This document shows positions 1-64,000 of a stretch of DNA of 64,000 bases, piece after piece. Source of the DNA: Escherichia coli. Lineage in GTDB: Bacteria > Pseudomonadota > Gammaproteobacteria > Enterobacterales > Enterobacteriaceae. The stretch is from assembly GCF_048403405.1 (NCBI RefSeq), contig NZ_CP183129.1. The stretch is one strand, 5' to 3'. The position numbers were made by a program, and so were the translations under genes. Each line of letters begins with the position of its first letter. Positions within the stretch are counted from its first letter, which is position 1. Below the pieces are notes generated by a model. The model saw only the letters and a list, made by a program, of their open reading frames with translations, made no database searches and had not been told where the DNA came from.

Positions 1-10316: not shown

Positions 10317-10461
10317 ATTGCGCTCCTGATTGTTGCAGGTAGTGTCTCTCTTCGAAGCGGATAAGTCAAAAACATATATGGTTTAACGAATGTGTATGTG
10401 CAGAGGAAGGTAATAGGTGTGAATTTTGAGTTGGCTATTCATTTGAAAGGAGGTCTGAATC

Positions 10462-10550
10462 AGGACGTAAAAAAACCGACTTTGCGTCGGTTTTTTACTT
10501 TCCAGCCCTGAGTTGGTGGCTCTGGCTGGAGTGAGAGAGCTCTTATCTAA
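10462..10550 (-). ncRNA. agrA: agr-type antisense sRNA repeat (agrA-like copy) of the dinQ type I toxin-antitoxin locus
   Basis: About 90 bp directly repeated at 10693-10790 and partially at about 10945-10980 in the dinQ 5' region; contains a near-palindromic hairpin aaaaaaaccgactttgcgtcggtttttt usable as a terminator on the minus strand. Orientation and agrA/agrB naming follow the recalled K-12 arrangement (agr RNAs transcribed opposite to dinQ). Confidence 0.45.
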
Positions 10551-10692
10551 CAGTTCAATACTATTAGCCAGTGGCTAACATTGCAAGAATTAGCGATTTC
10601 TTCAGCTGGAGAAGGGACAGTTTGCTATACATGTTGGTGAAAGAGGATTTATATACTTTCATCGGGTCGCTGCCGTACCAAGCCTTGTCCGA

Positions 10693-10790
10693 ATCCGGAC
10701 GTAAAAAAAACCGACTTCGCGTCGGTTTTTTACTTTCCAGCCCTGAGTTGGTGGCTCTGGTTGGAGTGAGAATGCCATCATCTAACGCAT
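10693..10790 (-). ncRNA. agrB: agr-type antisense sRNA repeat (agrB-like copy, nearer dinQ)
   Basis: Second copy of the roughly 90-bp repeat (..ggacgtaaaaaaaaccgacttcgcgtcggttttttactttccagccctgagttggtggctctgg..); same hairpin-terminator architecture as the first copy. Confidence 0.45.
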
Positions 10791-10850
10791 CAATGCTAAT
10801 ACCATACTGAAACTATTGCAAGGACGTGCTGGTTTTATAACCTGCATGTA

Positions 10851-10866
10851 CTGTATGATTATCCAG
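10851..10866 (+). promoter_or_regulatory. Candidate LexA (SOS) box upstream of dinQ
   Basis: ctgtatgattatccag fits CTGT-N8-ACAG with one mismatch in the distal half-site; lies about 200 bp upstream of the dinQ ORF. Confidence 0.45.
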
Positions 10867-11059
10867 TTAGCTCTGAGGCATTTTCACTCTGGTAATGCGC
10901 ATAAACGCTTTCAAAGTCCTGGTCAGAAGTACGGGTGGTGCCGTTAACTGATGCTCTGGCCGGAGTGAGAGAGTTCTTATCTAACAATGAGACATGCGCC
11001 GTGACAGGCAGTGGATGAGTAAGCGGATGCATTCTCACTCCATAGCATGGAGAAAACGG

Positions 11060-11143
11060 GTGATTGATAAAGCAATCATCGTTCTTGGGGCGTTAATTGC
11101 GCTGCTGGAACTGATCCGCTTCCTGCTTCAGCTTCTGAACTGA
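11060..11143 (+). CDS. dinQ: DinQ small membrane toxin peptide (type I TA), 27 aa
   Basis: GTG-initiated small ORF translating to (M/V)IDKAIIVLGALIALLELIRFLLQLLN, a single hydrophobic helix; too short for the ORF track. Located in the arsR-gor intergenic region as in K-12. Confidence 0.6.
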   Translation: MIDKAIIVLGALIALLELIRFLLQLLN

Positions 11144-11159
11144 TAGCGGAAACGTAGCT

Positions 11160-11191
11160 AAGGGCAAAGAGCACACCACTCTTTGCCCTTT
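11160..11191. terminator. Bidirectional intrinsic terminator between dinQ and gor
   Basis: Perfect 10-bp stem gggcaaagag / ctctttgccc with 7-nt loop, placed between the convergent dinQ and gor 3' ends. Confidence 0.6.
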
Positions 11192-11196
11192 AACAT

Positions 11197-12549
11197 TTAA
11201 CGCATGGTCACGAACTCTTCTGCCGCCGTCGGGTGAATGGCGACGGTATTGTCGAAGTCTTTTTTGGTCGCCCCCATCTTCAGCGCCACCGCGAAGCCCT
11301 GCAACATTTCATCCATACCAAAACCAATGCCGTGAATTCCGACAATCTTCTCTTCCGGTCCAACGCATACCAGTTTCATGCGGCACGGCTGGCGGTGAGT
11401 GGTGACGGCGGTATACATCGCGGTGAAAGAGGATTTATACACTTTCACCTGATCGTCGCCGTACTGCTCGCGCGCCTGCGGTTCCGTTAAACCAACAGTC
11501 CCAATCGGCGGATGGCTGAAGACCACGGTCGGAATGTTGCTGTAATCGAGATGCTCATCCGGCTTGTTATTAAACAGGCGTTCAGAGAGACGGCGACCCG
11601 CTGCAACTGCTACCGGTGTCAGTTCCACTGCACCCGTGTTATCGCCCACCGCGTAAATACCTTCAACGTTGGTATTTTGATATTTATCGACGACGATATA
11701 GCCTTTTTCGTTAGTTTTAACGCCAGCGGCTTCCAGGTTGATGTTGTCATTGGCAGGCTCGCGACCAATCGCCCAAATCAGGCAATCCACCGTTTCACTA
11801 CGCCCATCTTCCAGCTCCAGCGTCAGGCTGCCATCGGCATTTTTCACCACCGCTTTCGGGATGGCATTGGTATGCAACTGTGGGCCTTCGGCGTTCATCA
11901 CTTCGACCAGCGTTTCAGAGATCATCGGGTCGAAGCTGCGCAGCGGCGCGTGTTTACGTACAAACAGATGCGTTTTCGCGCCGAGGCCGTTAATCACGCC
12001 CGCCAGTTCAACGGCGATGTAACCCGCGCCAACAACCGCTACGCGCTCTGGCAGCGCCGGAAGGGCGAAGAAGCCATCAGAATCAATACCGTATTCCACG
12101 CCCGGAATATCCGGGTGGCTCGGACGACCGCCGGTGGCGATCAGAATATGATCGGCCGTGATGGTTTCACCGTTAACTTCCAGCGTTTTGGCATCAACGA
12201 AGCGGGCAAAGCCTTTGATTACATCAACGTTATTTTTACCGAGCACGTTTTCATAGGAAGTATGAATACGGTCGATATAGGCGGTACGGCTGGCGATCAA
12301 CGTTTCCCAGTTGAATTTATTGATAGTGGTATCAAAACCATAATCCGGGCCGTACATGTGGATCGCTTCACGGATTTGCGCCGCGTGCCACATCACTTTC
12401 TTCGGTACGCAGCCAACATTTACGCAGGTGCCGCCCAGTTCTTTGGCTTCAATCAGCGCGCATTTCTGACCGTACATAGCCGCGCGGTTGATGGAGGCGA
12501 TACCGCCGCTGCCGCCGCCGATGGCGATGTAATCATAGTGTTTAGTCAT
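11197..12549 (-). CDS. gor: Glutathione reductase
   Basis: 450-aa ORF; N-terminal FAD-binding GxGxxG (IAIGGGSGG) and redox-active disulfide motif [13 protein letters not shown]. Confidence 0.95.
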
Positions 12550-12620
12550 GACAGAGTGTCCTTATCGTTGATTACCGCGATTGTAGCGCGAGACGTAATA
12601 GGTGCCAGCAATGGCTGCAA

Positions 12621-13463
12621 TTACTCCGGCACGATCCAGCTTACGGTGGCGTGCCCGGTACCAGCCGGAACCAGTTTGCTGTGCAGCCACGGCAGCACGT
12701 TATTCATCTGCTGTTCCAGCTTCCACGGCGGATTAATCACAATCATGCCGGAAGCGGTCATGCCACGGCGATCGCTGTCTGGCAGTACCGCCAGTTCAAT
12801 TTGCAGAATTTTGCGAATGCCGGTCGCTTCCAGGTCGTGGATCATGCGCTTAATTTGCTGGCGCAGCACCACCGGATACCACAGTGCGTAAGTGCCAGTG
12901 GCGAAACGTTTGTAGCCTTCTGCTATCCCGCTGACCACCGCCTGATAGTCGGTTTTCATTTCATACGGCGGGTCGATAAGGATTAAACCACGGCGGGAAA
13001 CCGGCGGCAGTTTGGCCTTAAGCTGCTGGAAACCGTCGGCTTTTTCCACGCGCGCACGATTGTCTTTCTGAAATTCAGAACGCAGCAACGGGTAATCGCT
13101 CGGGTGCAGTTCGGTCAGTTGCAGGCTGTCCTGTTCACGCAGTAACTGACGAGCAATCAACGGCGAACCGGGGTAGTAACGCAACTGACCGCTACGGTTG
13201 AAGTGTTTTACCACATTGATGTACGCCTCCAGCTCTGCAGGCAAATCGTCCTGCTGCCAGATACGGGCGATACCTTCGAGATATTCGCCGGTACGCTCGG
13301 CATGTTCGCTGCCTAACTGATAACGCCCGGCCCCTGCGTGGGTGTCGAGATAGAGAAACGGTTTATCTTTCTCTTTCAGCGACTCGATGATCAGGCTCTG
13401 AACGGTATGTTTAAGGACGTCGGCGTGGTTGCCAGCGTGAAAGCTGTGGCGATAACTGAGCAT
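12621..13463 (-). CDS. rlmJ: 23S rRNA (adenine2030-N6)-methyltransferase RlmJ
   Basis: Track ORF trimmed to ATG giving 280 aa starting MLSYRHSFHAGNHADVLKH; conserved position between gor and prlC. Confidence 0.85.
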   Translation of the reverse strand: MLSYRHSFHAGNHADVLKHTVQSLIIESLKEKDKPFLYLDTHAGAGRYQLGSEHAERTGEYLEGIARIWQQDDLPAELEAYINVVKHFNRSGQLRYYPGSPLIARQLLREQDSLQLTELHPSDYPLLRSEFQKDNRARVEKADGFQQLKAKLPPVSRRGLILIDPPYEMKTDYQAVVSGIAEGYKRFATGTYALWYPVVLRQQIKRMIHDLEATGIRKILQIELAVLPDSDRRGMTASGMIVINPPWKLEQQMNNVLPWLHSKLVPAGTGHATVSWIVPE

Positions 13464-13665
13464 GGGTAAAGGTGTTCCGGTAAGTAAAAATCGGCCCGTA
13501 TTCGGGGCGCACAAAAGCCTATCAGGACAGTATACCGAAAAGAGGCCGCCGCCGCGAAAGCGTAACGTTTCTCATTGAAATTCACTACACTTAACCCCAT
13601 GCTACACACATTATGTAAAGCGCCTGTTGAGCGCTTCCTTAACCTCTTTAACCAGGACTGCGCTA

Positions 13666-15708
13666 ATGACGAATCCGTTACTGACTCCCTTTGAATTGCC
13701 TCCGTTTTCTAAAATTCTCCCGGAACATGTCGTTCCAGCCGTGACTAAGGCGCTGAACGACTGCCGCGAAAATGTGGAGCGCGTAGTAGCGCAAGGGGCA
13801 CCGTACACCTGGGAAAATCTCTGCCAGCCGTTGGCGGAAGTGGACGATGTGCTGGGGCGTATCTTCTCCCCGGTCAGCCACCTGAACTCGGTGAAAAATA
13901 GCCCGGAACTGCGTGAAGCGTACGAACAAACCCTGCCGCTGCTGTCAGAATACAGCACCTGGGTAGGACAACATGAAGGGCTGTATAAAGCATATCGCGA
14001 CCTGCGCGATGGCGATCATTACGCCACGCTGAACACGGCGCAGAAGAAAGCGGTTGATAACGCACTGCGCGACTTTGAACTCTCTGGCATCGGTCTGCCG
14101 AAAGAGAAACAGCAGCGTTATGGTGAGATTGCCACTCGTCTTTCCGAGCTGGGCAACCAGTACAGCAACAACGTCCTCGATGCGACAATGGGCTGGACCA
14201 AACTCGTTACCGACGAAGCGGAGCTGGCGGGGATGCCAGAAAGCGCGCTGGCTGCGGCAAAAGCCCAGGCTGAAGCGAAAGAACTTGAAGGCTACCTGCT
14301 GACGCTGGATATCCCAAGCTACCTGCCGGTAATGACCTACTGCGACAACCAGGCTCTGCGCGAAGAGATGTATCGCGCTTACAGCACCCGCGCCTCCGAT
14401 CAAGGTCCGAACGCCGGTAAGTGGGACAACAGCAAGGTGATGGAAGAGATCCTCGCGCTGCGTCACGAACTGGCGCAACTGCTGGGCTTTGAAAACTACG
14501 CCTTTAAATCCCTTGCTACTAAAATGGCAGAAAACCCGCAGCAGGTGCTGGATTTCTTAACCGATCTGGCAAAACGCGCGCGTCCACAAGGCGAAAAAGA
14601 GCTGGCGCAACTGCGTGCCTTCGCTAAAGCCGAATTTGGCGTGGATGAGTTGCAGCCGTGGGATATCGCGTACTACAGCGAAAAACAAAAACAGCACCTC
14701 TACAGCATCAGTGACGAACAGCTGCGTCCGTACTTCCCGGAAAACAAAGCGGTTAACGGCTTGTTTGAAGTGGTGAAACGTATTTACGGCATCACCGCTA
14801 AAGAGCGTAAAGATGTTGATGTCTGGCATCCGGATGTACGTTTCTTCGAACTGTATGACGAGAACAACGAACTGCGCGGCAGCTTCTACCTCGACCTGTA
14901 TGCCCGTGAAAACAAGCGCGGCGGGGCGTGGATGGATGACTGTGTAGGCCAGATGCGTAAAGCCGACGGTTCGCTGCAAAAACCGGTCGCGTATCTGACC
15001 TGTAACTTCAACCGCCCGGTAAATGGTAAACCGGCGCTGTTTACCCATGACGAAGTGATCACCCTGTTCCACGAGTTCGGTCACGGCCTGCACCATATGC
15101 TGACCCGCATTGAAACTGCTGGTGTATCTGGTATCAGCGGGGTGCCGTGGGATGCGGTCGAACTGCCGAGCCAGTTTATGGAAAACTGGTGCTGGGAGCC
15201 TGAGGCGCTGGCGTTTATCTCCGGTCACTATGAAACCGGCGAACCGCTGCCGAAGGAGCTGCTGGATAAAATGCTGGCGGCTAAGAACTACCAGGCGGCG
15301 CTGTTTATTCTGCGCCAGCTGGAGTTCGGCCTGTTTGATTTCCGCCTCCATGCCGAGTTCCGCCCGGATCAGGGAGCGAAAATCCTCGAAACTCTGGCAG
15401 AAATCAAGAAACTGGTTGCCGTAGTACCGTCTCCATCCTGGGGCCGTTTCCCGCACGCTTTCAGCCATATTTTCGCCGGTGGTTATGCCGCAGGTTACTA
15501 CAGCTACCTGTGGGCCGACGTGCTGGCGGCAGATGCCTTCTCGCGCTTTGAGGAAGAGGGCATTTTCAACCGTGAAACCGGACAGTCGTTCCTCGACAAC
15601 ATTCTGAGCCGTGGCGGTTCAGAAGAGCCGATGGATCTGTTCAAACGCTTCCGTGGTCGTGAACCGCAGCTGGATGCGATGCTGGAGCATTACGGCATTA
15701 AGGGCTGA
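13666..15708 (+). CDS. prlC: Oligopeptidase A (M3 family zinc metallopeptidase)
   Basis: Track ORF trimmed to ATG giving 680 aa starting [14 protein letters not shown]; zinc-binding HEFGH motif present (..[13 protein letters not shown]..). Confidence 0.95.
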
Positions 15709-15715
15709 TCATTCA

Positions 15716-16468
15716 GTGAAAATCTGCTTAATTGATGAAACAGGCACCGGAGACGGTGCCTTATCTGTTCTGGCGGCCCGCTGGGGGCTGGAACATGATG
15801 AAGACAACCTGATGGCGCTGGTATTAACGCCGGAGCATCTGGAACTGCGCAAGCGTGATGAGCCAAAACTTGGCGGCATCTTTGTTGATTTTGTTGGCGG
15901 GGCGATGGCGCACCGTCGCAAATTCGGCGGCGGACGTGGGGAGGCAGTGGCGAAAGCGGTGGGTATTAAAGGCGATTATTTGCCAGACGTGGTGGACGCT
16001 ACCGCAGGGCTGGGGCGCGATGCCTTTGTGCTGGCTTCGGTCGGCTGCCGCGTGCGGATGCTGGAGCGTAATCCGGTGGTTGCTGCATTGCTCGACGACG
16101 GCCTGGCGCGTGGTTATGCGGATGCGGAAATCGGCGGCTGGTTGCAGGAGCGGTTGCAGTTAATTCACGCTTCCAGCCTGACGGCGCTGACCGATATTAC
16201 TCCGCGCCCGCAGGTGGTCTATCTCGACCCGATGTTCCCGCATAAGCAGAAAAGCGCGTTGGTGAAAAAAGAGATGCGAGTCTTTCAGTCGCTGGTGGGG
16301 CCGGATCTTGATGCCGATGGATTGCTGGAGCCTGCACGCTTGCTGGCGACCAAACGCGTGGTGGTAAAGCGCCCGGACTACGCGCCGCCGCTGGCGAATG
16401 TCGCCACGCCAAACGCGGTAGTGACCAAAGGGCATCGCTTTGATATTTATGCCGGAACGCCGGTGTAA
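15716..16468 (+). CDS. rsmJ: 16S rRNA (guanine1516-N2)-methyltransferase RsmJ
   Basis: GTG start 8 nt after the prlC stop; 250 aa beginning (V/M)[24 protein letters not shown]; the track ORF is longer because it runs out of frame across the prlC 3' end. Confidence 0.85.
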
Positions 16469-16473
16469 AAGTA

Positions 16474-16506
16474 AAGCAGGGTAGCGTTATCGCTACCCTG
16501 CTTTCT
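16474..16506. terminator. Bidirectional intrinsic terminator between rsmJ and dtpB
   Basis: Stem agcagggtagcg / cgctaccctgct with ttat loop, followed by a short T-rich tract; sits between convergent gene ends. Confidence 0.65.
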
Positions 16507-16516
16507 GCAAGAATAA

Positions 16517-17986
16517 TTAATGGCTTTCGGGCGTCGCAATCATTCGTTTCAGCCACGGCACCATCAGCAGCATCACCACCGCAACGCCCAGCGTAACCAG
16601 GCCAATCTTACCAAACACGTTGGTATAGACGGGCAACGTCTCAAGCGGATCGGTAATGTTGTCTGGTACTGCGGTAAATGTTGCCACATAGCCGCCCAGC
16701 AAGAACGCGGCAGCCTGCGTCAGGAACCACATCCCGAGAATAAAGCCCATCAAATGCTGCGGCACCAGGGCAGCAATCATCGCCAGGCCAAGGGCGCTAA
16801 TAAACAGTTCACCCAGGCTCTGGAATAAGTAAACCAGCACAATAAACCACGGCGATGTCAGCCCCTGGGCATCCGCAAACCACATTCCCGCAGCTGCAGC
16901 CGTCAAAAAGCCCAGTGAGCACATAAACATGCCGAGAGTAAATTTCATCGGCATAGAGAGATCTTTGCCTTTGTTACCCAGATGCGTGTAAATGCCTGCC
17001 AGTATTGGGCTGGCGAGTACCACCCAGAACGGGTTAAGCGCCTGGAAGCTGACCGGGTTGATGGAAAAGCCGAGAATTTCATGATGCACGTTGTTGATGG
17101 CAAAGAAGTTCAGCGACGTTGGCATCTGGGCGTAGAGAATGTAAAACACCACCGCTTCGAGCATCAGGACAAAGGCGACAAACATTTTATTGCGCCCGGT
17201 TTTATCCAGCTTGAATGCCTGACGAAAGAAAATGATGGTGACGACGATGGAGAGAACAATCAGCACCAGATTGGCGACTTCTACGTTGTGCATCAGCCAT
17301 GCACAGACGAAGATCATCACCACGCTGCCAAGTAACACGTACAACAGTTTGCTGAAGCTCATCGGCCGGAAGTCGGGTTCAGAACCAATGTCTTTCACCA
17401 TTCCGCGACAGGCGATGTAAACCAATAGCGCGATAATTAACCCCGCACCGCACAGGTTGTAGGTGACTGAATAACCGAATCTATCAGCGATCACGGGGGC
17501 CAGCGATAACGCTATCAACGAGCCGATGTTGATCGACATATAGAACAGGGTAAATGCGCCATCAAGCCGCGGATCTTTCGGCGGATAGCACTTCGAAAGC
17601 AAGCTGGCTGGGTTAGCTTTAAACAGGCCGTTACCGACAGCGATAGTCCCCAGGGCGATGAAAATCAGGTCAGGCTTAAGTAGCGACAGGCCGGTCATGA
17701 AGTAGCCAATCGCCAGCACAAGTGCTCCGAGAACAATGGTGCGTTTGGTCCCCAGCAGGTGGTCGCCGACATAGCCGCCAATGGAAATGAGGCCATAGAC
17801 CAGCGCAGCAAAAGCACCAAAAGTGACAAAAGCCTGTTCTTGCGAGAATCCAAGCTGCTTAACGAAGAAAACCGCCAGTACGCCCTGCACGCCGTAGTAG
17901 CCGAATCGCTCCCATAACTCGACAAAAAAGATCATGAAAAATGGGCGAGGTTGCTGCAGCATCCCCATGGGTGTTGTTGTATTCAT
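16517..17986 (-). CDS. dtpB: Proton-dependent di/tripeptide permease DtpB (POT family)
   Basis: 489-aa polytopic membrane ORF recognised as DtpB/YhiP. Confidence 0.9.
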
Positions 17987-18244
17987 ATTTATTAACCTTC
18001 CAATACCATCCTGAAAAGTATGAACGCGTAAGGGATAACGCGCGAAAAAGTTTACATCTGTCAGAGATTCTTAATATTGATGCGGTGAATAGATTAATAC
18101 ACTATTACAACAGAAAATAACCAGCTGATCACACTAATGATGGAAAATATGATGGTGTTAAATGTTGTATTGGCAGGGGATTTTGATTGCGTACGCAGAC
18201 CGTAGGCCAGATAAGGTGTTTACGCTGCAAGGTAACAAGGCGCG

Positions 18245-18277
18245 CCAAAAAGCAAAACGCCCGCATATGCGGGCGTT
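18245..18277 (-). terminator. uspA intrinsic terminator
   Basis: Hairpin acgcccgc-atat-gcgggcgt 25 bp past the uspA stop, followed on the minus strand by a T-rich tract. Confidence 0.6.
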
Positions 18278-18301
18278 CAGGAACACGTCGTAGAGGGAAG
18301 A

Positions 18302-18736
18302 TTATTCTTCTTCGTCGCGCAGCGGAACAATCAGCATATCAACGTGAACGGTGTTGATCAGCTGACGTGCGGAAGACATCAGTTTGCTCCAGAAGTCCTG
18401 GTGGTGACCACAAACCACCAGATCCATATCGTATTTCTTGATTGCATCGACCAGAACCTGGCCCAGGTCGCCGCTGCCGCTCAGGGTTTCAGTGATTGGG
18501 TAGCCTGCATTAGTGGAAAGCTCGGTCAGCGCATGATGTGTCTCTTCAGAGATGCGTTTCTGCATATCACCCAGATTCACATCAATAAGCCCGGTGTATA
18601 GGTCAGAGTAGTTTACATCTACGTGGATCAGAGAAACTTTCGCATTATAGGGGCGAGCCATAGAGACTGCTTTCTCTACCAGAACTTTGCTTTCCGGGGA
18701 GAGATCGACCGCGATGAGAATGTGTTTATAAGCCAT
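18302..18736 (-). CDS. uspA: Universal stress protein A
   Basis: 144-aa [43 protein letters not shown].. recognised as UspA. Confidence 0.95.
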
Positions 18737-19126
18737 AGTGTTACTCCTTCCATAAAGTTGTCGATGACTGGCCAGCTAGCGTTTCTTGTGCCGTTACGTC
18801 ACCCGCGTCCTGCGAACTACGTGCGCGGGGCTAACCCAGCCGTAAAGATTCAGTGTTAAGACCATCCTTACCTTATAGCGACCCGGATGATCCGTCAATC
18901 CGCCTTGCTTACCCGTTAGATAAACAAATTTTCGACATGAATATATTGATAGTGGTTAACCTTCTGGAAAAAAAACAACCTGATCTCCTACACTATCTAT
19001 AGAGCCGCTCGGATGTTGGTCACCACAAAAGCGGTTTCTCCAGGACCTGGTGTTAACTGATTGGCAGCGTATCGGGAGCGGTAGCCCCGGGGTGGAACTC
19101 CGCGGGCAGGTCGCCGGGGAGGAGGT

Positions 19127-19462
19127 ATGATAAGCACCGTCGCATTATTTTGGGCTTTATGTGTCGTTTGCATTGTTAACATGGCGCGCTATTTCTCATC
19201 ACTACGCGCGTTGTTAGTGGTACTGCGTAACTGCGATCCATTGCTCTATCAATATGTTGATGGAGGGGGCTTTTTTACCTCACATGGCCAACCCAACAAA
19301 CAGGTGCGTCTCGTTTGGTATATCTATGCCCAACGTTATCGCGATCATCACGATGATGAGTTTATTCGCCGCTGTGAGCGGGTGCGTCGGCAGTTTATTC
19401 TGACCAGCGCATTGTGTGGTCTGGTGGTGGTCAGTCTGATTGCATTGATGATTTGGCATTAA
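19127..19462 (+). CDS. uspB: Universal stress protein B (small inner-membrane protein)
   Basis: 111-aa ORF with two hydrophobic segments, divergent from uspA; recognised as UspB. Confidence 0.9.
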
Positions 19463-19491
19463 GCAATTCAGCAAAAATAACGCATAAAAAA

Positions 19492-19521
19492 AGCGGGCCA
19501 GTAAACTGACCCGCTCGTTTT
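19492..19521. terminator. Bidirectional intrinsic terminator between uspB and pitA
   Basis: Stem agcggg / cccgct with 12-nt loop, flanked by an A-run upstream and a T-run downstream. Confidence 0.5.
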
Positions 19522-19532
19522 GGTGCGTGCGA

Positions 19533-21032
19533 TTACAGGAACTGCAAGGAGAGCCAGTAAAGCCCGCCGGAAAGCAGTACCGCAGCCGGAAGGGTAAACA
19601 CCCAGGCCATCAGAATACTGGTCACGGTTTTACGCTGTAAGCCGCCGCCATCTACCACCATCGTCCCCGCGACAGAAGAGGAGAGTACGTGGGTAGTGGA
19701 AACCGGCATCCCGGTATAACTCGCCAGGCCGATAGACACTGCCGCAGTCATCTGGGCAGACATCCCCTGAGCGTAGGTCATGCCTTTCTTACCGATTTTC
19801 TCACCGATAGTCGTTGCCACACGACGCCAGCCAATCATCGTACCGATACCTAACGCCAGCGCGACCGCCATGATGATCCACACCGGTGCATACTCGATGG
19901 TGCTAAGCATGTCAGACTTCAGTTTCTTCAACAGGCGCTGATCGTCAGCACTCACGCCAGGCATCTTCACCACTTTGTCGATAGTGTCAGAAACGCACAG
20001 CATAATGCGGCGCATCTGGCTACGTTGATCAAGCGACAGCTTATCGTAGCTTTCCACATCGGTAGTCAACATGCCTTTCAGGCGGTTGAGCGCGTTAATG
20101 GTATTCGACGGATGGCAATGGAACTCCGCAGGTTGCGTTGCGCCAGCTTCCGGAGCCGGTACTAACTGATCAGCACCGGTAGCCTGTTTCAGCAGCGCAG
20201 GGTGCTGCTCAAAGTAAGCTTCCACGTTGTTGATGGCATCACGGGTACGGGTGATTTCGTAGCCAGTGGCATTCATGTTCACCACGAAGCCTGCTGGTGC
20301 GACGCCAATCAATACCAACATAACCAGACCAATGCCTTTCTGACCATCGTTCGCGCCGTGCGAAAACGCCACGCCGATAGCGGAAAGGATCAGCGCAATA
20401 CGCGTCCAGAACGGCGGCTTTTTCTTGCCGTCTTTCTTTTCACGCTCCGCTGGGGTCAGGTGGATACGGGCGCGTTTCTTGGTGCCGCTCCAGTAGCGAC
20501 GCAGCAAGAAAATCAGACCGCCAGCAAACACCAGGCCGACAATAGGGGAAACGATCAGAGAACCGAAAATACTTAATACTTTCGGGATATTGAGTGCATC
20601 CACCACTGACGTCCCGGTCATCAACGCATTGGTTAAACCAATCCCGATGATCGCGCCAATCAGCGTATGAGAGCTGGATGCAGGTAAACCAAAGTACCAG
20701 GTACCCAGGTTCCAGATAATCGCCGCCAGCAACATAGAGAACACCATGGCAAGGCCATGAGACGATCCCATATTAAGCAGCAGATCCGTCGGCAGCATAT
20801 GCACAATGGCATAGGCAACACTCAGACCACCCAGCAAAACACCCAAAAAGTTGAACACCGCCGCCATAACCACGGCGAGCTGAGAACGCATCGCGCGGGT
20901 ATAGATAACGGTTGCCACGGCGTTGGCTGTGTCATGGAAACCATTGATGGCTTCGTAGAACAGCACAAAAGCCAGTGCAAGCAATAATAACAGCCCGGTA
21001 TGCAAATCCAGGCCAGCAAACAAATGTAGCAT
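19533..21032 (-). CDS. pitA: Low-affinity inorganic phosphate transporter PitA
   Basis: 499-aa membrane ORF recognised as PitA. Confidence 0.95.
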
Positions 21033-21263
21033 AGGACGTTACGCCATTTTGAGGACATGAACGCGGCGCATTATCAGTGACTTTCGCGGCGCGGGCAAAG
21101 TGAAATATAGACTTTTTTTGATTTGCCTCCTGTATGGATTTCACTCAAAAAATAATTATCTTATATAATTCAGGCAAATACTTCCTTTTAGTAATATTGA
21201 TGCTGGTGCGACCACTGAGGAATCTTTACAATTCACGCCCGTTTTTTCTTAGAGGAGCGCAAC

Positions 21264-31854: not shown

Positions 31855-32978
31855 TGCGCCATTTACGCAATATTTTTAATCTGGGTATCAAAGAGTTGCG
31901 CAGTTTGCTCGGTGATAAAGCGATGCTGACGCTGATTGTCTTCTCGTTTACGGTGTCGGTGTATTCGTCAGCGACCGTTACGCCAGGATCGTTGAACCTC
32001 GCGCCGATCGCCATTGCCGATATGGATCAATCGCAGTTATCGAACAGGATCGTTAACAGCTTCTATCGCCCGTGGTTTTTGCCACCGGAGATGATCACCG
32101 CCGATGAGATGGATGCCGGGCTGGACGCCGGACGCTATACCTTCGCGATAAATATTCCGCCTAATTTTCAGCGTGATGTCCTCGCCGGACGCCAGCCAGA
32201 TATTCAGGTGAACGTCGATGCCACGCGCATGAGCCAGGCATTTACCGGCAATGGGTATATCCAGAATATTATCAACGGTGAAGTGAACAGCTTTGTCGCG
32301 CGCTACCGTGATAATAGCGAACCGTTGGTATCGCTGGAAACCCGGATGCGCTTTAACCCGAACCTCGATCCCGCGTGGTTTGGCGGGGTGATGGCGATCA
32401 TCAACAACATTACTATGCTGGCGATTGTATTGACCGGATCGGCGCTGATCCGCGAGCGTGAACACGGCACGGTGGAACACTTACTGGTGATGCCGATAAC
32501 GCCGTTTGAGATCATGATGGCGAAGATCTGGTCGATGGGGCTGGTGGTGCTGGTGGTATCGGGATTATCGCTGGTGCTGATGGTAAAAGGCGTGCTGGGC
32601 GTACCGATTGAAGGCTCGATCCCGCTGTTTATGCTGGGCGTGGCGCTCAGTCTGTTTGCCACCACGTCAATCGGCATTTTTATGGGGACGATAGCGCGTT
32701 CAATGCCGCAACTGGGGCTGCTGGTGATTCTGGTGCTGCTGCCGCTGCAAATGCTTTCCGGTGGATCCACGCCGCGCGAAAGTATGCCGCAGATGGTGCA
32801 GGACATTATGCTGACCATGCCGACGACACACTTTGTTAGCCTCGCGCAGGCCATCCTCTACCGGGGTGCCGGATTCGAAATCGTCTGGCCGCAGTTCCTG
32901 ACGCTGATGGCAATTGGCGGCGCGTTTTTCACCATCGCACTGCTGCGATTCAGGAAGACGATTGGGACAATGGCGTAA
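31854..32978 (+). CDS. yhhJ: ABC-2 family transporter permease YhhJ
   Basis: Track ORF trimmed to [18 protein letters not shown].. (374 aa); its ATG overlaps the rbbA TGA (atga); polytopic membrane protein. Confidence 0.9.
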   Translation: MRHLRNIFNLGIKELRSLLGDKAMLTLIVFSFTVSVYSSATVTPGSLNLAPIAIADMDQSQLSNRIVNSFYRPWFLPPEMITADEMDAGLDAGRYTFAINIPPNFQRDVLAGRQPDIQVNVDATRMSQAFTGNGYIQNIINGEVNSFVARYRDNSEPLVSLETRMRFNPNLDPAWFGGVMAIINNITMLAIVLTGSALIREREHGTVEHLLVMPITPFEIMMAKIWSMGLVVLVVSGLSLVLMVKGVLGVPIEGSIPLFMLGVALSLFATTSIGIFMGTIARSMPQLGLLVILVLLPLQMLSGGSTPRESMPQMVQDIMLTMPTTHFVSLAQAILYRGAGFEIVWPQFLTLMAIGGAFFTIALLRFRKTIGTMA

Positions 32979-33079
32979 TTACAGTTGCCCGATGCGTAAG
33001 CTTATAGGGGCTACGCATTGGTGCAATTTATTGAATTTTAGTTTTTTTTAGGCCGGATAAGGCGTTTATGAACTGACCA

Positions 33080-33566
<487 letters not shown>

Positions 33567-33895
33567 TTTGTTCTCCTTAATTATGTAAGGAGTATTTGAT
33601 CATGTATAAGCAATGGAAAACAGCTTTAGGTAATAAGGAATATCTCAATTATTGAATATTTAGTGCGAATTATTTAGTACAAAAAAGCAGCGTTGCGTGA
33701 TCTTTCCCTGCCCTTTATTCATAAACACATGGATATGGTGATCAACGGTGGTCTGATGGAGGCGCAGAGCCTGAGTAATCATGACTGAATTTCAGCCTTC
33801 AGAAGCCAGAAAAATGGCTTTAATACAATCGCAGCCCCGCTTTTCACAACATTATGCTTATAATATGAAAAATATCTTGCCTTGCATCTTTGTGC

Positions 33896-34375
33896 CTACG
33901 GCATTGGATGATCTTTCCCTAACCTTATAGTTTCTTTTAGCCTTTCAAGCCTTAGCAATTCAACCTCGGCTTTAATATAGCCATGTGAGGCAGCCATTTT
34001 CAGCCAATTAATTGCATTATCTAAATTATAATATTTTAAATAGGAATCATCCTCCTCTGAGGATAGAATCATAGCATAATTATATTGCGCTATGATATTT
34101 CCTTGAGATGCAGACCTTGCCAGATATTTAATTTGCTTGGGTATATTAAAGCAAACATATGTATAATATTGATGTAATCGATATGACGCATCACCATCCC
34201 CGCCCTCAGATTTAATATCAAGTTCATATCTTTGATTTTCACTTAAATTAAACGATTCAGATGTTGAGCTTATTTCAATGTTATGGAGCTTAATAGGGGG
34301 GGGGATTTCACCTCCATATGAACAACAAGAGAAAAAGAAAACATTTGCAATCAGAATAAATAAAAAGCACTTCAT
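33896..34375 (-). CDS. Sel1-like repeat protein with N-terminal signal sequence; candidate immunity protein for the adjacent orphan Rhs toxin domain
   Basis: 159-aa ORF with hydrophobic N-terminus (MKCFLFILIANVFFFSCCS) and Sel1-like repeats (..AINWLKMAASHGYIKAEVELL..); starts 13 nt after the orphan Rhs C-terminal reading frame ends, with an SD-like aaaggtgg upstream. Confidence 0.55.
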   Translation of the reverse strand: MKCFLFILIANVFFFSCCSYGGEIPPPIKLHNIEISSTSESFNLSENQRYELDIKSEGGDGDASYRLHQYYTYVCFNIPKQIKYLARSASQGNIIAQYNYAMILSSEEDDSYLKYYNLDNAINWLKMAASHGYIKAEVELLRLERLKETIRLGKDHPMP

Positions 34376-34388
34376 GTTGCCACCTTTG

Positions 34389-35385
34389 TTATTTTATATC
34401 ACTTGGTCTCATAACTTTGCCAGGAGTGGAAGAAATGGGTTGACCTGAAGGTCCAAACGTTATCCAGCGGCCCATATTATTACCAGTTATGACATTATTA
34501 CTTGTGTCAATTGCCGAGATATTATCCGTAAGTCCTGTTTGGATCGTATTAAAAAGAGGAGTATTATTATCCCACGCCATCCATACTTGCCATTGTGTAT
34601 CAGCTCCAGTGACATTTGCATGAAGTGCTCTGGCTAACTTGCTGGCAAAAGATTTATCTCCCTCTCTGGCTGTACCACATGAGAATAATCAAACAGACAT
34701 TCCCTTTTTATAGCGTGGATTAGCTCTGATTCTCTTGGCTAATCCCTCAGCAGTTTCATAGTTTCCATTTTCATCTGTAATAAAACCAGGATATCCATGT
34801 CCTCCAATAGTAAAAACGCCAGGAATATTTATTTTATCTGTTGCAGCATGCAGTGATACATTTCTGCGTATCCCCTCATCATAGAAATTCATATCAGCTA
34901 ATCCAAAAGGGTCTATATACTGAACCGGATTCAACGGATACTCATAAAAATTCCATCCCCCCTTCAGCCCAATCGAATCCTGAGTGATATACCTCCCCTG
35001 CAGCGGGTCATAATAGCGGTGGCGGTTGTAATACAGGCCGGACTCCTCATCATACTGCTGACCCGGCAGGCGGATGAGTTGCTGCAGCTGTTGCGGGTTC
35101 TCTTCATTCAGCAGGTTGCCCCATTCATCGTATTCTGCGCACCATTCTGTTGCCCCTTCCGTGCTGATAAGCACCAGCGGCAGGCCGCGATGGTCGCAGT
35201 GGTACAGGTGGATTTTTCGCGCCGGCGTGTACACCGGGTCCATCTGGTTTTGCATCTGCTTCACCGTCAGGCCGCACGATGCCAGCCAGCGGCGGCTTTC
35301 CTCACTCACCCGGTCAGCCAGGATTTCACTTTCCAGCCGGTCGAGCATCTGCACCGTGCCGGCGGGAATCCCCCACTGTGCATAG
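34389..35385 (-). pseudogene. Orphan Rhs module: about 150 codons of Rhs core 3' end, then an alternative C-terminal toxin domain interrupted by one in-frame TGA
   Basis: Track ORFs 34689..35354 (221 aa, GTG start) and 34389..34580 (63 aa) are in the same frame, separated by a single TGA at 34689-34691 (..[19 protein letters not shown]..). N-terminal part is near-identical to the main Rhs core end ([42 protein letters not shown]); sequence after the DPxGL-type motif is unrelated to the main Rhs C-terminus. Confidence 0.7.
34893..35385. repeat. About 0.49-kb direct repeat of the main rhs 3' core region (39747..40240)
   Basis: Near-identical nucleotide stretch (for example ..ccggttcagtatatagacccttttggattagc.. 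against ..ccggttcagtatatagattcaatgggactggc.., then long runs of identity through ..gtcgagcatctgcacc..); the same sequence is read antisense by track ORFs 35019..35528 and 39940..40434. Confidence 0.8.
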
Positions 35386-35395
35386 GCAACTCACG

Positions 35396-36238
35396 CTATG
35401 AACGCTTCAGCTTATCAATAGCGGAAGTTATAATTTCATTGTCATCAAACTTGTACAACATAGTATCTAAAACAGGAAGTAGCGTTTTATCACCTAATTC
35501 ACCCGCAGCTTCAATGATATCATCATAAACAGTATTTTTTTTTAACTCATCGCATAAAACAGATAAAATCCTTTTATCTTTTCTGTAGGAAAGTCCGATT
35601 ATTGCTTCAATACGGACTTCCTCATTTTTATCCTGAAGCATCTCCACAAAACAATCCCTAATATCACTATTATCATATTTATTGATATTTATTGCAAATG
35701 CGGCCCAGTTTCTGACATCTCCATTTGGATCTTTTAACAGATTAATCAATAGTGGAATTGTTGCTTTATCATTGATAACAGAAATAGCAAATGCTGTAGC
35801 ACGTCTGACATTAGTCGATTTATCAAAAGCAGTAATTTGAGATTGTTCTACTATTTTAGGTGAATAAATTGGGTTTTTCTTGCATCGCTGAGCCGTTGAC
35901 TCGATTGCCGTAGCTCGAACGCAAGCGCTCTTATCATTCAATGCCATATTGTTCAAAATATTAAACACATTATCTTTGCATTTTTTGCAAATTTTTATTT
36001 GCCCGAGTATAAATGCTCCGATATCTCTACGGATATAATTTTTATCAGAGCAGAACTCAATTGCCAATCTAACAGCGTCTTGACCACCTCTTAACTGTAA
36101 TACTCTGGCAGATGAAATCCTTTTCAAGGAATTGTGATCATCAAGTAAGCGAAATAATTCATCATCATTTAGTTTCTTACATTGATTATATAAACCATAC
36201 TCTTTACTTGCCTTTCTTTTCTGGTATGTATTTGACAT
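35396..36238 (-). CDS. HEAT-repeat protein (YibA-like, PBS-lyase HEAT-type repeats)
   Basis: Track ORF trimmed to MSNTYQKRKASKEYG.. (280 aa); repeated ..DxxVRxxAxxALG..-like helical repeats (NDKSACVRATAIES, DKSTNVRRATAFAIS, DPNGDVRNWAAFAIN, DKNEEVRIEAIIGLS). Resembles, from memory, the yibA gene that follows rhsA in K-12. Confidence 0.7.
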   Translation of the reverse strand: MSNTYQKRKASKEYGLYNQCKKLNDDELFRLLDDHNSLKRISSARVLQLRGGQDAVRLAIEFCSDKNYIRRDIGAFILGQIKICKKCKDNVFNILNNMALNDKSACVRATAIESTAQRCKKNPIYSPKIVEQSQITAFDKSTNVRRATAFAISVINDKATIPLLINLLKDPNGDVRNWAAFAININKYDNSDIRDCFVEMLQDKNEEVRIEAIIGLSYRKDKRILSVLCDELKKNTVYDDIIEAAGELGDKTLLPVLDTMLYKFDDNEIITSAIDKLKRS

Positions 36239-36342
36239 TGCAGGAACCTCCATAAAGACTATCTTTTTCTATCGTTTGACTGTCTGGAGTCCTCCACCTA
36301 CTCTGCCATCAGCACACACGATGTTTGTTTATCCTTACATAC

Positions 36343-36570
36343 TTATTTTCCGTGGCCAAAATTTAGAATTCTCCCGTCATTTTTGCCTATTTCTATAATA
36401 AAAACCCTACCAGCAATTTGGTCTGATTCAATGGTGCCTTCAACAATCCAACTTGTTGGTAATTCCATGATTTTGTATGGTTTTTCTTCTTCTGCGGCAT
36501 CATGCCCATAACGATTTTTAACATACATCTCAGCTAATTCCAATGCTATAGCTTTATTTTTACCAAATTT
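36343..36570 (-). pseudogene. N-terminally truncated paralog of the 38207..38554 secreted protein (Rhs-associated immunity-like family)
   Basis: Reading frame opens at a stop at about 36571 and uses a TTG start in the track; ..AIALELAEMYVKNRYGHDAAEEEKPYKIMELPTSWIVEG.. aligns with ..EMALELSYVYIKYIYGKEKAEFQKPYSITDDNNCWKIEG.. of the 115-aa protein but lacks its signal peptide and N-terminal region. Confidence 0.5.
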
Positions 36571-36689
36571 CTAACGGTGTATTTCCCCTCACATTCATAC
36601 TTGCGCATTATAATAATATTATTACACTGCGCCCATGTGTTGTATGTAAAAACAAAGATACAATCACATAGGTTCTGAATAATATTTTC

Positions 36690-37067
36690 TTATACGTTGT
36701 AATGTATTTTGCAAACATTAGACAATCCTTTTCCATTTATTATATCTTTCCCATGATTATCTATTGCTTTAAAATTTTCACCTATTGACCTTGAATTACT
36801 ACAATCACTTCCAGTGAAATCTGAGTTATTCAGAATAGCATTCATCAGAGCCGCATTGTGAAAGACAGCATTTCTAGTTGATGTATGTTGAATCATTACA
36901 TTTCTTAAATGAGTTTTTTCAAATTTCGCCCCATCAAGACAATAACCATTGAGGGTGGCACGATGTAGATTCATCCCGCTAAAATCATATCCAGCAAGAG
37001 TGGTACTATCTATCTCAAGAAATTTATTGGTTATTAAAAATGCGATTCTTATCATCTGTTCCTCCAA
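36690..37067 (-). CDS. Pentapeptide-repeat protein (candidate orphan immunity protein)
   Basis: 125-aa ORF with tandem pentapeptide-type repeats (..LAGYDFSGMNLHRATLNGYCLDGAKFEKTHLRNVMIQHTSTRNAVFHNAALMNAILNNSDFTGSDCSN..); AT-rich. Confidence 0.55.
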   Translation of the reverse strand: MEEQMIRIAFLITNKFLEIDSTTLAGYDFSGMNLHRATLNGYCLDGAKFEKTHLRNVMIQHTSTRNAVFHNAALMNAILNNSDFTGSDCSNSRSIGENFKAIDNHGKDIINGKGLSNVCKIHYNV

Positions 37068-37303
37068 TCATCTAACTCCTGAAAAATTTGAAAACCAGAA
37101 CCTCGCTTAGGCCTGTGTCCATACTACGTGGGTAGGATTATTCTGCGTACTACGCTGTTGTCCCTTACGTGCTGATAAGGGCTGGCAGGTTTCCGGCTTG
37201 CTTCGTTGAGTTCACTACGCTAAAGCTCCGTGTCCACATAACCCAGCTCGGAGGCATGACCTTCTCTGGTTCGTTCCATCTAAAATGTCTATAACTGACA
37301 TGG

Positions 37304-37624
37304 TTATTCAATTATTTTTTCTTTGAGTTTATTCTCAATCCAGCGGTCTTTATACCTGATGAGAATTTGACATTCACCAATATTATCAATGTCACCAACA
37401 TTTGTGTTTCGAATTTGACCAACAGCAACTATAGTTGATTCAAAACATTCAACATTGACTTTATCTGTTATTATTGAAACTATATAATCATCTGGAATGG
37501 AGCCATTAGGTATTATATTAAAGAAAGTAACATCGGTAAATACTAAATAACCATTTTCTAAGTCTTCATTATTATAAAAATTCCATTCTGTTGTACCATA
37601 GGCTATCCTTGAGATTAAATTCAC
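37304..37624 (-). CDS. Hypothetical 106-aa protein in Rhs-associated array (possible orphan immunity gene)
   Basis: ORF only; AT-rich; lies just downstream (minus strand) of a degraded Rhs core fragment; no recognisable motif. Confidence 0.35.
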   Translation of the reverse strand: MNLISRIAYGTTEWNFYNNEDLENGYLVFTDVTFFNIIPNGSIPDDYIVSIITDKVNVECFESTIVAVGQIRNTNVGDIDNIGECQILIRYKDRWIENKLKEKIIE

Positions 37625-37744
37625 CTGAATTCTAATTTGTTTGCTCCATAAATCAAATTCAATTTTTTTATTGGTCGATCACCAAGATATATTCTATCAA
37701 ACATATTACCCTCTATTCTAAAAATACTCAGGCATTCCACACAT

Positions 37745-38010
37745 TATATCAGCCTCATCTTGACTGCTTCCCGTTTCCCGATACGGCGGTGCGGGGAGTC
37801 ATAAAGGTAAGAAATTTCCAGCAGTACGGCGTCCTATTGTTCACGGCGGTAATGCACCAGCCAGTATTGGCTATCGTAGTGATAACCGTGTAATCTGCCG
37901 CCGCATCGCGTATCTAATGTTCATTCTTTTCCATAAACCGTCCGTACACATTGTGATAGTAAAAATACAATACATCTTCGCTGATGCGGTTATTCTGCTG
38001 CATGTGGGAA
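37745..38010 (-). pseudogene. Degraded Rhs core fragment (frameshifted, stop-containing vestige)
   Basis: Minus-strand translation across frames gives ..NNRISEDVLYFYYHNVYGRFMEK.. then, after a frameshift, ..YHYDSQYWLVHYRREQ..ISYLYDSPHRRIGKREAVK, paralleling the main Rhs ..[57 protein letters not shown]. Track ORF 37871..38074 is a frame artefact of this vestige. Confidence 0.55.
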
Positions 38011-38206
38011 GCGCCGAATACTGCTCCCGGTATGGCCAGTAATTACTATTTAGTACGACGTTAGGGGGAGTCACTTAATCTCACAGATACTTCAAGTAAC
38101 AGATGAAAATCGCTCCTGAAATGAAAAAGAAATTTTTTTGAATGTGTTCCTGTCAAATCAAGTGGTTTTTTCGTCGATATGTAGAGTCATATTGTACACA
38201 AAATAG

Positions 38207-38554
38207 TTATGAAACACACCTTGGTAAAATATTTGAATCGTCTGAACAGTGGATTATTTTGTGTATTACATCCAACGCTTGCCCATCTTTTTTCGCTATT
38301 AGTATTGTAAAATTTCCTCCTAACGTCTTCGGTTGTTTTCCCTCGATTTTCCAACAATTATTGTCATCTGTAATACTATATGGTTTCTGAAATTCTGCTT
38401 TTTCTTTCCCGTATATATATTTAATATAAACATATGATAATTCCAAAGCCATTTCACGACTATTTACTAAAATTTCCACTGAATTTTCTTTTCCAAATAC
38501 TGAGTGTGATATTGTAAACAATATCATAATAAGTAATATTAGTGAGTTTCTCAT
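38207..38554 (-). CDS. Small secreted protein of an Rhs-associated immunity-like family
   Basis: 115-aa ORF with signal peptide (MRNSLILLIMILFTISHSVFG); paralogous to the truncated ORF at 36343..36570. Confidence 0.5.
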   Translation of the reverse strand: MRNSLILLIMILFTISHSVFGKENSVEILVNSREMALELSYVYIKYIYGKEKAEFQKPYSITDDNNCWKIEGKQPKTLGGNFTILIAKKDGQALDVIHKIIHCSDDSNILPRCVS

Positions 38555-38722
38555 GCTCTACACCTATCGAATCTCAAAAGTTGTGGGTAAAACATTACAT
38601 TCAGAATATATGATATTCTTACCATCGGAATCCATTTTTCCAAATCGACCTTCTGGTGTTCCTGGATACCCATTAAGAACATATTTTTTCGAATAGTTAA
38701 TTTATTTTCTCAGGAAGAGATT

Positions 38723-39292
38723 TTATTTTTCTTCACTACGAAGCAGTTCATGCTGTACTTTTGTTAAACATTCGTAAGACTCATCTTTGTTCGGGAGATG
38801 TGCTGTCATTCGAGCATAAGTTGGCTTCTCATCTTTAAAATATTTAACCATGATTGAATTATCAAGGACTGCCAACAACTGAGCTGGATCACTGCTCTTT
38901 TTTTGATAGATACCCGCTCTTATATAACTTCTAAACCGATCGCCGAGAAACGCCGTTTTTTCTGCTGTATTTAGCAACTCCTGCAACGTTCCTTTGGTTG
39001 CATGATTTTCATTAAGGCGTAGTGATCCGACGCGAATTAAGAGTCTCGCCCCGCTTGGTGTGAATTTGTTATTTTTACATATACCAAGTTCTGTTTGCCA
39101 ATAATACTCACCTATGTCCTCATTCTGATACCATCTCCACATGGTTTTATTATTTAAGACAGGAAACGCGGAAAAAATAGTACCCTTAGTGAAAATGGTA
39201 AAGCAATCTTGATCTTTAGCTTGTGTTTCGCAATTAGCTATAACACCAAAACTAACGAATATCATCAGCAAAAAGAACAAAGCTCTTTTCAT
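38723..39292 (-). CDS. Candidate cognate immunity protein for the main Rhs C-terminal toxin domain (secreted, signal peptide)
   Basis: 189-aa ORF whose ATG overlaps the rhs TGA (minus-strand ATGA at 39289-39292), typical toxin-immunity translational coupling; N-terminal signal peptide [21 protein letters not shown]-rich. Confidence 0.6.
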
Positions 39293-42200
39293 TTTCTTAT
39301 TCCTCTCGATGTTCTCTGTTTCATTTTAGCTAAAATTTCACCCAAATCATCTATCCCTGCTGTTGCTGGCCCATCGGGTTTATTAATGTCTGGGAATAAA
39401 TAGGGTTCTGCACAAGTATATCCTGGTGGTAATTGAGTTGTTGGCCAAGTTGTCTGTGGCAGGTAATCACTTGCTGTCTTTGTCTCCATCCCTGGATACT
39501 GGGGATCATCCTGCGGCGTACAAGTCAGATTGGGTTTTACCCACTTCCTGCAATACAGTGTGTAATCGTAAGGACTTAATGCTCTGAAGAATGTTTTGAA
39601 AACATTAGGCGCACTACTGGCCTGGTCAATAGGATATGGCAGTCTTAATTGTTTCGCTATGTCTGGCAACTTACTTGGATCGGGCGTAGGCGGTTTGTTG
39701 GGTCTCGCTCCATATCCGCCATTATTTAAGTGTCCATATTTAGATGCCAGTCCCATTGAATCTATATACTGAACCGGATTTAACGGATACTGATAAAAAT
39801 TCCATCCCCCCTTCAGTCCAATCGGATCCTGAGTGATATACCGCCCCTGCAGCGGGTCATAATAGCGGTGGCGGTTGTAATACAGGCCTGACTCCTCATC
39901 ATACTGCTGACCCGGCAGGCGGATGAGCTGCTGCAGCTGGTGCGGGTTATCCTCACTCAGCTGGTTACCCCATTCATCGTATTCTGCGTACCATTCTGTT
40001 GCCCCTTCCGTGCTGACAAGCGCCAGCGGCAGGCCGCGATGGTCGCAGTGGTACAGGTGGATTTTTCGCGCCGGCGTGTACACCGGGTCCATCTGGTTTT
40101 GCATCTGCTCCACCGTCAGGCCGCACGATGCCAGCCAGCGGCGGCTTTCCTCACTCACCCGGTCAGCCAGGATTTCACTTTCCAGCCGGTCGAGCATCTG
40201 CACCAGCACCGGCGGGAACACCACACTGCCACCGTCTTCGCCGCCGGACTGCTGAAGCGCATCCGCCAGGCTGCGGCGCTGCGTTTTCGCCAGCTCACCG
40301 GTGGCGGTTTCGACCCTGATGAGTGGCGTGAAGCTCCCCGGCTGATAAACCGTCTGGATGCGGGTTCTGTCGTTCTGTATCGTGGTCAGCCGGTCGCCGT
40401 CCCAGCCGTACCAGGTCACTTCCGGTTTCCGTGACAGCGACATCCAGCCCGTCAGGTCCCGTTCACGCCGCCACACCCGTTTTGCCACCCTGCGGCCCAG
40501 CGGGTCGTAAAGATAGCGACTTTCGACCAGCGGCTCTGCATATTGTGTCCGCGTGTAGTGCACCAGCCGGTGCTGACTGTCGTAATGGTACCGGTGAGTC
40601 CGCTCATCATCCGTGCGGATAACCCCTTCCGGGATGAGGTCGGTTTTCTCCGTCAGCCTGCCGTGACGGTCATACCGGTAAAGATAGTGCGCGTCACGGG
40701 CGATACGGTTATCCGGCCACATGCTGAGGGTGCTGTCCGGGTGCAGCTCCGGGTCGGGCAGGCGGTTACCTGCCGGGTCTGTGGCATACGGGATGCGGAT
40801 ATCCAGATTCGCTGCCGTGGTGTGGACGCCGGTCAGCCTGCCGGAGTCGCTGTAGCTGTAACTCCGGGTCTGTCGCGGGCTGCTGATGCGGATGAGTTCG
40901 CCGTTGTCGTTCCAGGTGTAATCGCGGTCATACTGCAGGCTGTTCAGGTGCTGGCTCTGTAACTGCCCGGCAGAGGTGTAAGCGGTGGTGAGTTCATAAC
41001 GGCCGAAGCTGCGCAGCGTTTCCCGGTGCAGGCGGTCGCGGGTGAAATCCACCAGCGGTGTGTCGCCGAGTTTCATGCCTGACAGCCAGCCGCTGCCGTA
41101 GGTCAGCCATTCCACGGCGGGCAGGCTGTCCGGTATACAGCGGTTCGCCAGTCCCTGCGCGTTGTACGCATGTCTGGTTTCATGCTGCCAGAGCAGTGCT
41201 TCCGTCTGCGGGTGATGCACCGTCTGGCGCTCACCGGTCAGGCGGCCTTTCTCATCATACCCGTAATGCACCGTCACCCGGTGGCCTTCGCTGAGATGGC
41301 TGATGCCTGTCAGCCAGCCGCGTTCGTCGTACCGCCACTGTTCTGCGGTTTCACCATTCACCGTTCGCTGTGTGATGCGGTCTGCTTCGTCATAGTGCCA
41401 GTGGGTGACCAGCCCCTCATCCTCGCTGCGGATAAGTTTGCCGGTCAGGTCGTGGTGATAACGCTGTGTGCGGCCGTCAAAGCCGGTTTCCTGTATCAGC
41501 CGGTCAAGTACATCGTAACGGAAGGTGGTGTGGCTGCCGTTTTCACTGGTCAGGCGGATGACCCGCCCGGCAGCATCGTATTCCATACTGCGCGTCAGAC
41601 CGCCCTGCGTGGTACGGATGGCCTTTCCCCACGCATCGTACTGTGTCCCGTTTCTGCTGTCGTCCGGGGCAATGACGGCGGTCAGGTCACCGGCGGCGTT
41701 GTATTCATACCGCGTTTCATGGCCCTGCATGTCTTTCACCGCAATTAACTGTCCACGGCTGTCGTATGCGCGGTACTGGCTCAGGCCTTCCTCGCGGTGC
41801 ACCGTCGTCACCTGACCAAAACGGTCATGGTCATAGCGGGTTACATAACCGGAACAGTCGGTAAAGCTCAGCAACTGACCGTAACGGCTCCACGTCATGG
41901 TTTTCCGGCTGCCGGTGGCATCTTCCGTTGCGCAGGGGAAGTCACTGTGTGGATTATCATAACGGTAGCGGGTGATATCGCCGTCAGGGGCGGTTTCCTG
42001 AATCAGACGGCCGGATTCATCATATTTGCGGCGCAACTCCAGCCCGTCAGTCCCGGTGGCTGACGTTAACTGGTTGTGGTGGTTATAGTAAAATGCCGAT
42101 GCCCTGCCATCCGGTGTGGTGATGCGCGTGATGAGTCCCGTCACCACATCCGGGCTGTACTCAGTCGTCCGGCCTGCGGCATCCGTCTGTGCCTTAAGCC

Positions 42201-43488
42201 TGCCCACCGCATCAAACTGACTCTGCGCGACGCTGCCGTCCGCGTGTTCCTTTTTCACCACCCGCTTCAGCCCGCCTTCGCCCTGCGTGTGCAGCACTTC
42301 ACGGCGGTCCAGACTGTCGGTGATGGTGATGCGGTCTTTCTCATACTGATACGTGTAGCTTAAGCCTGCCGGGTTTAGCTGCTCTGTCACCCGCCCGTCG
42401 CTGTCGTAACGGTAACGGATTTCCGGCCGGCCCGCGCGGCGGTGCGCCACCATCCGGCCCCGGTATTTATCATCGTAAGTAAAGCTGCGCACCTGTTTGC
42501 CACTGCGGTCATACACCGCCGCCAGTTCGCCGCGCGGCGTCCAGCCATAGCGTACCAGCGGCGCGGCTGGCAGGTTGTCCGGATATTCCGGGTCGTGCGT
42601 CAGCCACACGGCAGACAGACGGATGCCGTTGTCCCGGCCATATTCGGTGTAACCCGGCAGGGTATCAGGAAAAGCGGACGGTTCCGTCCCGCCGGAAATG
42701 GCCTGCTGCCGGGCCTCTTCTGCCCGCAGCGCCTGCGTGGTCAGTACCAGCCGGAAGTGACGCCCGGCACCATCCGTCACGCCGGTGATTTCGCCGCTGA
42801 ATTCGCCGCCAGCCTCACGGTGGAACGTCTGTGTGCGCCCGAAGCGGTCCACCAGCCCGGTCAGTACCCGGTACGGCGGCAGCGGCGCAGGCAGCACCTC
42901 ATCCGCCTCCGGCACCCGCTCACACCAGCCGAGTACCCACCACGGCCCCTGCGGACTGTTCGTCGCCAGATAACGATGCGGACTTAAGCGGAGTTCTTCC
43001 GGCAGCGCCTGCCAGAGTGCGGCCAGCCGGTGACCTTCATCCAGTTTCAGGACACCGCCACGCACCAGCCAGAGTGATTCGCTGCGGCTGTAACCGTCCT
43101 CACCGGGAAACAGGCGCTCAAAATACAGGCTTCTGCCGCCGTTATCACTGAGTATCAGTGTGTTATCGCGCAGCTGTAAGCGGATATCCGCAGGCATTTT
43201 CCAGCCGGGGCCGAGGCTCCCCACCGGCGCGGGCGTTTTTGTCCGGTAACTGCTGTAGGTGCGGGAGAGGATGAACGGCAGCGGGCCGGGCAGTGCAAGG
43301 TCGGTTTCGCCGGGAAGGACCTTCGCACCGAGCAGCGGATTGACCGGATGGCCGGACGTCACCCCGCCGGGGCACACCGAACAGGCCACACCGGTGGGGG
43401 CACCGATGCGCACCCCGGCTGAACCCTGGACAATGCTACCGCCATACTGCGTCATGTCGCCCTGACGCGCCGCCGGTTTTCCGCTCAT
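39289..43488 (-). CDS. rhsB: Rhs-family polymorphic toxin (PAAR-Rhs core with YD repeats and variable C-terminal toxin domain)
   Basis: 1399-aa ORF; N-terminus [29 protein letters not shown] contains a PAAR motif; GC-rich core with many YD-type repeats; core ends ..[13 protein letters not shown], followed by an about 152-aa AT-rich C-terminal domain ([32 protein letters not shown]). Symbol assigned by position downstream of nikR. Confidence 0.85.
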
Positions 43489-43690
43489 CGTAAAATCCTT
43501 TTCTATTATTTTAATGACAGTATCTTCATACGAAAAAGCGAAGAAAAACTTGTGGTCACAATGAATTGAAGGTTTTTAGGAATATATTTAGAACGTTACA
43601 AAAGAGAAGGTTCGGATAGGGTATTTAGAGAGGAATCAGGTGTGCTAGTGGCCCTTTGTTGATCGTTCACCAAAGGACCCAATAATAGGC

Positions 43691-46494
<2,804 letters not shown>

Positions 46495-46498
<4 letters not shown>

Positions 46499-47439
46499 GC
46501 GTGCGCTCCTTCATGACGACGAATGCGCGGGTCCAGCGCGGCGTTGAGTAAATCAACAATCAAATTACAGACCACAAAAACCACTACCATCATCAGCGTA
46601 AAGCACTGGATCACCGGATAGTCACGGTTAAAAATCGCCGACACCGCATAGCGCCCGACGCCAGGCCAGGCAAAGATGTTTTCGATAATCATCGTCCCGC
46701 CAATCAGTTCGCCAATGTGCATCCCCACGGCGGTGATCATCGGCAGCGAGGCATTGCGCAGAATATGGCGGCGTTCGGTCTGTTTGTCGTTCAGGCCGCG
46801 TAGCCGTGCCCAGGTGACGTGACGCTGACCGGCGACGTCCAGCATACTGGCGCGCAGCAGCCGCGCGTTAATCGCCAGCGACATAAAGGCAATGGAAACC
46901 GCAGGCAAAATGATGTGCTGCCAGCCGCCGTAGCCCATCGCGGGTAGCCATTGCAGATACACCGAAAACGCCATCACCAGTAAAAACGCCAGCCAGAAGT
47001 TAGGCATCGACACGCCGAGAAACGCGATGAAACGTACGGCGAAATCCGGCAGACGGTCGCGATGGCGCGCCGCCCAGATACCGAGCGGCACGGAAGTGAG
47101 CAGAATTAATACCAGCGCGGCACCTGCAAGTTCCAGCGTGGCGGGCAGGAAGTTCAGCATATCGTCCAGCACCGGGCGTTGGCTGGCGAATGAGATACCA
47201 AAGTCAAGATGCAGCGCCTTCCACAACCAGGTGCCGTACTGGACGTACAGCGGCTGATCCAGCCCCAGCATGGTGCGTGTAGAGGCCAGCATCTCCGGCG
47301 TCGGCGGCAGGTTAGACAGACGCAAATAATCAAGCGCCGGGTCGCCGGTGCCGAGGCGCAGCATCAGAAAAATGATCACCGAGGCGGCGAGCACCATCGG
47401 GATCAGCAGCAGAAAGCGGCGTAATACGTAACGCAACAT
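46495..47439 (-). CDS. nikB: Nickel ABC transporter permease NikB
   Basis: 314-aa membrane ORF with 4-nt start/stop overlaps, operon-style. Confidence 0.9.
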
Positions 47440-49013
47440 TAAGGTTTCACCGGTTTAATCTGTTCGAACGGAATTTCGGTGGCGATCGGCGCGTAGGGGA
47501 TGTTACCCAGCTCCGGTTTTGATACCACCATCATCGAGATGTAACTGATAGGCAGATAAACCGCCTCGTCATGCAGACGGGTCAGAATGTCGCGATACAG
47601 CGCCTGACGTTGCGTTTCGTCATGGGTTGCCAGCACTTCGCCGATCTCTTTATCAATCAGCGGCTTGTCGGCTAATCCTTGCTGTGCCTGGAAATCAGCG
47701 TGCGACGGTACGCGCATTGAACTCAGGAAGGCGTGTGGATCGTATGGCGCGCCCCAGGTGCGGTGGAAAATCATGCCAAAACGACCGTCGCGCTGACGAG
47801 CATAGATACTGCTCTCTTCTTCGCCAATCAGCGAGACATCTGCGCCAACCTGGCGCATATCAGCCTGAATGATTTCCGCCATCGATTTACTTAACGCATC
47901 GGTGCCGATGAACGACAGTTCAATGCGCAGCGGCTGACCATTTTTCTCGCGGATGTCTTTGCCCGCAGGCAACGTCCAACCGGCTTTTTCCAGCAACGCT
48001 TTCGCTTTCTGCGGATCGTACTGGCGCGGTTTCAGGCCGAGGTTGGCGTAGGGTACAGAAGGAGCAAACAGGGTGTCGGCGACCTGCTGGGTGCCATACA
48101 ACGCGTTATCAATCAGCGATTTTTTGTTTACCGCGTAATTAAGAGCTTCACGTACGGCCAGCTCGTTGGTGGGGGCTTTGGCGGTATTGAGCGCCAGCAT
48201 CACGGTTTCGATCGGCTGTGACAGTTGGGTGTGGTAAGCCGGGTTCTGGCTAAAGCGGGCGAAGGTATCGAGCGGTAATAACCCTTCGTTTCCGTACAGC
48301 AGGTCGATATCGCCAGTTTCAAACGCTACCGCGCGGGTAGTCGGGTCCGGGATCACGTTAAAGGTGATCTTTTTAATCGCTGGCTTTTCGCCCCAGTAGT
48401 TTTCGTTACGGACGAAGACATCGTACTGATTCAGTTTCGATTCCTGTAAAACCCACGGCCCGGTGCCAATCGGCGCTTTAATTCCGTTCATGGTTTCGTG
48501 GTTTTTAAACTGCGAGGGTGCGATAAAACGGAAAGGACGGGGCAGGGCCAGTTCTTGCAGGAAAGGATAGTAGGCGCTTTTCAGGGTGATTTGCAGCTCG
48601 TTTTTACTGAGTGCTTTGACATCAACAATCTGGTTTGCCAGCTCCAGCCAGGCGTGACGTTGACGGTTATCGAGCACTGCGCGGAAGTTTTCTGCCGCCG
48701 CCTCTGCATCAAACGGTTCGCCGTTGGAGAATTTCACGTCATCACGCAGGGTGAAGGTCCAGGTTTTGCCATCTTCAGAATGAGTCCAGCTTTTTGCCAG
48801 CCACGGGATCACCGAACCGTCTGCCTGATATTTCACCAATGGTTCATAAACCATGCTCTGGGCGAACATCTGGTTAGGCGTGTAAAGGTGCGGGTTTAGT
48901 GGCCCGACATTCACCGGCCAGGCGGTGGTGATTTCATCTGGTGCAGCGGCATGGACGATAAAAGACGCACAAGCCAGCAGCGCAAATAGAGTGCGGCGGA
49001 GTGTAGAGAACAT
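47439..49013 (-). CDS. nikA: Periplasmic nickel-binding protein NikA
   Basis: 524-aa ORF with signal peptide ([22 protein letters not shown]); family 5 solute-binding protein; first gene of the nik operon. Confidence 0.9.
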
Positions 49014-49040
49014 GGTAACCCCAATGGATTAAAATAGATG

Positions 49041-49068
49041 GCGGAAATAAGTATGACGATTTTAAGTA
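49041..49068. promoter_or_regulatory. NikR operator in the nikA promoter
   Basis: Perfect GTATGA-N16-TCATAC dyad (gtatgacgattttaagtattcgtcatac) about 30-55 bp upstream of the nikA start. Confidence 0.8.
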
Positions 49069-49123
49069 TTCGTCATACTGATTACCTGTTCTGGATCAAT
49101 AGATGGGCAGTCGGGTGGGCGGA

Positions 49124-49711
49124 TCAGTTAACTGAATCGATCCATTGCACACTGTCGGCGGTGAGCGTAAAGGGGGTAGGGGTGCAGATCGCCAGGCTTA
49201 AATTTTCCAGCTGACAATGGCTGACTGACAGCGAGGAGTTATAGGTGCTGTCTACGCTGACGATTTGCCAGGCGCTGCCGCCACGCTGTTTAACGATGGC
49301 TTCTTTGCGCGTCCAGATGCGCCAGAACATTTCCAGTTGCTGATCAGGATGCACGGCGTCCATCTCAGCGTGTTCCCCGAGGCTGAACACGGCGTTCGCC
49401 AGCCAGCGCCAGTTGGCGCGCGGGCGAATCACTTCGATATCGCAGCCGACTTCGCCTTCATCGCTCAACAGCAGGGCGATATCGTCACCGCTATGGCTTA
49501 AGTTGAACCATAGCGGCGTTTCCGGCGCGAATGCCGGTTTGCCTTGTTCGCCATAGATGATCTCCGGTAGCGGGGAAAGCGTGTGCGAAAGCAATGCACG
49601 CCCCGCCAGCCAGCGTTCACGTCGTGGACCTTGCGGTGCTTGCTCGCGTAAACCCGGTGGCAGAGGAGCTGCGCTTAAGGTCGAAACTTTCCCCAGAACT
49701 ATCCGATACAT
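49124..49711 (-). CDS. acpT: Holo-ACP synthase / 4'-phosphopantetheinyl transferase AcpT
   Basis: 195-aa ORF recognised as AcpT; conserved position between nikA and yhhT. Confidence 0.85.
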   Translation of the reverse strand: MYRIVLGKVSTLSAAPLPPGLREQAPQGPRRERWLAGRALLSHTLSPLPEIIYGEQGKPAFAPETPLWFNLSHSGDDIALLLSDEGEVGCDIEVIRPRANWRWLANAVFSLGEHAEMDAVHPDQQLEMFWRIWTRKEAIVKQRGGSAWQIVSVDSTYNSSLSVSHCQLENLSLAICTPTPFTLTADSVQWIDSVN

Positions 49712-49765
49712 ATCAGGGCCAACGTTTAATGGAAAATGAAAGTGCGTATCGTAACACTTGTCGCC

Positions 49766-50815
49766 TCATCCCGGTAACCGACTTTTCGGTCTGCCTGGTC
49801 CCAGTAAAATCGCCAGTTTGCTACCGCCTTTGGTGGTTTCCATCCAGATTTTACACACGCTGGTTAATGGCACCGAAAGTAGCATCCCTACCGGGCCGAG
49901 CAGCCATCCCCAAATTAACAATGAAAGAAATACCACCATGGTGGACATCCCCAGGCGATGGCCCATCATCCGTGGTTCTAAAATATTGCCGATGACCATA
50001 TGGACCACTAAAAACAATGCGCCGACCAGAATACATTCGTAAATACCATTAAACAGCAGCACCTGAATCATTGGCGGTACGGCGGAAATTACTGCGCCGA
50101 TATTGGGCACGTAGTTGAGCAAAAACGCCAGTACTGCCCACATCAGCGCAAACTGCAACCCCATCAGCTCCAGCCCCAGCCAGACGATTACGCCTGTCCA
50201 TAAACTGAGTAGCGTCTTTAACGCCAGATAATGCGAAACACCTTTAAGTGCGCGGTGTAGTCCGGCGATGTGAATTTGTGGATTATTCAACGCGAAACGC
50301 ATTTTGTAAGGGACGTGGCGCACTTCAAACAGCATAAAAACTACGGTCATCACTAGCAAAAGCACGCTCGCCATTGCCCCGGAAAGCCCGGTCATTAGCG
50401 TCGTGGTGAAGGTAACCACTTTTTCCGAGTCCATCCGCTGCAGTATTCGCTCCGGCGATATATGCAAATTAAGAAAAGGTAACATCTCCTGCAATTTAAA
50501 AAGCTTGCGCGTCAGTTCCTTATTAAACTTCGGTAACATTGAGATAAATTCATTAAATGATGCCGCCAGCACACCGACCAGTGCGGTAAGTGCGATCAGC
50601 ATAACCACCACCACAATCGTAATGGCAACGGGGCGTTGTACTCCCCGACGAATAAACCATGTAACGAGCGGGTTGAGGACGATGGCAAAAAACAGCGCCA
50701 GTAACAGCTGCACAATGATATCTGCCGCTGCGTGAATGCCCGCGAGGATCACTACCAACGAGGCCAACTTGAGCAGAATGTGCATGCCCGTTTTATCGGG
50801 TTGAGGGGTTTCCAT
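49766..50815 (-). CDS. yhhT: AI-2E family transporter YhhT
   Basis: Track ORF trimmed to METPQPDKTGMHILLKLASLVV.. (349 aa); polytopic membrane protein. Confidence 0.8.
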   Translation of the reverse strand: METPQPDKTGMHILLKLASLVVILAGIHAAADIIVQLLLALFFAIVLNPLVTWFIRRGVQRPVAITIVVVVMLIALTALVGVLAASFNEFISMLPKFNKELTRKLFKLQEMLPFLNLHISPERILQRMDSEKVVTFTTTLMTGLSGAMASVLLLVMTVVFMLFEVRHVPYKMRFALNNPQIHIAGLHRALKGVSHYLALKTLLSLWTGVIVWLGLELMGLQFALMWAVLAFLLNYVPNIGAVISAVPPMIQVLLFNGIYECILVGALFLVVHMVIGNILEPRMMGHRLGMSTMVVFLSLLIWGWLLGPVGMLLSVPLTSVCKIWMETTKGGSKLAILLGPGRPKSRLPG

Positions 50816-50946
50816 TGGGGCTTCCTTGTGACTTTTTGTATTAAGTGTAGCGGGAGTCACGCCAGCAATATTCTGATTCTTACTGCTGATTTTCACGTCA
50901 GCACATGGTAAAAATGAAACACTGTTGTAAAAATGTGGTGATCCTC

Positions 50947-52164
50947 ATGCCCGAACCCGTAGCCGAACCCGCGCTAAACGGATTGCGCCTGAATTTGCGC
51001 ATTGTCTCCATTGTCATGTTTAACTTCGCCAGCTACCTCACCATCGGGTTGCCGCTCGCTGTATTACCGGGCTATGTCCATGATGTAATGGGATTTAGTG
51101 CCTTCTGGGCAGGGTTGGTTATCAGCCTGCAATATTTTGCCACCTTGCTGAGCCGTCCTCATGCCGGACGTTACGCCGATTTGCTGGGACCCAAAAAGAT
51201 TGTCGTCTTCGGTTTATGCGGCTGCTTTTTGAGCGGTCTGGGATATCTGACGGCAGGATTAACCGCCAGTCTGCCCGTCATCAGCCTGTTATTACTGTGC
51301 CTGGGGCGCGTAATCCTTGGGATTGGACAAAGTTTTGCCGGAACGGGATCGACCCTGTGGGGTGTTGGCGTGGTTGGTTCGCTACATATCGGGCGGGTGA
51401 TTTCGTGGAACGGTATTGTCACTTACGGGGCGATGGCGATGGGTGCGCCGTTAGGTGTCGTGTTTTATCACTGGGGCGGATTGCAGGCGTTAGCGTTAAT
51501 CATTATGGGCGTGGCGCTGGTGGCCATTTTGTTGGCGATCCCGCGTCCGACGGTAAAAGCCAGTAAAGGCAAACCGCTGCCGTTTCGTGCGGTGCTTGGG
51601 CGCGTCTGGCTGTACGGTATGGCGCTGGCACTGGCTTCCGCCGGATTTGGCGTTATCGCCACCTTTATCACGCTGTTTTATGACGCTAAAGGTTGGGACG
51701 GTGCGGCTTTCGCGTTGACGCTGTTTAGCTGTGCGTTTGTCGGTACGCGTTTGTTATTCCCTAACGGCATTAACCGTATCGGCGGCTTAAACGTAGCGAT
51801 GATTTGCTTTAGCGTTGAGATAATCGGCCTGCTACTGGTTGGCGTGGCGACTATGCCGTGGATGGCGAAAATCGGCGTCTTGCTGGCGGGGGCGGGGTTT
51901 TCACTGGTGTTCCCGGCATTGGGTGTAGTGGCGGTAAAAGCGGTTCCGCAGCAAAATCAGGGGGCGGCGCTGGCAACTTACACCGTATTTATGGATTTAT
52001 CGCTTGGCGTGACTGGACCACTGGCTGGGCTGGTGATGAGCTGGGCGGGCGTACCGGTGATTTATCTGGCGGCGGCGGGACTGGTCGCAATCGCGTTATT
52101 ACTGACGTGGCGATTAAAAAAACGGCCTCCGGAACACGTCCCTGAGGCCGCCTCATCATCTTAA
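50947..52164 (+). CDS. yhhS: MFS transporter YhhS
   Basis: Track ORF trimmed to MPEPVAEPALNGLRLNLR.. (405 aa); 12-TM-type hydrophobicity. Confidence 0.8.
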   Translation: MPEPVAEPALNGLRLNLRIVSIVMFNFASYLTIGLPLAVLPGYVHDVMGFSAFWAGLVISLQYFATLLSRPHAGRYADLLGPKKIVVFGLCGCFLSGLGYLTAGLTASLPVISLLLLCLGRVILGIGQSFAGTGSTLWGVGVVGSLHIGRVISWNGIVTYGAMAMGAPLGVVFYHWGGLQALALIIMGVALVAILLAIPRPTVKASKGKPLPFRAVLGRVWLYGMALALASAGFGVIATFITLFYDAKGWDGAAFALTLFSCAFVGTRLLFPNGINRIGGLNVAMICFSVEIIGLLLVGVATMPWMAKIGVLLAGAGFSLVFPALGVVAVKAVPQQNQGAALATYTVFMDLSLGVTGPLAGLVMSWAGVPVIYLAAAGLVAIALLLTWRLKKRPPEHVPEAASSS

Positions 52165-52167
52165 AAC

Positions 52168-52725
52168 TTACTGAATAACCAGCGTATTAATGATGTTTTC
52201 TGCGGTGGTCTGCGCTTTTTGCTGATCGTCAGCTGGCAGAGTAATTTGCATGGTCAGCAGTTGATTACCCACGTTACCCAGAATAACGGAAGAGTACGCC
52301 GTCTGGCCTTTCGCGGAGATAATGCTGTCTAACTGCTGCATTTTGTGACCTTTCAGCTCAATGGCTTTATTGGTTACCACTTGCAGCTGCGGATCGCGGC
52401 TACGTTGCTGATCTTCCAGACGCTTCGCCAGCACCGCCAGATCTTCTTTCGGATCATCGCCCATGATGACGATGACTGCTTTCTGCCCGGTGGCGTCGGA
52501 CCAGACATGCATGTTATTGGCCTGCGTTCCCAGCTTACCGCTCTGGTCGGTCATATCCGCTGGCAGCGAGAAACTTAACTTGCCATCAAGCAGGTTGACG
52601 GGATTCCCGGTAGCGTTACTTTCCGCGACCGAACCCTGCGCCGTAGCGTTAGTGTCTTTATCATCACAGGCCGCAAGCCCCATAACCAGCAGGCCAATTC
52701 CGACATATTTAACCAGATTGCGCAT
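52168..52725 (-). CDS. dcrB: Periplasmic lipoprotein DcrB
   Basis: Track ORF trimmed to [22 protein letters not shown].. (185 aa) with lipobox LAAC. Confidence 0.85.
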
Positions 52726-52797
52726 TGACTTCTTCCTTTCGATAAACGGCCATAACGGCTCATTCATCCATCTTATCACAACTCTGATAACGAACCT

Positions 52798-53463
52798 TTA
52801 ACTCGCCTGCAAAGCGTTGATTTCGGATTTATCTGCCAGTCTTTTCAACAGCATATTGAGTAATACGCCATACATTGGCAGGAAGAAAACGATACTGATT
52901 AACACTTTGAAACAGTAATCGACCAGTGCGATTTCCATCCAGTGTTCAGCCATAAAGGCATCCGGGCTACGCCAGAAGGCAATGAAGAAGAAGGCCAGCG
53001 TGTCGCTGACGTTACCGAACAGTGTGGACGCTGTCGGTGCCAGCCACCAGCGGCGACTCTGACGCAGGCGGTTAAAAACGTGCACGTCGAGGATCTGTCC
53101 CAGCGCGTAGGCCATGAAACTGGCGGTGGCGATACGGGCGACAAACAGGTTGAAGTGGGCGAGCGCGCCGAATCCTTGCCATGACCCCATATAAAACAGC
53201 GATGAGATGACGTAGGAGATCAGCAACGCCGGGATCATCACCGCAAAGATGATACGACGGGCCAGCGGTGCGCCAAAAATACGCACAGTCAGGTCGGTAG
53301 CAAGGAAAATAAACGGAAAGCTAAATGCGCCCCAGGTGGTATGGAAACCAAAAATGGAGACGGGAAGCTGAACCAGATAGTTACTGGAGGTGATCACCAG
53401 CAGATGAAATAACGATAACCAGAACAACGCCTTATAGCGTTGAGTTTGCGAGAAAACGTTCAT
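52798..53463 (-). CDS. yhhQ: Queuosine-precursor transporter YhhQ
   Basis: 221-aa membrane ORF recognised as YhhQ. Confidence 0.85.
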   Translation of the reverse strand: MNVFSQTQRYKALFWLSLFHLLVITSSNYLVQLPVSIFGFHTTWGAFSFPFIFLATDLTVRIFGAPLARRIIFAVMIPALLISYVISSLFYMGSWQGFGALAHFNLFVARIATASFMAYALGQILDVHVFNRLRQSRRWWLAPTASTLFGNVSDTLAFFFIAFWRSPDAFMAEHWMEIALVDYCFKVLISIVFFLPMYGVLLNMLLKRLADKSEINALQAS

Positions 53464-53684
53464 ATTGTACCTTTTTGATTAACCATTGGGGTGAGGGAAC
53501 CCAATACGTACGACACGCTATTTTACCTTGATTAAATAACGTTCTTACCCTTTTTTCGAGCCGCCGCATGATACTGCTTTACGTTGACAATGCAATGGTT
53601 AATTTTCACGCAATCGTTAACCTGGTTTGCTTACGGACTCACAGGGCGTAAACTAGCGCCGTTTTTTTATGTGATGAGAAGAAA

Positions 53685-53930
53685 ATGACCGATCTCTTTT
53701 CCTGCCCTGACCACACACTCGACGCACTTGGCCTGCGCTGCCCGGAACCAGTCATGATGGTGCGCAAAACCGTGCGCAATATGCAGCCAGGTGAAACGTT
53801 GCTGATTATTGCTGACGATCCGGCGACGACCCGCGATATTCCTGGGTTTTGTACCTTTATGGAACACGAACTGGTTGCGAAAGAGACGGATGGACTGCCT
53901 TATCGTTATTTGATTCGCAAAGGCGGTTGA
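53685..53930 (+). CDS. tusA: Sulfur carrier protein TusA
   Basis: 81-aa ORF with the conserved CPxP active-site motif ([17 protein letters not shown]). Confidence 0.95.
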
Positions 53931-54031
53931 TGGGGAAAGATTGGCTTCGATGCCGCCTTTTCCCCTCACCCTAACCCTCTCCCCAGAGGAGCGAGGGGAC
54001 CGATCGCGCTCAATGTTGCGATCGGTTTGCC

Positions 54032-56230
54032 TTATCTCCTGCGCAACAATCTTAACGCATTCGCTGTCACCAGCACCGTCGCACCCGTATCTGCCAGCAC
54101 CGCCAGCCATAGCCCGGTCATTCCTAACAGTGTGGTGACGAGGAAGATCCCTTTCAGCCCCAGCGCAATAGTGATGTTCTGGCGGATATTGGCGTGAGTG
54201 GCGCGTGCCAGTTCAATCATTTGCACCAGGCCGCGCAGGTGGTTATGGGTTAATGCTGCATCGGCGGTTTCCAGCGCCACGTCTGTGCCGCTACCCATTG
54301 CAATCCCGATGGCGGCAGCTTTCATCGCTGGCGCGTCGTTAATACCATCACCGACCATCGCCAGCGGCGCATGTTGATTCAGCTCGGTCACCGCTTTGAC
54401 TTTATCTTCCGGCAAGAGGCCCGCTTTAAATTCCAGCCCCAGTTCCCCGGCGATTGCCGCCGCTGCGCGTGGATTATCGCCGGTGAGGATCACTCCTTTA
54501 ACTCCCAGCGCGTTCAGTTCACTGATGGCAGTTGCAGCATCGGCGCGTAGGGTATCCTGCAATGCAATTACGCCAAGCACGTCATCGTTACGCACTACCA
54601 GCACTACCGTTTGCCCGGCGCTTTCCAGTTCATTAATCAAACCAGCAAATGCAACAGCCGGATGTTTTCCGGCAGCGCATATCAACACGCGCTCACCGTT
54701 AACCTGCGCTTCAATGCCAGACCCGACCAGCGCCCGCTGTGATTCGGCGGTGGGAATAGCGAGTTCAGCAACCTGTGCTTCGCGTACGATGGCTTGCGCC
54801 AGTGGATGCGTCGCGCCTTGCTCGACCGCCGCTGCCAGTGTCAGCAGTTCAGATTCACTAATACCCGTTGCCGGATGAATCGCGGTAACGCGCGGTTTAC
54901 CGACGGTCAGCGTACCGGTTTTATCAAACGCCACCTGGGTAACACGACCCAGTTGTTCCAGCGCCGCTCCGCCTTTAATTAACGCCCCACGACGCGCTGC
55001 TGCTGCCAGCCCGGAGGTAATCGCCGCAGGCGTTGAGATAACTAACGCACACGGGCAGCCAATCAGCAGCAGCGTCAGCCCTTTATAAATCCACTCCTGC
55101 CAGCTGGCGGCAAACAGCAGCGGTGGCACCAGCGTCACCAGCAGAGCGACGGCCATAATCGCGGGCGTATAGATACGGCTGAAACGGTCGATAAACCGCT
55201 CAATGGGTGCGCGACGCTCTTCGGCTTCTTCGATCAGTTTCAGAATCCGGTCAATGGCGCTGGCACCCGGTTCTGACAGCACTTCCAGCGTTACCAGACG
55301 GTCTACGCTGGTGGCTCCTGCAGGAACTTTATCGCCCGTCGCGCGCTCCACCGGAATGGATTCTCCGGTCAGGGCGCTTTCATCAAAACTGGCAAACGGT
55401 GAGAGCAGTTTACCGTCGGCAGGCAAACGCCCACCTGCGGCGACTTCAATCACATCGCCAGGCCGCAGGCTGTTAATCGCCACCTCTTCCCGCTCACCGT
55501 TACGCAGGCGCGTGGCGGTTTCTGGTTTCAGCGCCATTAACGCGCTAACGCCCTGACGCGCGCGGCTGGCGGCCCAGCCTTCCAGTCGTTCACCAATCAA
55601 AAACAGCAGCAACACCATCGCAGCTTCAGCCGTTGCGCCAATAAACAGCGCACCAATAGCGGCTACGCTCATTAAGGTTTCAATGGCGAAGTAGCTGCCG
55701 GATTTGATCAGCCGTAATGCCTGACGAGCAATCGGGTACAGCCCAACCAGCGTGGTCGCGATAAACGCCAGTTGCCCGAACGGATGATTAAACTGCTCCA
55801 GTCCCCAACTTACCGCCATCATCACGATTAGCGTAATCAGCGGCAAATTCTCTTTCAGGCGTGATGTTTGCGGTTCGTCGGCGGCCTGTTCATCGCGCAG
55901 GGAATAGCCCGCTTTTTGCACCGCAGATTCAACCTGGGCACGGATGTCATTGTCGGCATCAACCACCAGTTTTTCGGTGGCGAACAGTACCTGCACCTGA
56001 TTCACGCCTGCAAGCTGGCGCACGGCATTTTCTACCTTGCGCGCACAGGCGGCGCAGTCCATGCCGCTGACTTTCCAGCTATAGCGGGTGCCGGAGACGT
56101 TTTCAGAGAGCGTTGGCGTGCTGGAACATGCGCCGTCGCAGCAACAGTTGTTGGCGTTCTGTACCGCAGTTAGCGGTTTGAACGCAGCAAAGTGAGGGGC
56201 TTTCTTGCCGTGATTGTCAGGAGTCGACAT
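54032..56230 (-). CDS. zntA: Zn/Cd/Pb-exporting P1B-type ATPase ZntA
   Basis: 732-aa ORF with N-terminal Cys-rich region and metal-binding GMDCAAC, transmembrane CPC motif (IGCPCAL), DKTGT phosphorylation site and GDGINDAP hinge. Confidence 0.95.
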   Translation of the reverse strand: MSTPDNHGKKAPHFAAFKPLTAVQNANNCCCDGACSSTPTLSENVSGTRYSWKVSGMDCAACARKVENAVRQLAGVNQVQVLFATEKLVVDADNDIRAQVESAVQKAGYSLRDEQAADEPQTSRLKENLPLITLIVMMAVSWGLEQFNHPFGQLAFIATTLVGLYPIARQALRLIKSGSYFAIETLMSVAAIGALFIGATAEAAMVLLLFLIGERLEGWAASRARQGVSALMALKPETATRLRNGEREEVAINSLRPGDVIEVAAGGRLPADGKLLSPFASFDESALTGESIPVERATGDKVPAGATSVDRLVTLEVLSEPGASAIDRILKLIEEAEERRAPIERFIDRFSRIYTPAIMAVALLVTLVPPLLFAASWQEWIYKGLTLLLIGCPCALVISTPAAITSGLAAAARRGALIKGGAALEQLGRVTQVAFDKTGTLTVGKPRVTAIHPATGISESELLTLAAAVEQGATHPLAQAIVREAQVAELAIPTAESQRALVGSGIEAQVNGERVLICAAGKHPAVAFAGLINELESAGQTVVLVVRNDDVLGVIALQDTLRADAATAISELNALGVKGVILTGDNPRAAAAIAGELGLEFKAGLLPEDKVKAVTELNQHAPLAMVGDGINDAPAMKAAAIGIAMGSGTDVALETADAALTHNHLRGLVQMIELARATHANIRQNITIALGLKGIFLVTTLLGMTGLWLAVLADTGATVLVTANALRLLRRR

Positions 56231-56272
56231 GGCATCCTCCGGTTAAGTTTTTTCTCATTAACCGAAGGATAC

Positions 56273-56294
56273 ACTCTGGAGTCGACTCCAGAGT
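56273..56294. promoter_or_regulatory. ZntR (MerR-family) operator within the zntA promoter spacer
   Basis: Perfect 22-bp palindrome actctggagtcgactccagagt; on the minus strand it lies between a TTGACT -35 and TATCCT -10 separated by 20 bp, the over-long spacer characteristic of MerR-type promoters. Confidence 0.85.
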
Positions 56295-56303
56295 CAAGTT
56301 TTA

Positions 56304-64000: not shown

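Follow-up and report, generated by a model that had tools for sequence, protein, structure and literature searches.

A probable K-12-type dinQ-agrAB toxin-antitoxin locus in an Escherichia coli chromosome, and variation of its agr copies across Escherichia

The region between arsR and gor in the window analysed here (a single stretch of DNA of 64,000 nucleotides) is almost certainly the chromosomal dinQ-agrAB type I toxin-antitoxin locus of Escherichia coli, and its sequence predicts the functional configuration described for K-12. As read from the sequence, all of its parts are intact and ordinary, and it departs from K-12 by allelic differences only. Since the region is dinQ-agrAB itself, it has been described before (Weel-Sneve 2013; Kristiansen 2016), and the window adds nothing new to it; the only parts that might be new are a lineage-dependent pairing between the agr sRNAs and dinQ and a relic of gor that lies between the two sRNA genes. 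A sequence-only reading of the same DNA had named the locus, and every element of the architecture that it listed was present and agreed with curated models or with the K-12 reference.

Alignment to K-12, which that reading had put forward as a check, was run and gave 94.7% identity over the region, with agrA and agrB annotated at the homologous MG1655 positions and an identical gene order (dinQ b4613, agrA b4712, agrB b4713). The arsR-gor synteny is also preserved, as both flanking ORFs are present here and are annotated in a matching genome, E. coli TUM14771, which is 100% identical over 10330-11200. PGAP called dinQ in that genome (WP_001295215.1) at the same coordinates and called no agr genes. 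The sequence-only reading had called the locus easily missed by ORF-based annotation, and in the matching RefSeq genome such annotation captures it in part. This confirms that a type I toxin-antitoxin locus of this kind is recognisable from raw sequence. The window as a whole reads as unremarkable E. coli chromosome (chuA, chuS, slp, arsRBC, dinQ, gor, rlmJ, prlC onwards), its only Rfam matches above the gathering score are the two AgrB matches and a shuA thermoregulator (207-238), and the importance of the locus within it is small. The features are collected in Table 1.

Table 1. Coordinates, strands and basis of the features of the arsR-gor region, in window positions.
Feature	Position	Strand	Basis or detail
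arsR	9963-10316	-	ORF; annotated in matching genome
agrB, antisense sRNA antitoxin (predicted), 82 nt by K-12 annotation analogy	10469-10550	-	Rfam, K-12 alignment
agrB promoter (predicted)	10558-10586	-	-10 TAGTAT (10563 to 10558), 17-nt spacer, -35 TTGCAA (10586 to 10581)
Decayed gor fragment (gor'), agrB-agrA spacer	10626-10678	-	Same orientation as gor
agrA, paralogous sRNA	10704-10785	-	Rfam RF02891 over 10702-10785
agrA promoter (predicted)	10793-10821	-	-10 TAGCAT (10798 to 10793), 17-nt spacer, -35 TTGCAA (10821 to 10816)
LexA operator (putative), TACTGTATGATTATCCAGTT	10849-10868	+	Identical to K-12 operator; overlaps dinQ -10 and transcription start
dinQ primary transcript (predicted), ~330 nt, +1 = 10866	10866-11195	+	Published landmarks fit
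Element 1, U16-C28	10881-10893	+	
AgrB target (third, partial repeat)	10953-10986	+	Repeat search, 34-nt core comparison
Element 2, G94-G106	10959-10971	+	
Element 3, U167-U178	11032-11043	+	
Element 4 and SD GGAG, A182-G187	11047-11052	+	
dinQ ORF, GTG start, 27 aa, predicted single-pass inner-membrane toxin	11060-11143	+	NCBIfam, RefSeq position
12-bp hairpin, convergence point of dinQ and gor	11160-11190	.	Inverted repeat, 100% complementary
gor	11197-12549	-	ORF; annotated in matching genome

The repeat search returned a direct repeat of 98 nt at 88% identity (10469-10566 and 10704-10801), which extends leftwards via 10453-10475 and 10687-10709 (91% identity) to a unit of ~114 nt (10453-10566, 10687-10801) with a period of 235 nt. 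A 34-nt family has three copies (10519-10552, 10754-10787 and 10953-10986), the third of which matches the first at 32/34 positions (94%) and the second at 25/34. The repeats had previously been placed at 10462-10550, 10693-10790 and ~10945-10980, coordinates that proved good to ~10 nt. Their description as a "roughly 90-bp triple repeat" stood as to the three copies but not as to length, the full unit being ~114 nt and exceeding 90 bp because it includes the agr promoters. Palindromic terminator hairpins, which had also been claimed, were found in both long repeats: each holds the palindrome AAAAAACCGAC-5 nt-GTCGGTTTTTT, giving an 11-bp stem and then a U run on minus-strand RNA. Left of the dinQ target, no ungapped similarity to the agr body was found, and Rfam scored that sequence at 22.7 bits (E 0.56).

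Both long repeats matched the Rfam AgrB family on the minus strand, agrB over 10467-10550 with 108.1 bits (RF02891, gathering score 40; E 7.7e-20) and agrA with 98.3 bits (E 1.2e-17) and two non-canonical pairs flagged, values that put the repeats beyond chance. The arsR-proximal copy, which aligns to K-12 agrB b4713, was assigned to agrB and the dinQ-proximal copy to agrA by K-12 alignment and the K-12 sRNA sequences, a distinction absent from the sequence-only reading. The layout of agrB comprises 34 nt at the 5' end complementary to dinQ +88 to +121, an internal stem-loop and a rho-independent terminator, and its computed fold (-30.1 kcal/mol, z -5.6) agrees with the Rfam consensus. AgrA folds at -22.9 kcal/mol (z -2.4), with a G to A change that opens the first stem. 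The promoters read upstream of the two genes share the same geometry and would place transcription starts at 10550 for agrB and at 10785 for agrA, with 7 nt between each -10 and the start; in K-12, consensus-like -10/-35 sites and identical start sites are described for both (PMC3567139). The agr promoters score 8/12 against the consensus, and the threshold of our generic scan was 9/12. This promoter and terminator scan recovered none of the known elements, because the agr promoters and the terminators (below its criteria) fall just short of its thresholds, and it was treated as uninformative.

Pairing was compared over the 34-nt cores. AgrB and the dinQ target form 32 Watson-Crick pairs and 1 G-U pair with 1 mismatch (duplex dG -61.2), as against 33/0/1 for K-12 AgrB and its own target; the additional G-U pair, at 10540, leaves the computed duplex energy unchanged at -61.2. 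AgrA forms 25 Watson-Crick and 4 G-U pairs with 5 mismatches (dG -43.7), and K-12 AgrA forms 26/4/4. Set against the K-12 values, it is these pair counts and energies that put the window in what is probably the K-12 functional state. Judged by pairing, AgrB is a well-matched sRNA in this strain, as in K-12, and AgrA is a poorly matched paralogue with a weakened stem-loop; the predicted duplex with AgrB also bears out the earlier proposal of antisense pairing with the dinQ 5' UTR. RNAduplex applied to the full-length sRNA and mRNA was rejected in favour of these cores, as the duplex that it predicted was artificially long and full of loops. Weel-Sneve et al. termed agrA degenerate (PMC3567139), and T1TAdb simply takes the more stable partner.

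Control of dinQ by LexA is likewise predicted from the DNA. The operator seen in K-12 as the dinQ LexA box (heterology index 4.83; PMC3567139) recurs here without change, its CTGT-N8-CCAG core at 10851-10866 and the dinQ -10, TATGAT, at 10854-10859. A search with the LexA consensus (perfect 20-mer palindrome, ≤3 mismatches) found no match because the real box has 5 mismatches by our count, and identity to the K-12 operator was used instead; on that footing the LexA-box-like site noticed earlier holds up as a putative site of LexA binding. Setting +1 at 10866 fits the published landmarks of the dinQ transcript (G1, U16, G88, G94, G106, A119, C120, U167, U178, A182, G184-G187; PMC5066626). The sole landmark that changes is C28, which is U here and gives a G-U pair with G94 in duplex 1:2. 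The processed, translatable form would start at +44, or 10909. All four UTR elements occupy the published positions, and duplex 1:2 was reproduced base for base in the MFE fold of the +1 RNA. The 3:4 hairpin and 2:3 duplex, which in K-12 were derived by SHAPE probing (PMC5066626), were not reproduced in the MFE folds of the +1 and +44 RNAs, a result that we took as evidence in neither direction. The 34-nt agrB recognition sequence of K-12, whose counterpart here is 10953-10986, is reported as G88-A119, within stem S1 (G94-C120) (PMC5066626).

The 27-codon hydrophobic ORF singled out by the sequence-only reading runs from the GTG at 11060 to the stop at 11143, nested in a 49-aa ATG ORF (10994-11143). 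Its translation from the GTG is VIDKAIIVLGALIALLELIRFLLQLLN, with Met as the first residue in the cell, and the peptide is identical in K-12, where the GTG start was demonstrated experimentally (PMC3567139). It matched the NCBIfam equivalog NF041472 (toxin_DinQ) at 54 bits against a cut-off of 30 (E 1.4e-14); Pfam has no DinQ family. Downstream, the hairpin between dinQ and gor (fold -18.6 kcal/mol, z -6.0) differs from that of K-12 by a compensatory double change, GGGCTAAGAG/CTCTTAGCCC to GGGCAAAGAG/CTCTTTGCCC. A published proposal makes it the dinQ terminator, and it may terminate gor as well.

How such a locus would work can be drawn from the K-12 experiments (PMC3567139, PMC5066626), which are the source for DinQ toxicity, sRNA rescue and transcript sizes and are applied here by way of the near-identical sequence. 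LexA bound to the operator over the -10 and the transcription start would repress dinQ. DNA damage would then give a primary transcript of ~330 nt from which no translation is expected, as pairing between elements 1 and 2 keeps the SD closed in hairpin 3:4. Loss of 43 nt from the 5' end would yield the +44 RNA, in which element 2 could pair with element 3 and the SD would open, allowing synthesis of the 27-aa DinQ peptide, its insertion into the inner membrane, depolarisation and a fall in ATP. AgrB, presumably made constitutively from the opposite strand ~400 bp upstream of dinQ, would pair in trans through its 5' 34 nt with dinQ +88 to +121, covering element 2. This pairing would close the SD hairpin again and create a substrate for cleavage by RNase III.

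We then turned to the locus across Escherichia. Of 5426 complete E. coli genomes, 5422 carry the locus, 4603 the LexA promoter with the leader, and 3841 (~71%) the inter-agr spacer, which marks two agr copies plus the target as in the window. By subtraction, ~760 genomes carry one agr copy (for example strains 4848, 12690, 23CRST011 and O26 FWSEC0001). A further class of ~820 genomes, exemplified by MS1170, carries a hybrid that joins an agr body directly to the dinQ target; the promoters of both agr genes and of dinQ are deleted together with the LexA box, and the DinQ ORF is unchanged. A single crossover eliminates both promoters together, and the repeats thereby allow safe loss of the system. 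Copy number and cores were read in a sample of 21 E. coli genomes, and frequencies are otherwise counts by identity band.

Between GGAGTGAGA and ATCTAAC, the agr/dinQ repeat has an 8-nt core that is polymorphic across Escherichia, its types being GAGTTCTT, ATGCCATT/C, TAGTC(G/A)TC and ATGCCCAC. The core co-varies in the dinQ target and one agr copy, and every promoter-bearing dinQ in the complete and isolate genomes read was accompanied by at least one agr copy of matching type. Which copy this is differs among strains. The agrB-position copy fits best in the window, K-12, E. coli B, ET201 and W46. In 6 of the 14 two-copy Escherichia genomes read (E2865, Sx181, C311, N4220121, AHB6 and E69), the agrA-position copy is clearly the better one, with 31-30 pairs vs 28 and dG of -56 to -61 vs -44 to -49. 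It is slightly better in O157:H7 PA20 (30/1/3 vs 28/1/5; dG -54.3 vs -48.8), and the copies are about equal in O145 RM13514 and E. whittamii. Where there is a single copy it matches the target (8/8 one-copy Escherichia genomes read: six E. coli, E. albertii and Escherichia sp. E1V33).

As to frequency, the ATGCCATT target 94-mer occurs exactly in 1571 complete genomes. Forty evenly spaced ranking records, classed by match signature against fetched exemplars, gave very roughly one quarter in which agrA fits, one quarter to one third in which agrB fits, and a remainder that is O157/O145-like, one-copy or hybrid; such haplotype frequencies are only rough because multi-piece repeat matches blur the identity bands of long queries. 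Metagenome contigs with two copies showed the same agrA/agrB split. One-copy metagenome contigs are unreliable because repeats can collapse in assembly; several, in which the target is of K-12 type and the core is that of K-12 agrA, look like short-read collapse of the two repeats and were left out of statements on copy number. One metagenome contig with a different genomic context carried a further core, GTTCCATC, in both agr copy and target.

The spacer between agrB and agrA holds a remnant of gor. This fragment (gor', Table 1) is identical to gor 11412-11464 at 44 of 53 positions, with a Smith-Waterman score of 70 (shuffles 17 ± 2.5, maximum 26), and its counterparts in K-12, in E. whittamii and in an E. 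coli genome with one agr copy are ~77 nt long. In E. albertii, the 3' end of gor together with the same distal piece lies left of the single agr gene. In E. coli, E. whittamii and E. albertii alike, the agrA-position copy has a gor fragment immediately to its left. The place of the fragment between the agr genes speaks for an ancient duplication of the entire locus, and the observations together suggest that agr-dinQ-gor' was duplicated in tandem and that the upstream dinQ was then lost, which would have left an orphan antitoxin. Gene conversion among the three repeats may later have reassigned the sRNA that fits the target.

Together, these comparisons incline us, by a small measure, to the view that AgrA is not a mere degenerate duplicate, and that the matching copy differs by lineage with duplication and gene conversion behind it. 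The core types and pairings are firm as facts of sequence, and it is from them that we infer a functional switch and the history behind it. A lineage-dependent switch of the matching agr copy was not described in the literature that we found, of which our coverage was incomplete. The K-12 labels, with AgrB as the antitoxin and AgrA as a dead copy, call for caution before use in other strains. The co-varying cores offer natural compensatory variants with which the pairing rule of the sRNA can be tested, and could matter for work on sRNA antitoxins.

For the strain of the window itself, we regard it as unlikely that AgrA and AgrB are both working antitoxins, whether redundant or additive. Deletion of agrA in K-12 raised full-length dinQ RNA 3-fold (PMC3567139), 29/34 positions of the AgrA core are pairable here when G-U pairs are counted, and the promoter and terminator of agrA look intact. 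Yet K-12 AgrA, at 26/4/4, left SHAPE reactivity around the SD unchanged and neither inhibited translation of the +44 RNA nor counteracted toxicity (PMC3567139, PMC5066626), and the AgrA of the window, at 25/4/5 and dG -43.7, is slightly worse than that of K-12 and has an extra mismatch in stem-loop 1. Four mismatches also abolish antitoxin function in the related dqlB-agrB system (PMC12365149).

Very improbable, in our assessment, is a silent relic, kept by linkage and neither transcribed nor toxic, since promoters, LexA box, SD, GTG, ORF and terminators are all intact in the window, the dinQ/gor hairpin differs from that of K-12 by a compensatory double substitution and the match between AgrB and its target is maintained. 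What speaks for it is the hybrid class, with both promoters gone in ~15% of complete E. coli genomes, from which it follows that the locus is dispensable. The repeats contain palindromes and are intergenic, features that they would share with generic REP/BIME-type debris unrelated to dinQ, but we give that origin practically no credence: it is refuted by the Rfam AgrB matches (E 1e-17 to 1e-20) and by the distribution of the repeats, which occupy one to three places in each genome and lie at this single locus of the chromosome, and the third copy lies within the dinQ 5' UTR in antisense register. The reading that we retain is that of a dinQ-agrAB locus in the K-12 configuration.

With dinQ-agrAB of K-12 MG1655, the locus shares genes, order, orientation and the flanks arsR and gor. 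Neither the DinQ peptide nor the LexA box differs between the two, the four UTR elements depart from K-12 only by C28 to U, and in both strains it is the agrB copy adjoining arsR that matches dinQ well. Most of the differences in the intergenic region fall in the gor-like spacer (~83% identical), in which K-12 has a 4-nt deletion that is absent from the window. The agrA core is ATGCCATC here and TAGCCATC in K-12, and a C to A change lies in the loop of hairpin 3:4 (11044).

The plasmid system dqlB-agrB (pOXA-48; IncL/M, IncI1, IncX) has a toxin and a 5' UTR homologous to those of dinQ, and in it an antisense RNA resembling AgrB base-pairs over ~35 nt of the UTR (PMC12365149). There, a 4-nt mismatch destroys antitoxin function and a compensatory change restores it, demonstrating that pairing is necessary; unlike the chromosomal locus, it is a plasmid-borne addiction module for which no second agr copy is described (PMC12365149). 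The SOS-induced tisB-istR1 system of E. coli resembles dinQ-agrAB in having a LexA-controlled toxin with an inert primary mRNA that is activated by 5' processing (tisB +42, dinQ +44), and in its divergent, non-overlapping, trans-acting antitoxin, which pairs with the 5' UTR to form a duplex cut by RNase III (PMC5066626). The two systems are unrelated in sequence, and whereas IstR-1 competes with the standby ribosome, AgrB would re-close the SD hairpin from a distance.

Other type I loci that are duplicated on the chromosome, such as zorO-orzO, also employ a divergent sRNA that pairs within a long, processed 5' UTR. Loci of that kind are tandem duplicates with copy-specific pairing in which the whole toxin-antitoxin pair is duplicated, whereas here only the antitoxin copy survives, beside a fragment of gor.

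In E. coli, the inter-agr spacer (10551-10701), which separates the agrB and agrA sRNA genes, occurs as two haplotypes that have diverged deeply from each other, and divergence is far lower in the flanks than in the spacer itself. We found the O157-like haplotype carried by the window in 810 genomes (at least 95% identity) and the K-12-like haplotype in 3029 genomes (~82-83% identity). Copy number varies as well: among 5426 complete E. coli genomes, two agr copies are present in ~71%, a single copy in ~14%, and in the remaining ~15% a hybrid locus joins an agr body to the dinQ target. The hybrid has lost the promoters of agr and of dinQ, together with the LexA box, by deletion, and its DinQ ORF is still identical. 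This variation is illustrated by loci L003 (strain MS1170), L004 (strain 4848), L006, L011, L012, L119 and L124.

The spacer also holds a decayed fragment of the neighboring gor gene (gor'). Among the loci compared with the window (L005, L018, L036 and L013), the fragment spans ~77 nt in K-12, E. whittamii and one one-copy E. coli, and in E. albertii the 3' end of gor together with the distal gor piece lies to the left of the single agr gene. These gor remnants beside agr in E. coli, E. whittamii and E. albertii suggest an old duplication of agr-dinQ-gor' from which the upstream dinQ would then have been lost.

Coordinates of features in the window
Feature	Position	Strand	Remark
8-nt repeat core, agrB	10537-10544		
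8-nt repeat core, agrA	10772-10779		
8-nt repeat core, dinQ target	10971-10978		
gor' fragment, decayed	10626-10678	as gor	between agrB and agrA; 44/53 identical to gor 11412-11464
59-aa ORF	10859-11038	-	antisense to dinQ 5' UTR
shuA/chuA 5' UTR thermoregulator (Rfam RF02597)	207-238	+	60.1 bits; directly upstream of chuA ORF (236-2218)

Between dinQ and gor, the hairpin at 11160-11190 differs from that of K-12 by a compensatory double substitution (GGGCTAAGAG/CTCTTAGCCC to GGGCAAAGAG/CTCTTTGCCC), a variant shared by E. albertii and strain E69. The 59-aa antisense ORF has a counterpart labelled 'hypothetical protein' in some RefSeq genomes (e.g. WP_001296816.1 in E2865) and is probably not a genuine gene. 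Elsewhere in the window, the RF02597 match sits immediately before chuA; hence this strain possesses the chu cluster for haem uptake.

Relatives of dinQ and agr were also seen elsewhere. An agr-like gene and a LexA-box promoter occur in a different genomic context in Citrobacter amalonaticus (L030), where the sequence diverges beyond leader element 1 in a way that would fit an interrupted dinQ, and in metagenome contig Ga0153982_1000001 (L115), where dinQ is complete and its target core, GTTCCATC, is matched by that contig's own agr copy. The target motif GGAGTGAGA...ATCTAAC is retained in the 5' UTRs of dinQ-like (dql) genes in Serratia sp. H1w (L033), Pantoea (L042) and Enterobacteriaceae MGYG-HGUT-00110 (L043).

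The agrA core region (10762-10775) forms a perfect 14-nt inverted repeat with the sequence around dinQ element 3 (11029-11042), so that the AgrA transcript contains GCAUUCUCACUCCA, the same sequence as dinQ +164 to +177. In dinQ targets with an ATGCC core, as found in agrA here, duplex 2:3, the translatable conformer, would have 13 bp rather than 9.

Comparing the window with loci L004-L012, L022, L116-L124, L013, L034 and L036, we found that the 8-nt agr/dinQ core is polymorphic across Escherichia and that changes in the dinQ target go together with changes in one agr copy. In E2865, Sx181, C311, N4220121, AHB6 and E69, the copy at the agrA position is the good match to the target and that at the agrB position the poor one, so that the two roles are swapped relative to K-12 and the window.

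Follow-up and report, generated by a model that had tools for sequence, protein, structure and literature searches.

Two predicted orphan Imm-NTF2-2 immunity genes, probable remnants of separate Rhs DUF4329 toxin cassettes, in the rhsB locus of Escherichia coli

The window analyzed here is a stretch of 64,000 nucleotides, to which all positions refer, and comprises the rhsB locus of the E. coli chromosome between nikR and yhhJ/rbbA. Two small genes of similar sequence lie on its minus strand near a full-length rhs gene, which raises the question of where the two genes come from and whether either of them can still serve as an immunity gene. As the original prediction described, a 115-aa ORF is present at 38207..38554 (copy 1), and a stop-to-stop frame at 36343..36570, which belongs to the second gene (copy 2), begins directly after a TAG codon. 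The order of genes on the minus strand is the resident rhs (39289..43488), a ybfC-like gene, a toxin stump with the NTF2 gene (copy 1), an Rhs core fragment, a DUF6258 gene, an IS3 end fragment, a chimera of a pentapeptide-repeat gene and the rhsB C-terminus, the yhhH pseudogene (copy 2), yibA (a HEAT-repeat protein gene), an orphan rhs pseudogene, a Sel1-repeat gene, and IS fragments. This gene order is that of a displaced rhs-CT/rhsI cassette. The features needed below are as follows.

39289..43488, minus strand: resident full-length Rhs protein, 1399 aa (from the ORF list); its C-terminal toxin is not DUF4329
38723..39292, minus strand: ybfC-like gene, 189 aa, in the immunity position of the resident Rhs toxin and outside the paralogous pair
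38564..38701, minus strand: putative 3′ stump of an Rhs DUF4329/Tox-JAB-2 toxin, 45 codons and a stop (tblastn and DNA alignment)
38207..38554, minus strand: copy 1, putative orphan immunity gene of the Imm-NTF2-2 family, 115 aa (PF15631, alignment to 100-aa forms, AlphaFold, and PGAP)
Between copy 1 and the DUF6258 gene, minus strand: degenerate Rhs core fragment
37304..37624, minus strand: DUF6258 gene
36690..37067, minus strand: chimeric pentapeptide-repeat ORF, 125 aa
36693..36776 with its stop at 36690–36692, minus strand: putative 3′ stump of the rhsB C-terminal toxin (DUF4329), 28 codons (tblastn)
36343..36718, minus strand: copy 2, putative yhhH-type Imm-NTF2-2 pseudogene (93% nucleotide identity to K-12 yhhH, PF15631, and PGAP)

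The translations of copy 1 and of the ORF at 36343..36570 share 26 of 69 residues (38% identity), with a BLASTP E-value of 2e-13 for the pair. The Pfam profile PF15631 (Imm-NTF2-2, YbbC/YhhH family) matches copy 1 with 65 bits (E-value 7.2e-18, positions 1–67 of the 68 in the profile) and the 75-codon fragment of copy 2 with 82.7 bits (E-value 2.1e-23, positions 1–68 of 68). Both scores are far over the gathering score of the profile (26 bits), and K-12 YhhH scores 92.1 bits. The alignment of the two ORFs proposed in the original prediction is thus significant, and chance similarity between the copies was rejected. Judged from these matches, copies 1 and 2 are paralogous, distantly related immunity genes of one family. 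A tblastn search gave no third copy in the 64-kb window, and neither copy belongs to a family in NCBIfam. The PGAP product for copy 1 is 'NTF2 fold immunity protein' (WP_001328180.1). In the AlphaFold model of the immunity protein (pLDDT 87.5, and above 95 for residues 33–100), a helix is packed on a four-stranded sheet. The only match of the 115-aa protein in the PDB, ThreeFoil (E-value 0.0028), has no significant stretch and was discarded as spurious.

Copy 2 extends beyond the ORF that was first noticed. The region 36254..36800 on the minus strand aligns with the rhsB–yhhH region of K-12 (EMG2) at 93% nucleotide identity with three indels. The gene reaches 36718 and retains the ATG start codon and the signal-peptide codons of K-12 yhhH. 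Deletions of 4 bp (after gene nucleotide 62, about 36657/36656), 3 bp (after nucleotide 107, about 36612/36611), and 1 bp (after nucleotide 156, about 36563/36562) follow, and a YhhH-like protein is readable piecewise over three frames as MFAKYITTYKKILFRTYVIVSLF / FVFTYNTWAQCNNIIIMRKYECEGKYTVRNLV / KNKAIALELAEMYV...GHGK and a stop. The ORF at 36343..36570 is the last of these frame segments; it covers the 3′ two thirds of the gene and contains the complete Pfam domain. In an identical RefSeq locus, PGAP describes 36343..36718 as 'NTF2 fold immunity protein, frameshifted'. The original prediction took copy 2 for a gene without an N-terminus, which is wrong, since the start and the signal-peptide codons are present and the gene is broken by the three deletions. 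On the basis of this alignment, copy 2 represents the native yhhH of the rhsB locus, now a pseudogene through frameshifts rather than through loss of its N-terminus.

The remains of toxin genes directly upstream of the two copies should be noted, since they bear on the origin of both. Upstream of copy 2, the 28-codon stump is 71% identical to residues 137–164 of the K-12 RhsB C-terminal domain (tblastn E-value 2.5e-9), a domain that matches DUF4329 in Pfam with an E-value of 3.9e-40. The stump overlaps the start of yhhH by 29 bp, the same as in K-12. The rhsB homology ends upstream of the stump, where the frame runs into the 5′ part of a pentapeptide-repeat gene; the stump fused in frame to this part is the chimeric ORF 36690..37067, at which PGAP calls two pseudogene fragments. 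Upstream of copy 1, the 45-codon stump is 93% identical to residues 115–159 of the C-terminal domain of a complete toxin in a related locus (L004; tblastn E-value 7e-24), and it ends 10 nt before the ATG of copy 1. In the DNA alignment, homology to the intact pair begins at ATTAACTATTCG, just after the catalytic FS..D motif, and the stump thus lacks every conserved catalytic residue. It also has no start codon. Among 28 aligned DUF4329 domains, the motifs YHTHG, FS..D, and YLGTP are invariant.

Complete pairs are found in relatives. In L004 and a further locus (L005), a 100-aa homologue starts 10 bp after a complete Rhs-DUF4329 protein. Contexts were retrieved for four close homologues (P0005, P0007, P0019, and P0029), and each of them directly follows a protein ending in DUF4329. 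The E-values of DUF4329 at the ends of the genes upstream of P0007, P0019, and P0029 are 1e-30 to 1e-32, and the upstream product is named Rhs where enough sequence is present (P0005 and P0007). P0031, a homologue with 46% identity, has another DUF4329 stump before it, and two more distant members (P0044 and P0063) have no adjoining DUF4329. Homologues of the two copies are thus closely linked to toxin genes. The pairing is that of a published system: Zhang et al. (2012; PMC3482391) described Tox-JAB-2, which overlaps DUF4329 and has the motif E, H[ST]H, S, D, as an RHS-borne toxin, and Imm-NTF2-2 as its immunity protein. Both copies lie downstream of Tox-JAB-2/DUF4329 sequence, which consists of 3′ stumps in the window itself and of complete toxins in the relatives. 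An orphan toxin module would be a toxin-encoding rhs C-terminal fragment with some core sequence that can be recombined back to the main rhs; only 28 and 45 codons are left here, and these have neither core homology nor catalytic residues. In terms of what the sequence retains, therefore, the copies count as orphan immunity genes rather than orphan toxin modules. Very probably, both are survivors of separate Rhs DUF4329 toxin–immunity cassettes, the toxin domains of which would have been lost by recombination.

The distribution of the copy 1 segment bears on how its toxin was lost. The toxin-plus-immunity segment of L004 matches 847 of 5,426 complete E. coli genomes in a megablast search, which are the genomes with copy 1, and 30 of 30 matches sampled across the ranking of the 847 start at query position 355. 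At the sensitivity of megablast, the DUF4329 toxin domain of the query is covered in none of the 5,426 genomes. The common breakpoint and the missing toxin coverage point to a single orphaning event, after which the segment would have been inherited or moved as a block. The same block is found at rhsC in other complete genomes: the array of ybfC, the NTF2 gene, and the DUF6258 gene at rhsC loci aligns with 37139..38750 at about 94% identity, and the resident Rhs shares 99% identity over its last 203 residues with an orphan Rhs C-terminus preceding ybfC at the rhsC locus L003. The exact arrangement of the window, counted where at least 80% of a 2.5-kb query spanning both copies is covered, occurs in 272 of the 5,426 complete genomes, and strain 4621 (NZ_CP103479.1) has 100% identity to this query.

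The simplest reading of these present-day arrangements gives an order of recombination events. A block from an rhsC-type array may have recombined onto the rhsB core to replace the DUF4329 tip of rhsB. The incoming DNA would have replaced the C-terminal toxin up to 28 codons before the stop and left yhhH without its toxin; yhhH would afterwards have gained its frameshifts and is now dead. The block would have consisted of a new Rhs C-terminal toxin, the ybfC-like immunity gene, the 45-codon stump, the NTF2 gene, the degenerate Rhs core fragment, and the DUF6258 gene. Copy 1 would then have come with the block, already orphaned before its arrival.

The state of copy 1 is different from that of copy 2 and must be considered separately. 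Copy 1 keeps its ATG, an AGGTG ribosome-binding site 6 nt upstream, a signal peptide (residues 1–21), and a complete domain (residues 35–99). The N-terminus consists of MRN, a hydrophobic core of 12 residues (Kyte–Doolittle value 3.4), and a VFG|KE site fitting the (−3, −1) rule, and residues 2–17 form a separate helix in the AlphaFold model. The signal peptide assigned to copy 1 in the original prediction is accordingly plausible, and a plausible assignment for this segment, from its composition and the model, would be a Sec signal peptide. The description of copy 1 as intact was not fully right. The undamaged form, as in P0005 and P0007, has 100 aa and ends in ...DVTHTK followed by the stop codon. 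Alignment to P0005 and P0007 and to the DNA of L004 and L003 indicates a 2-bp deletion at about 38261–38263, by which the ancestral end, HTK and a stop, is changed to a 17-residue tail, KIIHCSDDSNILPRCVS, and a stop. Model confidence in the tail is low, with pLDDT dropping from 65 to 49.

These lesions lead to the strongest alternative, that both copies, including the 115-aa gene, are non-functional relics drifting to loss and that copy 1 looks intact only by accident, being of recent origin. Every major allele carries a lesion: the allele in the window has the 3′ frameshift, and the rhsC-type allele (for example, that of L003) keeps the normal 3′ end and has lost its start codon (ATG to ACG), so that PGAP places the start of the L003-type protein internally and gives it 75 aa. 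Many of the database proteins of this type are damaged alleles as well, with lengths of 75, 82, 88, 91, 103, 106, 107, and 115 aa and with other frameshifts; the word-indexed protein search behind this count returned only close E. coli relatives of 75 to 118 aa. Furthermore, the threat itself seems rare, judging from the absence of a matching toxin in the megablast search of the complete genomes. Against this, the frameshift in the window allele replaces only the last two residues and leaves the start codon, the ribosome-binding site, the signal peptide, and 67 of the 68 profile positions in place. The cluster of the 115-aa protein has 455 member sequences, which suggests that the gene is widely maintained, and matching toxins are present in draft E. 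coli-type assemblies and metagenomes. The dN/dS value between copy 1 and the allele of the intact pair (0.42, from 25 substitutions) mixes the time before and after orphaning and is uninformative; the two usable values, 0.42 and 0.47, come from 19 to 25 substitutions and decide nothing. Taken together, the loss of function in both copies comes close to an even chance.

If copy 1 does give a functional protein, the protein would be exported by the Sec pathway and its signal peptide removed, and the α+β domain of roughly 70 residues would bind and block an incoming DUF4329 toxin delivered by the Rhs/T6SS of a competitor. Family membership, the stumps, the frameshifts, the complete pairs in relatives, and the distribution across genomes are seen directly in the data, whereas export, toxin binding, and any residual protection are inferred, the stoichiometric mode of blocking from the family. 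Copy 1 has no partner toxin within the window; any protection would be directed against non-self toxins. The chance that copy 1 still protects in this way falls slightly short of one half.

Another role was proposed in the original prediction for the 115-aa protein, that of second protector or accessory factor; with the ybfC-like gene as the main immunity gene, it would help to counter the resident Rhs toxin. Copy 1 and the ybfC-like gene do share a strand, with copy 1 downstream at a distance of 168 bp, and cotranscription is possible, as no terminator-like site was found in 36200..39400. The scan of this region, which also gave 14 promoter-like sites against 13.4 expected from shuffled sequence, is uninformative. 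However, copy 1 has the stump of a different toxin directly upstream, and its family pairs with DUF4329 toxins (PMC3482391), whereas the Pfam profile search gave no match in the C-terminal domain of the resident Rhs, hence no DUF4329. The resident toxin also has its own candidate immunity gene. The start of the ybfC-like gene overlaps the stop of the resident rhs, its product has a signal-peptide-like N-terminus and matches no Pfam family, and the gene is annotated as ybfC at rhsC loci. Because the C-terminus of the resident Rhs has no Pfam domain and is followed by this overlapping gene, the two copies are unlikely to be its partners. At rhsC loci, moreover, ybfC is intact while the counterpart of copy 1 has lost its start codon. 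A role as second protector is thus unsupported and very unlikely.

Local tandem duplication followed by divergence is the least probable origin and can be set aside. The copies are of the same family, on the same strand, and 1.6 kb apart, but are only 38% identical in amino acid sequence, each with its own diverged toxin stump. Copy 2 is the K-12 yhhH orthologue at the same site (93% nucleotide identity), and for copy 1 the identity with a gene at rhsC loci is 94%. What stands of the original prediction is that the two are decaying, Rhs-associated paralogues of the immunity type. They are not duplicates made in this locus, as one appears to be the native yhhH and the other a gene of the incoming block.

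A separate observation concerns the toxins of this family. An exhaustive search of representative sequences gave 240 cluster representatives of Imm-NTF2-2 at an E-value of 1e-3 or better, so that the range of the family goes beyond E. coli. A hydrophobic, signal-like segment at the N-terminus is found in 78 of the 108 representatives of plausible full-length size, some of which also have a lipobox. Such signal peptides across the family suggest that DUF4329 toxins act in the periplasm, as the export of an immunity protein implies that its toxin works there. Modeled with AlphaFold (pLDDT 85.3), the L004 toxin domain gives Foldseek matches to proteins of the JAMM/MPN fold, chiefly JAMM isopeptidases; AMSH, an archaeal Rpn11 homologue, and JAMM1 come first, with probabilities of 0.97–1.0, E-values from 5e-3, and TM-scores of 0.4–0.5. 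The modeled toxin also bears the E, H[ST]H, S, D motif of Tox-JAB-2. The cystatin/PepSY-like fold is used by secreted peptidase inhibitors. From the signal peptides of the family, a cystatin/PepSY-like fold of the immunity protein, and the JAMM-like fold of the toxin, we tentatively consider that K-12 RhsB and RhsD might be metallo(iso)peptidases acting in the periplasm rather than nucleases or RNases, a possibility to which we give rather less than an even chance. Their targets would perhaps be cell-wall or lipoprotein linkages. Cysteines in the toxins were also considered as evidence for periplasmic disulfides and were dropped, because they are conserved only among the enterobacterial toxins and not across DUF4329.

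The description of DUF4329 as a putative nuclease or RNase is purely bioinformatic (PMC3482391, PMC7216683, PMC10469887, and PMC6730261), and the searched literature held no experimental test of YhhH, YbbC, or DUF4329 toxins. The function of the DUF4329 toxins of K-12 RhsB and RhsD is thus still only a predicted one, and the exported-looking immunity proteins make the RNase label doubtful. If the periplasmic peptidase reading is true, a widespread toxin family carries a wrong functional label. The two orphan copies remain ordinary in either case: the toxin–immunity pairing was published in 2012 (PMC3482391), both genes are already labeled correctly by RefSeq/PGAP, and the finding is of an ordinary kind. 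The locus is a textbook example of displaced immunity genes piling up in Rhs loci. Its breakpoints, stumps, and lesions are resolved to the single base, and one breakpoint is common to the sampled matches of 847 genomes, which makes it useful for models of C-terminal toxin and immunity replacement.

The nearest known systems are YhhH and YbbC of K-12, the predicted immunity proteins of RhsB and RhsD. Copy 2 is the orthologue of yhhH at the same locus between rhsB and yhhJ/rbbA. Copy 1 is 36–41% identical to YhhH and YbbC in amino acid sequence and has the same domain in the same layout of a signal peptide followed by the domain. In K-12, an intact yhhH comes directly after a complete rhsB DUF4329 toxin and overlaps it, whereas the toxin domains are gone here, copy 2 is frameshifted, and the C-terminus of copy 1 is altered. 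The Tox-JAB-2/Imm-NTF2-2 pairing (PMC3482391) recurs here as stumps beside both copies and as complete pairs in relatives. That survey listed Imm-NTF2-2 as 'E. coli only' and left signal peptides unmentioned, in contrast with the 240 cluster representatives obtained here, among which most of the checked full-length-like ones have a signal-like N-terminus. As orphans, the copies resemble SMDB11_2280 of Serratia, an orphan Rhs immunity gene for which protection against a non-self toxin was shown by experiment (PMC10539506, which also cites orphan immunity arrays of Bacteroidales). Here, as in Serratia, an immunity gene without a cognate toxin is found directly downstream of an Rhs pair in use, by way of C-terminal replacement. 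The Serratia gene is protective by experiment, whereas of the two copies in the rhsB locus one is a pseudogene and the other is lesioned, with a predicted role.

The part of the orphan array downstream of the 115-aa gene includes the following features.
~37795..38003, −: degenerate Rhs core fragment, flanked by the 115-aa gene on one side and the DUF6258 gene on the other
37304..37624, −: DUF6258-family gene, 106 aa, a member of the orphan array
37077..37141: end remnant (~65 bp) matching the ends of IS3-family elements
36690..37067, −: pentapeptide-repeat ORF, 125 aa, a chimera of two genes

In the ORF at 36690..37067, codons 1 to ~98 come from a pentapeptide-repeat gene. The final 28, fused to them in frame, derive from the 3' end of the DUF4329 toxin sequence of rhsB. 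Two pseudogene fragments are annotated here by PGAP. The source gene of the pentapeptide repeats was probably a further orphan immunity gene. The IS remnant, with 94-98% identity to IS3-family element ends on many plasmids and chromosomes, lies at the junction of the rhsC-type block with the pentapeptide gene, and may mark the illegitimate end of the recombination. The DUF6258 gene, which has an annotated length of 360 bp at an rhsC locus, presumably also encodes an orphan immunity protein. The Rhs core fragment contains stops and frame changes, and aligns in two pieces (59% and 39% identity) with residues 923-996 of the resident Rhs. It is probably a relic of an orphan rhs that once bore the toxin of the DUF6258 gene.

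The same type of orphaning recurs beyond E. coli, as seen in a metagenomic locus.
L016 856..1370: P0031, an Imm-NTF2-2 homologue, with an upstream DUF4329 stump
P0031 (46% identity) is preceded only by a 61-aa C-terminal stump of DUF4329. Imm-NTF2-2, with 240 representatives, has a far broader range than the "E. coli only" recorded in the 2012 survey (PMC3482391). Most members appear to carry a signal peptide. In the structural models (m03ad7ec38db2 and m2b9f4187d1fa), the nearest folds of Imm-NTF2-2 are cystatin/PepSY inhibitors, and the DUF4329 toxin is JAMM-like. Together with the signal peptides, these modelled folds suggest that DUF4329 would be a periplasmic peptidase toxin, not an RNase as labelled in the literature.

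One further candidate toxin-immunity pair is present.
38723..39760, −: resident Rhs C-terminal toxin and its ybfC-like 189-aa partner
The toxin extends ~150 aa past the DSMGL cleavage motif, and the N-terminus of the partner is signal-peptide-like ([21 protein letters not shown]). No Pfam family was found for either protein. The two may form an uncharacterised toxin-immunity pair, possibly acting in the periplasm.

The distal part of the array is similar to the region downstream of rhsA in K-12.
33132..36253, −: distal part of the array, containing the next five features
within 33132..36253, −: intact yibA (HEAT repeats)
34389..35366, −: orphan rhs with an internal stop
33896..34375, −: Sel1-repeat gene
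within 33132..36253: IS630 fragment
within 33132..36253: truncated ISAs1/H-repeat transposase
In K-12, all that remains of yibA next to yhhH is a fragment, and after it comes an intact ISEc1.

What the first reader, a model, noticed from the sequence alone, without database searches (positions are those of the whole stretch)
37080..37290. About 200-bp GC-richer non-coding stretch between AT-rich immunity-like ORFs
No frame is open across it (all minus-strand frames hit stops), yet its composition is clearly more GC-rich than both flanks and it contains short internal repeats (cctgtgtccatactacgtggg and ccgtgtccacataacccagc) and inverted ends (aaccagaacc and ggttcgttcc). It could be a further decayed Rhs or IS remnant, or a structured small RNA.
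Basis: seen in the sequence. Interest (0 to 1): 0.3.

Follow-up and report, generated by a model that had tools for sequence, protein, structure and literature searches.

The report
IS3 and Rhs debris scar
The GC-richer 200-bp stretch is non-coding debris in an E. coli Rhs toxin locus: the last 50-60 bases of an IS3 insertion sequence, a 50-base dead piece of Rhs core gene and the trailer of an immunity gene, so it is ordinary gene decay and not a small RNA.

Summary
The compositional observation is real: 48.8% GC against about 29-32% in both neighbouring genes, and no open frame across the stretch. The quoted repeats and inverted ends are at chance level.

The stretch is a four-piece scar, listed here by rising coordinate (genes run on the minus strand):
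- 37052-37090: the last 12 codons and stop of an Rhs C-terminal toxin gene. Its stop overlaps the start of the pentapeptide-repeat immunity gene.
- 37091-37140 (up to 37077-37140): the right end of IS3, on the + strand, 59/62 identical to an intact IS3 copy.
- 37141-37190: an rhsC-type Rhs core fragment, LPALIST*GTTA*YAE, cut by the IS3 end.
- 37191-37303: a 113-bp trailer that follows the DUF6258 immunity gene wherever I examined it (five E. coli loci and E. albertii).

The toxin tail and the IS3 piece meet inside a 14-bp direct microhomology, TCCGGAA(A/C)AATTTG. This fits an IS3 insertion into an orphan rhs, followed by a microhomology deletion that removed the toxin and most of IS3.

The same scar occurs in 272 of 5,426 complete E. 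coli genomes. There is no Rfam hit, no excess fold stability, no covariation and no terminator. It is an ordinary product of a known kind of locus, of low interest.

The parts
36690..37055 (-). Pentapeptide-repeat immunity-type gene, shortened to 121 aa from the ATG at 37055. The intact ortholog is 161 aa. NCBI annotation of identical loci calls it a pseudogene.
   Evidence: Pfam PF00805, E = 1.4e-8. The 161-aa ortholog follows a full Rhs gene in strain KOr021. Pseudogene annotation.
37052..37090 (-). Last 12 codons plus stop (QIFQELDDWRNR*) of the Rhs C-terminal toxin gene cognate to the pentapeptide gene. The stop overlaps the immunity start as ATGA.
   Evidence: Window 37030-37090 aligns with KOr021 (L008), where this is the end of a full RHS core protein ending ...QIFPELDDWGNR*.
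37077..37090 (.). Deletion junction, a 14-bp microhomology. The window reads TCCTGAAAAATTTG, the toxin gene TCCGGAAAAATTTG and IS3 orfB TCCGGAACAATTTG. The crossover lies between 37085 and 37090.
   Evidence: The homology to L008 (ends at 37090) and to IS3 (starts at 37077) overlap here. Both alignments are on the + strand, so the two copies were direct repeats.
37091..37140 (+). IS3 right-end remnant: the last codons of transposase orfB (...FENQNLA*) and the right terminal inverted repeat, ending GGGTAGGATTA.
   Evidence: 59/62 identical to an intact IS3 copy (L009) and 90% to the K-12-type IS3 (L003). This piece accounts for most of the 5,251 E. coli records matched by the 251-bp query, typically lying under 'IS3-like element IS3 family transposase'.
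37141..37190 (-). Decayed Rhs core fragment (LPALIST*GTTA*YAE), the start of an orphan rhs, cut by the IS3 end.
   Evidence: 43 bp at 95.3% to rhsC core genes and 37/44 to the window's own main rhs. The equivalent piece is annotated 'RHS domain-containing protein' in ATCC 8739 and continues into an annotated N-terminally truncated orphan rhs in OkiPb01688 and E. albertii.
37191..37303 (-). 113-bp non-coding trailer of the DUF6258 immunity cassette, 48.7% GC. Its origin beyond that is unknown.
   Evidence: The 164-bp query that contains it is matched over at least 80% of its length in 535 E. coli genomes. In every locus I examined it lies directly 3' of a DUF6258 gene and before an Rhs core fragment, and the same holds in E. 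albertii. It is 85-86% identical between variants against 91% for the gene. Stops in all frames. No plasmid or IS match.
37304..37624 (-). DUF6258 immunity-type gene. The 106-aa remainder is left by a 1-bp loss in a T/A run, which puts the first 27 or so codons (up to about 37705) out of frame.
   Evidence: Pfam PF19772, E = 1.8e-15, covering profile positions 33-103 of 136. Alignment and translation against the 133-aa version.

Best explanation
The stretch is a non-functional scar inside the array of displaced toxin/immunity 'tips' downstream of an E. coli rhs gene. Read along the minus strand, the array once ran: DUF6258 immunity gene, its 113-bp trailer, then an orphan rhs (a short core fragment followed by a C-terminal toxin), then the pentapeptide-repeat immunity gene.

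An IS3 element inserted into the core fragment just after the codons for ...AEY, with its right end facing the DUF6258 side. A later deletion ran between two directly repeated, near-identical 14-mers, TCCGGAA(A/C)AATTTG. One lies 13 codons before the end of the toxin gene and the other 11 codons before the end of IS3 orfB. That deletion removed the rest of the core fragment, the toxin and all of IS3 except its last 50-64 bp.

What remains is relatively GC-rich because Rhs core DNA and IS3 are far less AT-rich than the imported immunity genes. It is not translated as a unit and shows no sign of acting as an RNA. The consequence is a toxin-less, and itself decaying, immunity gene.

Shown: the identity and limits of the four pieces and the microhomology at the junction. 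Inferred: the order of events, and that one deletion rather than several did the job.
For: - IS3 end. Window 37077-37138 is 59/62 identical to the right end of an intact IS3. It includes the last orfB codons and the terminal repeat, and ends where IS3 ends.
- Rhs fragment. Window 37140-37182 is 95.3% identical to rhsC core. In ATCC 8739, OkiPb01688, CX12 and E. albertii the same position carries an uninterrupted Rhs sequence, [21 protein letters not shown], with no IS3.
- Toxin tail. Window 37030-37090 matches the 3' end of a full Rhs toxin gene plus the pentapeptide start in KOr021.
- Junction. The two homologies overlap by 14 bp on the same strand, as expected for a deletion between short direct repeats.
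- Composition. By piece, GC is 36%, 48%, 54% and 49%, against 29-32% in the flanking genes.
- Spread. The scar is found in 272 of 5,426 complete E. coli genomes, in two sequence variants.
- Decay. The trailer is less conserved than the adjacent gene, at 85% against 91%.
- Framework. Arrays of displaced rhs tips are described in PMC2935791.
Against: - No genome with an intact IS3 at this site was found. None of 5,426 genomes covered 80% or more of a chimeric IS3-plus-scar query, so the intermediate is inferred.
- In KOr021 the pentapeptide-cognate toxin sits on an Rhs of a different core type (GLPQALISPEGETAWQGEYDEWGN). The deleted DNA may therefore have held more than one module, and more than one event is possible.
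- The origin of the 113-bp trailer is unresolved.
- Expression was not measured.
Confidence: 0.85

Rival explanations
1. The stretch encodes a structured small RNA, or a cis-acting RNA element such as a terminator or attenuator, between the two immunity genes.
For: Non-coding, GC-richer than its flanks, and conserved in hundreds of genomes. A 5-bp hairpin followed by UUUUAG sits just after the DUF6258 stop.
Against: - No Rfam family scored better than E = 2.4, and the three weak hits are eukaryotic snoRNA/U6 models.
- The minimum free energy is no better than shuffles on either strand, with z = +0.66 and -0.20.
- No terminator-like site was found.
- There were 0 compensatory pairs and an unfavourable covariation term in five variants.
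- The stretch is assembled from pieces of unrelated origin: IS3, Rhs core and a cassette trailer.
Confidence: 0.03
2. The scar matters as a regulatory region: the Rhs/IS3 junction created a promoter that drives the downstream pentapeptide immunity gene.
For: A sigma-70-like match on the minus strand spans the junction at 37164-37137: GGGACA, 16 nt, AATAAT, 9 of 12 positions. It lies about 80 bp upstream of the ATG at 37055. The IS3-free version of this sequence lacks the AATAAT.
Against: - This is a consensus match only. The scan found 11 such sites in 1.4 kb of AT-rich DNA against 5.9 +/- 2.6 in shuffles.
- The gene it would drive is truncated and annotated as a pseudogene.
- No expression data are available.
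Confidence: 0.07
3. The 113-bp DUF6258 trailer is itself an older, heavily decayed IS3-family end, so that the stretch holds two successive IS ends pointing the same way.
For: A local alignment of the IS3 left end to the minus strand of the trailer (about 37208-37237; GTGGACACG...AGT.AACTC) scored 21, against 14.0 +/- 2.1 in shuffles. Only 7 of 1000 shuffles reached that score.
Against: - The test was post hoc and one of four tried.
- The outer 18 nt, where an IS3-family terminal repeat should be best conserved, do not match.
- BLAST with 11-nt words found no IS in E. coli genomes or plasmids for this part.
Confidence: 0.08
4. The 48-aa minus-strand ORF (37165-37311), or the 41-aa plus-strand ORF, encodes a small protein.
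For: The ORFs exist.
Against: - The 48-aa ORF starts with TTG inside the end of the DUF6258 gene and ends in the dead Rhs fragment.
- Against the ATCC 8739/OkiPb01688 variant, 9 of about 38 codons carry amino-acid changes, and that variant's frame stops earlier.
- The trailer is less conserved than the neighbouring gene.
Confidence: 0.02

Closest known systems
Arrays of displaced ('dissociated', orphan) rhs C-terminal tips with their immunity genes, downstream of E. coli rhs genes (Jackson et al. 2009, PMC2935791; rhsA-yibA-yibJ-yibG and rhsC-ybfB-ybfO-ybfC of K-12)
   Same: - The locus layout is the same: a main rhs, then successive immunity genes and core-fragment-plus-toxin orphans, ending in an ISAs1 (H-repeat) transposase fragment.
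- The 50-bp fragment is the start of such an orphan.
- The 113-bp trailer followed by a core fragment is the standard boundary between two cassettes.
   Different: - Here the orphan is destroyed. It has two stop codons, is cut after 17 codons by IS3, and has lost its toxin except for the last 12 codons.
IS3 (IS3 family insertion sequence of E. coli)
   Same: - The last 50-64 bp match: the orfB C-terminal codons and the right terminal inverted repeat, 95% identical, ending at the IS3 terminus.
   Different: - There is no transposase gene, no left end and no target duplication.
- It is a solo right-end stub that cannot move.
Orphan immunity genes of polymorphic toxin systems (Imm-NTF2-2, pentapeptide and DUF6258 types)
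   Same: - The flanking genes are immunity-type genes without an adjacent intact toxin.
   Different: - Both neighbours are themselves damaged. DUF6258 is frameshifted and the pentapeptide gene is truncated, so protective function is doubtful.

Membership tests
IS3 insertion sequence | Terminal inverted repeat and 3' end of orfB matching IS3 | tested here: met
   59/62 identity over 37077-37138 to an intact IS3 copy. The match ends at the IS3 terminus, GGGTAGGAT(C/T)A.
IS3 insertion sequence | Transposase orfA/orfB with programmed frameshift | tested here: not met
   Only the last 11 or so codons of orfB remain. To the left of 37077 the sequence is the toxin tail and pentapeptide gene.
IS3 insertion sequence | Second (left) terminal repeat in inverted orientation, and a target-site duplication | tested here: not met
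   No left end is present. The weak IRL-like similarity in the trailer lies outside the remnant's outer terminus rather than beyond its interior, and that trailer also exists in IS3-free loci.
Rhs core / orphan rhs (Pfam PF03527 region) | Sequence homology to the conserved Rhs core just upstream of the toxin junction | tested here: met
   41/43 identity to rhsC and 37/44 to the window's main rhs. It maps to ...[17 protein letters not shown].
Rhs core / orphan rhs (Pfam PF03527 region) | Open frame continuing through the DPxGL motif into a C-terminal toxin | tested here: not met
   There are two in-frame stops, and IS3 cuts the fragment after AEY.
Structured small RNA (any Rfam family) | Match to a covariance model at or near its gathering score | tested here: not met
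   The best hits were E = 2.4-5.4 and 14-17 bits, against gathering scores of 41-44.
Structured small RNA (any Rfam family) | Fold more stable than shuffled sequence, with compensatory changes among homologs | tested here: not met
   z = +0.66 on the minus strand and -0.20 on the plus strand. 0 of 34 predicted pairs showed double changes in five variants (small sample).
Miniature IS-derived element (MITE) | Terminal inverted repeats and dispersed copies | tested here: not met
   The quoted ends are complementary at 5 of 10 positions. The longest inverted repeat, 7 nt, is equalled in 262 of 500 shuffles. In every locus examined the full-length matches lie in Rhs arrays.

The most novel reading that the evidence does not exclude
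The scar may record repeated, selection-driven silencing of an orphan Rhs toxin whose immunity gene was failing. The only two base differences between the 41-bp Rhs fragment and the K-12 rhsC core both create in-frame stop codons (P about 0.002 for random substitutions, post hoc). These were followed by an IS3 insertion and then deletion of the toxin. A weaker variant is that the Rhs/IS3 junction now supplies a promoter for the leftover immunity gene.
Probability: 0.08. Interest if true: 0.3.

Novelty: already known. Interest (0 to 1): 0.08.

Why it matters
It matters little in itself. The result explains a compositional oddity as three kinds of familiar debris, and removes a candidate small RNA from the list.

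It gives a clean worked example of how Rhs tip arrays decay: an IS insertion, then a deletion at a 14-bp microhomology that leaves an immunity gene without its toxin.

It also flags an unannotated IS3 stub and an Rhs stub that annotation pipelines miss in 272 complete E. coli genomes.

Tried and rejected
- **Rfam scan at a permissive threshold:** only chance-level eukaryotic snoRNA/U6 hits.
- **Single-sequence folding on both strands and consensus folding of five variants:** no stability or covariation signal.
- **Terminator scan:** none found.
chance level.
- **Search for an intact IS3 at this site with a chimeric IS3-plus-scar query:** no genome among 5,426.
- **Origin of the 113-bp trailer:** BLAST against plasmids at E up to 10 found only one E. 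coli record. A protein-anchored scan of 100,044 species genomes found the DUF6258 cassette only in E. albertii, with the same trailer and Rhs junction. There is no extension of Rhs core homology into the trailer.
- **IS3 left-end similarity inside the trailer:** 7 of 1000 shuffles reached the score. It was post hoc, so I kept it only as a weak rival.
- **The apparent extension of an IS3-family plasmid hit 35 bp beyond the IS3 terminus (H5):** the alignment shows that element also ends at GGGTAGGATCA, and the rest is a low-identity extension.
- **DUF6258 literature search:** no papers.

Full report
**Setting**

The window around the finding is an E. coli rhs locus read on the minus strand. In order along that strand it holds:
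- a 1,399-aa Rhs gene (39289-43488);
- a YbfC-like ORF (38723-39292);
- an Imm-NTF2-2 gene (38207-38554);
- a DUF6258 gene (37304-37624);
- the finding;
- a pentapeptide-repeat gene (36690-37055);
- another Imm-NTF2-2 gene (36343-36543);
- yibA (35396-36253);
- an orphan rhs with the Pfam RHS domain (34689-35354);
- a Sel1-repeat ORF (33896-34375), called Sel1 from the annotation of an identical locus;
- an ISAs1/H-repeat transposase fragment (33132-33566).

NCBI annotation of an identical locus in strain FXCREC043 gives the same picture and leaves the finding unannotated. This is the 'array of dissociated tips' described for rhs loci (PMC2935791).

**Observation**

The stretch is 48.8% GC. 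The pentapeptide gene is 32.3% and the DUF6258 gene 28.7%. All six frames have stops.

The quoted 'repeats' share 12 of 21 positions, and the 'inverted ends' are complementary at 5 of 10. The longest exact direct repeat (8 nt) is equalled in 100 of 500 dinucleotide shuffles, and the longest exact inverted repeat (7 nt) in 262 of 500. The composition and the lack of coding are therefore real, and the repeats are not.

**What the pieces are**

A BLAST of 37060-37310 against 5,426 complete E. coli genomes split the query. Bases 37077-37146 matched thousands of copies of 'IS3-like element IS3 family transposase'. The whole query was found in only 272 genomes.

*IS3 right end.* Alignment to intact IS3 copies shows that 37077-37138 is 59/62 identical to the right end of IS3 on the + strand. 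It covers the last orfB codons (...FENQNLA*), and the terminal repeat ends at GGGTAGGATTA, base 37140.

*Rhs core fragment.* Immediately to the right, 37140-37182 is 95.3% identical to rhsC core genes and 37/44 identical to the window's own main rhs. Translated on the minus strand it reads LPALIST*GTTA*YAE, against LPLALISTEG(A/T)T(E/A)W.AEYDEWGN in intact genes.

In ATCC 8739, CX12, OkiPb01688 and E. albertii the same position carries the uninterrupted Rhs sequence with no IS3. In OkiPb01688 it continues into an annotated N-terminally truncated orphan rhs followed by yibG. IS3 therefore sits inside the 5' core fragment of an orphan rhs.

*DUF6258 trailer.* The rest, 37191-37303, lies directly 3' of a DUF6258 gene and before that core fragment in every locus I examined. 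The 164-bp query that contains it is matched over at least 80% of its length in 535 E. coli genomes, and the same arrangement holds in E. albertii.
- It has stops in all frames.
- It is 85-86% identical between variants, against 91% for the gene.
- It shows no Rhs homology.
- It has no match among plasmids apart from one E. coli record.

I read it as the non-coding 3' end of the DUF6258 cassette. Its deeper origin is unknown.

*Toxin tail.* On the left side, strain KOr021 carries a 161-aa version of the pentapeptide gene directly after a full Rhs gene ending ...QIFPELDDWGNR*, with the stop and the immunity start overlapping as ATGA. The window is homologous to it from the pentapeptide gene up to base 37090. 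So 37052-37090 is the last 12 codons plus stop (QIFQELDDWRNR*) of that toxin gene.

**The junction**

Homology to the toxin gene ends at 37090 and homology to IS3 begins at 37077, both on the + strand. The shared 14 bases are TCCGGAAAAATTTG in the toxin gene and TCCGGAACAATTTG in IS3 orfB.

The window has the toxin-type A at 37084 and IS3 sequence from 37091, which places the crossover in AATTTG (37085-37090). A deletion between these two short direct repeats would remove four things:
- the rest of the toxin;
- the remainder of the core fragment;
- the IS3 left end;
- nearly all of the transposase.

That comes to about 0.66 kb of rhs (taking the KOr021 gene as a guide) plus about 1.2 kb of IS3, if a single module lay between them. 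It would leave exactly what is seen.

This step is inferred. No genome with a fuller IS3 at this site exists among the 5,426, and the KOr021 toxin is attached to a different core type. The deleted interval could therefore have been longer or the history more complex.

**Is it anything more than a scar?**

- Rfam gave only three chance-level hits.
- Folding energy is no better than shuffles on either strand, with z = +0.66 and -0.20.
- No terminator-like site was found.
- Consensus folding of five variants gave no compensatory pair and an unfavourable covariation term. The sample is small.
- A sigma-70-like match spans the Rhs/IS3 junction on the minus strand (37164-37137, 9 of 12). Such matches are common in this AT-rich DNA, and the gene downstream is a pseudogene.

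I therefore treat the stretch as non-functional debris.

**Minor curiosities**

- *Two nonsense changes.* The Rhs fragment differs from the K-12 rhsC core at two of 41 bases, and both changes create in-frame stops (GAA to TAA, TGG to TAG). Only 6 of 123 possible single substitutions are nonsense, so the chance of both is about 0.002. This was noticed after the fact and depends on the assumed ancestor. Both stops are shared by the second variant of the scar.
- *IS3-like similarity in the trailer.* A stretch of the trailer (about 37208-37237) resembles the inner part of the IS3 left end, with 7 of 1000 shuffles reaching its score. The outer terminal bases do not match, and BLAST finds nothing.
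- *Mosaic variants.* The 7CC/SW4848 variant is a mosaic of window-like and ATCC 8739-like segments. That pattern suggests exchange between rhs loci.

**Verdict**

The feature is real as a compositional anomaly. It is a composite of an IS3 stub, an Rhs core stub, a toxin-gene tail and an immunity-cassette trailer, present in about 5% of complete E. coli genomes. Interest is low.

Noticed in passing
window 37625-37705 (with 37304-37624): The DUF6258 gene is frameshifted. A 1-bp loss in a T/A homopolymer run near 37662 puts the first 27 or so codons (MFDRIYLGDRPIKK...) in another frame relative to the 133-aa version in ATCC 8739. Strain 7CC has a 2-bp difference in the same run.
   Followed up: partly
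window 37141-37183, minus strand: Both of the only two base differences from the K-12 rhsC core create in-frame stop codons (P about 0.002 under random substitution, post hoc). Both are shared by the second scar variant (L007, L011).
   Followed up: partly
window 37705-37900: Another GC-richer non-coding patch (43-47% GC) lies upstream of the DUF6258 gene. Homology with OkiPb01688, where a full Rhs toxin gene directly precedes DUF6258, ends around 37775-37780. Beyond that the window, like ATCC 8739 and CX12, carries different sequence. This is probably another toxin-gene stub and cassette junction.
   Followed up: no
window 36690-37055: The pentapeptide-repeat gene diverges from the intact 161-aa KOr021 ortholog after about residue 96 (SRSIG.NF) and ends at 121 aa. 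NCBI annotates it as two pseudogene pieces overlapping a frameshifted NTF2-fold immunity gene (36343-36720).
   Followed up: partly
L007 (strain 7CC) and L011 (SW4848), positions equivalent to window 37100-37700: A second variant of the same scar is a mosaic. The IS3 stub is 100% window-like, the trailer and the 5' half of DUF6258 are ATCC 8739-like, and the 3' half of DUF6258 is window-like. This suggests gene conversion between rhsA-type and rhsC-type loci.
   Followed up: partly
window 37141-37174 versus L004 2560-2595: DNA just outside an unrelated plasmid IS3-family element's right end resembles the Rhs sequence outside the IS3 stub here (about 70% over 34 bp, shared TCTGCGT). This is probably a chance BLAST extension, though it could reflect an insertion-site preference.
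   Followed up: no
window 33132-33800: An ISAs1 (H-repeat) transposase fragment lies at the distal end of the rhs array, as in K-12 rhsA and rhsC loci. The identical locus is also annotated with a small IS630-family fragment.
   Followed up: no

Follow-up and report, generated by a model that had tools for sequence, protein, structure and literature searches.

Strings of displaced core-plus-tip fragments, some of them interrupted by stops or frameshifts, are known from rhs loci (Jackson et al. 2009, PMC2935791). In that study the downstream fragments were about 92% identical in Serratia and belonged to the 'same clade' as the upstream gene, E. coli clade I loci were generally without dissociated tips, and core-only fragments lacking an obvious tip were recorded at E. 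coli position 4 in the legend of Figure 5. Clade I as defined there includes ROD9, S. bongori and Citrobacter genes (PMC2935791). Poole et al. 2011 (PMC3150448) dealt with orphan rhs-CT/rhsI modules and with their exchange, and orphan immunity arrays that result from effector replacement were described for the T6SS of Vibrio cholerae by Kirchberger et al. 2017 (PMC5361080).

The window analysed here, a stretch of 64,000 nt from the E. coli contig NZ_CP183129.1, contains an rhs locus at the chromosomal rhsB position, flanked by nikR and yhhJ. A 100%-identical stretch is also present in strain 4621 and in others. Along the minus strand the resident rhs is followed by a YbfC-like gene, an Imm-NTF2-2 gene, the vestige that is the subject of this work, a DUF6258 gene and further remnants (Table 1), and the order then continues with a HEAT-repeat yibA-like gene, a 0.49-kb orphan core-plus-tip, a Sel1-like gene and IS remnants. 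The interval from the NTF2 gene to the DUF6258 gene is blank in the PGAP annotation. The initial annotation had placed a second, degraded Rhs core vestige at 37745-38010, within an array of immunity genes downstream of the main rhs, and both the vestige and this setting were borne out, with corrected boundaries. Taken together, the analysis makes it very probable that the vestige is a non-functional fossil, namely a 265-nt piece of a Salmonella/Citrobacter-like Rhs core lying among displaced modules, behind which the DUF6258 gene was left.

Table 1. Features of the rhs locus in the window, in minus-strand order
Feature	Coordinates	Strand	Basis or remark
Resident full-length rhs, 1399 aa	39289..43488	-	rhsB position (nikR side)
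YbfC-like gene, 189 aa; presumed immunity gene of the resident toxin	38723..39292	-	Overlaps the stop of the main rhs
Imm-NTF2-2 orphan immunity gene	38207..38554	-	Pfam PF15631; directly upstream of the vestige
Rhs core vestige, Salmonella/Citrobacter-like; approximately resident Rhs aa 912-1004	37776..38034	-	tblastn, shuffles, NF041261
Deletion junction, 6-nt microhomology AACGGG	37770..37775	-	Alignment with ETEC1748 and OkiPb01711; core references
Rhs C-terminal toxin tail, 18 codons and stop	37718..37774	-	Intact toxins of ETEC1748 and OkiPb01711
DUF6258 gene	37304..37704	-	Pfam PF19772; alignment; restored translation
Third, composite Rhs core remnant with stops	37139..37245	-	Similarity to L014 (S. 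enterica subsp. houtenae rhs) and the resident rhs
62-bp terminal remnant of an IS3-family element	37077..37138		Ends of annotated IS3-like elements match at about 95% identity
Chimeric ORF, 125 aa: pentapeptide-repeat gene and RhsB-CT-type tail	36690..37067	-	Pfam Pentapeptide
yhhH-like NTF2-fold immunity gene, frameshifted	36343..36720	-	Comparison with K-12

The core fragment, its lesions and its lineage

When the resident Rhs was searched against the whole window with tblastn, residues 963-1004 matched 37896..37771 with 57% identity and residues 923-950 matched 38003..37920 with 39% identity, the two matches being collinear with a joint E of 3e-9. The initial annotation had made its call depend on the similarity being significant and had proposed a comparison with an Rhs core HMM, and both checks came out in its favour. 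The best HSP reached 43.9 bits, against a maximum of 26.6 bits in 2000 shuffles of the region, and the NCBIfam model NF041261 (RHS element core protein) matched the reconstructed peptide with an E of 2.9e-12 over profile positions 939-1018 of 1261. The generic Pfam RHS_repeat and TIGR YD-repeat models stayed below threshold on the vestige peptide, a silence that is expected of a decayed fragment.

The peptides quoted in the initial annotation are present in the minus-strand translation, and the limits of the vestige required adjustment at both ends. The 5' start lies at about 38034 rather than 38010, with an extra piece, REQYSALP, in the third frame. At the C-terminal end the quoted peptide does exist, but its Rhs part stops at 37775..37770 and the terminal EAVKMRLI, with the stop behind it, is the tail of a toxin gene read out of frame. 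The stops and the frameshift that had been reported were resolved, by alignment to a Salmonella-type reference, into two CAG-to-TAG stops (37916..37914 and 37836..37834) and two 1-nt deletions (near 38004 and near 37906). A reconstruction that invoked a 13-nt deletion, giving the peptide ..AAADYTG.., was rejected, since the Salmonella-type reference gives a single 1-nt deletion and the reading ..IRDxGGRLHGYHYD...

The vestige amounts to about 88 codons with two stops, two frameshifts and no DPxGL motif. As a significant and collinear match to a single core position it is a fragment of an Rhs core; an N-terminal domain, a full shell and the PxxxxDPxGL motif are all lacking, and it is a relic, not a gene. 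Its G+C content is 44-47%, compared with 60-65% in the resident core. Protein databases hold small 'proteins' from the vestige in some genomes (P0001, 55 aa; P0026, 29 aa), which are artefacts of the pseudogene, and a word-indexed protein search with the vestige peptide returned only the spurious 55-aa ORF from the vestige itself.

The ancestry of the fragment was approached with an exhaustive HMMER search over 1.84 billion representative proteins, in which self-derived mini-ORFs were set aside when matches were ranked. The best non-self matches were Rhs proteins of Salmonella bongori, S. enterica (including subsp. houtenae), Citrobacter sedlakii and C. amalonaticus. This search overturned a 'decayed clade-I' origin, which had been based on a plasmid tblastn in which all the cores found were of the E. 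coli type, at 43-47%. An 'intermediate' with 63% identity, from plasmid CP044307, was likewise dropped as a frameshift-ridden assembly of another GC-rich core. The plasmid sequence (CP044307.1, 26023..26269) encodes a GC-rich Rhs core of another subfamily with about 44% identity to the resident Rhs and an 86% patch, and the frameshifts that riddle it are probably a product of uncorrected long-read assembly rather than biology.

At the DNA level, 38034..37770 aligned with the rhs of S. enterica subsp. houtenae (L014 nt 146-412) at 76.4% identity over 267 columns, with only two 1-nt gaps and an E of 2.6e-57, whereas identity to the resident rhs, 1.3 kb upstream, was 64.5% over only 121 nt. The frameshift-repaired peptide matched the S. 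houtenae protein P0074 at 57/86 positions without a gap and the resident core at 38/76 positions with a 4-residue gap; across the types compared, the S. houtenae and C. sedlakii types aligned without a gap at 63-66% amino-acid identity and the E. coli types at 50-53%, again with a 4-residue gap. The vestige also shares characters specific to the Salmonella/Citrobacter-type cores. In both, the EK..YHYD linker is 4 codons shorter; the HYRREQQ and RRIGKR motifs are held in common; and at REQYPALP, upstream of NRI, the vestige agrees with the Salmonella type at 7/8 residues and with the E. coli type at 1/8. By none of these measures is it nearer to the E. coli cores.

Given that Salmonella/Citrobacter cores show 58-64% identity to the E. 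coli core overall, they represent a sister lineage of the E. coli cores; for comparison, identity to the E. coli core is 77% for the second core subfamily of E. coli and 42% for a Rahnella core. In a neighbour-joining tree of the segment of about 80 aa, the E. coli pair was joined with 100% bootstrap and the vestige fell outside it, with weak bootstrap, owing to the shortness of the segment, for the exact sister group of the vestige. At codon positions 1, 2 and 3 the vestige shares 63%, 69% and 46% of its bases with the resident core (Fisher p = 0.006), and this excess of third-position divergence indicates that much of the divergence arose before coding was lost. These comparisons argue for a vestige that came from a core lineage other than the resident one and then decayed, the Salmonella/Citrobacter placement being based on about 265 nt. 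With the best reference only 76% identical, the relic is either old or derived from a donor lineage not yet sampled. A blastn search with the vestige against 5426 complete E. coli genomes returned only copies of the vestige and no core gene, and no core gene of the vestige type at an identity of at least 80% was found in complete E. coli genomes.

The initial annotation had correctly described the vestige as standing much further from the main core than does the 0.49-kb orphan (35369..34896), which has 90% amino-acid identity, and had taken this to point to an older, independent displacement event. An older displacement of the same core is not borne out by the DNA comparison with the Salmonella-type and resident genes. 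With a different core lineage involved, age as a copy of the resident core is not enough to account for the strong divergence.

The junction, the lost toxin and the DUF6258 gene

The hexamer AACGGG (37775..37770) is common to the core (..GGGAAACGGG..) and to the toxin tail (..TCAACGGGAAGCA..), and core vestige and toxin tail are fused out of frame at this point. The out-of-frame joint accounts for the earlier reading of ..KREAVKMRLI and a stop; in the true toxin frame the sequence reads TGSSQDEADIMCGMPEYF followed by a stop, and ends at 37718. In ETEC1748 and OkiPb01711 an intact Rhs C-terminal toxin, ending ...STGSNQDEADIMCGMPEYF and a stop, precedes the DUF6258 gene (a longer stretch of the toxin C-terminus in both genomes reads ...YVEMSTGSNQDEADIMCGMPEYF and a stop). 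The window aligns with the toxin-bearing genomes from AACGGGAAGCA onwards, so that only the last 18 toxin codons and the stop remain. A microhomology-mediated deletion would be the simplest origin of such a junction. The core ends at about residue 1004 and does not run through DPxGL into a toxin, as it would in an orphan rhs-CT/rhsI module, and a small partner gene, as in such a module, directly follows the toxin stop.

In O55:H7 DEC5E the same toxin is found on a full-length Rhs, and in present-day E. coli it is carried on ordinary E. coli-type cores. The deletion may therefore lie within one module with a Salmonella-type core or span two modules. The toxin body is present in 58 of the 5426 E. 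coli genomes. The toxin domain was located at 7020..7560 of the ETEC1748 locus (L002), and also in DEC5E (L013) and in P0002-P0023. It includes a HAHAH stretch and gave no Pfam, NCBIfam or PDB sequence match. Homologues with 50-69% identity occur as fusions with N-terminal parts of the Rhs, PT-HINT and eCIS-core/DUF4157 types, and with such varied fusions and no family match the toxin looks like an uncharacterised polymorphic-toxin domain.

The original ATG of the DUF6258 gene, at 37704, lies 14 nt past the toxin stop, a spacing equal to that of the intact modules. A run of seven A residues at 37663..37669, which is A8 in intact alleles, throws the first 27 codons out of frame and leaves a residual ORF of 106 aa with a GTG start (37624..37304), which is the PGAP product. 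The identical A7 slip is present in BL21, and the full 133-aa protein is encoded in O103 ML775, in E. albertii and in the toxin-bearing strains, the tract being A8 in toxin-bearing E. coli and GA7 in the intact gene of E. albertii. Toxin tail and DUF6258 are about 5-8% diverged from the intact modules. Among DUF6258 alleles dN/dS is 0.25-0.37, a value that is not assignable specifically to the orphan state.

DUF6258 lies beside the same toxin in ETEC1748, OkiPb01711 and DEC5E, and in Rahnella sikkimica and the betaproteobacterium Diaphorobacter aerolatus it follows toxin homologues at 55-65% identity. Adjacency across genomes as distant as these supports a toxin-immunity pair, and gene context makes DUF6258, which has no match in the PDB, the putative immunity protein of the deleted toxin. 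With intact pairs elsewhere and only the toxin tail left upstream, the copy in the window would be an orphan immunity gene. The initial annotation had suggested as much for the ORF at 37304..37624, and it was right about an orphaned gene of the immunity type whose toxin is lost bar 19 codons (stop included); the ORF itself, however, is a frameshifted remainder, and the frameshift makes protection doubtful in this strain.

Neighbouring remnants, distribution and age

Several further relics surround the vestige. Upstream, the Imm-NTF2-2 gene (115 aa as called here, 66-90 aa in other strains) has no toxin or core remnant of its own detectable between the resident immunity gene and the vestige. 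Downstream of DUF6258, the third core remnant is a composite of a Salmonella-like piece (37245..37192; 54 nt, 76% identical to L014 nt 695-748) and an E. coli-like piece (37182..37139; 84% identical to resident rhs nt 3466-3509) that reads LPALIST*GTTA*YAE, asterisks being stops, with about 37 codons absent between the two. A longer form of this remnant, annotated as an RHS domain pseudogene, is present in BL21, and the sequence continues intact in E. albertii. The remnant follows DUF6258 in BL21 and E. albertii and apparently also in the toxin-bearing strains, which identifies it as the head of the next module. In the window it is cut off by the 62-bp end of an IS3-family element, matches to which occur at the ends of IS3-like elements in about 2000 E. 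coli records, plasmids included. At about 37061..37065, where the pentapeptide ORF begins, most of the closest relatives listed (e.g. WP2-W18-ESBL-10) have an IS2-like element together with a 5-bp CCTCC duplication; in the window this site is empty.

The ORF at 36690..37067 had also been put forward as a possible orphaned immunity gene, which was not supported. It is a chimera in which a truncated pentapeptide-repeat gene runs in frame into the final ~28 codons of a toxin of the K-12 RhsB-CT type (36776..36690), and PGAP records two partial pseudogenes in its place. From about 36776 on, the sequence is 88% identical to the 3' end of K-12 rhsB and then to yhhH, the yhhH homologue differing from that of K-12 by deletions of 4, 3 and 1 nt. 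With the RhsB-type tail and yhhH both retained, this is the second case within the array in which a toxin body has been deleted and its tail and partner kept.

The stretch comprising the vestige and DUF6258 was found in about 875 of 5426 complete E. coli genomes, and of the 847 genomes with the NTF2 gene and the vestige, 843 have the two linked. The block lies at rhsB in the window and at rhsC in BL21 (B strains), O157:H7 and O103, and in E. albertii NBRC 107761 the same block stands behind a different tip and immunity gene. A scan of genome contigs with narrow peptide patterns returned only the E. albertii copy. Stops, frameshifts and junction are common to BL21(DE3), O157:H7 and E. albertii. 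Some lineages have added damage of their own, a 5-nt deletion in O157 and an IS3-family insertion in O103 ML775, which is how an unconstrained relic behaves.

Between the window and BL21, divergence rises from 2.6% in the vestige through 7.5% in DUF6258 to 14% past that gene. The E. albertii vestige is 6.6% diverged from that of the window, and the relic block as a whole (37139..38701) only 3-10%, while the adjacent rhs cores have a dS of 0.23 and a dN/dS of 0.18. Either the block was exchanged between the species after the cores had split or the cores compared are not orthologous; with the vestige less diverged than the cores are at synonymous sites, its history is blurred by recombination or transfer. 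Dating through the E. albertii comparison was abandoned, as divergence along the block is mosaic, no clock applies and the relic is undatable. It can be said that the deletion and all four lesions had occurred before the block spread among E. coli and passed to, or from, E. albertii.

Origin of the relic and its place among described systems

If the vestige is the fossil of a displaced module, an illegitimate deletion across AACGGG would have joined the core piece, at a point equivalent to about residue 1004 of the resident Rhs, to the last 19 codons of the toxin. The same deletion would have removed the remaining core, the DPxGL cleavage region and the toxin body, sparing DUF6258 with its start 14 nt past the toxin stop. 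The remnant may then have decayed through the two CAG-to-TAG stops, the two 1-nt deletions and a fall in G+C from about 62% to about 46%, and in this strain the first 27 codons of DUF6258 would have been lost later through the slip from A8 to A7. NTF2 gene, vestige, DUF6258 and the next core remnant would since have been carried as one unit. Homology, junction, lesions, distribution and the pairing of toxin and DUF6258 elsewhere are direct observations; the order of events is one that we infer, as is any choice between a deletion within one module and one across two adjacent modules.

An old copy of the resident-type core, displaced by an earlier tip replacement and diverged only by neutral decay in place, would also be collinear with resident residues 923-1004, would carry stops and frameshifts, and would show a bias from G/C to A/T such as that seen among the vestige-resident differences (46 against 18). 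It is nevertheless improbable. The vestige is nearer to the Salmonella/Citrobacter cores in nucleotide identity, ungapped alignment, the linker shorter by 4 codons and REQYPALP; the fully supported E. coli pair excludes it; third codon positions have diverged more than first and second positions; and toxin tail and DUF6258 stand within about 5-8% of intact modules that ride on E. coli cores. Descent from an unrelated YD-repeat protein or another mobile element, or similarity by chance, could draw on little beyond the sub-threshold scores of the generic Pfam and TIGR models, and is effectively dismissed by the margin over the shuffles, by collinear matches that fall at a single core position whether the gene is from E. 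coli or from Salmonella, and by the strength of the DNA alignment with L014.

A present function, whether as a small protein (ORF 37871..38074), a regulatory RNA or a promoter of DUF6258, would be compatible with retention of the block in E. coli (about 875 genomes) and E. albertii, and with a divergence of 6.6% from E. albertii, below that of the neighbouring core at synonymous sites. The low divergence follows just as well from a recent exchange of the block, though, and lineages have tolerated both a 5-nt deletion and an IS3 insertion in the vestige. An Rfam scan of 33000..39400 returned no family, a promoter and terminator scan gave no excess over shuffles and no site in the vestige, and RNA folding of the vestige gave a z-score of -0.40, which is no signal; a function of this kind is very unlikely. 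Nor could the vestige serve in tip exchange. RecA-dependent recombination needs roughly 20-30 bp of identity, and exact identity with the resident rhs extends over no more than 11 nt in the vestige, compared with 94 nt in the 0.49-kb orphan, which makes the vestige unusable as a substrate, and no toxin body is left in it to load.

Beyond the fossil nature of the vestige, we tentatively raise a broader reading, which may well prove wrong. The array would preserve the only surviving E. coli traces of a Salmonella/Citrobacter-like core (38034..37776 and 37245..37192) and might have been built behind another core gene that was later wholly replaced, and the two independent deletions of a toxin body that spared tail and partner might reflect selection for, or a bias towards, immunity-only relics. 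If true, such a replacement of the core gene would be a counter-example to, or a refinement of, the rule that dissociated fragments match the lineage of the upstream gene.

For annotation, the relic is a real pseudogene remnant that PGAP leaves blank and a source of spurious small ORFs, and the 'DUF6258 family protein' called in this strain is an N-terminally truncated product. With its probable toxin partner identified, the DUF6258 family gains a testable role in immunity, and as an orphan the putative immunity gene is about 15 times as widespread in E. coli as the toxin. The relic would also record a core lineage no longer intact in E. coli, and with it rhs turnover by replacement of the core and not only of the tip. 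The general model of Rhs evolution is unchanged by it.

Compared with the described systems, the vestige resembles dissociated rhs fragments in its 5'-truncated core, its place in a low-G+C string behind a full-length rhs, its small partner gene and its lesions, and also in being common to several strains and moving between rhs positions. It differs in having lost the hyperconserved DPxGL region and nearly the whole toxin, and unlike the fragments of Jackson et al. its core is no near-copy of the resident one but only 50% identical to it in amino acids. Unlike their E. coli clade I loci, the present locus has several dissociated relics. Like the core-only fragments at E. coli position 4 the vestige has lost its tip, but here the last 19 tip codons and the partner gene survive, and with them the lost toxin can be identified. 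As in the V. cholerae orphan arrays, the immunity gene outlasts its toxin (the block in about 875 genomes, the toxin body in 58); the context, in contrast, is Rhs rather than auxiliary clusters, and the immunity gene is frameshifted here. In sequence, linker length and upstream motif the vestige is best matched by Salmonella enterica, S. bongori and Citrobacter cores (P0074, P0073, P0024 and P0027), from which it is set apart as a pseudogene fragment with only 76% nucleotide and 66% amino-acid identity. These cores may represent the branch of Jackson's clade I outside E. coli (ROD9, Citrobacter), so that the 'same clade' rule may not in fact be broken. The differences from the published generalisations are the non-resident core lineage, the long string of relics and the excision of a toxin on two occasions. 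The relic is a further member of a kind of rhs relic already described, ordinary in itself and of mildly interesting ancestry.

Follow-up and report, generated by a model that had tools for sequence, protein, structure and literature searches.

The window, as we call the whole 64,000-nucleotide stretch of the Escherichia coli contig NZ_CP183129.1 that was analysed, carries an intact rhs gene followed by an allele of ybfC, which we regard as a candidate immunity gene (Table 1). The ORF listing contains both reading frames, of 1399 and 189 amino acids, where an earlier note on this DNA had placed them. The rhs gene lies at the rhsB position of the E. coli chromosome, with nikR and yhhJ on either side, and RefSeq labels the matching gene 'RHS element core protein'. 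The array downstream of rhs and ybfC is rich in pseudogenes and IS elements.

Table 1. Features of the rhs/ybfC locus, with positions in the window and the basis of each assignment.
Feature	Position	Strand	Basis
rhs gene, intact, 1399 aa	39289..43488	-	ORF listing; RHS_core match
N-terminal 45 residues of Rhs, single PAAR-like repeat, prePAAR-like AARxxDxxxY	43354..43488	-	Pfam, motif and hydropathy
DUF6531 domain, residues 46-123	43120..43353	-	Pfam PF20148, E=3.1e-18
Rhs-associated core domain, residues 1170-1247	39748..39981	-	TIGR03696, E=1.6e-22
PxxxxDxxGL boundary motif, residues 1238-1247, closing the Rhs core	39748-39777	-	motif located in sequence
Variable proline-rich linker, tip residues 1-36	39640..39747	-	alignment A1, homologues, pLDDT
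Conserved 116-aa toxin domain, tip residues 37-152	39292..39639	-	alignment A3
Shine-Dalgarno AGAGGA for ybfC	39301..39306	-	sequence
ybfC allele, 189 aa, candidate immunity protein	38723..39292	-	93% identical to K-12 YbfC
YbfC signal peptide (predicted), residues 1-19	39236-39292	-	rule-based scan

The Rhs protein scores 2616 bits against the NCBIfam RHS_core model NF041261, which has a curated cutoff of 2000, with residues 1-1247 aligned to model positions 1-1261. By this core model it is a full-length Rhs/YD-repeat polymorphic toxin, and its YD repeats are also matched by TIGR01643 (E=3.8e-37). Because the RHS_core match stops at residue 1247, the C-terminal tip is exactly 152 amino acids long. 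The boundary motif has a Ser in place of the usual Pro of the PxxxxDPxGL type, and by analogy with other Rhs proteins the tip would be released by self-cleavage there. The abrupt switch from a GC-rich core to an AT-rich tip that had been described for this gene (0.62 to 0.44) was found at window position 39748: the GC content is 0.619 in the core (GC3 0.726), 0.436 in the tip (GC3 0.342) and 0.375 in the immunity gene.

The N-terminus requires a more cautious description than the PAAR motif that the earlier note had reported. The PAAR tetrapeptide is present at residues 5-8, as the sole copy in the whole protein, but the test for a PAAR domain failed. Pfam PAAR_motif (PF05488) covers residues 2-20 only, corresponding to model positions 51-69 of 70 (E=0.18), and the complete domain of three repeats that forms the cone was not found with this model. 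As the match spans about one third of the domain, the label 'PAAR-Rhs' is overstated. Residues 6-15 form an AARxxDxxxY motif, in which Tyr replaces the His of AARxxDxxxH. The prePAAR effectors combine AARxxDxxxH with one or more N-terminal transmembrane domains, PAAR and an Eag chaperone (Ahmad et al. 2020, PMC7773334). The present protein differs from them by the His to Tyr change, by having no PAAR domain and by having no transmembrane segment anywhere in its 1399 residues (top 19-residue hydropathy 0.98). The same short N-terminus is also found on Rhs proteins of Acidovorax and Phytobacter, and this conservation suggests a working N-terminus and not a decayed one.

In the region of E. coli strain 7/2 that is equivalent to the window we found no T6SS gene, vgrG and eag included. 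In Phytobacter ursingii, an Rhs with matching N-terminus, tip and immunity gene directly follows a vgrG gene (TIGR03361, E=5.7e-181), and a metagenomic relative adjoins genes for VgrG, DUF2169 and PAAR-like proteins. E. coli K-12, which keeps an orphan copy of the module, is not known to have a T6SS.

Within the tip, the linker is weakly conserved (alignment A1), missing from distant homologues and modelled with a pLDDT below 50. In the toxin domain, the residues S58, P59, C66, W69, C76, P107, C112, A130 and D134 are invariant among homologues of 25-74% identity (alignment A3). Besides the three Cys and the single Trp, conservation extends to several acidic positions (D61, D94, D/E120, D134), and the alignment contains no invariant His or GxSxG. 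The tip has a pI of 9.1 and no hydrophobic segment (top 19-residue hydropathy 0.14). Its pN/pS against K-12 ybfO is 0.11, from small counts, which indicates purifying selection. An exhaustive profile search with the tip domain gave 28 matches, of which 12 were inspected and 11 proved to be Rhs tips or pieces of such tips. Relatives of the tip, out to Acidovorax and Ralstonia, all sit on Rhs proteins or on fragments of these. The sole non-Rhs match among these 12, the 2084-aa repeat protein P0098 (E=4e-4), is likely a chance match.

Neither the tip nor YbfC matched any entry of Pfam (searched with single sequences and with every alignment member), NCBIfam, PHROGs, PADLOC or the PDB sequences (searched by phmmer and by profile). 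The structure model of the tip has a pLDDT of 52.7, too low to be relied on, and no structural match was obtained with it. The remote-homology check that had been proposed for the C-terminal domain agrees with the earlier note, which recognised no known toxin fold there; the identity of the pair with ybfO/ybfC, described below, had gone unrecognised. The best PDB sequence matches (E 0.34-1.4) and the sub-threshold Pfam matches to Defensin_RK-1 (E=0.04) and Phytase (E=0.1) were taken as chance. For the tip, Pfam and NCBIfam gave neither a motif nor a family match of the nuclease, ADP-ribosyltransferase or deaminase kind, and we found no sequence-motif match with the nine validated polymorphic toxins as given in one supplement of the Nachmias preprint (bioRxiv 10.1101/2021.10.19.465003). 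A colicin M-like motif and a Cys-His amidase were considered and rejected, as alignment A3 has no conserved motif behind the former and no conserved Cys-His pair for the latter, and a pore-former was rejected because the tip has no hydrophobic helices. That the tip lacks a Cys-His pair, GxSxG and hydrophobic helices makes the usual amidases, lipases and pore-formers less likely.

The signal peptide that had been read on the 189-aa protein is also predicted by our rule-based scan, which looks at the charge of the n-region, the hydrophobic core and the residues at -3/-1. In YbfC these are MKR, a 15-residue hydrophobic stretch with a top 10-residue hydropathy of 3.22, and V-I-A at -3/-1. All 27 members of the family have this architecture by the same scan, with positive charge in the n-region, a 10-residue hydropathy of 2.35 or more in the core and small amino acids at -3/-1, and it is kept even in relatives at roughly 20-30% identity. 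The mature protein of about 170 amino acids has cysteines at positions 21, 30, 72 and 175. In the family alignment every member has C30 and C175, and C21 and C72 occur or vanish jointly. YbfC, which combines a predicted signal peptidase I site with these conserved Cys pairs, is predicted to be a Sec-exported periplasmic immunity protein. A lipoprotein reading of this allele was rejected, since its IANC has Asn at -1. The AF2 model of YbfC is a beta-sandwich (pLDDT 76, pTM 0.73); as modelled, this is a generic Ig-like fold and is uninformative about the target of the toxin. A profile search for further relatives gained a few unannotated metagenomic proteins. The pN/pS of the immunity gene is 0.27, again indicating purifying selection.

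The toxin and its partner are closely linked. The rhs stop and the ybfC start overlap as ATGA at 39289-39292 (aaaATGAaaaga), and the Shine-Dalgarno of ybfC sits in Arg-Gly codons of the toxin, 8 nt ahead of the ATG. At the seven non-E. coli loci examined, a YbfC-like gene for 188-201 amino acids directly follows the tip, with a start that overlaps the toxin gene; those listed are L003, L006, L008, L011, L012 and L013, with L004 and L005 as repeats of L003, and the assignment in L012 was made from size, position and signal peptide, without alignment. A GGAG-like motif at equal spacing, together with a start overlapping the toxin end, was seen at all six non-E. coli loci inspected for it, in K-12 and in O157. 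These observations uphold the translational coupling that had been proposed for the downstream gene, including in distant relatives. The pairing spans from Enterobacteriaceae to Acidovorax and Ralstonia, and among the relatives there is also a tandem duplication of the YbfC-like gene after an orphan tip. Taken together, the comparative data support a cognate pair of tip and YbfC with a predicted exported immunity protein. A scan for promoters and terminators found just as many as expected from shuffled sequence.

Judged by sequence, the module is one that has already been named, as ybfO/ybfC of K-12 and RhsC/RhsCI of EHEC O157:H7. The last part of ybfO, an orphan in K-12, agrees with the tip at 149 of 152 positions, and YbfC, whose family has no Pfam name and is called 'protein YbfC' by NCBI, is 93% identical to its K-12 counterpart over 100% coverage. 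In K-12, ybfO (b0703) is annotated as a pseudogene and ybfC (b0704) as 'uncharacterized protein YbfC', and their ATGA overlap and Shine-Dalgarno are identical to those found here. The K-12 tip is part of a 477-aa orphan fragment 3' of rhsC-ybfB, whereas the present tip ends a full-size Rhs encoded at the nik/rhsB locus. EHEC O157:H7 likewise has a full-length 1399-aa Rhs with this tip, RhsC (z0847), with RhsCI (z0853), and shares with the present locus the gene order of ybfC, NTF2-fold immunity gene and DUF6258 gene; its module is located at the rhsC locus, on the kdp-ybfA side. A cassette that occurs at the K-12 rhsC orphan, the O157:H7 rhsC and the nik/rhsB locus has moved among rhs loci, in line with the C-terminal replacement by recombination suggested in the earlier note.

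Of 5426 complete E. coli genomes, 3613 (about two thirds) contain the module; 284 have the present allele (at least 99% identical) and 3323 the K-12-type allele (95-99%). The EHEC RhsC/RhsCI pair has been described in silico, with weak I-TASSER and TPR similarities and with no function or signal peptide reported (PMC7216683), and the rhsC-specific primer of that study matches exactly to 39687-39706 in the tip. Our literature searches found no functional study of ybfC, ybfO, WP_000816740 or RhsC. Several O157:H7 assemblies match with a span 1 nt longer, and the one that was inspected has a frameshift in ybfC next to an intact Rhs. The frameshift implies that immunity is dispensable there, which fits either a silent locus or a toxin that is unable to reach the periplasm of its producer.

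Our results allow a comparison with known systems. The T6SS PAAR-Rhs effectors, such as Salmonella TreTu, Photorhabdus Tre23, P. protegens RhsA and Dickeya RhsA/B, share with the present protein the YD-repeat cage and the PxxxxDxxGL boundary, as well as a polymorphic tip, a downstream immunity gene and orphan modules. They have a full PAAR domain and often prePAAR, transmembrane segments and Eag, whereas we find a PAAR fragment only and no transmembrane segment. Their tips are nucleases or ADP-ribosyltransferases and their immunity proteins have no signal peptide, in contrast to a tip without a family match and a predicted exported immunity protein here. An attack on the cell envelope would be unusual for a Rhs toxin. 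With the periplasmic T6SS pairs (Tae/Tai amidases, Tge/Tgi, Tle/Tli lipases and Tlde1/Tldi1) the present pair would share the principle that a Sec-exported immunity protein protects the periplasm from an incoming toxin aimed at the envelope, but the effectors of those pairs are not encapsulated by Rhs. Effectors of the Tae, Tge, Tle and Tlde1 type bear recognisable catalytic signatures, namely Cys-His, GxSxG and HxxxxxSHGC. None of these signatures is conserved in the tip in alignment A3, and no family model matches it.

From the predicted periplasmic location of the immunity protein and the cysteine patterns we infer an envelope or periplasmic target, and a toxin with such an exported partner is probably aimed at the periplasm or cell envelope. 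In the model that we propose, the Rhs cage would enclose the tip and cleave it off at the boundary, as other Rhs proteins do, and the protein would be delivered into neighbouring bacteria, most likely on the VgrG spike of a T6SS encoded elsewhere in the genome. Having no transmembrane segment or translocation domain, the tip would stay in the periplasm of the target cell, where its three invariant cysteines could be oxidised, and would damage an envelope component. In the periplasm of kin, mature YbfC would form a disulfide-bonded beta-sandwich that binds and blocks the incoming toxin. We favour this model as a whole, a Rhs toxin-immunity module with a periplasm- or envelope-acting tip and an exported YbfC immunity protein, with moderate confidence. 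A periplasmic Rhs tip goes against the base rate, since in a survey Rhs and PAAR-Rhs effectors were predicted to act almost exclusively in the cytoplasm (bioRxiv 10.1101/2024.02.26.582050). The stronger version, in which the ybfO-type tip has a hitherto undescribed toxin fold, is carried in a Rhs cage, acts in the periplasm on a novel envelope target and is met by a new Ig-like class of immunity protein, is more tentative, and we would rather expect at least one of its parts to fail.

This base rate raises the question whether the tip acts in the cytoplasm after all, with exported YbfC intercepting it during periplasmic transit or with another immunity factor in existence. A survey of Salmonella SPI-6 found a signal peptide on none of the Rhs-linked immunity proteins, and the tip is basic, as many nucleic-acid-directed toxins are. 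We nevertheless consider this explanation unlikely: an exported immunity protein is unable to guard the cytoplasm and the signal peptide is kept throughout the YbfC family, no segment for membrane spanning or translocation is seen in the Rhs, and neither its motifs nor the Pfam and NCBIfam searches mark the tip as a nuclease, ADP-ribosyltransferase or deaminase.

The locus might also be a silent relic, in which the Rhs is no longer delivered and the tip and ybfC are retained as hitch-hikers or for some other benefit, for instance protection by the immunity gene alone. Such a relic would account for the failed PAAR test, the absence of T6SS genes nearby, the K-12 copy as an orphan fragment annotated as a pseudogene, the frameshifted ybfC of an O157:H7 strain and the many pseudogenes and IS elements downstream. 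The 4.2-kb ORF is however intact with a full RHS_core score, the tip has a low pN/pS even against the K-12 orphan copy (on small counts), and the short N-terminus is kept in Acidovorax and in the vgrG-linked Phytobacter Rhs, so that we regard a relic as distinctly improbable. It is harder still to see YbfC as a secreted accessory factor, an adaptor, co-effector or unrelated periplasmic protein that travels with the tip. No known immunity family matches YbfC and Ig-like sandwiches are also common among binding and adhesion proteins, but adjacency, an overlapping start, strict co-occurrence in distant taxa and tandem duplication are the standard signature of polymorphic-toxin immunity, and we give this explanation very little credence.

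Rhs toxins are among the chief means by which bacteria compete, and most characterised tips are cytoplasmic nucleases or ADP-ribosyltransferases. As unassigned Rhs tips are common, we see the present one as useful rather than startling. Its activity, once known, would give a function to two old K-12 'y-genes' and possibly a new envelope target, and the tip and YbfC offer a test of whether Rhs cages can free their cargo in the periplasm. If the tip does prove to be a new periplasmic fold, cage-type Rhs effectors would not be limited to cytoplasmic targets and, with the module in about two thirds of the genomes, it would be a major overlooked determinant of kin discrimination in E. coli.

The Rhs gene and its partner lie between nikR and yhhJ, the classical rhsB position, and strain 7/2, an annotated E. 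coli genome whose region corresponds to the window, has a matching layout in which the gene annotated 'RHS element core protein' precedes that of 'hypothetical protein WP_000816740.1'. Both ORFs are present as the earlier note had claimed, and NCBIfam RHS_core covers Rhs residues 1-1247 with 2616 bits against a cutoff of 2000. The protein also carries YD repeats and an Rhs-associated core domain (NCBIfam), and DUF6531 (Pfam) at residues 46-123. The core boundary motif occupies residues 1238-1247, which leaves exactly 152 residues as the tip, the candidate toxin. The AT-rich C-terminal domain proposed in that note is therefore real: at window position 39748 the GC content falls from 0.619 in the core (GC3 0.726) to 0.436 in the tip (GC3 0.342), and the partner gene has 0.375. 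The ATGA shared by the rhs stop and the partner-gene start, noticed in the same reading, is found in the sequence, with AGAGGA 8 nt upstream, within the toxin's Arg-Gly codons.

Features of the Rhs locus and of the genes around it (window positions)
Feature	Position	Strand	Remarks
nikABCDE-nikR		minus	upstream of the Rhs ORF in the E. coli chromosome segment
Rhs ORF	39289-43488	minus	4200 nt, 1399 aa; ORF listing
Partner ORF	38723-39292	minus	570 nt, 189 aa; ORF listing
NTF2-fold protein	38207-38554	minus	
DUF6258	37304-37624	minus	
Split pentapeptide-repeat pseudogene	36690-37067	minus	
Frameshifted NTF2-fold gene	36343-36543	minus	
yibA	35396-36253	minus	HEAT repeats
Orphan Rhs core fragment	34689-35354	minus	221 aa; RHS_core positions 1111-1261; RefSeq pseudogene

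The 189-aa protein is YbfC (93% identity with K-12 b0704), and the tip is identical at 149 of 152 positions to the C-terminus of K-12 ybfO (b0703), an orphan Rhs fragment downstream of rhsC-ybfB that carries a pseudogene annotation. O157:H7 has this tip on a full-length rhsC-locus Rhs, followed by ybfC, the NTF2-fold immunity gene and the DUF6258 gene, as in the window. An in-silico study of EHEC EDL933 names the pair RhsC and RhsCI and found nothing significantly similar to either (PMC7216683). The rhsC-specific primer from that study is a perfect match to window 39687-39706. The locus itself is not new, since annotations of these genes go back decades and the EHEC copy already figures as a putative effector-immunity pair; our literature search found no paper assigning a function to the pair. 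Tip-plus-ybfC DNA occurs in 3613 of 5426 complete E. coli genomes, nearly always as a single copy, with the window allele (at least 99% identical) in 284 and the K-12-type allele (95-99% identical) in 3323.

Downstream of ybfC follows an array of orphan immunity-type genes (35396-38554, minus strand). In K-12 yibA comes after rhsA, whereas here it belongs to this array, which makes the window locus a mosaic assembled from the cassettes of several rhs loci. Export may extend to other immunity genes of E. coli Rhs loci; the first NTF2-fold gene is one candidate, because its longer ORF opens with a signal-peptide-like MRNSLILLIMILFTISHSVFG that RefSeq omits. The orphan core fragment has a different short tip after ...YIDPFGL and is followed by two small ORFs (region 33896-35354, minus strand). 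At its N-terminus one of these (33896-34375) has a hydrophobic leader containing Cys, and its only match is weak and MerG-like. IS1 and ISAs1 elements then come in the matching genome.

The novelty lies in two small unnamed families, one defined by the tip and one by YbfC, that both reach Betaproteobacteria and are strictly linked to each other. Neither protein, as single sequence or profile, has a match in Pfam, NCBIfam, PHROGs, PADLOC or PDB sequences, in agreement with the previous observation that the C-terminal domain has no recognised toxin fold. A word-indexed search found tip homologues in Enterobacteriaceae only, with at least 66% identity across the aligned part. When 1.84 billion representatives were searched exhaustively with a profile, 28 proteins came up, and a genome scan gave Acidovorax, Paracidovorax and Ralstonia relatives at 39-42% identity. 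Of the profile hits, twelve of the more distant ones were inspected; 11 are Rhs C-termini after a DPxGL-type boundary or short tip fragments, and the twelfth is likely a chance match. Copies at 96-97% identity to E. coli on short contigs of a 'Flavobacterium psychrophilum' MAG (L009, QFQM01000662.1) and a 'Candidatus Nanosynbacter' MAG (L010, JARKOR010000224.1) are almost certainly E. coli contamination of unrelated bins. Across 12 tip sequences, down to 25% identity, S58, P59, C66, W69, C76, P107, C112, A130 and D134 are invariant and D61, Y62, D94 and G109 nearly so, with no invariant histidine, lysine, arginine or glutamate. The AlphaFold2 model of the tip with 10 homologues has a pLDDT of 52.7; only residues 61-120, a three-stranded sheet, reach about 70-78, and a C-terminal helix is predicted with low confidence.

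The linkage was followed in seven loci outside E. coli: three metagenomic (two with shared gene content), one NCBI genome assembly, Phytobacter, Acidovorax and Ralstonia. In all seven the gene after the tip encodes a protein of 188-201 aa. The overlap of its start with the toxin gene is ATGA in five distinct loci and 14 nt long in one, and each distinct locus has a GGAG-like motif 8-10 nt upstream, so that the suggested translational coupling recurs in distant loci. Five of these partner proteins were aligned or compared with YbfC; the metagenomic and NCBI-assembly ones share 21-32% identity with it, and the Acidovorax one was counted as YbfC-like by its size, location and signal peptide. At one locus two YbfC paralogues stand in tandem. 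As a consequence of this arrangement, the basic R-G-x-R-K end of the toxin coincides with the Shine-Dalgarno motif and overlapping immunity start in every inspected locus (window 39289-39306; L002, L003, L006, L008, L011-L013), and its conservation may partly reflect a nucleotide-level constraint for coupling and not the protein alone. Compared with the K-12 copy, pN/pS is 0.11 for the tip and 0.27 for the immunity gene; counts are small, and both are under purifying selection. We are highly confident that the tip and YbfC are a true toxin-immunity pair. An accessory role for YbfC in place of immunity is unlikely because of the gene-order signature.

The signal peptide ascribed to the 189-aa protein is a predicted feature of the whole family: all 27 sequences combine a positively charged start with a hydrophobic core (best 10-residue hydropathy 2.35-3.68) and small residues at -3/-1, near residue 19. 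Export of YbfC is thus predicted with good confidence. With V-I-A|N-C, the window allele fits signal peptidase I and not a lipobox; position -1 is Asn or Asp in the E. coli alleles. About one third of enterobacterial homologues carry a lipobox-compatible [ILM][AGS][AS]C at Cys21 (P0047, P0048, P0052, P0053, P0055-P0057 and P0060 in alignment A2) and could be lipoproteins; the family may alternate between a soluble periplasmic form and a lipid-anchored one. Every member of the family keeps C30 and C175, while C21 and C72 occur together in the enterobacterial group and one metagenomic relative and are both absent elsewhere, a pattern that two disulfides in an exported protein would give. Hydropathy found no hydrophobic segment in mature YbfC, and its AlphaFold2 model is a beta-sandwich (pLDDT 76, pTM 0.73), better than that of the tip. 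The best reading is a soluble or lipid-anchored periplasmic protein. In O157:H7 FRIK2069 (L015 9456-10026) ybfC is frameshifted by a poly-T expansion in the signal-peptide codons (GTTTTGTTTTTTTTTGCTG), beside an intact Rhs with the tip. Two surveyed assemblies (H22, without O157:H7 label, and H23) also match with a 1-nt longer span, and in the window allele a C interrupts this T tract. Candidate explanations for the frameshift are a true mutation of the lineage, slippage-prone switching and an assembly error.

The PAAR label given to the Rhs N-terminus holds only for the tetrapeptide at residues 5-8; Pfam PAAR_motif matches residues 2-20 only, with the last third of the model (E=0.18). Residues 6-15 (window 43444-43473) read AARxxDxxxY, one residue (Tyr for His) off the prePAAR motif AARxxDxxxH (PMC7773334). 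PrePAAR effectors are defined by transmembrane and PAAR parts, whereas neither follows this motif in the Rhs, whose N-terminal stub has 45 residues. The N-terminus is nearly identical in Phytobacter (L011 4194-4493) and the betaproteobacterium Acidovorax (L012 3363-3962), and its conservation in the latter suggests a working module rather than a degraded PAAR. The Phytobacter ursingii orthologue, with the same MSGKPAAR... N-terminus, tip and YbfC, lies directly downstream of vgrG (TIGR03361, E=5.7e-181), and a metagenomic relative is found beside VgrG, DUF2169 and PAAR-like genes. These relatives make T6SS delivery plausible and, on balance, probable for this Rhs; the strain 7/2 region matching the window has no T6SS genes. 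The failed PAAR test, the pseudogene status of K-12 ybfO and the frameshifted O157:H7 ybfC would all fit a silent relic, but the intact Rhs ORF, the purifying selection and the conserved N-terminus make this quite improbable.

By analogy with other Rhs proteins, the tip would be encapsulated, self-cleaved at the boundary and delivered between cells. Since the tip lacks a hydrophobic segment, the Rhs lacks a translocation domain and the immunity protein is predicted to be exported, we infer that the tip would act in the periplasm of the target cell, where oxidation of its three invariant cysteines could take place. We lean towards this site with modest confidence. The base rate favours a rival reading in which the target is cytoplasmic or in the inner membrane and YbfC intercepts the toxin on its way, since the prediction for Rhs and PAAR-Rhs effectors is that almost all of them act inside the cell (bioRxiv 10.1101/2024.02.26.582050), and a Salmonella survey lists zero signal peptides on Rhs-linked immunity proteins. 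This reading leaves the universal YbfC signal peptide unexplained, and we regard it as unlikely. The tip lacks a conserved Cys-His pair, GxSxG and hydrophobic helices, which speaks against the common amidase, lipase and pore-former classes. Many Rhs tips are unassigned; what is new, and sets this module apart from typical Rhs toxins, is the predicted uniform export of the YbfC family.
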